From NCBI RefSeq assembly GCF_963921235.1, contig NC_086097.1, forward strand, positions 161,326,001 to 161,390,000: a DNA stretch of 64,000 nt, read 5' to 3'. Under the pieces are notes generated by a model. That model saw nothing but the letters and a program-made list of their open reading frames with translations. It was not told the origin of the DNA and did no database searches. The stretch comes from Mobula hypostoma. Taxonomy: Eukaryota. Both the position numbers and the translations under genes were made by a program. This document shows positions 1-64,000 of the stretch, piece after piece (position 1 is the stretch's first letter; each line of letters opens with the position of its first letter).

Positions 1-610
1 GCTAGTACTCCAGGACATCGCCTGTGGCTAGAGGAGACAAAGGTATTAGTCAATTATCTCTTCTGTCTCAGCTATCTCTTCACCTGCCTCTCTCCATAAT
101 CTGGGGTGTAAGCCATCAAGCCCTGGGTCTTATCCACTTTAATGCTCTTTAAGGACCCAACACTACCTCCTCCTTCACTGTGAAATGCCTGAGCATATTA
201 ATACTCTCGGCACTGACCACCCTACCCTCAACATCCTTCTCTTTAGTAAATATTGATGTAAAGTACTCATTAAGGGATTCACACACATCTTTCGCATACA
301 AGACAATGTCCCCCGCTCCCATCCTTCAGTTGTCCCACCCTCTCGCTAGATATCCTCCTGCTCCTGATGTACTGTATGCATAGAGGGCATTGGGATTCTC
401 TTTATTCCTACTTGCCAAAGATATCTTAAGACCCCTCTTTGTTTTTCTAATTCCCTTCTTGAATTATTTTCTAATTCTTTATAATTCGCAAAGACTCTGA
501 TTCCAGCTTCTACTTTTTATCTTCCCTCTTGACTAAATTCATCACCTCTCTCAACATCCAGGGTTTGCTTACCTTGCCATCCTTATCCTTCTGACTGGAA
601 CATACCTACT
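1..610 (-). mobile_element. Degenerate CR1 LINE ORF2 fragment
   Basis: Reverse complement of about 100-140 reads aaagtggataagacccagggcttgatggcttacaccccaga, matching the CR1 K.DKSPGPDG.HPR motif seen in better copies at 9590 and 42400. Confidence 0.65.
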
Positions 611-849
611 CTGTACCCTGGTAAAGCCAGGATTCCTATGAAGGAATAATTTTTCAAACAAAGAATGATGAAGTGGGAGCAAACTACCAGCCAGAGTGGT
701 AGTGATGGTGATGGTGTGGAGCATGGAATTATACGTGAGGCAGTTCGATTTGAAAAGGGGAAGTCCTATGGGTTTTGGATAAAGTAAAACTGGAAATACT
801 AGATTTTCAGAACATTTTTTACCCAGCATTAAAATATCAAAAACTCGTT

Positions 850-1140
850 CACAGCCATAAGGTGAGGGGGAGAAAGTTAAAGGAGATGTGTGAGGCAAGG
901 TAATTTTTTTAACACTGAAAGTGGTAGGTGCCTGGAACAAGCTGCTTCCAGGGTGATGGTGGAAACAGATATGATAATGGCACTTAAGAGGATTTAAATA
1001 GCTACAATGAACATGCAGGGAATGGAGGGATATGGATCCTGCTCAAGTAGATCAGTATATTTTAATCTGATACCATGGTCAGCACAGACATTGTGAGCCA
1101 AAGGGCCTGTCTTGTGCTATACTGTTCTATGTTCTATAGT
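850..1140 (+). mobile_element. CR1 3' end fragment
   Basis: CR1 C-terminal and 3' UTR sequence (aaagttaaaggagatgtg...gggcctgt) ending in a (ttctatg)n-like tail. Confidence 0.8.
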
Positions 1141-1184
1141 ACATTCTAACTTTAGGGCCTCTGTAATCATACAAAAACCAACTT

Positions 1185-1854
1185 GTGGAAGATCCTTAAC
1201 AGTGTTGATGTGCAGAGGGGTCTTGGGGTCCAAGTCCATAGCCCTCTGAAAGAGGCTACATAGATTGAAGGAGTGGTAACAAAGGCATGTGGAATGCTTG
1301 ACTTTATTAGTTGAGGAACTGAGTTCAAGGTTTGAGAAGTTATGTTGAGATTTATGAAACACTAGTTAAGCCGCATCTGGAGAATTGAATTTGCTGCTGG
1401 TCGCTGAATTGTAGGAAATATGTCAAAGTTTTGTAGAGTGGGCAGAAGAGGTTTGCATGTGCTATAAGGAGAGGTTGGACAAACTTGGGTTGTTTCTACT
1501 GGAGTGGCCGAGGCTGAGGAGAGATCTGATAGGCACTTAGACGATTATGAATGGCATAGATAGAGTATACAGCCAGTCTCTTTTCCCCAGATTTGAAATG
1601 TCTAATATCAGAGGACATACACTTAAGGTGAGAAGGGGTAAGTTTAAAGGAGATGTGCAGGGCAAGTTTTGAACAAGGGAGTGGTGGGGCTTGGAATGGG
1701 CTGCCTGGGGATGGAGGCTGAGGCAAGTACGACAGAGGCATTTAAGAGGCTCATAAATAGCAATTTAAGAGGCTCTTAGATTGGCACAAGAATGTGCAGG
1801 AAATTGAAAGATATGGACATTTTGTAGGCAGAGGAGATTAGTTTAGTTAGGTAA
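1185..1854 (+). mobile_element. CR1 3' fragment split by Gypsy-A; the remainder lies at 6328-6403
   Basis: Degenerate ORF2 C-terminus. The 3' UTR stops at 1854 and resumes after the 3' LTR (tactaatttaattagctc...ctgttctatgttct). Confidence 0.8.
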
Positions 1855-2082
1855 TGTGGTAAACCATATATATGTTGTAACTGGGTTACCTGTCTGGACA
1901 CACCCCTCTGCTGACTGCCCCTGTGGCTCCTCCCACAGAACCCTGAATAAAGGTGATTTCGCCTTGCCCCTCACCCTCAGTCCAGGGGCAGACACTCAGC
2001 AAGGAAGTCGTATTGTACAGCGAATAAAAGCCTTTCAGTATTTACCCTACTTCAGTCTTTTGACATTATTAAAGGTGTTTCA
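1855..2082 (+). repeat. 5' LTR of Gypsy-A
   Basis: tgtggtaaacc...ggtgtttca, with AATAAA at 2023. About 13 substitutions plus one 2-bp indel versus the 3' LTR (hand count). Confidence 0.95.
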
Positions 2083-2107
2083 ATTTTATTCACTGTAATT
2101 TTAAAGC

Positions 2108-3316
2108 ATGGAACGCGCCCTGAGACCGGACAAGTTACATCTCAATCTGCAATCACCTGAAGCTGGAAACGCTGTTGAGCTCTGGCTGGCCTGCTTCGAA
2201 TCGTACCTAGAGGAGATTAAAGCGACCGACCCCGTAGCGAAGCGCAGAGTTCTCCTCTCCAGGGTCAGTCCACGTGTCTATTCGCTGATCAGAGAGCAGC
2301 CAAACTACGACGGCGCGATGAGCGAACTCAAAGGACAATACATGCAGCCGATAAACAGCGTCTACGAGCGACATTGTTTAGCGACTCGAAACCAGCAGCC
2401 CAGGGAATCAAGTGCCGAGTTCATTCAGGCCCTACGGATGCTCGTGCGGGCCTGCAGTTGCCAATAACTGACAGCAATACAGCATGCAGAGCTCCTAGTG
2501 AGAGACACCTTCGTCACGGGGACCAGGTCAGTGTACGTGTGCCGGTGGCTGTTGGAAAAAGCCGATCTTACCTTAAGTTCGGTGATCGAGCTGGCCAACA
2601 CGCTGGAGGCCTCTCTGCATAACTCTGAGCCTCTCCAGGTACGCAATCCCCCGATGGCCTCGTGGGCGCCGCAGACCCCACAACCCACTGGTGAATCGAC
2701 CACGGCTGCTGCCAGTCACGAGTCCCAGCAACCCGCCAGCGAATCGACCTCGGTTGCTGCCAGTCGCGAGTCCGCGAAGTGCTACTTCTGTGGACTCGAG
2801 AAGCACCCCCGGAAACGCTGCCCGGCCCGAGAAGCTACCCGCTGCAGCTGCAGAAAGAAGGGCCACTTCGCCAAGGTCTGTAAGTCCAAACCGCAAGCGG
2901 GATCGAGCAGCGCCGCGTGCAAGACATGGGGGTCACCATCTTGCCTGCCGCCATCTTCCCTGCACGCCGCCACCACTTGTGAGACATGGGGGCGGCCATC
3001 TTGGTTGGCACCCCCTCCCACCGCCTACGACCAACGGGTGCTCATGGGGCACCCCACCGTGCCGGACCAAGACAGCGACTCAACCCTGGCCTCCGTGACT
3101 CTCGACCAAAGCGCCCCGCACCAGCTTGCAAGGTCAATGATGGACATCCTGGTGGAGGGGCGCAGGACAATCTGCCTGTTTGACACAGGCAGCACTGAGA
3201 GTTTTATCCACCCGGACATGGTGCAGCATTGCGGACTTGTGATACAGCCGGTAAGTCAGAGGGTCACCATGGCTCTGGGTCGCATACAACAGACATCGGG
3301 GGGGGGGGTTGTGTAG
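2108..3316 (+). pseudogene. gag: Gypsy-A gag plus aspartic protease (premature stop at about 2467)
   Basis: ORFs 2108-2467 and 2498-3316 share a frame. Double zinc knuckle CYFCG..HPRKRC / CSCRKKGHFAKVC and protease motif LFDTGS. Confidence 0.9.
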
Positions 3317-3639
3317 CGACGCTAGTGGTGTAGGGCACAGAATATCGAGACTTTACGTTACTGGTCATGCCTCAACTGTGTGCCCCTGTGCTATTGGGGC
3401 TCGACTTCCAGAGCCACCTGAAAAGCGTGACAATGAAGTATGATGGGCCCCTCCCACCAATCACTGTCGTAAATCCCCAGTTTTGTAGGGATACGTCACA
3501 TACCCTGCTATTGACCACACACACACACCGACCCGCACATCCCACCCAACACCACGCCAATTGCCGTACTACTGACACCACTTGCGGCCTCTCCACCCTC
3601 AGGATCCCTCCCCACCGCTGTTCGCCAACCTGACCCCCG

Positions 3640-5888
3640 ACTGTAAACGTGTGGCAGCTAAAAGCAGGAGGTACAGCACGGGGGACAGAGCCTTCATTAA
3701 GTTAGAGGTGTAACGGCTGCTCAGGGAGGGGGTCATTGAGGCAAGCACAAGTCCTTGGAGGGCGCAGGTGGTCGTTGTTCAGAACGAGAAGAAGAATAGG
3801 ATGGTCATGGACTATAGCCAGACCATCAATAGGTTCACGCAGCTCGCAGCGTACCCTCTACCCTGCATCGCGGATATGGTCAATCAGATAGCACAGTACA
3901 AGGTGTACTCGACCATAGCCCTAAAATCCGCTTACCATCAGCTCCCCATCCGCCCGGTGGACCGCCCTTACACTGCCTTTGAGGCGGACGGCAGGTTTTA
4001 TCAATTCCTGCGCGTCCCCTTCGGTGTCACGAATGGTGTATCTGTCTTCCAGAGGGCAATGGACCGGATGGTGGACCAGTGCCAAATGAAGGCCACGTTC
4101 CCATCTCTGGATAACATCACCATCTGCGGTCACAACCAGCAGGATCATGACAACAACCTCCAAAAATTTCTCCAAGAAGCCAAAGCTTTCAACCTCACCT
4201 ATAACAAGGACAAACGTGTGTTCAGAACCACCCGACTTGCTATCCTTGGGTGTGTTGTGGAGAATGGAGTCTTTGGCCCTGACCCTGGTCCTGACCGTAT
4301 GCACCCCTTGTTGGAACTCCCTCCTCCCAACACCCTCAGAGCCCTCAAAAGGTGCCTGGGCTTCTTTTCATATTACGCCCAATGGGTCTCTAATTACGCA
4401 GACAAGGCCCGCCCCTGGTCAGGTCCACCACATTCCCCCTCTCAGCCGAGGCCCGTGCGGCCTTCAGCCGCATAAAAGGGAACATTGCCAAAGTAGCAAT
4501 GCATGCGGTGGATGAGTCCATTCCCTTCCAAGTGGAGAGTGACGTCTCCAACTTCGCACTGGCTGCTACCCTCAACCAGGCAGAAAGACCAGTGGCGTTC
4601 TTCTCCCGTACTCTTCAAGGCCCTGAACTTCGGCACTCCGCAGTGGAGAAAGAGGCCCAGGCCATAGTGGAAGCTATAAGGCACTGGAGGCACTATCTTG
4701 CCGGCAAAAGGTTCACCCTGCTGACTGACCAGCGCTCAGTTGCATTCACGTTTAATAATCAGCAGCGGGGCAAGTACAAAAATGATAAAATTCTAAGGTG
4801 GAGAATCGAACTCTCCACCTACAACTATGACATCATGTACAGGCCTGGGAAGCTCAATGAGCCCTCCGATGCCCTGTCCCGGGGAACGTGCGCCAGCGCA
4901 CAGATCGACTGGCTATATGCCCTACATGTAGATCTTTGCCACCTGGGGGGCCACCCGACTTTTCCACTTTATGAAAGCCCGGTACCTGCCTTACTCCCTT
5001 GAGGAGATCAGGACGATGACCAGGGACTGCCAAGTCTGCGCAGAGTGCAAACTGCACTTCTACCGACCCGAAAAGGCACAACTCATCAAGGCCACCCGTC
5101 CCTTTGAGCGACTGAGTGTTGACTTTAAGGGCCCCCTTCCCTCCACTGACCGCAATGTGTACTTTCTTAACGTTATTGACGAGTACCCGCGGTTCCCCTT
5201 CGCCATCCCCTGCCCCGACACCACTACCATGTCAGTTATAAATGCCCTGCGCAAGCTCTTCACTCTGTTCGGATACCCATGCTATATCCACAGTGACAGA
5301 GGGTCCTCTTTTATAAGTGACGAGCTGCGCCAATACCTGCTGGCTAGGGGAATTGCAACTAGTAGGACCACGAGCTATAATCCCCGGGGGAATGGACAGG
5401 TGGAGAAGGAGAATGGCACAGTGTGGAAAGCCACACTCCTATCCCTCAGGTCAAAGGGACTGCCGGTCTCCCGCTGGCAGGAGGTCCTTCCCGAGGCACT
5501 CCACTCCACCCGCTCCCTGCTATGCACGTCCACCGATGCCACCCCTAATGAGCAACTCTCTTCTTTTCCCAGAAAGTCGACCACTGGGACCACCCTACCA
5601 ACTTGGCTGATGTCCCCGGGGCCAGTGCTGCTCTGGAAACATGCAAGGAGCAATAAATACTCCCCGATAATCGAGAGGGTTCACTTACTTCATGCGAACT
5701 CCCAGCATGCCTATGTGGTTTTACCTGATGGGCGGGAGGACACGGTCTCCATCCTCGACCTGGCGCCCGCAGGAGCTCCGGGCCCCTACCCTGAACGCTC
5801 CGTGGTGACTATTAACCCCGTATCCACCGATATATATATATACCCACCAGACACCGCACACTCCAAGCCCTACACAGACACCCCATGA
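3640..5888 (+). pseudogene. pol: Gypsy-A pol (RT, RNase H, integrase), frameshifted
   Basis: RT motifs VPFGVTNG and SLDN (degenerate YLDD), RNase H motifs VESDVS and EKEAQAI, integrase motifs SVDFKGP, HSDRG and GNGQVEK. Confidence 0.93.
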
Positions 5889-6097
5889 CACTCCCATACC
5901 GGGCGCGATGCACACGCACGAGGGATTACCGACGCCTAACCTCAAGTCAGGCCGTCGCCGATGCAATCACCACCGGTGCTACGTAGATCACAGCGATGGA
6001 CTCGGCCGTCTGATAGACTTGACCTGTAAATATACTTGTTTTAAATATTGTCAGTCACTTCACCCAGCGGGCTCTTTTAAAAAAAAGGAGGGGTGAA

Positions 6098-6327
6098 TGT
6101 GGTAAACCATGTATATATGTTGTAACTGGGTTAACTGTCTGGACACGCCCCTCTGCTGACTGCCCCTGTGGTTCCTTCCACAGACCCCTGAATAAAGGTG
6201 ATTTCGCCTTGCCCCTCCCCCTCAGTCCAGGGGCAGACACTCAGCATGGAAGTCGTATTGTACTGCGAATAAAAGCCTTTCAGTATTTACCCTACTTCAG
6301 TCTTTTGGAGTTATTGAAGGTGCTTCA
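6098..6327 (+). repeat. 3' LTR of Gypsy-A
   Basis: Direct repeat of 1855-2082, preceded by the polypurine tract aaaaaaaaggaggggtgaa. Confidence 0.95.
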
Positions 6328-6834
6328 GGTATACTAATTTAATTAGCTCAGAACAACATTGAGAGCCAAAGGGACTGTTCCTATGCTGGACTGTTCTATG
6401 TTCTTTGGTTAGAATGGACTTGGTGATGTTAGTCCTGTTTCGATGCTCTATCATTCTATAGGTAAAAAGTAAGACAAGAAAAGATACTTGTCATGTCTCT
6501 GTCAAGCCTGCCACTCAGAAATATGATGAAGATAAATCAGTTACATTGAGCAATTTACTAACCATTAGCTTTCGCAGGTCCCACATTCACAAAGTTATTA
6601 CATTATTTATGGCATGAGATTCATTGGATCTTTGTGGAGTTAATGTGATTAGAGTTCTAGTCAGTGTCATAACATGCAAGTCTGACATTAAGGCAAAAGA
6701 GGGTATTTTTGCATAAATTAAAGGCATAACATTACAGTGAATGGGAGGCTTGTTCTCATCCAGCTACTTTTTGAAAAATAACCAATAATTTAGATAGATA
6801 GAAAACTGGACAACTTAGACAACTGGAACACATA

Positions 6835-7460
6835 TGCCAGACTGTTGTTTGATAATCACAGCTCTATGTTCCACACCATCATCCCCTCAAAACTTATCGT
6901 CAAGTTCCAAGACTCGTGCCTCTGTACTTCCCTCTGCAACTGAATCCTCAACTTCCTCACTGGGATACCAGAATCAGTGCAAGTCGGAAACATCATCAAC
7001 ACAAGTGCTCCTCAGGATTGCGTCCTTAGTCCCTTGCTCAACTTTTCACCTAAAGAGGCGGTGTCTCAGTAAGACAACATCTATCATCAGGGAACTCCAT
7101 CCGGACCCTGCCATATTCTTAAGTTTCCATCAGATTCACACAGGAGCCTGAGGAGCAACACCTCAAGCGTCAGCAAAAGCTTCATCTCCACAGCCCTCGG
7201 GTTCTTGCTCTGACCTGGGAAGCCCTAACACTACTTCAGACTATATATTTATGAACTCTCTCAATCATACACTAATGCCGTCATATTTATTTAGCCATTT
7301 ATTTCTGTGCATGTGTAAGTTAGGTATAATTTCTGTTAATTTAAGTTCATATTAACTTATATTTGTTACGTTTATGCTGCTGCTGCACAAAGCTAACCTT
7401 CATAGCATTTATATTTTGAAGTTGTATGCCTATGAGAACAATAAACTTGAACTTGGAATT
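6835..7460 (+). mobile_element. Old, internally deleted Rex1/Babar-like LINE fragment
   Basis: Degenerate RLLFIDYSSAFNTIIP...LCNWIL motif (compare 46929-47678). 3' end aataaacttgaacttg. Confidence 0.7.
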
Positions 7461-8119
7461 TGGAATGTGAGTCATTGGGCACTCTTGTAATTCGATCCTG
7501 GTCTGAAGGGGGAGGAGGGTTTGACAGCTCATTCCTCATAATCTCCATAATTTTACACTACCAAATTAATCTCATTTCTAGATCTAATGTTGATTTATTC
7601 ATCTAATATTTGGTTCTATCACCCTAATCATAAAGTGCAAGTGTCCAGCAGGATCCCAGTTACGGGACCACCAATGAGAGTTTGTAACCTTCAAATAAAC
7701 TTTGATAAGTAATATGTTATTTCAATTATGATTATTTTATCAATGGCTTCAAAAAATGTTAAGATGGCAGACACGTACATTTATTGACAAATGTTACCTG
7801 CTGCTCTATTTATGCAATGAACATCTGCAGGAGGTTTACAGAAGAGGTAAGTCATATTCAACAACCAATGCACGTCACTCACTGTACACTTGGAGTCAGA
7901 GTCATTCAGCCCACTATGTCCATACCATCATCAAGTAGCCATCCATAACTTGTTCCATCGCCTTCTATATCTTGGCAATAAAAGGGCTAGTCCAGATAAT
8001 CCTTAAATATTGTGAGAATATCTGCCTCCATCAGCACTCCAGGTAGCATATTCCTGATCCCAACCTTGCCCTCAGTGAAAAATTCTTCCTCAGCTCCCTT
8101 CTAACTATTTACACTAAAC

Positions 8120-8531
8120 ATAATCTCTTAATTGCAGGACTCTGCAGAGAGTGGTGCGGACAGCCCAGCGCATCTGTAGCTTTGAACTTCCCACTATTCA
8201 GGACATTTACAAAGACAGGTGTGTAAAAAGGGCCCGAAGGATCACCGGGAACCTGACTCACCCCAACCACAATCTATTCCAGCTACTACCATCTGGGAAA
8301 CGGTACCGCAACATAAAAGCCAGGACCAACAGGCTCCGGGACAGCTTCTTCCACCAGGCCATCAGATTGATTCACGCACGCTGATTTGAGTGTATTTCTA
8401 TGTTACATTGACTATTCTATTTATTATAAATTACTATGATTGCACATGCACATTTAGACAGAGACATAAGGTAAAGATTTTTACCCCTCATGTATGTGAA
8501 GGACGTAAGAAATAAAGTCAATTCAGTTCAA
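8120..8531 (+). mobile_element. Rex1/Babar-like LINE 3' end inserted into a minus-strand CR1 3' fragment (about 7895-8570)
   Basis: ORF 8151-8384 gives LQRVVRTAQRI...HPNHNLFQLLPSGKRYR...SFFHQAIRL. Tail aataaagtcaattcagttcaat. Confidence 0.85.
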
Positions 8532-9134
8532 TGCCCTTTAGTTTTAGACATCTCTGTCAGCAAGAAAAGCTTCAGCATCAGTTCCACTGGTCACAGCCAA
8601 CTTGTTTTTACCATTTTGGAGTTCAGCAGCTTAACCAACAGATTTGCTTAATCTTCACATTACAGTCAGCGACATGAGGAACCTACCACCCAAGACTATT
8701 CGATAGATTTCCACCAGCTGGTTCATTGCTGATTGATTTTCATCTGGCTAAAGTTACAGTCCTCCAATTATCTGTCACTCTTAATATCAGTTTTAACCAG
8801 CAAGATGCTCTAAAGAATAGCGTAGCTGATGCTGAAAGAGTTTGTGCTGACTTAATAGTTCCAAGCAGGAATGTGGTAGACACAAATCTACCTCCCATCG
8901 GCAGTTTTCTATCTGTGCAGAGGTGAAGGGAGATCCCAAGATGGGAAATCTAGTATGGAATACATATGTCTTTCACTTCAGTGGAGATTACAGAGCTATA
9001 CAGAAGATTAAATTGAAATTTTGTAATTATTTACAGTATGTTTTATTTAATGTTTCTTGTTATTTTTAAGAATTTTTAGTATTTATTGGAAAATAAATGT
9101 TTTTCTTTTATAGCTTGTTGCATGTTTCTGACAT

Positions 9135-10543
9135 TCCAAAATAGTTGAGAAACTGTTAGCTCTGGGATTAGTAGGGATAACAGACAACTTAAAGGTAAAA
9201 CAGAGAGCAACTAACATTGCAAAAATTAGTCAGACGTTAGAAGATTAGGATGCTTTTAAAAACCAACAGAAGGCAACTAAAAAGAAACGAGAAAGATGAA
9301 ATATGAAAGTAAGCTAGCCAATGATAAAAAAGAGGCTGTTTGAAGATTTTTCAGATATATAAAAAGCAAAAGAGAGGTGAGAGTGGATATCGACCATTGG
9401 AAAATGCCACTGGAGTGGTAATAGTGGAGGGCAAAGAAATGATGGATGAACTTAAAGAGAATTTTGTATCAGTCTTCACTGTGGAAGACACCAGCAGTAT
9501 GCCAAAAAATTCGAGTGTCGGGGACAGAAGTGAGTGTAGTTGCTATTACTAAGGAGAAGGTGTTTGGAAACCTGAAAGATCTGAAGGTAGATAAGTCACC
9601 TCGACCAGATGGACTACATTCCAGAGTTCAAAAAAAATTAGGTTAAGAGATCGTAGAGGCATTATTAGTGATCTTTCAAGAATCACTAGATATTGAAATG
9701 GTTCCAGAAAACTGAGAAATTGTAGATTTCACTTCACTCTTTAAGAAGTGAGGGAGACAAATGAAAGGAAATTATAGGCCAGTGGTTGGGAACATGTTGG
9801 AGTCCATTATAAAGGATGACGTTTTGGGGTACTTGGAGGCATATAAGAAAATATGGGAAATCTTTCCAGAAAGGGAAATCTTGCCTGACAAATCTGTTAG
9901 AATTCTTTGAAGAAATAACAAGCAGGATAGACAAAGGAGAGTCAGTGGATGTTATTTATTAGGATTTTAGGAAGGCCTTTAACAAGATGCCACACGTGGC
10001 TGCTAAAGAAGATAAAAGCCCATGGTATTACAGGAAAGATACTAGCCTGGATGGAAGACCAGCTGACTGGCAGGAGGCACAGATTGGGTATAAGGAAGGC
10101 CTTTTCTTGTTAGCTGCTGGTGATTCGTGCTGTTCCTCAGGGGTCAGTGTTGGAACAGCTTCTTTTCACACTATATGTGAATGATTTGGTTGACCGAATA
10201 GATGCTTTAACATCAAGTTTGTGGATGATATGAAAATAGGTGGAGGGGCAGGTAGCCTTGAGGAAGCAGAGATTCTGAAGAAGGACTTAGCCAGATTAGG
10301 AAAATGGGCAAAGAAGTAGCAGATAGAATATAGAATAGAGAAGTGTATGCACTTCGGTAGAAGGAATAAAGGCACAGACATTTTCTAAACAAGGAGAAAA
10401 TTTTTAAAAACTGAGGTACAAGGGGACTTGGGAGTTCTTGTGCAGGATTTCTGAAAGGTTCACTCATAGGTTGTGTTGGTGGTAAGGAAGGCAAATGTAA
10501 TATTAGCATTCATTTTGGGAGGACCTGAACATAAATGCAAGGA
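9135..10543 (+). mobile_element. Degenerate CR1 ORF2, 5' part, split by Penelope-1
   Basis: Motifs FVSVFTVED, DKSPRPDG, GKSCLTNLLEFF and VPQGSV. Continues at 14849. Confidence 0.9.
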
Positions 10544-10601
10544 ACACACATAAAAATTGCTGGTGAACACAGCAAGCCAGGCAGCATCTCTAGGAAGAGG
10601 T

Positions 10602-10644
10602 GCAGTCGACGTTTCAGGCCGAGACCCTTCGTCAGGACTAACTG
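10602..10644 (-). ncRNA. Minimal type I hammerhead ribozyme (Penelope terminal repeat)
   Basis: Minus strand reads agttagtc-CTGACGA-agggtctcggcct-GAAA-c-GTC-gactg: conserved core, helix II, and helix I gtc/gac. Confidence 0.85.
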
Positions 10645-10932
10645 AAGGAAGAGTGAGTAAGGGATTTGAAAGTGAGGGGGAGGGGGAGATCCAAAATGAT
10701 AGGAGAAGACAGGAGGGGGAGGGATGGAGCCAAGAGCTGGACAGGTGATAGGCAAAGGGGATATAAGGGGATCATGGGACAGGAGGTCCGGGAAGAAAGA
10801 CAAGGGGGGGGGGAACCCAGAGAATGGGCAAGGGGTATATTCAGAGGGACAGAGGGAGAAAAAGGAGAGTGAGAGAAAGAATGTGTGTATAAAAATAAGA
10901 AACAATGGGGTACGAGGGGGAGGTGGGCATTA

Positions 10933-13296
10933 GCGGAAGTTAGAGAAGTCAATGTTCATGCCATCAGGTTGGAGGCTACCCAGACGGAATATAAGGTGTT
11001 GTTCCTCCAACCTGAGTGTGGCTTCATCTTTACAGTAGAGGAGGCCGTGGATAGACATGTCAGAATGGGAATGGGATGTGGAATTAAAATGTGTGGCCAC
11101 TGGGAGATCCTGCTTTCTCTGGCGGACAGAGCGTAGGTATTCAGCAAAGCGGTCTCCCAGTCTGCGTCGGGTCTCGCTAATATATAAAAGGCCACATCAG
11201 GAGCACCGGACGCAGTATATCACCCCAGCTGACTCACAGGTGAAGTGTTGCCTCACCTGGAAGGACTGTTTGGGGCCCTGAATGGTGGTAAGGGAGGAAG
11301 TGTAAGGGCATGTGTAGCACTTGTTCCGCTTACACGGATAAGTGCCAGGAGGGAGAACAGTGGGGAGGGATGGGGGGGACGAATGGACAAGGGAGTCGCG
11401 TAGGAAGCGATCCCTGCGGAATGCAGAGAGAGGTGGGGAGGGAAAGATGTACTTAGTGGTGGGATCCCATTGGAGGTGGCGGAAGTTACGGAGAATAATG
11501 TGTTGGACCCAGAGGCTGGTGGGGTGGTAGGTGAGGACCAGGGGAACCCTATTCCTAGTGGGGTGGCGGGAAGATGGAGTGAGAGCAGATGTACGTGAAA
11601 TGGGGGAGATGCGTTTAAGAGCAGAGTTGATAGTGGAGGAAGGGAAGCCCCTTTCTTTAAAAAAGGAAGACATCTCCCTCGTCCTAGAATGAAAAGCCTC
11701 ATCCTGAGAGCAGATGCGGCGGAGACGGAGGAATTGCGAGAAGGGGATGGCGTTTTTTCAAGAGACAGGGTGAGAAGAGGAATAGTCCAGATAGCTGTGA
11801 AAGTCAGTAGGCTTATAGTAGACATCAGTGGATAAGCTGTCTCCGGAGACAGAGACAGAAAGATCTAGAAAGGGGAGGGAGGTGTCAGAAATGGACCAGG
11901 TAAACTTGAGGGCAGGGTGAAAGTTGGAGGCAAAGCTAATAAAGTCAACGAGCTCAGCATGCGTGCAGGAAGCAGCGCCAATGCAGTCGTCGATGTAGCG
12001 AAGGAAAAGTGGGGGACAGATACCAGAATAGGCACGGAACATAGATTGTTCCACAAACCCAACAAAAAGGCAGGCATAGCTAGGACCCATACGGGTGCCC
12101 ATAACTACACCTTTAGTTTGGAGGAAGTGGGAGGAGCCAAAGGAGAAATTATTAAGAGTAAGGACTAATTCCGCTAGACGGAGCAGAGTGGTGGTAGAGG
12201 GGAACTGATTAGGTCTGGAATCCAAAAAGAAGCGGAGAGCTTTGAGACCTTCCTGATGGGGGATGGAAGTATATAGGGATTGGACATCCATGGTGAAAAT
12301 AAAGTGGTGGGGGCCAGGGAACTTAAAATCATCGAAAAGTTTAAGAGCGTGAGAAGTGTCACGAACATAGGTAGGAAGGGATTGAACAAGGGGGGATAAA
12401 ACCGTATCGAGGTATGCAGAAACAAGTTCGGTGGGGCAGGAGCAAGTTGAGACAATAGGTCTGCCTGGACAGGCAGGTTTGTGGATCTTGGGTGGGAGGT
12501 AGAAATGGGAAGTGCAAGGTGTGGGAACTATAAGGTTGGTAGCAGTGGATGGGAGATCCCCTGAGCGGATAAAGTCGGTGATGGTGTGGGAGACAATGGC
12601 CTGGTGCTCCTTAGTGGGGTCACGATCGAGGGGTAGATAAGAGGAGGTATCCGCGAGTTGTCGCTGTGCCTCGGCAAGGTAGAGGTCAGTATGCCAGACT
12701 ACAACAGCACCCCCCTTATCGGCGGGTTTAATAATAAGGTTAGGATTAGTGCGGAGGGAGTGGAGAGCAGAGCGTTCCGAAGGAATGAGGTTGGAATGGG
12801 GACAAGGTGCGGTGAAGTCGAGACGGTTGATGTCCCGTCGGCAGTTAGCGATAAAGAGATCCAGAGCAGGCAGAAGACCAGAGTGGGGTGTCCATGAAGA
12901 AGAGGAGGGTTGAAGACGGGAGAAGGGGTCATCGGTGGGGGTGGAAGAGTCCTTGCCGAAGAAGTAGGCTCGGAGACGGAGACAGCAGAAGAAAAGTTCC
13001 GCATCATGGCGAACACGGAACTCACTGAGGTGTGGGCGAAGGGGGACAAAGGTGAGGCCCTTACTGAGAACAGAGCGTTCTGCCTCCGACAGTTGAAGGT
13101 CGGAGGGGATGGTAAAGACCCGGCACGGATGAGAGCTGGGATCAGAGGGGGGAGGGGGGAGGCCGGGGGTGTCAGTGGAGAGGGGATGATTGGGGTGAGA
13201 GGAAGATGGAGCCTCTGAGGGCCCAGGAGCTGACGGTGGGATCTGAGGGAGACGGAGTTGCAGAGTGGTGGTGGGGGAAGGGGAGACGGGAGTCAC
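10933..13296 (-). pseudogene. Penelope RT plus GIY-YIG endonuclease, disrupted
   Basis: ORF 11758-13296 has LSKGLTFVP, IIKPADKGGAVVV, MDVQSLYTSIPH, GVVMGTRMGPSYA and RYIDD. Downstream frames give GVIYCVRCS...YI.ETRRRL. Confidence 0.93.
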
Positions 13297-14137
13297 AATA
13301 GCAGCACATAAAGACCCGGCCTGGAGTTCAAGGCTGGAGTCGCAGTTGGTGGTTGCACAATCACTTTAAATGTGTCCATTACTTACTCCAGTTGGCTTTA
13401 GGATTCGTTTCCGAGCCTCTCAATTTCGACCTTCTGAGGATCCCAGGTACTCACATTTTATTGACTCTGCCTCTCGCCACTTCTCCCGTCAAGCTCTGAA
13501 GGCGACTTTGTCCGCCATGAGGAGTTACTTGGTGTCCCTATCCCAGACCCTTCCACACCTTCGGGACACTTTCTTCGCCGTCTGTAATGGTCCTACCCGT
13601 TATTTCATCCTCCGTCGGATTCATGCCTGCAATTGCCGTTTATTTGACTTTGTCAAGTTAGGCAAAGATCGCAAGATCCTATATCTACGGACTCCAGAGC
13701 CTGCTGGCCATGAAATTAGCAGGCATGAACTTTAGATTGCCTCTGCCATTGATCTCGCCGGCTCCAACACCTCAGGGCATATTCAAAACCCAGAAGTTTA
13801 ACCCCACTAGGAATAGGGTTCCCCTGGTCCTCACCTACCACCCCACCAGCCTCCAGGTCCAACATATTATTCTCCGTAACTTCCGCCACCTCCAACGGGA
13901 TCCCACCACTAAGCACATCTTTCCCTCCCCCCCCCCTGCATTCCGCAGGGATCGCTCCCTACGCGACTCCCTTGTCCATTCGTCCCCCCGATCCTCCCCA
14001 CTGATCTCCCTCCTGGCACTTATCCGTGTAAGCGGAACAAGTGCTACACATGCCCTTACACTTCCTCCCTTACCACCATTCAGGGCCCCAAACAGTCCTT
14101 CCAGGTGAGGTGACACTTCACCTGTGAGTCGGCTGGG

Positions 14138-14400
14138 GTGATATACTGCGTCCGGTGCTCCCGGTGTGGCCTTTTATATATTGGCGAGACCCGACGCAGA
14201 CTGGGAGACCGCTTTGCTGAACACCTACGCTCTGTCCGCCAGAGAAAGCAGGATCTCCCAGTGGCCACACATTTTAATTCCACATCCCATTCCCATTCTG
14301 ACATGTCTATCCATGGCCTCCTCTACTGTAAAGATGAAGCCACACTCAGGTTGGAGGAACAACACCTTATAATCCATCTGGGTAGCCTCCAACCTTCTTT
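14138..14400 (+). pseudogene. GIY-YIG endonuclease of the inverted Penelope arm
   Basis: VIYCVRCSRCGLLYIGETRRRLGDRFAEH...LEEQHLI. Confidence 0.88.
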
Positions 14401-14704
14401 AACTTCCGCTAATGCCCCACCTCCCCCCGTACCCCATCTGTTACTTATTTTTATACACACATTCTTTCTCTCACTCTTCTTTTTCTCCCTCTGTCCCTCT
14501 GAATATACCCCTTGCCCATCCTCTGGGTCCCCGCCCCCCCCCCCGTCTTTCTTCCCGGACATCCTGTCCCATGATCGTCTCGTATCCCTTTTGCCTATCA
14601 CCTGTCCAGCTCTTGGCTCCATCCCTCCCCCTCCTGTCTTCTCCTATCATTTTGGATCTCCCCCTCCCCCTCCAACTTTCAAATCCCGTACTCACTCTTC
14701 CTTC

Positions 14705-14746
14705 AGTTAGTCCTGATGAAGGGTCTCGGCCTGAAACGTCGACTGC
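14705..14746 (+). ncRNA. Minimal type I hammerhead ribozyme
   Basis: CTGATGA at 14713-14719, GAAA at 14733-14736, GTC cleavage triplet at 14738-14740. Confidence 0.85.
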
Positions 14747-14848
14747 ACCTCTTCCTAGAGATGCTGCCTGGCCTGCTGCATTCACCAGCAACTTTTATGT
14801 GTGTTGCTTGAATTTCCAGCATCTGCAGAATTCCTGTTGTTTGCATTT

Positions 14849-15448
14849 ATAAATGCAAGGATGTAATTCTGAGGCTTTATGAGGCATTAGTCAGATGGTA
14901 CTTGGAGTATTGTGAGCAGTTTTTGGCCCATTATCTAAGAAATGGTGTGCTAGCATTGGAAAAGGTCCAGGGGAGGTTCAGGAGAATGGTTCTGGGAATG
15001 GAAGGATTAACATATGAGGAGTGTTTGATGGCTCTGGGCCTGTACTCACCGGAGAGTAGAAGAATGAGGGGGATCTCATTGAAACCTATTGAATGTTGAA
15101 AGGCCAAGACAGAGTGGATGTGGAGAGGATGTCTTCTGTCGTAGGTTAGAACCAAAGGGCACAGCCTCAGAATAGAGGGGCATTCCTTTAAAGCAGAGAT
15201 AAGGAGGAATTTCTTTAGCCAGAGATGGTGAATCTGTGGGATTTATTGCCACTGATGGTTATAGAGCCCAAGTCTTTGTGTATCTGTAAAGTAGAGGTTG
15301 ATAGGTTCTTGATTAGTCAAGGCATCAGAGGTTATGGGGAGAAGGCAGTAGAATGGAATTGACAGGGATAATAAATCAGCTGCGATGGAATGGCAGAGCA
15401 GACTCAGTGGGCCAAATGACCCAATTCTGCTGCTATGTCTTATGTTCA
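14849..15448 (+). mobile_element. CR1 3' part, continuation of 9135-10543
   Basis: LEYCEQF...LGLYS.E.RRMRG followed by the 3' UTR ending ctatgtcttatg. Confidence 0.9.
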
Positions 15449-15499
15449 CATTTCTGAAATATGTTCATAGGCAGAGCTTATTCTGACCGAGCCCAGTCC

Positions 15500-16495
15500 C
15501 CTCAGTACAGAGGATAGTGCTCAATGGGAACTATTCGGCCGAAAGTTTGTGACTATTGGTGTTCCACAGATATTCATATTGGGACTCCTGGTGTTGTGAT
15601 ATATATTAATGACCTAGATGAAAACACGGATGGGTCAGTTATTAGCTTTGCAGACAATGCAATGATAGATGGAATTGTGGAGAGTGCGGAAGGATAATGT
15701 GATTATGTCAGATACAGATGGTGGTGAAGAAATGGCAGATGGAGTCTAATCAGGACAAATATGAGATGTTGCACTTACGGAGATCAAAGGTAGGACAGTT
15801 AACAGTGTTTATGTCCAAAGGAATCTTAAGGTCCAAGTCCATACCTCCCTGAAAGTGGCTACACAAGTTCATCAGGTAGTAAAAAAGTTAAAGAGCATGC
15901 TTACCTTTATTGGATTCAAGAGTCAGGAAGTTACATTGCTGCCACATAGAACTCTGGTGAGGCCACATCAGGAGCTTTGGATCCAATTCTGGTTGCCTCG
16001 TATTATGAAGGCTTTGGAGAGGGTGCAGAAGATGTTTACCAGGATGCTGCCTGGGTTAAAGGGCATGTGCTATTAGAAAAGACTGGACAAACGTGGGTTG
16101 TTTTCTATGAAGCACAGATGCTGAGGGGAGACCTGAAAGAAATTTTTAACATTTATGAGGACCTTAAATAGAGTCGACAGTCAGCATATTTTTCCCTGGG
16201 TTGAAGTGTGTAATACTAGAGAACATGCACTCAAAGTGAGAGGAGCTAAGTTCAAGGCGCCATACAGAGCAAGTTTTTTTTATCAGAGAGGTGGGTGTCT
16301 GGTATATACTACCTTTGGTAGTAGTGTACGCAACTACAATAGAGGCACTTAAGAGGTTTGAGATAGGGGCATGACACACACAAATCCTAGAGGGACATAA
16401 ATAGTCAAGTGTTTCAGATCAAGACCCTCAGTAGACTTTTAATTGCTAGCTTAATTAGTTCAAAACAACATTAAAGGCTGCCCTATGTTCTCTGC
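15500..16495 (+). mobile_element. Degenerate CR1 fragment
   Basis: Remnants of VPQG, FADD, KWQMEFN and LVRPH..., plus the 3' UTR. Confidence 0.8.
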
Positions 16496-17304
16496 TATTT
16501 GAGGCCCTCTACTATTCAAGGCTTTGTTGCTTGGTTTAAGGATTGTTTAGATCAGAGAAATTTATCTTCCAGATCCAGAGGAGGTAATCTTGGGGGATGG
16601 GTGGGGGGAGGTAAGGGAGGGCAAGATGAACACAAACAGGAGATGCCTCTCAGGAAAATTTGGGTCATTAAAGGAGGAAACAATACAAAGTGCACAATTG
16701 GCAAACTGCCTGTACTGCATCAACTGGCAAAAAATTAATGACACATCATTCACCTCCCACCCATCTTCAGGACTCAGTTCGAGACTCATTCTTTGCCTTA
16801 AGCAATTAAGTATCAGAGGAGCATAACTAAACAAACAGCGTCAACACTCTGGTCATGTGGCATCAGAACACAGGGATCGCTTCTCAGATAATACTTATCA
16901 TCACCTCACACATTTGATCAGGAATTCTGCGTAATTTCAACATAATCAACCTCCTTTCAAGAACTACAACCTTCAAAAGCAGGATCCACAAGTTTGGGTG
17001 TTTTAGTTTTGATTAGTTTATCTATCCTCTATTTCTTTCTCCTGCCTTGCTAAATTGCCACAATAACCACCTTGTTGAAGAGTGCAGTAAGCATAGCAAG
17101 AGGCCTCCTTTTCCTCTGAATCTAAAGTAAAAGTGAAGTCGATGGGTATCAAAGGAAAATATTCCAGTGATTGGAATTGAACTTCATACAAAGGAAAATG
17201 GTTGTGGTTGTTTGAAGGCAATCTTTCTAGCCCCAGCATATCAGTTGCTTAATCAGTGACGTTCCTTCCAGCATCAGGACAAAAATAGAAATCTTCTCTG
17301 AGTA

Positions 17305-18783
17305 GATCGCTGAGCCTCTGGCAATGATCTTTGCATCATCAATGGGGACGGGAGAGGTTCCGGAGGATTGGAAGGTTGCGGATGTTATTCCCTTATTCAA
17401 GAAATGGAGTAAGGATAGCCCAGGAAATTATAGGCCAGTGAGTCTTAATTCAGTGGTTGGTAAGTTGATGGAGAAGATCCTGAGAGGCAGGATTTATGAA
17501 CAATTGAAGAGGCATAATATGACTAGGAACGGTCAGCATGGCTTTGTCAAAGGCAAGTCGTACCTTACTAGCCTGATTGAATTTTTTGAGGATGTGACTA
17601 AGCATATTGATGAAGGTAGAGCCGTAGATGTAGTGTACATGGATTTTAGCAATGCTTATTGAGAAAGTAAGAAGGCATGGGAATGAAGGGGACATTGCTT
17701 TGTGGATCCAGAACTGGCTGGCCCACAGAAGGCAAAGATTGGTTGTAGACAGGTCATATTCTGTATGGGGGCCAGTGACCAGTGGTATGCCTCAGGGATC
17801 TGTTCTGGAACCCCTACTCTTTGTGATTTTTATAAATGACCTGGATGAGGAAGTGGAGGGATGGGTTAGTAAATTTGCTAATGACACAAAGGTTTCGGGT
17901 GCTGTGGATAGTGTGGAGGGCTGTCAGAGATTACAATGGGACATTGATAGGATGCAAAACTGGGCTGAGAAGTGGCAGATGGAGTTCAACCCAGGTAACT
18001 GTGAGGTGGTTCATTTTGGTAGGTCAAATATGATGGCAGAATATAGTATTAATGGTAAGACTCTTGACAGTGTGGAGGATCAGAGGGATCTTGGGGTTCG
18101 AGTCCATAGGACACTCAAAGCTGCTACACAGGTTGACTCTGTGGTTAAGAAGGCATACGGTGCATTGGCCTTCATCAATCGTGGGATTGAGTTTAAGAGC
18201 CGAGAGGTAATATTGCAGCTATATAGGACCCTGGTCAGACCCCACTTGGAGTACTGTGCTCAGTTCTCGTTGCCTCACTACAGGAAGGATGTGGAAACCA
18301 TAGAAAGGGTGCACAGGAGATTTACAAGGATGTTGCCTGGATTGAGGAGCATGCCTTGTGAGAATAGGATGAGTGAACTCGGCCTTTTCTCCTTGGAGCG
18401 ACAGAGGATGAGAGGTGACCTGATAGAGGTGTACAAGATAATGAGAGGCATTGATCGTGTGGATAGTCAGAGGCTTTTCCCCAGGGCTGAAATGGCTAGC
18501 ATGAGAGGGTATAGTTTTAAGGTGCTTGGAAGCAGGTACAGAGGAGATGTCAGGGGTAAGTTTTTTACTCAGGGAGTGGTGAGTGCGTGGAATGGGCTGC
18601 CGGCTGCGGTGGTGGAGGCGGAAACGATAGGGTCTTTTAAGAGACTCCTGGATGGCTACATGGAGCTTAGAAAAATAGAGGGCTATGAGTAAAGCCTAGG
18701 TAGTTCTAAGGTAGGGACATGTTCGGCACAGCTTTGTGGGCCAAAGGGCCTGTGTTATGCTGTATGTTTTCTACGTTTTTTCT
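17305..18783 (+). mobile_element. Relatively young 5'-truncated CR1 LINE
   Basis: ORFs 17324-17662 and 17652-18692 encode CR1 RT (PEDWKVADV, GMPQGSVL, KFAND, LEYCAQF), broken by one deletion frameshift. Confidence 0.95.
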
Positions 18784-19255
18784 AAGTACAGTGCCAACAA
18801 TTCTCAAACAACCTAAAGTGGTAATAAACATGATCTCAATTTATATTTCATCCAGAAGGCAGGAGTCACAACACTGCTGCAGTCTGTCAGTGATGTAATG
18901 GCTAAAACATCACCAGGTGTCTGGAGTAGGATTTTAACCCACAACATTCTGAGTCAGAGCCATGACTATTTCAAACCAAGCCATTATTGATATCTGGTGA
19001 TTCATGTAAATGTGAAACACATGGAAAGAGTCAAGGACATTTGAGACTAATTTTTAAACTGGCAAGCAGTCGAAGAGTGTCTATCTTATTTTCCTTCTCA
19101 TTGGGTCAATATAAATACATTTTCTTCTTCCCATCTAAAGCTGTATTTTCAAAGCTTTTGTGACATATCCAGTTCAGTGATGTCACTCCCACTATCCAGG
19201 TCACAACTGAGGTAATGCATGCACTTCCATTCACAATTTTGTACAAAATGATGTG

Positions 19256-20287
19256 ATAGTCATAGTCATACTTTATTGATCCCGGGGGAAATTGGTTTTC
19301 ATTACAGTTGCACCATAAATAATAAATCGTAATAACACAATAAATAGTTAAATAGTAATATGTAAATTATGCCAAAAAATAAGTCCAGGACCAGCCTATT
19401 TGGCTCAGGGTGTCTGACCCTCCAAGGGAGGAGTCGTAAAGTTTGATGGCCACAGACAGGAATGACTTCCTATGACGCTCTGTGCTGCATCTCGGTGGAA
19501 TGAGTTTCTGGCTGAATGTACTCCTGTGCCCACCCAATACATTATGTAGTGGATGGGAGACATTGTCCAAGATGGCATGCAACTTAGACAGCATCCTCTT
19601 TTCAGACTCCACCGTCAGAGAGTCCAGTTCCATCCCGACAACATCACTGGCCTTACGAATGAGTTTGTTGATTCTGTTGGTGTCTGCTACCCTCAGCCTG
19701 CTGGCCCAGCACACAACAGCAAACATAATAGCACTGGCCACCACAGACTCGTAGAACATCCTCAGCATCGCCCGGCAGAAGTTAAAGGACCTCAGTCTCC
19801 TCAGGAAATAGAGACGGCTCTGACCCTTCTTGTAGACAGCTTCAGTGTTCTTTGACCAGTCCAGTTTATTGTCAATTCGTATCCCCAGGTATCAGGGGTC
19901 ACCAGTACCTTAGCTCTCCTCAGGTTTACCACCAGCTCCTTAGTCTTTTTCACATTAAGCAGCAGATAATTCTGCTCACACCATGTGACAAAGTTTCCTT
20001 CCATAGCCCTGTACTCAGCCTCATCTCCCTTGCTGATGCATCCAACTATGGCAGAGTCATCAGAAAACTTCTGAAGATGACAAGACTCTGTGCAGTAGTT
20101 GAAGTCCGAGGTGTAAATGGTGAAGAGCAAGGGAGACAAGACAGTCCCCTATGGAGCCCCAGTGCTGCTGATCACTCTGTCGGACACACAGTGTTGCAAG
20201 CACACGTACTGTGGTCTGCCAGTCAGGTAATCAAGAATCCATGACACCAGGGAAGCATCCACCTGCATCGCTGTCAGCTTCTCCAGC
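19256..20287 (-). mobile_element. Rex1/Babar-like LINE, 5'-truncated
   Basis: Minus ORFs give SPLLFTIYTSDF, KFSDDSAIVG, NVKKTKELVV and FYESVVAS. (gactat)n tail with AATAAA. Confidence 0.9.
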
Positions 20288-20929
20288 TGAAGGAAAACTT
20301 CACAGGACAAAAAGGGTTGTCCTGTAACAAAAGGTTGGCCTGGTTACAGAAACAAATAAAAAATTCATATGCAGGAAATTTGAAACAAAATAATGGAAAT
20401 GCTCCCCTAGCCAGGTAGCTGCTGTGGAGAAATTTCAGGTTGCTGAACCTTCATCGAGACTGGTTTTGTCATGAGGAAGATTGTAAAGTCATTTTATGAG
20501 AGCATGTTGTATTCTCTGGGTCTTGACAGGATCATGATGTTTCCCATCATGGGGCAGTCTAGAACTCGGGCCAAAGAGAGGAATTAGCCACTTAACTTTG
20601 AGGTACGGAGAAGGTTCTTTACTTGGAATGACCTTCTTTAAGTATAAAGTAGTAGATGACAGGTGAATCTGGGAGAGGGGGAGGGGTGAAGTAAAGAGCT
20701 GGGAAATAGTGAAAGAGCTAGAGGGCTGGAGAAGGGGGAATGTGATAGGAGAGGTCCCATTGAAACTATTCAAAGGTGATAAAGACAACTTGTTTGGAAA
20801 AAATATATAAGGATTCTGTGGTAATGGGAAAAAGGGAAAAGAGTGGAACTGAGATATAGATCAGATCAACCACAATTCATTTGATGGAGCTGTATGACCC
20901 ACCCGTAATCCTTGGACATGTTCTTGTGC

Positions 20930-22020
20930 ACAAGAAAAAGTACAGAGATTTATGAAGATGTTGCTAGGACTGGAGATAAGAACATAAGATGGCTCAGCTT
21001 ATGATGTTTTATTTGAAACAAAGAGGCTTGGAGTAGTTTTAACTGAGGTACATAGAATTATGGTGCATTGGCCAGAAACTTCATTGCTAGTGTGCAGAGA
21101 TAAATGTAAATGACAGAAAGGGAGTTGAGGAAAGAATTTTTAATGAAGAAGAATGTATAAGGATGACTATAATAGGTGCTGTCGAAGATAGAAATGACGG
21201 TTTCAGTTTTTACAGAGCAAACTTGATCAGCTGGGTAGATGGGCTGAAAAATAGAAAATGGAATTTAGTTCAGATAAGTTTGAGATGTTGCATTTTGGGA
21301 AGACAAAATAAGGTAGATCTTTCACAGTGAATGGTTCGATCCTGGCGAGTTTTGTAGACAGAAGGACCTATGAATACAAGTACATGGTTCTTTGAAAGTG
21401 ATATCACAGATAGAGTGAGTGATGAATAAGGATTTTGGCAGGCTAGCCTTTTATCATCAGGGCATTGGGATATTGTGTTGCAATTGTACAAGATGTTAGT
21501 GAGGCTGCATGTGGAATATTGTCTTCAATTCTGGTCACTCTGCTGTAGAAAAGATTAAGCTGGAAAGAGGGTAAAAGGGATTTACAGGGATGTTGCTGGG
21601 ACTCGAGTCTCTGTGCCATGTAGAGATGATGAGCAGACTGGGACTTTAATCAATGAAGCACAGGAGAACGAGAAGTGATTCTTATAGAGGTCAATACAAT
21701 CATCAGGGGTATAGACAGAATGAATTCACAGTCTTTTTTCCAGGATGGAAGAATCAAGAACCAAAGGAAATAGGTTTAGGGTGAGAAAGAAGAAATTTAA
21801 TAGGAATCTGAGGGGCAACGTTTTCACCCAGAAGGAGCTTTGTATACGGAATTAACTGCCAGTAGAAGTGGTTGGGGTAAGTATGTTAACAACATTTAAA
21901 AGAGACTTGTCAGGTATATGAATAGAAATGATTTAAGAGTATATTAGTCAATACGAGCAAATGGGACAAGCAGGTGGGAAATTTGGTCAAAGGGCCTATT
22001 TTCCTCCTATACTACTCCAT
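20930..22020 (+). mobile_element. Cluster of old CR1 3' fragments
   Basis: Degenerate CR1 C-terminal motifs and 3' UTR. Confidence 0.7.
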
Positions 22021-22059
22021 TACACTAATTAAAGAGGTCTGGTACTTAAGGCTCAGGGC

Positions 22060-23727
22060 ACGTTATGCCCTACAAACTTGATTCAATTTTTTTGAGATGC
22101 TAAGATGCTTGATAAGGGTAAGCAGTAGATATTATCTACGTGGGCTTTAGCAGGTCATTTGATAGGGTCCTTCCTGGTAAGTTGATTCAGAATGTATCGA
22201 TGCATGTGATCCAGAGTGAATCACAAGTCTGGATTTGGAAGTGGCTTGCCCATTGAAGACAGAGAACAGGGGTGGAAGGTTGTTGTTCTGGCAGGAGGTC
22301 CTGGACCAGTGGTGATCTGCAAGGATTAGTGATGGGGCTTCTGTTGTTTGTGATATATGTCAATTATTTGCATGAAGATGTAGATAGGTGGATTAGTAAG
22401 TTTGCAGATGACACCAAGGTGGGTGGAGCAGTGGAGAGTGTAAAGAACTGTCAAATAATACAGAGGAGTTTACACTCAGTGGTCACTTGTACACCTACTC
22501 GTTAATGCAAATATCCAAACAGCCAATCATGTGACAGAAACTCAATGCATAAAAGGATGCAGACATAGTCAAGAGGTTCAGTTGTTGTTCAGACTAAACA
22601 TCAGAAAGAGGATGAAATGCAATCCAAGTGACTTTGACTGTGGGATAATTGTTAGTGTCATATGGAGTGGTTGGAGCATTTCAGAAACTGCTGATCTCCT
22701 GAGATAGTCACGTACAACTTGCGATAAACAAAAAAAAACATCCAGTGAGCAGCTGTTCCATGGGGAAAAAGAGCTTGTTAGTGAGAGAGGTCAGAGGAGA
22801 ATGGCCAGACCACTATGTTTCAAAGCTGGCGTGCAGAAGTGCATCTCTGAATGCACAACATGTTGAACCCTGAAGCGTATGGACTACGATGGCAGAAGGA
22901 CCACACACAAACACAAAATGGCCACTTTATAAGGTACAGGAGGTACCTAATAAAGTGGCCACTGAGAGTAGATCAATTACAGATTCAAACAGAGAAGTGG
23001 CAGATGGAGTTTAATCTGGGCAAGTGTGAGGTCAAATGAAAGGAAAAAGTATACAGTTAATTATAGCTCCCTTAATAGCACTGAAGTACAGGGGGTCTTG
23101 AAGTACATGTACATAGTCACTGAAACTGGCTGTGCACATGAATAAGACGGTAAAAACAATGGCATGCTTGCCTTCATTGATAGGAATATTGCATATAAGA
23201 GTAAGGAAGTCATGCTACAGCCAGATAAAATTTTAGTCAGACCACATTTGTGTGAAGGAAAATGTGAATTCTATGGAGAGGGTGCAGAAGTTGTTTAGCA
23301 GGATGCTACGCGGGTTAGAGGATATGAGCTATAAATAAATATTAGACAAACTTGGATTGTTCTTCCTAGATTGTCTGAGGTTGAGAGGAGACCTAATACA
23401 GGTTTTTAAAGTTATGAGAGGCATAGGTCGGGCAGATAGTCAGGATCTTTTCTCCACGGTATTTATGTCAAACACTAGAGTACTGTGCATGCTTTTAAGG
23501 TTATAGGGAGAAGTTTAAAGGAGACATGAGGGGCAAGCTCTTTTCCCCAATACAGAGTGGTAGGTGCCTGGAATAGGTTACCTGAGGTAATAGTGGAAGC
23601 AGGAAGTTTGGTAGAGTTTAAGAGGAGATGCGCAGGAGGAACACGTGTAGCATAAACTAGCATTAAGATCAGCACAACATATTGGGCTGAATGGCTTGTG
23701 CAGTGATGTACTATTTTATGTTCCATG
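22060..23727 (+). mobile_element. Degenerate CR1 split by a Tc1 derivative
   Basis: KFADDTKVGG at about 22400. The sequence resumes as gatcaattacag...gagaagtggcagatggagttt after 22970. Confidence 0.85.
22473..22968 (+). mobile_element. Non-autonomous Tc1-family DNA transposon
   Basis: TA on both sides, TIR cactcagtgg / ccactgagag, and an internal remnant SDFD.G.IV.....G.SISETADLL typical of the Tc1 transposase N-terminus. Confidence 0.88.
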
Positions 23728-24337
23728 TAACTTAGTTCCTGAAAACTTCCACTCTTGGCTGCTCAGCACCAATCTATATCTAAACTTCAGCTGAGATGAA
23801 ATGCATGACTGCTGCTGTGACACTTACATAAACGGCCCACTGAATTATCCGCAGTCAATACAAGAAATTAAAGGATCTCCTGGTGAAGTATGTCAGATGG
23901 AAGGTCACTCTGCTGAAATGTTAACTATAATTCTATTCAGAGAATCTACCCAGCCTGCTGAGTACAGATCCTCCCCAAGTTACAGCAGGGTTCTGTTGTT
24001 GTGAAATGTCTGCAAACCAAACAGACTGCAAATGGGAAATGGAGTCACAAACTGAATTTCCGGGTGGCAGAAAGTACCAGCGGCCCACCAGCAGCCAGCA
24101 ATCCATCCCACCAGTCTTCCAAACACCCACTCGTTTGAATGGGTTGTACATGAAATGCCCCAGTTAAGATTTCTACTGCTATGCTGTAGGTATTTCATTT
24201 TAGCAGTTTCTGCAAAAGCAGTGAGTCCTGCTGGTAGAATGTTTTGGTTTTGGCTAAAGATAAGAAGTCCTGCTGTTCGATTTAGGAATGCTGTGGCAGC
24301 CAATCAGGATGTCGGAATTGGGAGAAAGTTCTAGAGA

Positions 24338-24800
24338 AATCAGAATCTGAATCGGAATCAGGTTTACTATCATCGTCATGTGTCGTGAAATTTGTTAACT
24401 TAGCAGTAGCTGTTCAATGCAATACATAATAAGAAAAATAAATAAATAAATAAATTACAGTCTACATATATTGAATAGAGTAAAAATCATGCAAAAGCAG
24501 AAATAATATATATTAAAAAAGTGAGGTAGTGTTCACAGGTTCAATGTCCGTTTAGGAATCGGGTGACAGAGGGGAAGAAGCTGTTCTGGAATCGCTGTGT
24601 GTGTGCCTTCAGGCTTCTGTACCTCCTACCTGATGAGAAAAGGGCATGCCCTGGGTGCTGAGGGTCCTTAGTAAACGACACTGCCTTTCTGAGACACCAC
24701 TCCTTGAAGACGTCCTGGGTACTTTGTAGGCTAGTACCCAAGGTGGAGCCAACTAAATTTACGATTCTCTGCAGCTTCTTCCGGTTCTGTGCAGTAGCAC
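24338..24800 (-). mobile_element. Rex1/Babar-like LINE 3' end
   Basis: Minus ORF KKLQRIV...KDPQHPGHALF.SGRRYRSL...SFFPS and (attctg)n tail. Same subfamily as 46483-47675. Confidence 0.88.
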
Positions 24801-24801
24801 A

Positions 24802-25443
24802 GAGTGGGGTGGAGAGAGATTTGTGACAGGCAGTAGTCTGGTCTGGGGCTTTTGGTGGGAGCTGCAAAGGGGGACAGAAGGGAAGGTGCTGCAGAACACC
24901 GCTGGAAGGCAGGTCCCCTTTGCACAAAGTGCTTTGTACAGATGAATGGCTCCAAGGGCTAATACACTTAAGACAGTGCCCTAATGTTCAAGATGGATTT
25001 CAAGGGAAGTTCAGAATGTAGTGTGTGCTTTCACACAGATCATGGGTCCAGCAAGTGACAGAAGACAACTCCAGGATAAGTTCCAACTTTATGTGTACAT
25101 TGGACTGGTTTAACTGTAATGGGTATTTTTTTTTCTTTCCTATTAACTGTTCGATTAAGCTGAAATTTGCAAATATACTTTCTTCTTAATTTTATGCGGT
25201 GTGCAATCTGTTATTTCTTGCCGACTGACAATTGTGTATCGGCAGTATTTAGACAGCATTCACTCAAATCGAGGTTCCTTTAATCAGAACATCATGACAT
25301 TCCCATCTGGTTGAACCCCAAATCATTCCAACCCTAGATGTATATTGTTTGTGAAAGATGGCCTCTCACTGCTGAGTCACGTGGCCGTTAGAAGAGCTGG
25401 TTAATGAACCAAGTTTGCATATAAGCCCAGTCAGGGGGCTACA
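24802..25443 (+). repeat. Partial solo LTR related to the Gypsy-B LTRs
   Basis: Reverse-complement similarity to 27429-28050. Ends gggggctaca. Confidence 0.8.
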
Positions 25444-26134
25444 TACACAAGTCAGGTGTTCATAAGGTGGGGGAGGACCAACCTTCCCAGTATTTTCATC
25501 GTATCTCAGATCTCCAATATTTGCAGCACTTAGTTTTTGAGTAAAATAGCTTTTTGTTCCTCAACCATCATACTGATATCTCTGATATTCATTATTGATA
25601 GTTTTTTTTTGAAGTATTGTGTCTAAGAAAGGGATAAGTTTGAAAGTTAAGTTTGGCACTTTGGCAAGCATTGAACACTGTACAAAAATACCAAATCATG
25701 AACAATATTTCAACATTTTATTGCTAGCAGGCTTTTAGGTGTTGGTGTTTAATTTTTGTGAGTGATCTGATGACGGAAAATATTTTGAAACGTTCTTGCT
25801 AAGAGTCAACAGCAACCAGAATTTTCTCAGAAATGTAACCTGCCACAGAAGACTCAAAGAACCAGATTAACACAAAGCTTTGAATTTGTATTTCCTGGAA
25901 TGTTGTAATAGAACATTCACTTAATGAAATGCAGAGATACATAGCATCCCTGGCCAAAACCTATACCACTAATTTTTGTTTAACTTTGTGTCCTTCCTGT
26001 CATCCTAAACCTCTCCCACACTTCACCACTTGAACCCTATCTATACCTGTTCTGTTATCTCCTTACTAACAAAACTGTTGGAAATACTCGGTAGATAGAA
26101 TTTAGAACATAAAATATAGAGCCTTGAACAATAC

Positions 26135-27428
26135 AATTCATAGGGATAGGATTTATGAGCATTTGGAAAACCATGGCCTAATTAGGGGGAGCCAGCATGG
26201 CTTTGAGCAGGGCAAGAAGTGTCTTACTAAATTAATTGAGGTATATGACAAGGTGGTGAGGGTGAGTGATGACCGGAGAGCTGTGGATGTTGTGGATTTT
26301 AGTAAGGCACTTGACATGGTCCCAGAAAATTAAGATGCATGGGATTCATGGTGAATTGGCTATTTGTATTCAGAACTAGCTTGCCCATAGAAGTCTGAGG
26401 GTAGTGGACGAAGGGACTCATTCTCACTGGTAGTCTGGAATTAGTGGTGATGTATGGTACATAAACAACTTGGATGAAAAAGTAGATCGGTGGGTTAGTA
26501 AGTTTATCGATAATAAGAAGATTAGCAGTGTTATGGATAGCACAGAAGAGTAGTATAGATTACAGTGGAATACAGATCAGTTGCAGATATGGGTGGGAAA
26601 ATGACAGATGGTGTTTAACCCAGCCAAATGTGAAGTGTTGCACCTTAGTTGAACAAATGTAAAGTGACAGTACACTGTTAAGGTCAAGACCCTTAACAGT
26701 GTTGAGGGGCAGAGGTTCAAGCTCAAACTCAAGCTTGGAGTTCAAGCTCATACCTCTCTGAAATTGGCTACACAGGTTGATAGGGGTGGTTAAGAAAGCA
26801 TTTGACATGCTTGCCTTTATTATTCAAGGCATCGAGGTTAAAAGTCAGGTAGCTATGTTGCAGTTTTATAAAACTCTAGTTACACTGCATCTGGAGTACT
26901 GCATACAGTCCTGGCCACCCAATTATAGGAAGAACGTTGAGGCTTTGGAGAGGGTGCAGAAGAGGTTTATAAGAATGCTGCCTGGATTAGAGGGCATGTG
27001 AATTTGGGCAAAATTGGGTTGTTTTTTCTCTGGAGCAGCAGAGGCTGAAGGGAGATCTGATAGAGGTTTATAAGATTAAGAGAGCCATAGATAGAGTAGA
27101 CAGACAACACATTTTTGCCAGGGTTGAAATGTCTAATATCAGAGGGTGTGCATTTAAAGTGAGAGGGGAATAATTTCAAAGGAGGTGTGAGGGGGAAGTT
27201 TTTTTACACAGAGTCATGAGTGCCTGGGGTGGTGGTAAAGGCAGATACACAGGGACTTCTAAGAGACGTTTAGATAGGCACATGAAAGTGAGGGGAATGG
27301 AAGGATATGGACATTGTGTTGGCAGGAGACATTATTTTAGTTGGTCATTTGATTATTAACTAAACTGGTTTGGCATAACATCATGGGCCGCAGGACGGTT
27401 CCTGGGCTGCACTGTTCTATGTCCTATG
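26135..27428 (+). mobile_element. Degenerate CR1
   Basis: SQHGF, DFSKA.D and LHLEYCIQ motifs plus the 3' UTR tail ctgttctatgtcctatg. Confidence 0.88.
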
Positions 27429-28231
27429 TGTAACCCTCTTACCAGGGCTTGGACACCAATTTGGCTCATTAGCTAACTCTGCTAACAGTCACACGACTCA
27501 GCAGTGAAAAGGCCACCTTTCATAAGCAATAGACATCTAGGGTCAGTATGATTTGGGGATTCAACCAAACAAATACATCAGGATGTTCTGATCAAAGGAA
27601 ACTTGATTTGGGTGAATGCTGTGTAAATACTGCCCATTCACACCTAGTGGTAGTTCAGAAATGACAGATTGTATACCAGTATAGAGTTATAGAGAAAGTA
27701 TATTTACCAATTTTCAACTTTATCAAACAGTTAACAGAGAAAGAAAGAAAAATAAAATGGCTCATTACAATTAAACCAGTCTAAATGTGCACATAAATAT
27801 TGGAGCTCATTTCTGTAGTAGCTCGGTCTATTGCTTTACTCATGGCGCTTGATTCTCATCACTAACTACAGGTAGAACTTCACTTCTTGGAATCCTCCAT
27901 CTCATGAAACACTCCTCGCAATAGGGTCTTCCCTTCAGATGGGATCCTCCAAGTGTCTTCTCTGGTGCTCTTCTCCTCGCACCTCCTGCCAAAAAGCCCC
28001 AAACCAGACTACTGTCCTTCAAAAATCCCTTCCTGCCCGGCTGAAGACCATCTTCTCACCCATCCCACAATCCTGATTGGCTTACACAACATTCCTAAAT
28101 CGGACAACATGTCTCCTTACCTTTAGTCAAAACCTAAACGCTCTTACCAGCAAGTCACACTGCTCTTACGGAAACTGCTAAAATAAAATACCTCACAGCA
28201 GAGCAGTAGAAATCTTAACCAGGGCACTACA
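27429..28231 (-). repeat. 3' LTR of Gypsy-B
   Basis: tgtaaccc...gggcactaca, about 800 bp, a direct repeat of 36159-36935. Confidence 0.92.
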
Positions 28232-28909
28232 TTCACCCCGCACCAAAAATAATCATGTATTCATGACTTTGGAACATATTAAACCATTATTAATACCATC
28301 GTATTCAAATGAATTTCATGATTTGAGGACCCCAATCCATTTGTAAATGCCAGAAACATATTTCACTGTTGGGATGGACATAACACTCTGTTTCCCCAGT
28401 GCATCACATGCCAGCCTATATGGGGGTTTCTTGTCTCTCTGAGACCATCTTATCTCATCTTCAGCTTCTTTAGCCTCAGGCACTCCTTGTAACTGCTCCT
28501 GTTTGCCTGGGGATGCCGCCCCCTGTCTATCATTCATACCTTCTGGCAACTCATGTCCCCCTTACCACCTGACTGAAATCATACTATTCCAGCTAGTTGC
28601 CTTCCTGTTCTCCTCCTGCTGTGCAGAGTTCTCCTACTAGGTGTAGGTTCCATGTCAGGCTCTGGGTCAACCCATACTTCCTGCCCTATGGGCAGAAGGT
28701 GATTCCTATGGAGTATTTTGACAGGAACATTCCCATCCTCTGGTTTCACCCAAAACACTGGCAAATTTGGCATCTGGCTCTTTACTACATAAGGCATAGA
28801 CACCCAACAGTTGGCCAACTTATGCTTTCCTAGTAGCCCCAAATTACTTATTAAAACTCCAGGCATTAGTTGAGGGAACATAATCTTTTGATCATATCTC
28901 CTCTTGTTT

Positions 28910-28990
28910 CACACACAAAATGCTGGAGGAACTCAGCGGGCCAGGTGGGATCCATGGAAAAGAGTATAGTTGACATTTCAGGCCAAGAGG
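28910..28990 (-). mobile_element. Short Penelope terminal-repeat fragment inside Gypsy-B
   Basis: acacacaaaatgctggaggaactcagc...gttgacatttcaggccaagag resembles 10544-10625. Confidence 0.75.
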
Positions 28991-31348
28991 GTTTTACTTG
29001 TAGCAGAAACCACTGCTAGCTCATAAGCTTCTTGCAGTTCTTTCCTCATGTCAGGCACATACTTGAGATACAACTTCTGCAGCAAGTCTTCACTGCTAGT
29101 TCCAAGACAGGTCCATGGGTAATCTCACTTTGCATCCGAACATCAGATAGTTTGGCGAGTAGCCAACAGCTTCATTCTGTGTAAAGTTGTAGCAGTGTAC
29201 CAAATGCCCAATATGCTGACTTCACTTGTTCTTCTTGTTGGCATCCAGGGTTTCAAGCCTGTCTAGCAATGTCCAATTGAACCTTTCAGGCTGAGTGTGA
29301 TATGACGTGGTCCTTGATTTCTTGATTCCATGCATAAGCCGACTCTCAAAATCCCTTCCCTGATCACTGTGTATCCTTACTGAGAAGGCATAATGAACAA
29401 AATACTTCTCCTGTAATAGCTTGGCAACTGTAGATGCTCTCTGATCCTTTGTGGGGAAGGCTGGAGCATATGTGTGTAGTGATCAGTAATGACCAAAGCA
29501 TTTGCAGCATTACTGGAATCAGGCTCTATGGAGAGGAAATCCATACAAACTAAATCAAGTGGCCCCACGCTCTGTAAATGAGATAATGGAGCAATTCTCT
29601 TAGACAGCGTCTCCCTTCAAATACATCGGATGCACAACTTAAAATACTCTTCAACCTCAGGCTTCATTCGGGACCAATAGAGCTGATCTCAGACTTATCT
29701 GTAGGTCTTGTCAAACCCAAAATGACCTGAGTCATCATGAAGTGACTTTAGTACAACCATCTATTATTTCTCAGGCAAAATCAAGGAACGTCGAGGTCTG
29801 TCTGGATGAGACTTGACCATATACAAAACTTCGTTCCTCAACTTCAGTTTGTCCCATTCCCTCATCAATAGGGGTATGGTAGGGTGTTTTGACTTCTCCA
29901 CTTGGGCTATATCCCCTTTGACAACAGATGACCAAAAGGTACCCATGTAAGGGTCATCTCACTGGACTGCTGCCAATTCTGCAGGACTCATGGCAGGCAA
30001 CTGCTTCGTATCCAGAGCGGTCAAGTTGCAATATAATTGTGGAATGGCTAGACTAGAAGCTCCCAAATGATCCAAAGCTCTATCATGCCACTGCTTTACC
30101 TCTGATTTCCCCTCTTGGAAAACTGAAACATTGCTTTAACAGCAGAGGCAGGAATGCCCTCCCACCCTCCGTCCCTTTCCAGCACCTCATGCGAATGTCA
30201 GGACAACACATCCACATCAATGTTCCGACTTCCTGGCCGATATTTAAGGCAGAAATCATAAGCAGACAGCACCGCCAACCAGCGATGACCTGTGGCATCC
30301 AACTTCCCTGAGGTCAGGATATAAGTCGGTTAATTGTTATCAGTCCTCACCTCGAACTTGGCACCATATAGATAGCCACTTAACTTATCCACCACACCCC
30401 ATTTCAATGCCAGAAACTAATTTCTGCCTCAAGTAATTTTGTTCAGATGGTGATAGACTTCGGCTGACGAAAGCAACGGGTCTCAACCCTTTACCTTGGT
30501 CCTGATATAGAACACTGCCTAAGCCCTCATAGCTGGCGTCGGTATGCAGTAATACGGCAACTGGGGGCTTGCAAAGGCCAGCACAGGTACTTTAGCCAGC
30601 AATTCTTGCAACAGCTGAAAGGTTTTTTCACATTCTATATCCCATCTTTCCCCAAAAAGGCTTCGAAGGCCTAAGATAAACCTTGCCTTCTTCTCCTTTC
30701 ATTCTCCTCCCTTTCTTCCTCCATGGCGTGTAACCACAAAGAAGCTGATTCAAAGGATGGCTTGCTCTGGAGTAGTCGTTCACAAATCTCTGGTAGTATC
30801 CACAGAATCCAAGGACTGAGCATAGGGTATTCACAGTCTTTGGCCTTGGCCATGTGGTCACTATCACTATTTTGGACGGATCCGTAGCCACTTTATCTTG
30901 TGAGACTATGTGTCCAACATAGCTGACTGACATCTTACAAAACTGGCACTTCCAGTGACAGTTTTAGCACTTCAAGCTTTCAGGTGGTCTAGCACTTTCA
31001 TTCTCCCGCTCCTCCAGTGTGGACCTGAACACTATGAGATCATCCAAGTACACCATACCTCAAGCAATTTTATATCCCCAACAGTCTTCTCCATGACACG
31101 TTGAAAAGTAGCCAGTGCTCCTGATATGCCCTGGGGCATTCTTTCAAACTGAAAGAATCCAAGTGGACATATGAATGCCGCCTTCTCTTTACCAGCTTCA
31201 CTCATGGGTGTCTGATAATACCCACTCCTTAGATCCAACACACTGAACCATTTTGCTCCACTCAGGCAGGCAAGAGTATCCTTGATCCACTGAATAATAT
31301 ATTGGTCTGGGACTACGTCTATTCCTTGCCTGATAATCCACATACAGT

Positions 31349-32329
31349 GTGTGGGTGGGAGTATTTGCTCATAGGGTGCGTGTGAAGCATCTAGTACAGT
31401 GGTGTTGTAGTGTACTGGTGCTTGTAGTTTGTGCATGCTGCATGCTACATAGTGCTCTCTGCTTACAGCTATTGCTGCTGGCTCGCCTTCTTAATAGAGG
31501 GTTAAAAAAGGAGCCGAGTGTGTAAGCCTCCTCCTGCCAGTACAGAGCCTCTCCAACACCAAGACTCCTGCAGTGCCTCTTTGGGGCCACACTCAGAAAC
31601 TGGGAATCTTACGGCCCCAGGCTAAATCGTAGGGGATCTCGGAGCAGCAGTGGGCCCCAGAGACGTGGCGTGCAGGCCCACCACTGTGTGGACATGCCCT
31701 GGCGCCCGTCAACCACTGTCCCAGCTATGGGCAAATAGCCCCACTGCCTTGTGGTAAGTCTGTTGAGACAAGGCTAAGGGAGCACACCCTGACAGAAAAG
31801 CAATGTGCTGGCGGCGCGCCATAGGCGTGCCTTAACAGACCAAGGACCCGGCAGCCTCCTGTAGCCAAGATGTGGGATCGGTCGTCCTGGGATCACCCTT
31901 GCCACCGGGATTTACCTCATTATGGTGAAGCTAGTGTTACTGGGGATGGCGCACCCCCTGTGGCACTTTAAAATCTTCCTTGCGAAGGTCTCCACCTCTG
32001 ACCATGGTGAACAATACCTGGACCTTACATATTAATGCTTTAAGGAAGTGCAAGATTAGACCCGAGGACCTGGAGGATGTTGCTACTGACCGTACCACGT
32101 GGCAACAACCGTGTAGGGACGGAGTTTGTATTCTGGAGATGGAAAGAACAACCAGAAGACAGCAGAAGAGAGACAGGAGAAATGCAGCCATGGTTTCCAC
32201 CACTACCACATATATGTGTCCCACCTGCAATAGAGCTTGTGGGTTCAGGATAGGACTGTATAGTCATCAACGATCTCACCGTTAAAGGAGTGGACGTCGT
32301 CATCAGATTTCGATGGACAACCAAAGAAG
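31349..32329 (+). mobile_element. Internally deleted (bipartite) RTE-clade LINE derivative
   Basis: 14-bp TSD aatccacatacagt (31335-31348 / 32330-32343), RTE C-terminus DRTTW...CPTCNRACG.RIGLYSHQRSH, (aag)n tail and no RT. Confidence 0.85.
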
Positions 32330-32591
32330 AATCCACATACAGTATATTCAAACCTTCCCATCCTTGTTCCTCACTAACACTGTGGGCGGCGCATAGCAAC
32401 ATCATGACTCAGTGATAATTCCAGCTTCCTTCAGTTTCAGCAGGCACAGCCAAACGAGATCCGCCTCTGAGGGTGCTAACTGTCAAGACCTCTCTCTGAA
32501 TGGGGTGTCATCCATCACTCTAGTGAGGTGAGTACTCTTGGAGCAACCCACATCAAACTCGTCAAACTCATCATTCCTCAATATTTTCAAG

Positions 32592-33291
32592 TGTAGCCCC
32601 CAGTAAGCCCCAGGCTCGTTCAACTCGCCTCCGTCTCGGGGAAGCAGCCCTCGGCCCTGCCAAACTGGGTAATCAAGTTTGTGTGGATGCTGTGTGATTT
32701 ATCCCACTCTGCCAAATAACAGACAATACACCATATGCGATTAAATGATTACAATTTATAGATATTACTGGAACTATGTAGTTAATAGAGATAAAGTAAA
32801 AGGTGCCAAACATATCAAAGTTCAACCCCTTCATGCACAATAGTTGGAGCTCAAGTAACGGGGTCCTCTTTCCACCATTCGATCCCCTCCGACCCCCTCG
32901 ATCCGCCGCCTGGGACCAATCACGGCGGTCGACCAGACGCTCCACACGAGTCTGTCTTCATCTCCTCTCCTCGCTGAAGACCCTGGGCCTCGGACTCCCA
33001 CTCGGGGTCCATCCCGTCGGCCAGCTTACAGCATCATGTCCACTCTCTCTGTCCCCATCGCGCCTTCTGCCCCAAAGCCCGCACAACACAATAGCTTACA
33101 GACACACGAGAAAGAATAACATCTATCCCAATTGGTTCATTCCTCCTCATATCAATAATATAACCCAAACAAGCAGAGAGAGAGGAAACTCCTTATCGCA
33201 GTTATTTCAGAAAAGCCATTTTAATTATAACATAACAAAGAAGCCATTTTGATTAGCTTATGCAGTAACATAAAAGAAGAAACCCCTTACA
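32592..33291 (-). repeat. Solo LTR of a different Gypsy family
   Basis: TG...CA ends (tgtagcccc...ccccttaca) and perfect 4-bp TSD CAAG. Gypsy-B pol is contiguous across it. Strand inferred by analogy. Confidence 0.88.
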
Positions 33292-34279
33292 CAAGCTTGA
33301 ACATCTTCTCAGTTATTTAGCTTTTCCATTCCTCGGGTACTGGGGAGTCACCAAAGTTGAATGAATTTACTGTTAACTTTCCCAATCCAGGAGACTGTCT
33401 CTGGTTTTCTTGCCAGAAAATTAGAAATTACCCTCACAGGAAAAGATCCCAAGTCTAAAAGTAACCTCTCTCTCCGAGGTGTTGCTGACAATCACCGTCA
33501 TCCTGTTTGCGTGGAAAGCCGAAGGTTCCTGCAGTTCAAGTATCACCAGCACTCCAGCAGGCAAGCATGACTCTTCTTCATGATCCTCCAGAGCATCCAC
33601 CGGCACAGCCTCGGCATCTGACATTCTGGGGAATTTGGGGCTCCTGCCACTCTAGCTACTTCCCCAAGACATAACACGACAGGTTTGGTCTGGGTGTACC
33701 ACACAGTTCATCGTTTATGCTTATCAACCTGGTTGGGAGGAACTGGCAGCTTCTCAAAAACCACTCTGAACACCTTGTGAATTGGACAAGGTTTTCAAAA
33801 AATTCTTTCCATTTCTGTCCTTGCATTCTCCCATGAACCTTCTCACATGGGAGTATTTGCTCCCACAATAATGGAAGCTTCACCTTTTTCAGCCGGATTG
33901 GATAGACCCACCCTATTATACCAAGGGTCTCAGCTACTCCAACATCTGCTTCTGAAAACCCCAGTTTCAACGAGGTAACCACCATATAGGTAATCATCAG
34001 AACCCAGGCCCCAAATTTCTAGGGCACTAAGTGGTGCCAATGGTAAATGCGTCAAATACCGGTTGTAAAAAGATCTGCAGAGTAGAATACCTGAGAACCT
34101 GTGTCAAGTATGACTCTAGTATAAATACCCTCAATCCATATGGATACTTCCAAGCTTGGTTCCACTAAACCTTCAGGAATAGGGTTTTGCACTTTAGTGT
34201 TTCCCTTGACACATTGATTGGAATGTGTTCTCTCCCTTACTGGGTCCCTCCGAAGTTTCCTGATTTCCTTTTCTGTTTA

Positions 34280-36020
34280 AGCAACTGCTGGGTTTCTTTC
34301 CGAAGGTTTTCCTATCCTTCTCACTCCCACCAGAAATGTCAATCCTCTCCACAGTAGTAACAGAAAATACTAGTTGCCTTCCTCATTAAACGACCCCTTT
34401 CAGCAACATCCTACAAGTGGGTCAGGTTTTCTGTCGAACTTGTCACACTTGGTGGTAGCACTAGCGGACATCAACCAAGATACCCCGCTTTGCAGGGTTT
34501 TCACTTCATCTGGCAAAATCCCACTTATGTGGCATCAGAGGTTACTTCAGCCATAAAAGCTGCTACCGAGGACATTGCACGACTGGTGGAAACCTCCCAC
34601 TCCCCCACTATATTTTCCTCCTCTCTTACTTCTCTGATCAGCTCAACAAACGAGGGAGGGGGACACATATTGTGAGTAATTTGAATGCTTAAAGCAATCA
34701 TGTCATTTGACAGCGCACCCTTCACAACCTGCTCGATCCTTGATTTATTTCAGTCAGTTGCATGGCTCCTTTATGGCACAAGCAATGCAACTGTCTCTCT
34801 AGCCTGAAAATGTAGGTAGAAAAATTCTCCTCTTCCTACTGGAATGTGTGCCTAAACTTCTTCAAAAGATCAGCTGGGCTGTCCGTCCTGCCAAAAGCAT
34901 TTTCTAATGCTTGCATGTAGTCTACAGATGTGACCCATGGGTTTTCTGCCTTTAGAGACCTAACCACCTCAGCAGCCTGGCCTTTTGACCTCTCTACCAG
35001 TCACTGTTTTTTCGTGGTATCTGAGCACTGTCATTCATCCAGTAACTGATATGTCTGCTCCGGCCAAGCCTCATATTCTTCTTCCCCATTGGGTGTGGGC
35101 TTGACTCCAGAGAACATCTTCAGCCTATGATAGTTTTGGCTCTCTGCAGGTACACTTTGGTACTTATCGACCAGTGATGTAATTGCTGAAATCAGCTCAG
35201 AATTTAAATCAACCACTGAAGGACCCATTAGACCTTTCACAACAGACAACTCCTTTCCCTCACTTCGCAGAAATGAGAACAACTTGTCTTTAAAGTCACC
35301 TCAGCTATATTTCCCCCTTCTCTAAAAAATATAAGACCATAAGACCATAAGATTTAGGAGCAGAAGTAGGCCATTCAGCCCATCAAGTCTGCTCCGCCAT
35401 TCAATCATGGGCTGATCCAATTCTTCCAGTCATCCCCACTCCCTTGCCTTCTCCCCATACCTTTGATGCCCCCCCCCCCGGCTAATCAAGAACCTATCTA
35501 TCTCTGCCTTAAATGCACCCAATAACTTGGCCTCCACAGCCAGTTGTGGCAACAAATTCCACAGATTTACCACCCTCTGACTAAAGTAATTTCTCCGGAT
35601 CTCTGTTCTAAATGGACGTCCTTCAATCCTGAAGTCGTGCCCTCTTGTCCTAGACTCCCCTACCATGGGAAATAATTTTGCCATATCTAATCTGTTCAGG
35701 CCTTTTAACATTTGGAATGTTTCTATGACATCCCCCCTCATTCTCCTGAACTCCAGGAAATACGGACTGCCCATGGCCCCACCTCTCCAGGCTCCCTGAT
35801 CTGACTGGACAGCGCAACTTCAGTTATGTTACTGGTAGCCAGGGCTAACACAACATCCTTGCCAGCTGAGCAGTCAAAGCACCATTCAATCAGCATAACT
35901 TTTCCCAGTACTTTTACAGTAGCAGTTAATTGCAGACTCAAATATCCACTCCGCTCAGAACACAAGCATGACTTGTGGATAGCCACTTTGAATCACACCA
36001 AACCTTAATCCCCACGGCAT
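34280..36020 (-). pseudogene. gag: Gypsy-B gag with PNMA/Ma-like capsid domain
   Basis: NYHRLKMFSGVKPTPNGEEEYEAW.EQ and PPSFVELIREVREEE, with a zinc knuckle remnant at about 34340-34365. Confidence 0.82.
35331..35764 (-). mobile_element. CR1 3' end inserted in Gypsy-B gag
   Basis: (tcttatgg)n tail and ORF LEFRRMRGD...FSQRVVNLWN. Confidence 0.92.
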
Positions 36021-36158
36021 CCGTAATAAAGTACCTTAATTATGACATACCTCATTACCCCCAAACACCAGTTGGCTTAAACGCACAAATAAACCGCTTA
36101 ATCAATCCTTAAACAGCATTCACACAGCATCCAACATCTGGGATGAGTACCCCACAGA

Positions 36159-36935
36159 TATAACCCTCACACCGGGGCTCATACACCAATTTAGCTTCTA
36201 GCTGACTCTAACAGCCACATGATTCAGCAGTGAAAAGGCCACCTTTCATAAGCAATATATGTCTACGGTCAGTGTGATTTGGGGTTCAACCAAACAGGAA
36301 CATCAGGATGTTCTGATTAAAGGAATCTTGATTTGAGCAAAAGTTGTGTAAGTACTGCCCATACACAGTTAGTGGCAGTCGAGAGATGACAGATCGTACA
36401 TTAGTATAGAGTTATAAGGAAAATATCTACCAATTTTCTACTTTATCAAACAGTTAACAAAGAAAGAGAAAGAAAAAGAAAAAGAAAATGGCTCATTACA
36501 GTTAAACCAGTCTAAATGTGCACATAAACATTGGAGCTCATTTCTGTAGTAACTCAGTGTATTGCTTTACTCACGGCATTGAATTCTCATCACCAACTAC
36601 AGGTAGAACTTCATTTCTTGGAATCCTCCATCTCGTGAAACATTCCTCACAATAGGGTCTTCCCTTCAGATGGTATCCTCCAAGTGACTTCTCTGGTGCT
36701 CTTCTCTTCGCACCTCCTGCCAAAAAGCCCCAAACCAGACTACTGTCCTTCAGAAATCCTTTCCTGCCCAGCTGAAGACCATCTTCTCACCAATCCCACA
36801 ATCCTGATTGGCTGACACAACATTCCTAAGTTAGACAACATGGCTCCTTATCTTGAGCAGAAACCAAAACACTCTTACCAGCAGGACATGCTGTTCTTAC
36901 AGAAACTGTTAAAATAAAATACCTCACAGCACAGC
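36159..36935 (-). repeat. 5' LTR of Gypsy-B; its terminal 22 bp are displaced to 40660-40681
   Basis: Direct repeat of 27429-28205. The terminus aaatcttaaccagggcactaca reappears at 40660. Confidence 0.9.
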
Positions 36936-37274
36936 TGGTAGTTCCATGTCATTCATAAGAAAAAGTTGTGTGCCCTGTGCTATTGACTGCAGCCAGCGAA
37001 CAGAGGTTTTATGTATACAAGGTGACTGTAAGCCGGAGCCACAGGTAGAACTTACAGTGGAGGTAGATGGACCTGATGACAGTGGAGGTAGATGATATCT
37101 GATGACAGTGGGGGTGGTGGAGAATTTACCAGTGGAGGTGGTGGAGAATTTACCAGTGGAGGTGTTTTTGGGGTGGGATTTACCTGTTCTGTATGATCTC
37201 CTAAGCTGGGTAAAAGTCTCTGTAATGCTCGTAAACCTGTGTCAGAACTGAAAATGCATGTCTCTTGATTTGTC

Positions 37275-38927
37275 ATGACACTGTCTCAGGCAAAAACCCA
37301 AGCTCAGTCTGGACTACAACCTTTGCCAGATTTATGTGGTAGTTTGTGCAATGCTGGAACCAAAGGGCCCAGAAAGTCACGTCGGCAATGGCGGGTAGAG
37401 AAACATGCTAGTACACCTTTACCTTGTGAAATGCCTGAAAATGCTGTGTCAGATGTTAAGTGGGAAGTGCCAGAAAACATCACCATATTACAACAGTCTG
37501 ATCCTTTGTTAAAGTCTCTGTTAACCAAGGTCTTAACCTCTGCTAATTACACCGCCCAGGTAGGTGGTTCAGTGTATGTCCTTCACAACGGCATCCTTTA
37601 TCAGGGAGAGGAGCCAGGCAACAGGAGGTTAGTGGTGCCAAGTAGTTGCAGGTCACTTATACTACATCTTGCACATACCATTCCCTGGGCAGGACACTTA
37701 GGTCACCATAAGACATACCTCAAGCTGGCCTCTCGGTTCTTTTGGCCTTCAATGTACACTGATGTGCAGACATATTGCAAAACGTGCCCAGAGTGTCAAA
37801 AAACCAGTGCTGTCCGTAAAGCAGACCGAGCACCCCTCCAATCCATGCCAGTGATTACCACCCCATTTAAGCGGATTGCAATGGACATTGTGGGTCCCCT
37901 GGAAAAAAGCTCAGCAGGATATCAGTACATTCTTGTTGTATGTGATTATGCCACACGATTCCCTGAAGCTTTTCCTCTCCGGTCGGTAACCACTCCAAAA
38001 CTGATCAGTGCTCTTGTCCACCTCTTTTCTCACGTAGGCATCCCGGAGGAAATCCTGACCGACCAGAGAACCAACTTTACATCTCGCCTAATGAGCCAGC
38101 TGCATAAGGAGTTGGGCATAACCGCTATCAGGACATCTCCTTATCACCCAGAGGCAGATGGCCTGGTGGAGAGGTTCAACCAAACACTCAAGAGGATACT
38201 CGTAAAGTTTGTATCTGATATAGGGAAGGATTGGGATAAGTGGTTACCCTTTCTGCTCTTTGCCTACGGGGAAGTGCCTCAGGTGTCTACTGGATTCTCC
38301 CCTTTCGAGCTACTCTATAGTTGGCCAGTCCAGCAGTCCCTGGATCTGCTGAAACAGAACTGGAAGAAGGTGGCAGCTAATCCTATAAAGAGGCAAGGTG
38401 TTGTACAATATGTCCTTCAGATGAGGGACCGGTTGGAGCGGTACCGAGAGGAGACCAGACTCAACCTCCTGGAGGCCCAGAAGACTCAAAAGCGATGGTA
38501 TGATCAGCAGGCACACCAGCGTGAGTTCAAACCAGGTCAAAGAGTCTTGTTGCTCCTGCCCTCCTTCTCCAGCAAGCTGCTGGTTAAGTGGCAGGGACCT
38601 TTTGAGGTTATAAGGAGGATGGGGCCTACAACATATGAGATCCTGCATCTGGAGAACGGGAAACAAAAGCAAACTTGCCATGTGAACCTCTTGAAAGCCT
38701 GGGAGGAAAGAAGCAGCCCTCCTTCCATCTCCTCATTACTGGCACACCGGGTGATTGAGGAAGATGACTCTGAAGGTGTAGTGGAAGGCTGGAAACAGCC
38801 TGCCAAGGTGAATCTCTCTCACCTGGATGGTAAGAAGCCAGTTGAATTGCAAGTCATATTCGACATTTTCCCTCAGTTGTTCACACAGAAACCAGGCCAT
38901 ACAGATGTGTTGCAGCATGCCATCTGA
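37275..38927 (+). CDS. pol: Integrase ORF of the Gmr1-like element (HHCC, DDE core, GPY/F)
   Basis: AHTIPWAGHLG...CPECQ, AMDIVGP, LTDQ.TNF, GLVERFN, WQGPFEV and HVNLLK. 550 codons open. Confidence 0.85.
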   Translation: MTLSQAKTQAQSGLQPLPDLCGSLCNAGTKGPRKSRRQWRVEKHASTPLPCEMPENAVSDVKWEVPENITILQQSDPLLKSLLTKVLTSANYTAQVGGSVYVLHNGILYQGEEPGNRRLVVPSSCRSLILHLAHTIPWAGHLGHHKTYLKLASRFFWPSMYTDVQTYCKTCPECQKTSAVRKADRAPLQSMPVITTPFKRIAMDIVGPLEKSSAGYQYILVVCDYATRFPEAFPLRSVTTPKLISALVHLFSHVGIPEEILTDQRTNFTSRLMSQLHKELGITAIRTSPYHPEADGLVERFNQTLKRILVKFVSDIGKDWDKWLPFLLFAYGEVPQVSTGFSPFELLYSWPVQQSLDLLKQNWKKVAANPIKRQGVVQYVLQMRDRLERYREETRLNLLEAQKTQKRWYDQQAHQREFKPGQRVLLLLPSFSSKLLVKWQGPFEVIRRMGPTTYEILHLENGKQKQTCHVNLLKAWEERSSPPSISSLLAHRVIEEDDSEGVVEGWKQPAKVNLSHLDGKKPVELQVIFDIFPQLFTQKPGHTDVLQHAI

Positions 38928-38929
38928 GT

Positions 38930-40180
38930 CAAACCAGGTCAGAGTCCAGTACAGCAGGCATGCTACCGAGCACCAGAACGTCTGGTGAAGGCGTTGAAGG
39001 AGGAGGTCTGCTTGATGTTGGAGCTGGGAGTCATCGAACTGTCTGAAAGTGAGTGGAGTAGCCCTATTGTCATTGTGCCGAAGAAGGATGGAAATCTTTG
39101 CATTTGCATTGACTTTAGGAAACTGAATGCCATCTCATTTTTCAATGCCTACCCGATGCCCTGGATTGAGGACCTGTTGGAGAGCCAGTCCCAGCCCCTC
39201 ACTGCATTCAGGACCCCTCTAGGCCTCTTTCAGTTCACGGTGACGCCCTTTGGCTTGCGTGGTGCCCCAGCCACATTCCAGAAGGCTTATAGGCAGAGTG
39301 CTGCCAGGTTGTGAGGTCTGCAGCACAGCCTATTTGGATGATGTGGTCATTTTTAGCCTGACCTGGGAGGAACATCTGGAGCACCTTCGTCGAGTCCTAG
39401 GTGCAATCAATGTGGCAGGACTTACATTCAACCTGCAGAAATGTGAGTGGGCCAGGCAGGAAACCCAGTACCTGGGGTATCAGTTAGGGAGAGGAGAAGT
39501 CCGGCCTCGGGTGGACTTCAGGTTGAGGCCATTTTGAACAGCCCCAGGCCCCGTACCAAGACCCAGGTCCGGTCTTTTCTTGGCCTAGTGGCTGGTACCG
39601 ACAATTCATCCCTCACTTTTCAACCCTGGCAGCCCCATTGACTAACCTCACCTGCAAGTTGGCCCGTAATCTTGTGGAATGGAGTGAGGAATGTGAAAGT
39701 GCTTTCCAGGCCCTGAAGGAGAAATTATGCTCTTCCCCTGTGTTGCAGAGTTCTGACTTTGAACGCCGCTTCCTGGTGGATGCCTCAGGTGTGGGCATTG
39801 GGGCAGTACCGGCTCAGGGAGAGCCAGGTGAGGAACGTCCTATGTTATATCTCAGCAGGAAACTTCTGCCCTGTGAAACCCGGTACTCCACAATCGAGAA
39901 GGAGTGTCTGGCAATCAAGTGGGCGTTGGACAGCCCCAGGTACTACCTTCTTGGGAGGGAGTTTGACCTTCAGACGGACCACAGAGCCCTGACCTGGATC
40001 CAGACAATGAAGGACCGGAATGCCAGGGTGACTAGGTGGTACCTGGAACTTCAACCTTTCAGGTTCTGTGTGCGGCACAAAGCAGGCAAGGAGAACATCA
40101 CAGCGGACGTTCTGTCAAGACTGCCAAACATTGCCGCTGCAGGAGAGGAGGGTGGTAGTGTGACAAGGGCCCGTCACTGA
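38930..40180 (+). pseudogene. pol: RT and RNase H of the Gmr1-like element, frameshifted
   Basis: WSSPIVIVPKKDG, PFGL.GAPATF, AYLDDVVI, VDAS, EKECLAI and TDHRAL. Confidence 0.9.
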
Positions 40181-40659
40181 CTGCGGATGTCACATGGTGC
40201 ACTCAGTAAAACACTCATCCCCTGAAGTAATAGTGACTGGGTCAGAAACAGAGCTGCTGCATGGAGCTGTCTCATATCGAGGCAGCAGCAACCTGCACAG
40301 GTGTGCTGATGGTGGAGGATACCATCTTTAATTGGATAATTGAGTTAATTAGCTTTTGGTTGGTCTAGGGGGAGGGGCTTAGCAGTTATAAGCCTCAGGT
40401 TACCAAGGCTTTGGGGTGGTGGTGGTAATGCACCATTAAGCTGGATGCCAACTGCTGTAAAACAAGATACAGACAGACAGGCTGTGGGGTGAGGTTTCTT
40501 TTGTGTTTAGTCTGAAGGTGGCTATCTATATCTATATTGTTTCTTTTTCCAGTTTTTGTCTTGTTTTGAGGTAAATAAAAGCACCTCACTCTATTTTTGC
40601 GACTCAAGCCATCTTGTTATTTTTCTCAAACAATTGACCCACAGTTTTTTTTTGTGACA
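40159..40659 (+). repeat. 3' LTR of the Gmr1-like element
   Basis: tgtgacaa...ttgtgaca after a purine tract, with AATAAA at about 40575. Confidence 0.8.
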
Positions 40660-40685
40660 AAATCTTAACCAGGGCACTACATATG

Positions 40686-40985
40686 TATAACACAAAACAA
40701 CCCCTTCAGCCTAAAATGTCTGTACTGAATATGATGCCAAATTAAAATAAGTCTCTTCTGCCTGTCCATGATCCATATCCCTCCATTCACTACATATTCA
40801 TGTGTCTATCTCTTGAATGCCACTATCATATCTGCTTCCACCATTACCCCAGGAAACCTTTTCTAGGTGCCCTACTGCTTTCTGTGTAAAAAAAAACTTG
40901 CCCAACATGTCTCCTTTAAACTTTCCCTCTCTTACCTTAAACGCATGTCCCTTGTATATGACATTTTTCAGCCTGGGATAAAGAA
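40686..40985 (-). mobile_element. CR1 3' fragment
   Basis: Minus ORF GHAFKVREGKFKGD..GKFFFTQ. Confidence 0.8.
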
Positions 40986-41808
40986 AGGCACAACTGAGGA
41001 GAAACAATTCATTCTTCACAATATTGAAAAAGGTTTCTATATGGAAGCTGCTTGATCTACTGGGCAGCTACTAGCATTTCTGTCTTTATTTCAGATTTAC
41101 GTCATCCACTATCCCTTTCAAAAATCTCTTTATCTGGCTTTTCTTAATTTTGTTTGATCATGTTCTTATAAATGGTTTACTCCATAAAAAATGTAGTATG
41201 AGTGCCAGTTCATGCTGCTGTTCTGTACTGAATGTTTTAATGGAACATCATGGTGGTATGCAACTAATGTTACACCTAGAAGGCAAACAGCTTTAAGTGG
41301 TTACATAAAGCGGCAACAAATTGCAGTGGGAAAGGGTAATATTCATGATCACAATTTGCTAACACTTTATTCTGCTAATCCTAAAAATATGCCCAAAAAA
41401 TTCTCTTGAATACTTTGTAGCAGTTTCAGATAAATTGCTTAGATAAATGGCATGGCCTGTGACTGGAACATAAATACCATTTGAAGTAAATTAAGAATTA
41501 TTGGTTGTTTCCAAAAAGCCACTGACACTTACACAAATGATCTGTATCATCACTATATTTTAGGATACTGCTGTTCCAAATAAAAGTAATTTAGAGCTAT
41601 TCTCACAATATATTTACAATATTCAAATGTTGTATATTTTTGGGAGAAAGCATATATTGCCAGATTCCTTTCTTCTGAAACTCTGCTTTGTTGGTTGATT
41701 TTGTTTGAGAGGCAGGGGGTTTGGAGGGACTTAGGATAGAGCATATTATGTTTGTGAATCTATGAGGGAGGTTCATGGGAGGTTAGGAGCTCTGGGGCAG
41801 TTAAAACC

Positions 41809-41933
41809 GAGTTTGTGGCGATCAGAGGCTGCATTTGTGTAGGGATCAGAGTCCGAGTTTATGGGTTATCAGAAGCTGGATCTGTGGTGATCAGAGATTG
41901 GGTTTATGGGGAGCAAAGGCTGATTTTGTGGGA
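41809..41933. repeat. Degenerate minisatellite with a unit of about 23 bp
   Basis: About five copies of gtttgtgg(g)gatcagag(g)ctg. Confidence 0.6.
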
Positions 41934-42104
41934 CTTGTTAAATTCGTTTTTGTGATCTGGCCAGAATTATTATTCATCTCAGGCATGCTCTAGGTGATAT
42001 ATTGACCTTCACTCGCATTAATCTTCCAGTACTGTATCTATTTGGACTAATATTTATTTTTTTCAATTCTTCATCAACTCTAAATCTATTTTCTTCCACC
42101 ATTT

Positions 42105-43952
42105 CAAAGATGAATTATGAAAGGAAGTTGGTGATTAACATAAAAAAGGATACTAAGAGTTTTTTTTAATATATGAAGAGTAAAAGAGTGACAAGGGTAG
42201 ATACAGGACCGATTGAAAATGGTGCTGGAGAAATTATAATGGATAATAAAGAGATGGTGGAGGAACTAAATGAGTATTTTACATCAGTCTTCACAGTGGA
42301 AGACATTAGCAACATACCTGATAGCCAGAGGTATCAGGGAATAGAATCAGGTACAGTCGAGATTACTAGAGAGAAAGTGCTTGGGAAGCTAAATGGACTA
42401 AGAATAGATAAGTCTCCCGGTCCGGATGAGGTGCACCTAATGGTTTTGAAGGAGGTGGCTTTGGAGATTGTGGAAGGATTGGAAATGATCTTCCAGGAAT
42501 CAATAGACTCTGGCATGGTTCCGGAGGACTGGAAGGTCGCAAATGTAGTTCTGCTGTTTAAGAAAGGAGGGAGGCAGCAAAAAGAAAATTACAGACCTAT
42601 TAGTCTGACATTGGTAGTTGTTAAGATATTGGAGTTGATCCTCGAGGACGAGGTTATGAAATACCTTGAGGTGCATGACAAGATAGGCACAAGCCAGCAT
42701 GGTTTCATGAAGGGAAGATCCTGCCTCACCAACCTATTAGAATTTTTTGAGGTAATCTCAAATAAGATTGACAAGGGAGAGGCTGTGGATGTTGTGTATT
42801 TGGATTTTCAAAAGGCGTTCGATAAGGTGCCGCATAAGAGGCTGCTAATAAGATGAGAGACCATGGAATTACAGGAAAGATATTGGAATGGGTGGAGCAT
42901 TGGCTGATAGGCAAAAAGCAAAGAGTAGTAATAAAGGGATCCTATTCTGATTGGTTGCCGGTTACTAGTGGTGTTCCGCAGGGGTCGGTGTTGGGGCTGC
43001 TTCTTTTTACAATGTATATCGATGATTTAGATTATGGATTAAATGGTTTTGTGGTTAAGTTTGCGTATGACACCAAGATAGGTGGAGGAGCAGGAAGTGT
43101 TGAAGAAATGGAAAGGTTGCAGAGAGACTTGGTCAGTTTAGGAGAGTGGACAAAGAAATGGCAGACGAGATACAATGTTGAGAAATGTATGGTTGTACAT
43201 TTTGGAAGAAGAAATAATCGGGCAGATTATTATTTAGATGGGGAGAATATTCAAAAATTGGAAGTGCAAAGGGACTTGGGGGCCCTCATGCAGGATACCC
43301 TAAAGGTTAACCACCAAGTTGGATCAGTGGTAAGGAAAGCGAATGCTATGTTGGCATTCATTTCAAGAGGAATAGTGTATAAGAGTAAGGAGGTGTTGAT
43401 GAGGCTCTGTGGGGCATTAGTGATACCTCATTTGGAATACTGTGTGCAGTTTTGGGCCCTCAATCTTAGAAGGGAGTTCAGAGAAGATTTACGAGGATGA
43501 TTCCTGGAATGCAGGGGCTAACATATGAGGACCCTTTGTCGGCTCTTGGACTGTATTCATTAGAGTACAGAAGAATGAGAGGGGATCTCATAGAGACATT
43601 TCAAATGTTGAAAGAGTTAGACAGAGTAGATGTGGAAAGGCTGTTTCCCTTGGTGGGTGAGTCCAGGATAAGAGGCCACAGTATTAGAATTAGAGGGTAC
43701 CCAGTTAAAACAGAGATGAGGAGAAATTTTTTTAGCCAGAGGGTCGTGGATTTGAGGAATATACATAAAGCTGTGGAGGCCCAATCATTGAGGGTGTTTA
43801 ACGAGTATCTAATTAGTCAGGGTATCAAGGGATATGGGGAAAAAGCCAGAAATTGGAACAAAATGGGAGAATAGTTTAGTTCATGGAAGAGTTGCGGAGC
43901 AGACTCAATGGGCCGAATGGCCTACTTCTCCTTTGTCTTGTGATCTTGTGAT
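42105..43952 (+). mobile_element. 5'-truncated CR1 LINE (ORF2 in three frameshifted pieces)
   Basis: ORFs 42173-42856, 42853-43500 and 43497-43874. Tail cttgtgatcttgtgat. Confidence 0.95.
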
Positions 43953-44371
43953 GTCTGAAGAGGTTTTTCGTGTCTTTTTCCCTGGGGGCATAAACAATAT
44001 ATTTGTTTGCTCTCCATGCTATGGCCTTATTAATGTGTTAATATTTATTTCTTCGCATACGTAGCTATAGAAGTTTTTACAGTCGGTTTTTATGAACCTT
44101 GGCAGATTAATTTCATATTCTGGTTCCTCATTCTCTTTGAAAATCTTGAAATTCTTTCATTGAATTCTGAATTTTTCTTATCCTCAGGCTTATTATTCAT
44201 TTTGGTAATATTATTAGACTTTTCTTTTAATCTAATGTTCTTCTCAGCTACAGTTGGATCACTTTCCTGACTGGCTTTTTGTTCTGTAAAGATATAAAAG
44301 CTCTACTATGCAGCCAGACTTTATACTGTAGATGCCAATTGATCAATGTGCCAATTAACCCATTATCAAAC

Positions 44372-45047
44372 CAAGAACTCCCACCCCACTGTCCCAGTGC
44401 CAGCTGAGGAACTCCTTACCCACTGTCTCACTGCCAGCCGAGGAGCTCCCTCCCCACTGGTCCCAGTGCCAGCCAAGGAACTCCCTTCCCACTGTCCTAG
44501 TGCCAGCCCAAGAACTCCCTCCCCGCTGTCCCAGTGCCAGCCCAAGAACTCCCTCCTCACTGTCCCAGTGCCAGCTGAGGAACTCCCTTCTCCCCCACTG
44601 TCCCAGTGCCAGCCCAAGAACTCCCTCCCCACTGTCCCAGTGCCAGCCCAAGAACTCCCTCCTCACTGTCCCAGTGCCAGCCAAGGAACTCCCTCCTCAC
44701 TGTCCCAGTGCCAGCTGAGGAACTCCCTTCTCCCCCACTGTCCCAGTGCCAGCCCAAGAACTCCCTCCTCACTGTCCCAGTGCCAGCCAAGGAACTCCCT
44801 CCTCACTGTCCCAATGCCAGCCGAGGAACTCCCTCCTTACTGTCCTAGTGCTAGCCCAAGAACTCCCTCCCCACTGTCCCAGTGCCAGCCCAAGAACTCC
44901 CTTCTCCCCCACTGTCCCAGTGCCAGCTGAGGAACTCCCTTTGCACTATCCAAGTGCCAGCCCAAGAACTCCTTCAGCACCATCCCAATGCCAGCCCAGA
45001 AATTCCCTCAGCACTGTCCCAGTGCCAGTCCAGAAACTCCTTCAGTA
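44372..45047. repeat. Minisatellite, unit about 34 bp, about 20 copies
   Basis: Unit ccactgtcccagtgccagcccaagaactccctcc, with interspersed gctgaggaactcccttctccc variants and no unique spacers. Confidence 0.95.
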
Positions 45048-45529
45048 CTGTGTTGATACCAACATGAGCTTCCCTTGGCATTTTTGGAAGTGCCATTTAC
45101 TGGGGAGTGTCAAATTAATGAACTAACTGAGAAATGGGTTATTGCTCTAAATGTGCCATAAACTATATATTAATTCATTAAATGTTAACCATTCCTTGTC
45201 TACTGTTAAACTTTTGAATGTAGTTTCCTCATCTGTAATAGTCAGCTGGTGTTGATAACAATTTACTTCATTTGGATTTCAGGGCAATAATAAGAGTTAT
45301 GAATCTTTGGAAGTTTATACCCTGAGGGTCTATAGAAGCTCAGATATTGATTGCATTTAAAAATAAGACAAAGAATTTTGGATCTTATTTGGATATTCAA
45401 ATCACGTGGATATGAGGTAGGCAAGTAATATTGAGCTAGCAGCTCAGCCATGACTTAATGATGGTAGAGCAGGTTGGTCTTGTTTCTTTTGTTCTTCTGT
45501 TTTAGCTTGAACTACATCACTTATTATCT

Positions 45530-45795
45530 TCATTTAAGTTCAAAGGATTGTACAGGTTTTTCTACACAGAGTGTGCTAGGAACCTGAAATGTGTTCCCTG
45601 TGTTAGTGATGGAGGTCAACACAATAGGGACAGGCAGGAGGGTCTCAGACAGGCACCTAAAAATGCAGAATGTGGAAGGATATGGATACTGTGCAGGCAG
45701 GAGGGATTAGTTAGTGGCATTTGATTACTAATTTAATTAGTTCAACACAACTCTGTGAGCTGAAGGGCCTGTTCCTGCATTGTTCTACATTCTAT
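45530..45795 (+). mobile_element. CR1 3' end
   Basis: Same 3' UTR as 1740-1854 plus 6328-6403. Confidence 0.8.
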
Positions 45796-46124
45796 TTTAC
45801 TCCTCTGTGCTTCCTCTTTTAATATTCTAAACTTCTCCTCACCTATTCCCAACTATTTAGCCGTATCCACAATCATAGAACACTGGTCACAGATTGACTC
45901 AATCCGCTGATACAATTCTCCCCTTCCCCAGCTCTAGTGCCAGTGATGCAGGTTATTGGCCCAAAACAATTTCTTTCCTCCCACTGATAACGCTCAACCT
46001 GCTGAGTTCCTTCAACAAATTGTTGTTGCTCCAAATTCCAGTATCTACAGCCTTTCATCTCACCATTAATTACAAATCTTTTTCTCCCATCCTGGCCTTC
46101 GAGTCATGTATTCAACTAGAGTGG

Positions 46125-46427
46125 ACAGCCGGCACCTCTTCCCCAGGGCACCACTGCTCAATACAAGAGGACATGGCTTTAAGGTAAGGGGTGGGAAGTT
46201 CAAGGGGGATATTAGAGGAAGGTTTTTTACTCAGAGTGGTTGGTGCATGGAATGCACTGCCTGAGTCAGTGGTGGAGGCAGATACACTAGTGAAATTTAA
46301 GAGACTACTCGCCAGGTATATGGAGGAATTTAAGGTGGGAGTTTATATGGGAGGCACAGTTTAAGGGTCGGCACAACATTGTGGGCCAAAGAGCCTATGC
46401 TGTGCTGTACTATTCTATATTCTATGT
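46125..46427 (+). mobile_element. CR1 3' end
   Basis: TRGHGFKVRGGKFKGD...WNALP and tail tattctatattctatg. Confidence 0.88.
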
Positions 46428-46482
46428 AACTCTCTGATCTTACTAACCCTATTCTAGCTTGTATATGGCTTAGGTAATAATT

Positions 46483-47675
46483 TCAGAATCAGAATCAGGT
46501 TTATTATCACTGGCATATGACGTGAAATTTGTTAACTTAGCAGCAGCAGTTCAATGCAATACATAATGTATAGAAGAGAAAAAAAATAAAAATAATAATA
46601 AATAAATAAATCAATTACAGTATACTTACATCGAATAGTTTAGAAAACGTGCAAAAAGCAGAAATACTGTATATTTAAAAAGTGAGGTGGTGTCCAAGGG
46701 TTCAAAGTCCATTTAGGAATCGGATGACAGAGAGGAAGAACCTGTTCCTGAATCGCTGAGTGTGTGCCTTCAGGCTTCTGTACCTCCTACCTGATGGTAA
46801 TAGTGAGAAAAGAACATAACCTGAGTGCTAGAGGTCCTTAATAATGGATGCTACATTTCTGAGCCACCGCTCCCTAAAGATGTCCTGGGTACTTTGTAGG
46901 CTAGTAGCAAAGATGGAGCTGCCTAGATTTACAACCCTCTGCAGCTTCTTTTGGTCCTCTGCAGTAGCCCCCCCCCCCCATACCAGACACTGATGAAGCC
47001 TGTCGGAATGTTCTCCATGGTACATCTATAGAAGTTTTTGAGTGTATTTGTTGACATGCCTAATCTCTTCAAACTCCTAACGAAGTATAGCTGCTGTCTT
47101 GCCTTCTTTATAACAACATCGATATGTTGGGACCAGGTTAGATCCTTAGAGATCTTGACACCCAGAAATTTGAAACTGCTTACTCTCTCCACTTCTGATC
47201 CCTCTATGAGGATTGGTATGTGTTCCTTCATTTTACCTTTCCTGAAGTCCACAATCAGGTCTTTCGTCTTACTGACATAGAGCGCCAGTTTGTTGCTGCA
47301 GCACCACTCTACTAGTTGGCATATCTCACTCCTGTATGCCCTCTCCTCACCACCTGAGATTCTACCAACAATGGTTGTATCATCAGCAAATGTATAGATG
47401 GCATTTGAGCTATACCTAGCCACACAGTCATGTGTATATAGAGAGTTGAGCAGTGGGCTATGCACACACCCCTGAGGTGTGCCAGTGTTGATTGTCAGCG
47501 AGGAGGATATGTTATCACCAATCCGCACAGACTGTGGTTTTACAGTTGGGAAGTCGAGGATCCAATTACAGAGGGAGGTACAGAAGCCCAGATTCTGCAA
47601 CTTCTCAATCAGGATTGTGGGAATTATGATATTAAATGCTGAGCTATATTCGATGAACAACATCCTGACATAGGT
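46483..47675 (-). mobile_element. Rex1/Babar-like LINE, 5'-truncated
   Basis: ORF 46929-47678 gives [30 protein letters not shown] and KFLGV. (attctg)n tail. Confidence 0.93.
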
Positions 47676-48479
47676 CAAAATTTGCAGATCTCAGTAGTTG
47701 CTATCAGTTCTCACATTCCACAGCTGCAATACTGCAATATGTCGTGTCTAATTTTGTCTGAATTCCAATCTATTTTGAAGATGCAGTTTTGATTAAATGC
47801 TTGAAATTGAATTATAATAAAGTCACAGGCTAAAGATCTTCTTATTGAGAACTGCAATGTACACGCTGTGCACGAACATATTAGAAAAAATAATAAAACG
47901 GCAACGGAACTGACAGAGAACAAGACATCATCTGAAAGAAAAAAATTTTGTGATCGCTGTGGGTGGGAGGACTGACCTAAAAAGTGTCCAGCGTATCAGA
48001 AAATGTGCAACAACTGTGGTAAGAGTAATCATTTTTCACGCTGTTGCAGAAGTAGAAAGGAAATAAAACACATAAATGCAGTACTTGAAAATGAACGCGA
48101 GGAGTTTTACATAGATGTGTTTTGTGAAAACAAACAAAGTAAGAATGACTTCACTATGCAAGTGAACCAAAACATTATTCTGTTTAAATTGGATACTGGA
48201 GCACAAGTAAATATTCTTGCAGAATCTGAGTTTAATGCATTGAAGCCAAGACCAAAGTTACATCAGACAAATATAAAAGTGACTGGGTATTCTGATGCAG
48301 ACATTCCAGTTAAAGGAACACGTGTGGCGAAAGTATCACACAAAAATATTGTGCACACGCTTTCATTTGTGGTGGTGCTGAAGAATGTACAGTCAATACT
48401 GGGTCTATCTGCCTGTGAGAAACTGAATTTGGTGAAAAGAGTTTTAGTCTTGGATAGTGATACAGAGTCGGAATACAGT

Positions 48480-48649
48480 GGACAGAGGCCAAACTTGCCA
48501 GTACAGTACAAACTGATCTGAAGCCAAAGAGTGACAAGAATCAGGATCCAACTGAAGAAGTGAAAGCACAAGTGAAGGAATTGAGAAGTTTTATTGAAAT
48601 GATGAAGTCTCAGCATAAAAAAGAGATTACACAGTTAATGAATGAATTA
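48480..48649 (+). pseudogene. SH3KBP1: Captured fragment resembling the SH3KBP1/CIN85 C-terminal coiled coil
   Basis: Translates, with one frameshift near 48505, to GQRPNLPV..QTDLKPKSDKNQDPTEEVKAQVKELRSFIEMMKSQHKKEITQLMNEL. This is collinear with the human CIN85 C-terminus as recalled: GHRANSP....TEGKPK.........[33 protein letters not shown]. Confidence 0.78.
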
Positions 48650-48840
48650 CGATTTCTTCTTAAAGACCTCAAGAAAGAGCCAACTTCGGAGTTTCAATTA
48701 ACTGATGCAGACCAGACAAAACATGAAAATAACAATGAAACACAAGAACTTGTGTGAACCACTTAGAAGGTCTACTCGTGTTCGTAAACCCCAGAGAGAC
48801 TGATAGAGACATGTTAAATTATGCATTTGTTTTGATTAAT

Positions 48841-49337
48841 GGAAAGATGTCAACAAAATAGAGAGAGTACAGAGAAGATTTACTAGAATGTTACCTGGAT
48901 TTCAGCACCTGAGTTACAGAGGAAGGTTGAATAAGTTAAGTCTTTATTCTTTGGAGCGTAGAAGGTTGAGGGGGGGACTTGATAGAGGTATTTAAAACTA
49001 TGAGGGGGATAGATAGAGTTGACGTGGATAGGCTTTTTCCATTGAGAGTAGGGGAGATTCAAACAAGAGGACATGAGTTGAAAGTTAGGGGGCAAAAGTT
49101 TAGGGGTAACACGAGGGGGAACTTCTTTACTCAGAGAGTGGTGGCTGTGTGGAACAAGCTTCCAGTAGAAGTGGTAGAGGCAGGTTCAATATTGTCATTT
49201 AAAGGTATATGGACAGTAAAGGAATGGAGGGTTATGGGCTGAGTGCAGGTCAGTGGGACTAGCTGAGAGTAAGCGTTCGGTACGGACTAGAAGGGCCGAG
49301 ATGGTCTGTTTCCGTGCTGTAATTGTTATATGGTTAT
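48841..49337 (+). mobile_element. CR1 3' end inserted in the Gypsy-C 3' UTR
   Basis: ORF 48979-49242 is a CR1 C-terminus. Tail ttatatggttat. Confidence 0.9.
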
Positions 49338-49376
49338 GTATGTTGCTAATTGTCTTTCTTTTTAAGGAAAGGAAGA

Positions 49377-49523
49377 TGTGGTGATATCATGTGTCATGTG
49401 ACAGATCGAGAAGCCTGTATGTTAGACATGGTTGCTGTTTGCTGTTAAATAAAAGTTCTAGTTATGTTCTTCCAGAATATGTGTTTTTATGAGTAACCCA
49501 CGGTATGTATAAAGTACACAACA
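49377..49523 (+). repeat. Short 3' LTR (147 bp) of Gypsy-C
   Basis: tgtggtg...cacaaca inverted ends, internal AATAAA, directly after the PPT. No 5' partner in the window. Confidence 0.78.
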
Positions 49524-49849
49524 GTGTTCTTATGATCTTCTCTAAAAAGCAACCAGCCATAAATAATACAGTTGTTAATCGGGAGTTGTTAATTGGAAGA
49601 AGTGTACATAATCACTGGTGCAGAGAGTGTTTATGCCAGTACTGTTGTGTGAAATGGTTTTAATATCACTGATGTAGTGCAATATTTACTGCTGCTTTGT
49701 ATTATCATTAAATATATCTAAAAACCTGAGACTGCAGCCTTTAAAATCAAATTTTGCTCCTTCTGGTCAGATACATTCTTTGCTTACTTTGACAGGCTTT
49801 GATATCTTATCTAACTTTTCTCTGGTCATCTGCTGAGTCTTCCAAAGGC

Positions 49850-51235
49850 TTTATGATTAATTCCTCATGATGCACAAACATTGCGGTTCTGTCTCAATCC
49901 TGCTCACCCAACCTGGAACATCTCACAATCAAGTGCCATCATTTTATCTGCCACAGGAGTTTTCGGACATTTTGTTAGCGGTGTACATCCCACCTCAGGC
50001 CCGTGTCAAAAAGGCTTTGGACCAACTGAGCGACATAATGAACAGTGCACCCTGATGCCTTCCACATCATTTGGGGGATTTTAACCAGGCTAGCTTGAAA
50101 AACTCTCTAAATAACTATTGCCTACATATCATCCGCAACCAGAGGAGCCAACACACTAGACCTCTGTTACACTACAATCAATCGCACTTACTGTACCATT
50201 CCACTTTGAAAAGTCTGATCATCTGGCTGTGCTTCTACTCCCTGAGTATATAGTTGGAGAATGAACACCACAGCACCGGTAGAGAGGATCAAGAAGGCAT
50301 GGACAAGGGAGACTGAGAAGCCTTACAGGACTGCTTTGAATCAGTGGACTGGACAGTATTCAGGGATTCATCTTCAGGTCTGAATGAATATACCACAGTG
50401 GTCACTGACTTCATTAAAACCTGTGCAGATGTATGTGTGCCTATGAGAATATTCTATACATCCCTGACTCAAAAGCTGTGGATGAACCAGGAGATTCGTA
50501 GTCTGCTGAGGGCTAGCTCTGTGGCATTCAGGTCTGGTAATCCAGGACTATAAAAAAGGTCATGTACGACTTACAGACGGCAATGTCAAGAGTAAAAGAA
50601 CAATTCCAATCAAGGTTAAAGGTGGAATCGGATGCACGTCAACTCTGGCAGGGTTTGCAGGCCATTACTTCCTACAATGTGAAACCCCCAGACATTCCAC
50701 TCCCAGATGAGCTCAGCGCCTTTTATGCTCACTTTGAAAGGGAGAATAAAACTATAGCTATGAGGATCCCTGCAGCATCTGGTGACCCTGTAATCTCTCT
50801 CTCTTGGTGGCCAAAATCAGAACATCCTTCAAGAGGGTGAACCCTCGCAAGACAACAGACCCCCATGGTATACCTAATAGGGCTTGGAAAATCTGTGTCA
50901 ACCAACTGGTGGGTGTGTTCAAAGACATTTTCAATTGCTCATTGCTACAGTCAGAATTTCCCACCTGCTTCAAAAGGACAACAATCATACCGGTGCTCAA
51001 GAAGAGCAGGGTGAGCTGCTTTAATGACAATTGTCCAGTTACACTTACATCTACGGTGATGAAGTGGTTGAGAGGTTGGTTATGGTTGGAATCAACTCCT
51101 GCTTAATCAAGACCTGAGCCCACTACAGTTTACCTATCACCACAATAAGCCTACAGCAGATGTGATCTTGTTGGCTCTTCATGCTGCTTTGGATCAACTC
51201 AACAATACTAATACTTACTGCTGTTTACTGACTGC
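49850..51235 (+). mobile_element. Degenerate Rex1/Babar-like LINE (endonuclease to RT)
   Basis: FYLPQEFS..AVYIPPQA, GDFNQA, DWTVF, WMNQEIR and PTCFK.TTIIPV. Confidence 0.88.
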
Positions 51236-51690
51236 AGGTCAATGTTGTGCCGACCATCTAACCTACTCTAGAAACAGCCTAGAATTTCCCTCACACATAG
51301 CCCTCTATTTTTCTAAGCTCCATGTATCATCTAAGAGGTTCTTAAAAGACCCTATTGTATCCACTTCCACCACCACCACCAGCAGTGCATTCCACGCACC
51401 CACCACGCTCTGCGTGAAAAACTTAACCCTGACATCCCTTGGTACTTATTGCCAAGCACCGTAAAACTATGACCACTCGTGTTAGCCATTTCAGTCCTAG
51501 GAAAAAGCCTCTGGCTATCTACACAATCAATGCCCCTCATCATCTTATACACCTCTATCAGGTCACCTCTCATACTCTGTCGCTCCAAGGAGAAAAGGCC
51601 AAGTACACTCAACCTATTCTGATAAGGTATGCCCTCCGATCCAGGCAATATCCTTGTAGATATCCTCTGCGTTCCCTCTATAGTATTCCA
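51236..51690 (-). mobile_element. CR1 3' end
   Basis: Minus ORF 51352-51693 is a CR1 C-terminus. Confidence 0.88.
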
Positions 51691-51814
51691 CAAAGAATCA
51701 TTGGAAAAAGCTTTCAGACAAACTCACTCAAAAATACCCAACTTTCTCAATTTTATTTCTGACTGCACAAAACCTCTGCTTCCATTAACTTGCTTAATTC
51801 TTACCTTGTTTCTG

Positions 51815-52345
51815 TCTTAGACCATAAGACATAGGAGCAGAATTAGTCCATTCAGCTCATTGATTCTGCTCCGCCATTCCATCATGGCTAATCCCGATCC
51901 CACTCAACCCCATACACTTGCCTTCTCACCATATCCTTTGATGCCCTGAACTATCAACTTCCACATTAAATATACCTACGGACTTGGCCTCCACTGCATT
52001 CTCTGCCAGAACATTCCACAGATTCACTACTCTCTAGCTAAAAAAAATTCCACTTTACCTCTGTTCTTAAAAGTTGCCCCTCCATTAGAGGCTGTGCCCT
52101 CTAGTTCTGGACACCCCCATCATAAGAAACATCCTTTTCACTTCCACCATATCTAGTCCTTTCAACATTTGGTAGGTTTTGATGAGATCACCCTGCGTTC
52201 TACAGGCCCAAACCTGCCAAACACTCCTCTTATGTTAACCCCCTCATTCCCAGAATCATCCTTGTGAACTCCTCTGGACTCTCTTCAATGACAACACATC
52301 TTTTCTGAGATATGGGGTAGATAATATTCCAAGTGCAGTCTTGAA
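51815..52345 (-). mobile_element. CR1 3' fragment
   Basis: agaccataagacataggagcagaattag tail followed by degenerate ORF2. Confidence 0.82.
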
Positions 52346-53265
52346 GCCCTGCATCCAATACTTTCACCTAACCCTGGTGTCACCCTTAGTATATTCCAGA
52401 TTTTTCTCTGCAAACTTGAACATGTCTTACACACAAATGCTTGAGTCATAACTCCTGATCTAGCTCAATCTATATTTTTTCTAGTTTCGGTACATGGGTA
52501 TCATTAGCAAGGCCAACATTTATTGTCCGTCCATAATTACCCCTGGCCAGGTGATAGTGAGACACTTTGAACAGTTGTAGTTTTTCTTCAAGCCTACTCC
52601 AACTGGGCTGTTCAATAAGGTGTTCCAGGATTTAGCCCCACCAAATAGTGCTTAATGCACCTGCTATCTTTGACTTTCTTGATGGTAGAGATCATATGTT
52701 CAAAAAGCCAAGGCGAGTATGTGTCCTAATTTAGCATCTGTGTGTCAGAAACCTATCTGAGAAATAGCCTGAGACAGTTAAGGTGCAATATAAATAGTTA
52801 TTATTAAAGTTAATTCAGCCTGGTAGAAAGGGTCTAGAGATATTTCTCAGTATATTTTAACAGCTAATTGGAAGCTAGATGGTATCATTCAAATCTCTCA
52901 CTATTTAACACACTAATCAATATGATATAAAAAATTGCCTCGGTGGATGAGTTGTTTAACAGAAAAATGGCTGCAAATTAACAAAATGTTATGAAAGCCT
53001 GAATCTGGGGAGAACAAATAATCATCAAGCTTGAGAATAATTAAAGGTGGAGCATTATTATGAAAGTGACAGGAACCATATGTGACGAGAAAATAAAAAT
53101 CAATGAACTACAGCTTCTGCAGATCTGAAATGAACCAGGAATTGCTTTTAGTCGCTATAGGGTAGACAGCATTTGTGAAAAAAAAACACAGCTAGTGGAG
53201 TTTTGGTGGCACAGTTTGAAAAGCTGCTGCTCCACTCTCCAAGGATCAATCCTCACTTCCAGTTG

Positions 53266-53372
53266 AACAACACACACAAAACGCTGGAGGAACACAGCAG
53301 GCCAGGCAGCATCTATGGAAAAAAGTACAGTCGACAGTTTAAATCCTGCTGAAGGGTTTCAGCCCGAAACAC
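53266..53372. mobile_element. Rearranged Penelope terminal-repeat fragment
   Basis: acacacaaaacgctgg...gtcgac (minus arm) joined to cctgctgaagggtttcagcccgaaac (plus-strand hammerhead-like piece). Confidence 0.7.
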
Positions 53373-53374
53373 CA

Positions 53375-54450
53375 CACTCTCACAACCCTCTGAGGGAAGA
53401 CATTTCCACTCATGTTCCCTTAAACTTTCACCTTTCACTTTCAATCTATGATCACCGGTTGTAACCCCACCCAAACTTAATGGAAAAAGTCTGCTTACAT
53501 TTACCCCGTCTATACCCTCATAATTTTGTATATCTCTATCAAATCAGCTCTCAATCTTTTATGTTCCAAGGAATAAAGTCCTAACTTATTCAAACTTTCC
53601 ATTTAACTCAGGTCTTTCAGTATCAGTGACATCATTGTAAATTTTTTGTATACTCTTTCAAACTTATTTACATCTTTCCTATAGCTAGGTGACCAAAAAC
53701 GGCACATATTACTGAAAATTGGGCATCACCAATGTCTTGTACAACTTCAACATAACATCTCAACTCCTGTACTCAATACTTTGATTTATGAAGGCCGATA
53801 TGTCAAAAGCTTTCTTCACAACCCTATCAACCTGTGACACCACGTTCAATGAATTATGAACCTGTATTCCTGGATTGTTCTGTTCTACTGCAGTCCTCAG
53901 TGCCCAAACATTCACTATATAAGACCTATCTAGTTGGTCCCAATGAAGTGTAACACCTCACACTTATCTGTATTAAATTCCATCTGCCATTTTTCATCCC
54001 ATTTTTCCAGCTGGTCCAGATCCTGCTGCAAGCCGTGATATTCTTTCTAGCTATCCACAACACCTCCAATCTTGATTTCATCTGCAAATTTGCTGATCCA
54101 TTTAACCACGTTATCATCCAAATCATTGAAATAGATGACAAACAACACAGACCCAGCACCAATCTCTGCATCACTCCACTATTCACAGGCCTCCAGTCAA
54201 AGAGGCAACCATCTACTATGACTCTCTGGCCTCTCTCATAGAGTCAATGTCTTGTCCAATTTATGACCTCATCATGAATGCCAAACGACTTAACCTTCTT
54301 GACCAACTTCCCATGTGACACCTTGTCAAGTGCCTTCCCAAAATCCATGTAGACAATATCCACTGTCTTGCCTCCATCAACTTTCTAGGTAACTTCCTCA
54401 AAAAATTGGTTAGATCAGATAGCCATGACGTCTATCCTTAATCAGTCCAC
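53375..54450 (-). mobile_element. Degenerate CR1, continuing at about 55112-55148
   Basis: Reverse complement gives KWQMEFN..KCEV, KFAD and YMDF.KA.DKV remnants. Confidence 0.85.
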
Positions 54451-54451
54451 G

Positions 54452-55110
54452 CCTTGGTGTCCACATTTCCAATGGCCTCACCTGGTCCCTGAACTCCTCC
54501 ATCCTGATCAAAAAGGCGCAACAGCGCCTTTATTTCCTGCGGAGCTTCAAGAAAGCTCACCTCTGTCCCAGGATACTGACGGACTTTTACCGCTGTACCA
54601 TTGAGAGCATACTCACCAACTGCATCTCAGTGTGGTATGGCAATTGTCCCGTATCGGACCGCAAAGCACTCCAGCAGGTGGTGAAAACTGCTCAGTGGAT
54701 TATCGGCACCCAATTGCCCACCATTGAGAACATCTACCATAAACACTGCCTGGCCAGGGCGAAAAATATTATCAAGGATGCATCTCACCCTAACCATGGA
54801 CTTTTTACTCTCCTCCCATCGGTAGGCGCTACAGGAGCCTCTGCTCCCGCACCAGCAGGTTCAGGAAGAGCTTCTTCCCTGAGGCTGTGACCCTGCTGAA
54901 CCTCACGTCACAGTGCTAATCAGTATTGCACCCATATGGGACTGTCTCAGTACTTTTATATTTGTGTGCTGTAGCACTTACTTTTTATTCACAGTTATTT
55001 TGTAAATAATACTATCCTTTTACACTTCTGGTCAGATGCTAATTGCATTTCATTGGCTTTGTATCTGTACTCGGCACAATGACAATAAAGTTGAATCTAG
55101 TCTAATCTAA
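54452..55110 (+). mobile_element. Rex1/Babar-like LINE 3' part
   Basis: KKAQQRLYFLR, FYRCTIESILT.CISVWYGNC and tail aataaagttgaatctagtctaatct. Confidence 0.9.
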
Positions 55111-55145
55111 TGTCTATCCAAATACTCATATCCCTAGTCCCTTAG

Positions 55146-57497
55146 AATAAGACAATAAGACCATAAGACATAAGAGCAGAATTAGGCCATCTGGCCTATC
55201 TAGTCTGCTCTGCCATTTCACCATGGCTGACCCATTTTTCCTCTCAGCCCCAATCTCCTGCTTTCTCCTCGTATCTCTTCATGCCCTGACCAATCAAGAA
55301 TCTACCAACCTCTGCCTTAAATATACATACCGACATGGCCTACACAGCTGCTTGTAGCAAAGAATACCACAGATTCACCACTCTCTGGATAAAGAAATTC
55401 CTCCTTATCTCTGTTCTAAAAGGACACCACTCTGTTCTGAGGCTGTGTCCTCTGGATGTAAACTCTTGCACCATAGGAAACATCCTCTCTACATTCACTC
55501 TATCAAGGCCTTTTACCATTCAATAGGTTTCAATAAGGTCACCCCTCATACTTCTGAATTCCAGTGAATACAGTCCCAGAGCCATCGGACGCTCTTCATA
55601 TGACAAGCCATTCAATCCTGGAATCAATTTCGTGAAACTCCTTTGAACCCCCTCCAGGTTCAGCACATCCTTTCTCAGATAAGAAGCCCAAACTCCAAAT
55701 GAGGCCTCTCCAGTGCTTTATAAAGTCTCAACATTATATCCTTGTGTTTATATTCCAGTCCTCTTGAAATGAATGCTAACATCACATTTGCCTTCCTCAC
55801 CACAGACTCCAACTGCAAATTAACCTTTAACGAATCCTGCACAAGGACTCCCAAGTTACTTTGCACCTCAGTTTTTTGTATTTTCTCTCCATTTACAAAA
55901 TAATCAAGCCTTTCATTTTTTCTGCCAAAGTGCATGACCATACATTTCCCAAAATTGTATTCCATCTGCCATTTCTTTGCCCATTCTCCTAATCTGTCTG
56001 TCCTTCCACAGCCTCTCTACTTTCTCAACCTATCTTTGTTTCGATAGGTAGGTAGGTACCTATTGATAGAATGGGTTCAATTTAATGTCAGAGAAATGTA
56101 TACAATATACATCCTGAAATTCTTTTTTTTCGCAAACATCCACAAAAACAGGAGTGCCCCAAAGAGTGAATGACAATTAAATGTTAGAACCCCAAAACAC
56201 CCCCCAGCTTCCCCTCCCACACACAAGCAGCAGCAAAGTGAGAACCCCCCTCCCCCACCAGCATAAAAGCATCTACAACCCCCCCCCCACTGACCACTCA
56301 AGAATGTAGCAAAGCATCAATAAAGACACAGACTTGCAGTACCCCAAAGACTACTTGTTCAGCTAGTAATTCGACATACTACAGGCTCTCTCTCTCCCTA
56401 AAAAGGTAAACAGAGGTGTCCGTTCCACAGAGAGAGGGGAGACATAACAAAACAATTCACGGATTTATGATGTTAAAAGTCCGTTGCGTCACTTTTTCTG
56501 AGCCCTGTGCCCGAAGATCTTGGTTCTCTGGGCACACAGCCAGCAGCCGGCGTGCTGTTTTTGACCTTCCGTGTACCCCCACAACACACTAGTTTTCTGC
56601 AACGGCACTGACCTCGAATCTGTCTGCCTCCAGAGCCACAAAAATCCAGCACCATAAAGGTGCACTAGTCTTCTAGGCCGCGTCCTTGGCATATTGAAAA
56701 GCAGCCAGTCGTGTGGCCTCAAGAGCGGGTCCCATTCCTGCAGAGAACCGAAATCAGTGTGTAATTCCAGGTCAGGGTCTTCAAAAGAACCCTGAAAAAG
56801 GAAAAAAGAGATATTAAAGATAGAAATAGAGCTTTTTCTGGAGATGCAAGCAAAGGAGCTGCCGTTAGGCGCCATCGTCCTAAGTTCCGCCCTCTGTAAA
56901 AAAAAGCCATCTATTCCATCGCCTAAATCATTGACGTAAAACGTAAAAAAAATCGGTCCCAAAACAGACCCCTGTGGAACACCACTAGTCACCAGCAGCC
57001 AACCAGAAAAGGCTCCCTTAATTTCAACTCTTTGTCTCCACTGCTATATCCATGATAGAACCTTTCCTGTTAAACCATGGGCTCATAACTTGTTAAGCAG
57101 CTTTATGTGTGGCACTTCGTCAAAGGCCTTCTGAAAATCAACTGTTTTTCCTTTATCTATCCTGCTTCTTATTTCTTCAAAGAATGCTGACAGATTTGTC
57201 AGGCAAGATTTTCCCTTGAGGAAACCATGCTGACTATGGCCTATTTTATCATGTGCCTCCAAATACCCCAGAACCACATCTGTAACAAGCGACTCCAGCA
57301 GTTTTCCAACCGCTGAGGTCAGACTAACTGACCTATAATTTCCTTCCTTTTCAGCCTCTCTCCCTTCTTGAAGAGTGGAGTGACATTTGAAATTTTCCAG
57401 TCCTCCAGAGCCATTCCAGAATCTAGTGATTCTTGAAAGATCTTTACAAATGCGTCCACAATCTCTTCAGCCACTTCTTTCAGAACTCTGGGGTGAC
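55146..57497 (-). mobile_element. Degenerate CR1 split by the insertion at 56040-56903
   Basis: (tcttatgg)n tail and motifs HPRVLKEVAEEIV, SQHGFLKGKSCLTNL and VPQGSVLGP. Confidence 0.9.
56040..56903 (-). mobile_element. Unclassified non-coding retroposon-like insertion
   Basis: Interrupts CR1 at the FADD region. The minus strand starts GC-rich (gggcggaacttaggacgatggcgcc) and ends with ATTAAA plus short repeats. Confidence 0.65.
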
Positions 57498-57985
57498 ATA
57501 CGTAATTCACGTAATTATACATAGAACACGTAATTATTTAAATGACTAAGAATGCTTAATCAAACGATATATGTATACACGATTACTCAAATAGTAAAGA
57601 CACAATACTGTCCCATACAGATAGTGGTAGAAATGTTTACACCCCAAACCAGGCTCAAGCCTCTCTGTCAAACTGTGCACAATTTTTCTCTCAACGGTAA
57701 GAGAATGTGATGCAAAGCTGTGAGCCATTCACTTCCATCACTCATAATGTTGCCAGGACTGCAACTGTAACGATCACAATGTGTCAGTGTCTGCCAGCAC
57801 CATTTCCTTTGCCTTTTAGAAAGCCACCTTGCACAAACTTCATCCAGTGTCATTTTTTCCTGATCTGCAGTAATGAGTTTAAGGGGTGGAGTACAGTAGT
57901 CAGGTCTGTCAGGAATCTGCTCTAGTAATTAAAAAGTCTTAAAAAGGACTGCAATTCTGACACATCCTTGGCCCTAGGGCTTGTA

Positions 57986-58117
57986 TTAAAAATTAAAGTC
58001 TGTCACGAGCCTTGTGGTCCATCAGGCCGGTGCTTATGCCGGTTTCCGTGGTGTGAAGCGACTGAGAGTACGAGACTTCCCCCTCCCCCACCCCGGATAG
58101 GACGCCAGTCTATCCTG
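57986..58117 (-). mobile_element. 5'-truncated SINE/LINE tail with 11-bp TSD
   Basis: TSD tagggcttgta (57975-57985 / 58118-58128) and a (tttaa)-like tail. Confidence 0.75.
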
Positions 58118-58279
58118 TAGGGCTTGTACATCAATCATGTGACCACTATAAGTGATGTTTGGGTTAAAGAATTCAAACTTGCCGTGTCATGCTCAGAGCG
58201 CTTAACCTTCTAAACTTCTTAATACTGTCTTGAGTTTTTGGTGATGTACCTTATCATCCTTACCCAAAACAATACTTTT

Positions 58280-58362
58280 TACTTCTATTGCATTGAACTG
58301 CTGCTGCTAAATTAACAAATTTCACGTCACATGCCAGAGATAATAAATCTGATTCTGATTCT
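58280..58362 (+). mobile_element. Rex1-like 3' tail
   Basis: Reverse complement of 46483-46565. Ends aataaatctgattctgattct. Confidence 0.8.
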
Positions 58363-58679
58363 AATCCAGGTTACAGTGAGTGCCTGGGCAACCTTGCGAC
58401 ATCTGGTTCATAGCTTTCTGCAAGAGTGCAGGTGCAGATGCTTCTTCAAAACTAAGCCCATTACAGTGAAAAAGCCCTTTGTGAGTGTTTGTGGTGGGAA
58501 ACACTTTGGACTGTTCTTCCATCTACAAGTAGGCCTCAGCAAAGTCCACTTTGCTGAAGTGTTCTTCTCCAGAAAGGTTTGAAAAGATATCCTCTATCCT
58601 GGGCAGTGGGTATTGATCTACTTTCAGTACTGGGTTGATGGTGACCTTAAAGTCACCAGAGATCCTAACAGATCCATTC

Positions 58680-59055
58680 ATAATTAACAGATTATGCTGA
58701 AAGTTTGAAGTTAATAACATATCCTTTTACCCTAGGCTACGAACTTATCAATCACCCCTGATGAGTTATTAACGGATGAGTTATTAGCCTCAAACTTTCT
58801 GCATAATCACTTAAAGAGTTGAACTGCATGTGCCTGTAACAAGAGCTGTATAACTCATCTCCTGCTACCTTAGGCCACGAACTTATCAATCACCCCTGCT
58901 GTAGGCACTTTCTGGAGGTCCAAGATCCGTATGCTCCACGACCGCTAGACTAAGTGTACAAATGTAGGAGAAGACTATGTTAAAAAATAAATGTGCTAGG
59001 TTTTCTAAAACTGACTCCTTCTACCTTAGGCCACGAACTTATCAATCACCCCTCG
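58680..59055. mobile_element. Mariner-like non-autonomous element with three tandem TIR copies
   Basis: (ct)accttaggccacgaacttatcaatcacccct at about 58728, 58866 and 59021. The last copy ends ...cccctcg followed by TA. Confidence 0.65.
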
Positions 59056-60381
59056 TATATTGTGACACACACTGAAAGTATTGCATACTCCATTATTTGA
59101 GGAAACTGCTGTGTTACAAACTTCAAAGCAACAATTTAACAAGGGTAGAGATCTTGTTTGTTAGTTTTTTTCTAGAACTGTATTTTTCCATTCCAACAGA
59201 ATTACTTTCCTGCTGTTTACTTTCATTCTCTGACACTCTTGAAAATTTGCTTTGTTGGCATTTATTTTTGTCCAAATGAGGAAGCAGGTTGTGATGTCTG
59301 TCATAGTTCAGAAAGGATCAGTTCACCCTGCATTGAAAGGAGCACAACAAAACAAATTTGCAGACATGGTGTAATACCCCCTTCCTTTCCCATAGCAGTA
59401 AGCTATAAAAAAAATGTATGTAGTGCGATGGCCCATTCCATGAACTTTTAGTGAGAGAAAAATATTCAGTGCTTGCTGCTTTGAAAACATTAAGCTGAAT
59501 GCAGACTTAAGATATGCAGGGACACCATTGAACATAAAAATGTACAAACTGTCTTCAATAAGTCCGTGTACATCTACTGGCTGTGCGGCTTTAAAATCTT
59601 CTCTATTCAATCAAGGCAATTTGAAGATTTGACAAGAACTTACATAAGAATAAAGCATAAGAATTGTGGTCAGAGGTTGTCCTTAGAACTTGCTCCATTC
59701 TTCATCAAAATCCTCAATGATCATTTACCATCTCTTGATTCCCTTCCAAAACCTATAAACTTCAGCCCAAAGTGAACTCTATGACCAAGCCTCCACAGCT
59801 CTCCAGGGAAGAAAATTACAGGTTCTCAGCCTCTGAGTGAAGATGTTTAGGACCTATTCTCCATAAAACTTGCCAAAAATGTTAGATAGAAATCTGCACC
59901 TTTAATAGTACGTAATAAAATACTCCAAATGAAAAAATACTGTGTTCAGGACAGATGCTGAGTCTGGCTGGGGAAGTTGGTAACGGACAGTGAAAGTGCC
60001 AGGCAGTTAGGGTGGAGTTGAATCCCAGGAAGCATTGAAAGCAAAGGTCTCAAAAATTCAGTTGTATAACTTATATGTTTTTATGTGCCACATCACTGAA
60101 TTGAAATGTAAAATTGATTGCTAAATGTGACAATTCATAGGTTCCCCAGCATGTAAGAGAAAATTGAACTCTGCTTTTCTGTGCACAGGAAGGATATTGG
60201 CACAAAGCAGCTGCATCACTCATTATGAACCACACATTTGACTTTGCTGTAACAACACCAGAGAATGAATTTAACCTCATACAACCTTAGTGGAAAAAGC
60301 CTACTTGCATTTACCCTCAACCAACACACATCAAAGTTGCTGGTGAACGCAGCAGGCCAGGCAGCATCTCTAGGAAGAGGT

Positions 60382-60424
60382 ACAGTCGACATTTCGGGCC
60401 GAGACCCTTTGTCAGGACTAACTG
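60382..60424 (-). ncRNA. Mutated minimal hammerhead ribozyme
   Basis: The core reads CTGACAA...GAAAT instead of CTGACGA...GAAAC, so it is probably inactive. Confidence 0.65.
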
Positions 60425-60430
60425 AAGGAA

Positions 60431-61350
60431 ACATAGAAACATAGAAACATAGAAAATAGGTGCAGGAGTAGGCCATTCGGCCCTTCGAGCCTGCACCGCC
60501 ATTTATTATGATCATGGCTGATCATCCAACTCAGAACCCCGCCCCAGCCTTCCCTCCATACCCCCTGACCCCTGTAGCCACAAGGGCCATATCTAACTCC
60601 CTCTTAAACATAGCCAATGAACTGGCCTCAACAGTTTCCTGTGGCAGAGAATTCCACAGATTCACCACTCTCTGTGTGAAGAAGTTTTTCCTAATCTCGG
60701 TCCTAAAAGGCTTCCCCTCTATCCTCAAACTGTGACCCCTCGTTCTGGACTTCCCCAACATCGGGAACAATCTTCCTGCATCGAGCCTGTCCAATCCCTT
60801 TAGGATCTTATACGTTTCAATCAGATCCCCCCTCAATCTTCTAAATTCCAACGAGTACAAGCCCAGTTCATCCAGTCTTTCTTCATATGAAAGTCCTGCC
60901 ATCCCAGGAATCAATCTGGTGAACCTTCTTTGTACTCCCTCTATCTCAAAGATGTCTTTCCTCAGATTAGGGGACCAAAACTGCACACAATACTCCAGGT
61001 GTGGTCTCACCAAGGCCTTGTACAACTGCAGTAGTACCTCCCTGCTCCAGTACTCGAATCCTTTTGCTATAAATGCCAGCATACCATTCACCTTTTTCAC
61101 CGCCTGCTGTACCTGCATGCCCACTTTCAATGACTGGTGTATAATGACACCCAGGTCTCGTTGCACCTCCCCTTTTCCTAATCGGCCACCATTCAGATAA
61201 TAATCTGTTTTCCTATTTTTGCCACCAAAGTGGATAACTTCACATTTATCCACATTAAATTGCATCTGCCATGAGTTTGCCCACTCACCCAACCTATCCA
61301 AGTCACCCTGCATCCTCTTAGCATCCTCCTCACTGCTAACACTGCCACCC
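60431..61350 (-). mobile_element. Young CR1 3' fragment inserted in Penelope-2
   Basis: Open ORF 60531-61313, (tttctatg)n tail, TSD aggaa (60426-60430 / 61351-61355). Confidence 0.95.
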
Positions 61351-63069
61351 AGGAAGAGTTAGTAAGAGATTTGAAAGTGGGAGGGGGAGGGGGAGATCCA
61401 AAATGATAGGAGAAGACAGGAGGGGGAGGGATGGAGCCAAGAGCTGGACAGGTGATTGGCAAAAGAGATATGAGAGGATCATGGGACAGGAGGCCCAGGG
61501 AGAAGGAAAAGGGGGAGGGGGGGAAAAAACCCAGAGGATGGGCAAGGGGTATAGTCAGAGGGACAGAGGGAGAAAAAGGAGAGAGGGAGAAAGAATGTGT
61601 GTATATAAATAAATAACGGATGAGGTACGAGGGGGAGGTGGGGCATTAGCAGAAGTTAGAGAAGTCAATGTTCATGCCATCAGGTTGGAGGCTACCCAGA
61701 CGGAATATAAGGTGTTGTTCCTCCAACCTGAGTGTGGCTTCATCTTTACAGTAGAGGAGGCCGTGGATAGACATATCGGAATGGGATGTGGAATTAAAAT
61801 GTGTGGCCACTGGGAGATCCTACTTTCTCTGGCGCACAGAGCGTAGGTGTTCAGCAAAACGATCTCCCAGTCTGCGTCGGGTCTCGCCGATATATAGAAG
61901 GCCACATCGGGAGCACCGGACGCAGTATATCACCCCAGCCGACTCACAGGTGAAGTGTCACCTCACCTGGAAGGACTGTCTGGGGCCCTGAATGGTGGTA
62001 AGGGAGGAAGTGTAAGGGCATGTGTAGCACTTGTTCCGCTTACAAGGATAAGTGCCAGGAGGAAGATCAGTGGGGAAGGATTGGGGGCGACGAATGGACA
62101 AGGGAGTCGCGTAGGGAGCGATCGCTGCGGAAAGCAGAGATGGGGGGGAGGGAAAGATGTGCTTAGCGGTGGGATCCCGTTGGAGGTGGCGGAAGTTACA
62201 GAGAATAATATGTCGGACCCGGAGGCTGGTGGGGTGGTAGGTGAGGACCAGGGGAACCCTATTCCTAGTGGGGTGACGGGAGGATGGAGTGACAGCAGAT
62301 GTGCGTGAAATGAGGGAGATGCGTTTGAGAGCAGAGTTGATGGTGGAGGAAGGGAAGCCCCTTTCTTTAAAAAAGAAGGACATCTCCCTCATCCTGGAAT
62401 GAAAAGCCTCATCCTGAGAGCAGATGCAGCGGAGATGGAGTAATTGCGAGAAGGGGATGGCATTTTTGCAAGAGACAGGGTGAGAAGAGGAATAGTCCAG
62501 ATAGCTGTGAGAGTCGGTAGGCATATAGTAGACATCAGTAGATAGGCTGTCTCCAGAGACAGAGACAGAAAGATCTAGAAAGGGGAGAGAGGTGTTGGAA
62601 ATGGACCAGGTAAACTTGAGGGCAGGGTGAAAGTTGGAGGCAAAGTTAATGAAGTCAACGAGCTCAGCATGCGTGCAGGAAGCAGCACCAATGCAGTCGT
62701 CAATGTAGCGAAGGAAAAGTGGGGGACAGATACCAGAACAGGTTTGGAACATAGATCGTTCCACAAAGCCAACAAAAAGACAGGCATAGCTAGGACCCAT
62801 ACGGGTGCCCATAGCTACACCTTTAGTTTGGAGGAAGTGGGAGGAGCCAAAGGAGAAATTATTAAGACTAAGGACTAATTCCGCTAGACGGAGCAGAGTG
62901 GTGGTAGAGGGGAACTGATTAGGTCTGGAATCCAAAAAGAAGCCAGCAACTTTGATGTGTGTTGCTTGAATTTCCAGCATCTGCAGAATTCCTCGTGTTT
63001 GCATTTACCCTATCTATACCCTTTATAACTTTGTATACCTCTACTGAATTTCCCCTTAATCTTCTATGC

Positions 63070-64000
63070 AGCATCTCCAAGTTTGCGGATGACACGAAGC
63101 TGGGTGGCAGTGCTAGCTGTGAGGAGGATGCTAAGAGGATGCAGGGTGACTTGGATAGGTTAGGTGAGTGGGCAAATTCATGGCAGATGCAATTTAATGT
63201 GGATAAATGTGAAGTTATCTACTTTGGTGGCAAAAACAGGAAAACAGATTATTATCTGAATGGTGGCCGATTAGGAAAAGGGGAGGTGCAACGAGACCTG
63301 GGTGTCATTATACACCAGTCATTGAAAGTGGGCATGCAGGTACAGCAGGCGGTGAAAAAGGCGAATGGTATGCTGGCATTTATAGCAAGAGGATTCGAGT
63401 ACAGGAGCAGGGAGGTACTACTGCAGTTGTACAAGGCCTTGGTGAGACCACACCTGGAGTATTGTGTGCAGTTTTGGTCCCCTAATCTGAGGAAAGACAT
63501 CCTTGCCATAGAGGGAGTACAAAGAAGGTTCACCAGATTGATTCCTGGGATGGCAGGACTTTCATATGATGAAAGACTGGATGAACTAGGCTTATACTCG
63601 TTGGAATTTAGAAGATTGAGGGGAGATCTGATTGAAATGTATAAAATCCTAAAGGGATTGGACAGGCTAGATGCAGGAAGATTGTTCCCGATGTTGGGGA
63701 AGTCCAGAACGAGGGGTCACAGTTTGAGGATAAAGGGGAAGCCTTTTAGGACCGAGATTAGGAAAAACTTCTTCACACAGAGAGTGGTGAATCTGTGGAA
63801 TTCTCTGCCACAGGAAACAGTTGAGGCCAGTTCATTGGCTATATTTAAGAGGGAGTTAGATATGGCCCTTGTGGCTAAAGGGATCGGGGGTACGGAGGGA
63901 AGGCAGGTACAGGGTTCTGAGTTGGATGATCAGCCATGATCATACTGAATGGCGGTGCAGGCTCGAAGGGCCGAATGGCCTACTCCTGCACCTATTTTCT
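63070..64000 (+). mobile_element. Young CR1 3' fragment, same subfamily as 60431-61350
   Basis: Open frame ISKFADDTKLGG...FFTQRVVNLWNSLP. The 3' UTR runs to the window end. Confidence 0.95.

Follow-up and report, generated by a model that had tools for sequence, protein, structure and literature searches.

The window analyzed here, a 64,000-nucleotide stretch of the Mobula hypostoma genome (G000:C1:161326001-161390000), contains an LTR element, of which the 3′ two thirds remain, at positions 47818 to 49523, with all of its parts on the forward strand. The 3′ half of gag comes first (47818 to 48152), with two CCHC-type zinc knuckles and 85 to 92% identity to other copies of the family from 47818/47822 onward. 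The knuckles gave only a weak Pfam match (zf-CCHC, E = 0.31), and in translation the first of them is interrupted by a stop near 47973. An aspartic protease (PR) with a DTG motif follows, together with a linker between PR and reverse transcriptase (RT) that ends in DSDTESEYS (48153 to 48479; Pfam gag-asp_proteas, PF13975, E = 2.7e-6). As the original prediction stated, knuckles and protease run directly into the foreign segment; they continue in frame into the peptide GQRPNLPVQY, and L131, a copy of the parent element, aligns with the window up to 48480.

At that point the element passes into a captured piece of spliced SH3KBP1/CIN85 mRNA (48480 to 48649), identified by protein matches and by alignment to the host's own exons. 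The cargo occupies the place of the parental RT, RNase H, and integrase; the prediction that RT, RNase H, and the integrase core are absent was borne out, with no match to any of them within the window. Next come 13 nt (48649 to 48661), recognized from the junction contexts as an inverted copy of parental sequence lying ahead of the rejoining point, and the integrase C-terminal tail with the 3′ UTR (KDLKK...RRSTRVRKP...ETC stop; 48662 to 48841), 92% identical to positions 4013 to 4192 of L131. A polypurine tract (PPT; 49364 to 49376), the same tract that precedes the 3′ LTR of family copies, leads into a TG...CA 3′ LTR of 147 bp (49377 to 49523), which we aligned to the 199-bp LTR of L023. The pol tail, PPT, and LTR had all been predicted and are present, but the 3′ region is split by a later 498-bp insertion (48842 to 49339), and the LTR is about 50 bp short, given that family LTRs measure approximately 185 to 200 bp. 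The insertion is the 3′ end of a LINE that only this copy carries, the other 29 loci compared being free of it; it resembles other repeats inside the window and is presumably CR1-like, judging by its motifs.

The window copy also lacks the 5′ LTR, the primer binding site (PBS), and the first ~0.8 kb of the element, including the start of gag. A frameshift had been placed near 48505; it exists and is private to this copy, but it lies near 48510, where 38 other copies have a different length. Two more private frameshifts fall in the integrase tail (near 48750 and 48790), and all three are absent from most siblings. This copy belongs to a non-autonomous ~2.07-kb Ty3/Gypsy subfamily and is dead, having lost its 5′ LTR and gag start, acquired a stop in a knuckle and private frameshifts, and shed ~50 bp of LTR. 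The window is otherwise LINE-rich, with segments richer in G+C and CpG at 2001 to 6000, 12001 to 14000, 30001 to 34000, and 38001 to 40000, and it has a tandem array of ~18 copies of 34/38-bp units at 44359 to 45084.

The cargo corresponds to host residues 590 to 646, the first part of the C-terminal coiled coil. It matched the human SH3KBP1 coiled-coil structures 5ABS/2N64 (E = 8e-7) and cartilaginous-fish SH3KBP1 at 76 to 88% identity; Pfam gave no useful match to it (best E = 0.009). SH3KBP1 had been expected to score above CD2AP, and 15 of the 17 protein matches were indeed SH3KBP1 by name or by their SH3 domains, none was named CD2AP, and the remaining two were element-derived chimeras. 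At the nucleotide level the cargo is identical to the genome's own SH3KBP1 exons at 168 of 171 positions. The host gene lies on C18 and retains its introns; the translation of its longest 3′ exon is identical to protein P0002, which marks the genome as a ray's. Two of its exons are joined in the window at 48618|48619, and the 1,087-bp intron between them (G000:C18:80906641|80907729, GT..AG) is located at K|K-E-I; the intron that the original prediction placed there is real. Its precise absence from the window copy indicates that the source of the cargo was a spliced mRNA. Another locus, L046 (G000:C2:30664721-30664834), showed a 58% match to an SH3KBP1 exon; our guess is that it may represent the paralogue CD2AP.

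The predicted spread of a non-autonomous chimera as a family was also confirmed. A 20-nt pattern spanning the 5′ junction of the window form occurred at 44 places in the genome, against none for a control pattern, and the junction-to-junction stretch gave at least 40 matches at 90 to 96% (40 of 740 candidates scored). Complete siblings of the window form are ~2.07 kb long. Family copies have paired TG...CA LTRs and the PPT, of which the window copy keeps only the PPT and 3′ LTR, and their PBS is complementary to a tRNA-Leu(CAG) gene. Among the 57 copies in which both ends could be located, 34 were flanked by exact 5-bp target site duplications (TSDs) and 13 by duplications with one mismatch. 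The median K2P distance between paired LTRs was 0.10 for the window form (n = 23), 0.09 for a longer SH3KBP1 form (n = 25), and 0.09 for the parent (n = 7), so the three were active together, long ago; all copies examined look decayed, with LTR pairs ~9 to 10% apart.

The autonomous parent that the original prediction proposed to seek is a Ty3/Gypsy element of ~4.2 to 4.4 kb with the same LTRs and the order gag-PR-RT-RNase H-IN. Pfam recovered RVT_1 and then RNase H downstream of PR in L132, and RNase H and then integrase in L135. The parental site matching the cargo junction gave 247 pattern matches, and of 30 loci retrieved with the RT start, 27 were of parent type, without SH3KBP1 cargo. 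Because the parental integrase tail runs on into the PPT and LTR, there is no space for env, and this is not a transducing retrovirus. Four other parent-type loci (L181, L274, L291, and L071) carry no host cargo but have deletions or duplications in their interior. Terminal-repeat retrotransposons in miniature (TRIMs) are very short and have a noncoding interior. The chimeric elements are 2.0 to 2.4 kb long and keep gag-PR, which sets them apart from TRIMs; only L296 (G000:C2:100968138-100971156), a miniature with the layout LTR-PBS-SH3KBP1 piece-tail and without gag, comes near.

The long SH3KBP1 form carries host residues ~540 to 667, with three introns missing. At both of its ends parent and host share 7 to 8 nt of microhomology, namely, GTCATAAA at the RT start and AGAAAGC in the integrase tail. 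The double template switch that had been proposed for the window element is therefore supported at the long form, but the window form has secondary junctions of its own, with almost no microhomology on the 5′ side and an inversion on the 3′ side. The window junctions are later deletions of a longer capture, not original template-switch points. Its 5′ deletion reaches host c.259, with L179, L180, and L184 as intermediates, and its 3′ side combines a deletion with the 13-nt inversion of parent sequence, which is common to the window subfamily and in frame in 40 of 42 copies. A window-type 3′ end is paired with another 5′ end in L276 and L281, pointing to recombination between subfamilies. Residue 540 is E in the captured copies, D in this genome's gene, and E in the Pristis and Hemitrygon proteins, which indicates that the host changed after the capture; this host change also extends the 5′ microhomology. 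We considered a second, independent SH3KBP1 capture (junction at c.59 versus c.105). The 3′ junction and two non-host letters are common to both forms, which fits a single capture followed by recombination with the parent, but the host sequence may have changed instead.

Two further host genes have been captured by the same family. RABEP1, which we reached through the predicted protein P0017, contributed residues ~60 to 172, with one intron of ~9 kb removed and junction microhomologies of 6 to 8 nt (AGAGCT and CAAGGAGA). A search with it matched 150 of 260 candidates scored, one of them a host exon; the host locus lies on the reverse strand at G000:C71:53.165-53.175 Mb (L212 and L219-L220), and elements include L153, L157, L218, and L288. 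An apparent RABEP2-derived class was discarded, since its lower-identity matches proved to be 5′-trimmed RABEP1 pieces joined to the protease start. The third donor is SLU7 (host locus, G000:C21:67580193-67589065; elements L199-L207 and L225-L254), of which three exons are joined and two introns removed, the middle host exon ending at a GC donor. This cargo gave 88 matches, including the host exon. It is lysine-rich, and its protein had no match in the protein atlas or among 1.84 billion representatives; the name SLU7 rests on the exon of the host gene upstream, which matched human SLU7 at E = 9e-17, the cargo itself giving E = 7e-4. RABEP1 occurs alone, in RABEP1-SH3KBP1-RABEP1 arrangements, and in a RABEP1-SH3KBP1-SLU7 form (the triple form) that has also lost the protease.

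The 3′ junction pattern of the long form gave 133 matches. Adding the 44 window-type places, subtracting 3 shared matches, and adding 87 SLU7-bearing copies and 25 fetched RABEP1-SH3KBP1-RABEP1 copies, we count at least about 280 copies that bear SH3KBP1. To this we set a sample of loci picked by the tail pattern alone (the first 30 of 319 exact matches, on contigs C1-C2), of which 22 were chimeric and 8 parent-type; no fourth donor gene appeared among these 30. The same pattern retrieves only 4 of 28 fetched parents, some of which are tailless, versus 86 of 172 chimeras, so it undersamples parents, and chimeras more likely account for about half of the family. The same junctions are present in predicted Hemitrygon proteins and in contigs of sequencing runs from four organisms. 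Two predicted Hemitrygon akajei proteins, P0006 and P0017, are chimera copies annotated as genes with identical junctions, the Hemitrygon layouts being PR-RT start-SH3KBP1 and PR-RABEP1-SH3KBP1-RABEP1. The junction-spanning contigs have low depth and come from runs whose RNA nature is a guess.

We then tallied reading frames across 180 chimeric loci (188 minus 8 duplicates). In their modal state all 19 junction types were in frame with gag-pol; one type had a single copy in the tally, with further copies seen otherwise, and protein searches had supplied most of the copies behind these 19 types. Another six types, taken from the tail-picked sample, were likewise in frame (6/6, translations read by eye). 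L296, in which the cargo lies directly behind the PBS, was kept outside the count. Joins matched for microhomology would be in frame by chance at a rate of 0.38 to 0.48, compared with 0.33; at 0.45, the probability of 19/19 is 2.6e-7, and that of the cargo-blind 6/6 is about 0.008. The alternative frames of every cargo piece hit a stop. The Gag-PR-coiled-coil fusion that had been predicted exists as a natural open frame of 472 amino acids in L002 and 563 amino acids in L034. We consider it probable that the frame has been selected rather than kept by chance.

One A-rich run in gag qualifies this rule. There, 16 of 33 triple-form copies are out of frame, 11 of them with the same length, as are 5 of 24 copies of the RS form. 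In a tree of triple-form copies, which was star-like and nearly unresolved, the out-of-frame ones did not cluster (9 changes; 256 of 500 shuffles were as low). The out-of-frame triple-form copies may be a replicating lineage, which would go against the frame rule, or may reflect recurrent slippage at the run. A 2-nt indel that the RS group appeared to share in gag proved to be an alignment artifact.

Selection was assessed in 178 copies, 2 further likely segmental duplicates having been dropped, with variants tallied column by column. Two sets of near-identical neighbors, L025/L026/L029 (C18:182.5-182.7 Mb) and L036/L037/L102 (C1:168.4 Mb), are probably segmental duplications, and such groups were cut to one copy each beforehand. 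In the cargo, 10 of 37 lineage-shared changes were synonymous, compared with 447 of the 1,834 rare changes (neutral expectation, 0.24; P = 0.70), giving an omega of 0.87 with a lower bound of 0.41; with only 37 shared changes, there is room for weak selection. The shared changes include Q>P, L>R, F>S, and F>C. The controls behaved differently: 11 of 19 shared changes were synonymous in parental RT-RNase H (P = 0.007) and 6 of 9 in integrase (P = 0.008). The same test picked up selection on gag in the long (29/66) and triple (25/53) forms and on the window form's PR (10/15, P = 0.003); for gag it reached no significance in the window form (15/45, P = 0.74) or in the RS group (4/12). The signal in chimeric gag could have been inherited from parents by recombination. 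No stop codon occurred among lineage-shared changes in any region. We thus found no purifying selection of the kind expected of a functional chimeric gene in the captured coding sequence, and the coiled-coil function that the original prediction implied is not supported, as the cargo is neutral at the protein level and the window form has lost the last ~25 host residues. With the cargo neutral and the element genes constrained, it is likely the open frame, not the coiled coil, that was selected.

That host mRNA was captured and that the products spread is, in our judgment, almost certain. Host mRNA would have been co-packaged in the particles, where two microhomology-guided template switches could have carried the reverse transcriptase from the integrase tail to the host mRNA and back to the element near the RT start. 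Enzymes made by the parent would then have copied the chimeras, and recombinants could have arisen where a chimeric RNA shared a particle with parent and sibling RNAs. In-frame forms would out-replicate out-of-frame ones if translation of the RNA to its natural stop helped it in cis, whether through packaging linked to the Gag fusion or through escape from decay, by analogy with what is reported for IAP 1Δ1. As a whole, this account of subfamilies with a replaced pol core, captured by template switching, copied by a helper, and selected for an unbroken frame from Gag to the tail, appears likely to us. Within it, translation in cis is somewhat the better-favored cause over cargo function. On a bolder and rather doubtful reading, the family is an in-frame exon-shuffling machine: its RNA would have to be translated all the way to its own stop to be mobilized, so that only sense, in-frame host fragments were kept, three genes were recombined into Gag fusions, and even the protease was replaced by host helices. 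Such fusions would have been made in the ray germ line for millions of years, possibly as oligomerizing or decoy modules.

The strongest competing idea is that the host helices were useful as protein, the coiled coil on Gag-PR having favored the chimeras by oligomerizing Gag or drawing in endocytic partners. Both SH3KBP1 and RABEP1, the first two cargoes, supplied coiled coils from endocytic adaptors, the two were recombined helix to helix and in frame in 67 of 67 copies, and the smallest SH3KBP1 forms all retain the start of the coiled coil; selection has also been reported in 9 of 24 testable captures (Abrusan 2013). We nevertheless hold this idea to be unlikely in view of the neutral omega and of the replacements listed above, of the spread of a subfamily (44 matches) that lacks the last ~25 host residues, which lie inside the coiled coil, and of a third cargo that is a lysine-rich piece of SLU7. 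Still less probable is an absence of any selection on frame, with purine-rich, codon-structured sequences simply offering in-frame microhomologies and the chimeras spreading by virtue of being short RNAs whose packaging signals are intact. Microhomologies do fall in frame more often than one in three (0.38 to 0.48 versus 0.33), one subfamily often has its gag A-run out of frame, and Ty1 mobilizes defective RNAs in trans (PMC3945221), but neither the 19/19 nor the cargo-blind 6/6 is readily obtained at such rates, and no region has a stop among its lineage-shared changes.

All three donors, SH3KBP1, RABEP1, and SLU7, are conserved genes, as might suit chimeras that hid from small-RNA silencing behind host-like sequence or were kept as regulators of the donor genes. 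Such roles have been proposed for gene-capturing elements of maize (review PMC13317346), and junction-spanning contigs were found in runs guessed to be RNA; because strictly sense, in-frame joins and repeated trimming of the cargo are left unexplained, we give this reading very little credence. A processed pseudogene or DNA-level insertion of SH3KBP1 in one Gypsy copy would share the loss of the intron, as a LINE-made retrocopy also lacks introns, but the cargo is internal coding sequence without poly(A), stands in place of ~2.2 kb of pol, and is bounded on either side by microhomology. That the segment is native to the element, or a genuine host exon, conflicts with the cargo-free parents (27 of the 30 RT-start loci) and with the true gene and its introns on C18. 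This whole group of explanations, to which we assign almost no probability, is refuted. The preferred account remains capture by template switching with selection on the open frame.

These results separate two things in one family: frame selection, which is strong, and selection on the captured protein, which was not detected. In-frame fusions to host domains can accordingly accumulate without benefit from the domain, and for annotation it matters that such chimeras are already filed as protein-coding genes (P0006 and P0017). Gene captures by animal LTR elements are mostly one-off or low-copy, and here hundreds of copies record captures, trims, and recombinations. New in this work are the derivation of the window form, the null model and out-of-sample check of the frame rule, the finding that the cargo is neutral where positive controls show selection, and the caveat of the A-run. 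Our literature search, which had Repbase, Dfam, subscription journals, and supplements outside its scope, found no paper on the ray family.

In retroviral oncogene transduction and in HERV-K/FAM8A1, as in the ray family, host coding sequence from a spliced mRNA is fused to Gag and the product depends on a helper. The ray family differs from both in having no env or sign of infection, no protein-level selection on its cargo, and amplification in the germ line. Gene captures have been cataloged in transposon consensus sequences (Abrusan 2013), and the capture process itself is already known, from LTR-mediated retroposition in animals (Tan et al. 2016, Genome Res, PMC5131818), with vertebrate cases in zebrafish, chicken, and mouse, and from the three-gene capture of Bs1. 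Like the retrocopies of Tan et al., the ray chimeras carry intron-less partial mRNA in place of element ORFs, have microsimilarity at the switch points (median of 6 bp there, 6 to 8 here), include multigene chimeras, and underwent further retroposition as non-autonomous units, as seen in dispersed copies with their own TSDs. Unlike those retrocopies, which as that article presents them mostly occupy a single site or few sites (18 sites for 9 fly retrocopies), they form subfamilies of hundreds of copies, perhaps half of the family, and they have been serially re-deleted and recombined with every junction in frame to gag-pol, a history that differs from the cases in that article.

Maize Bs1 likewise has three transduced host gene segments in one LTR element with a chimeric ORF (review PMC13317346). 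Bs1 is a plant element and is described there as yielding a new chimeric gene, whereas the ray copies look decayed and their cargo is neutral. The mouse IAP 1Δ1 elements resemble the ray family in the removal of the pol core, an in-frame ORF fusing Gag to the tail, and high success (review PMC6466679); as that review describes them, they are plain deletions in an endogenous retrovirus without host cargo, which the ray family carries. Ty1 Gag, for which no cis preference is reported (PMC3945221), is a counterexample to a benefit in cis. The Gag-Pol fusion of IAP 1Δ1 is reported to act in cis (PMC6466679), a result that comes from experiment, whereas the cis effect in rays is drawn from the frames of the junctions, which support a requirement for translation in cis among non-autonomous LTR elements beyond the rodent IAPs.
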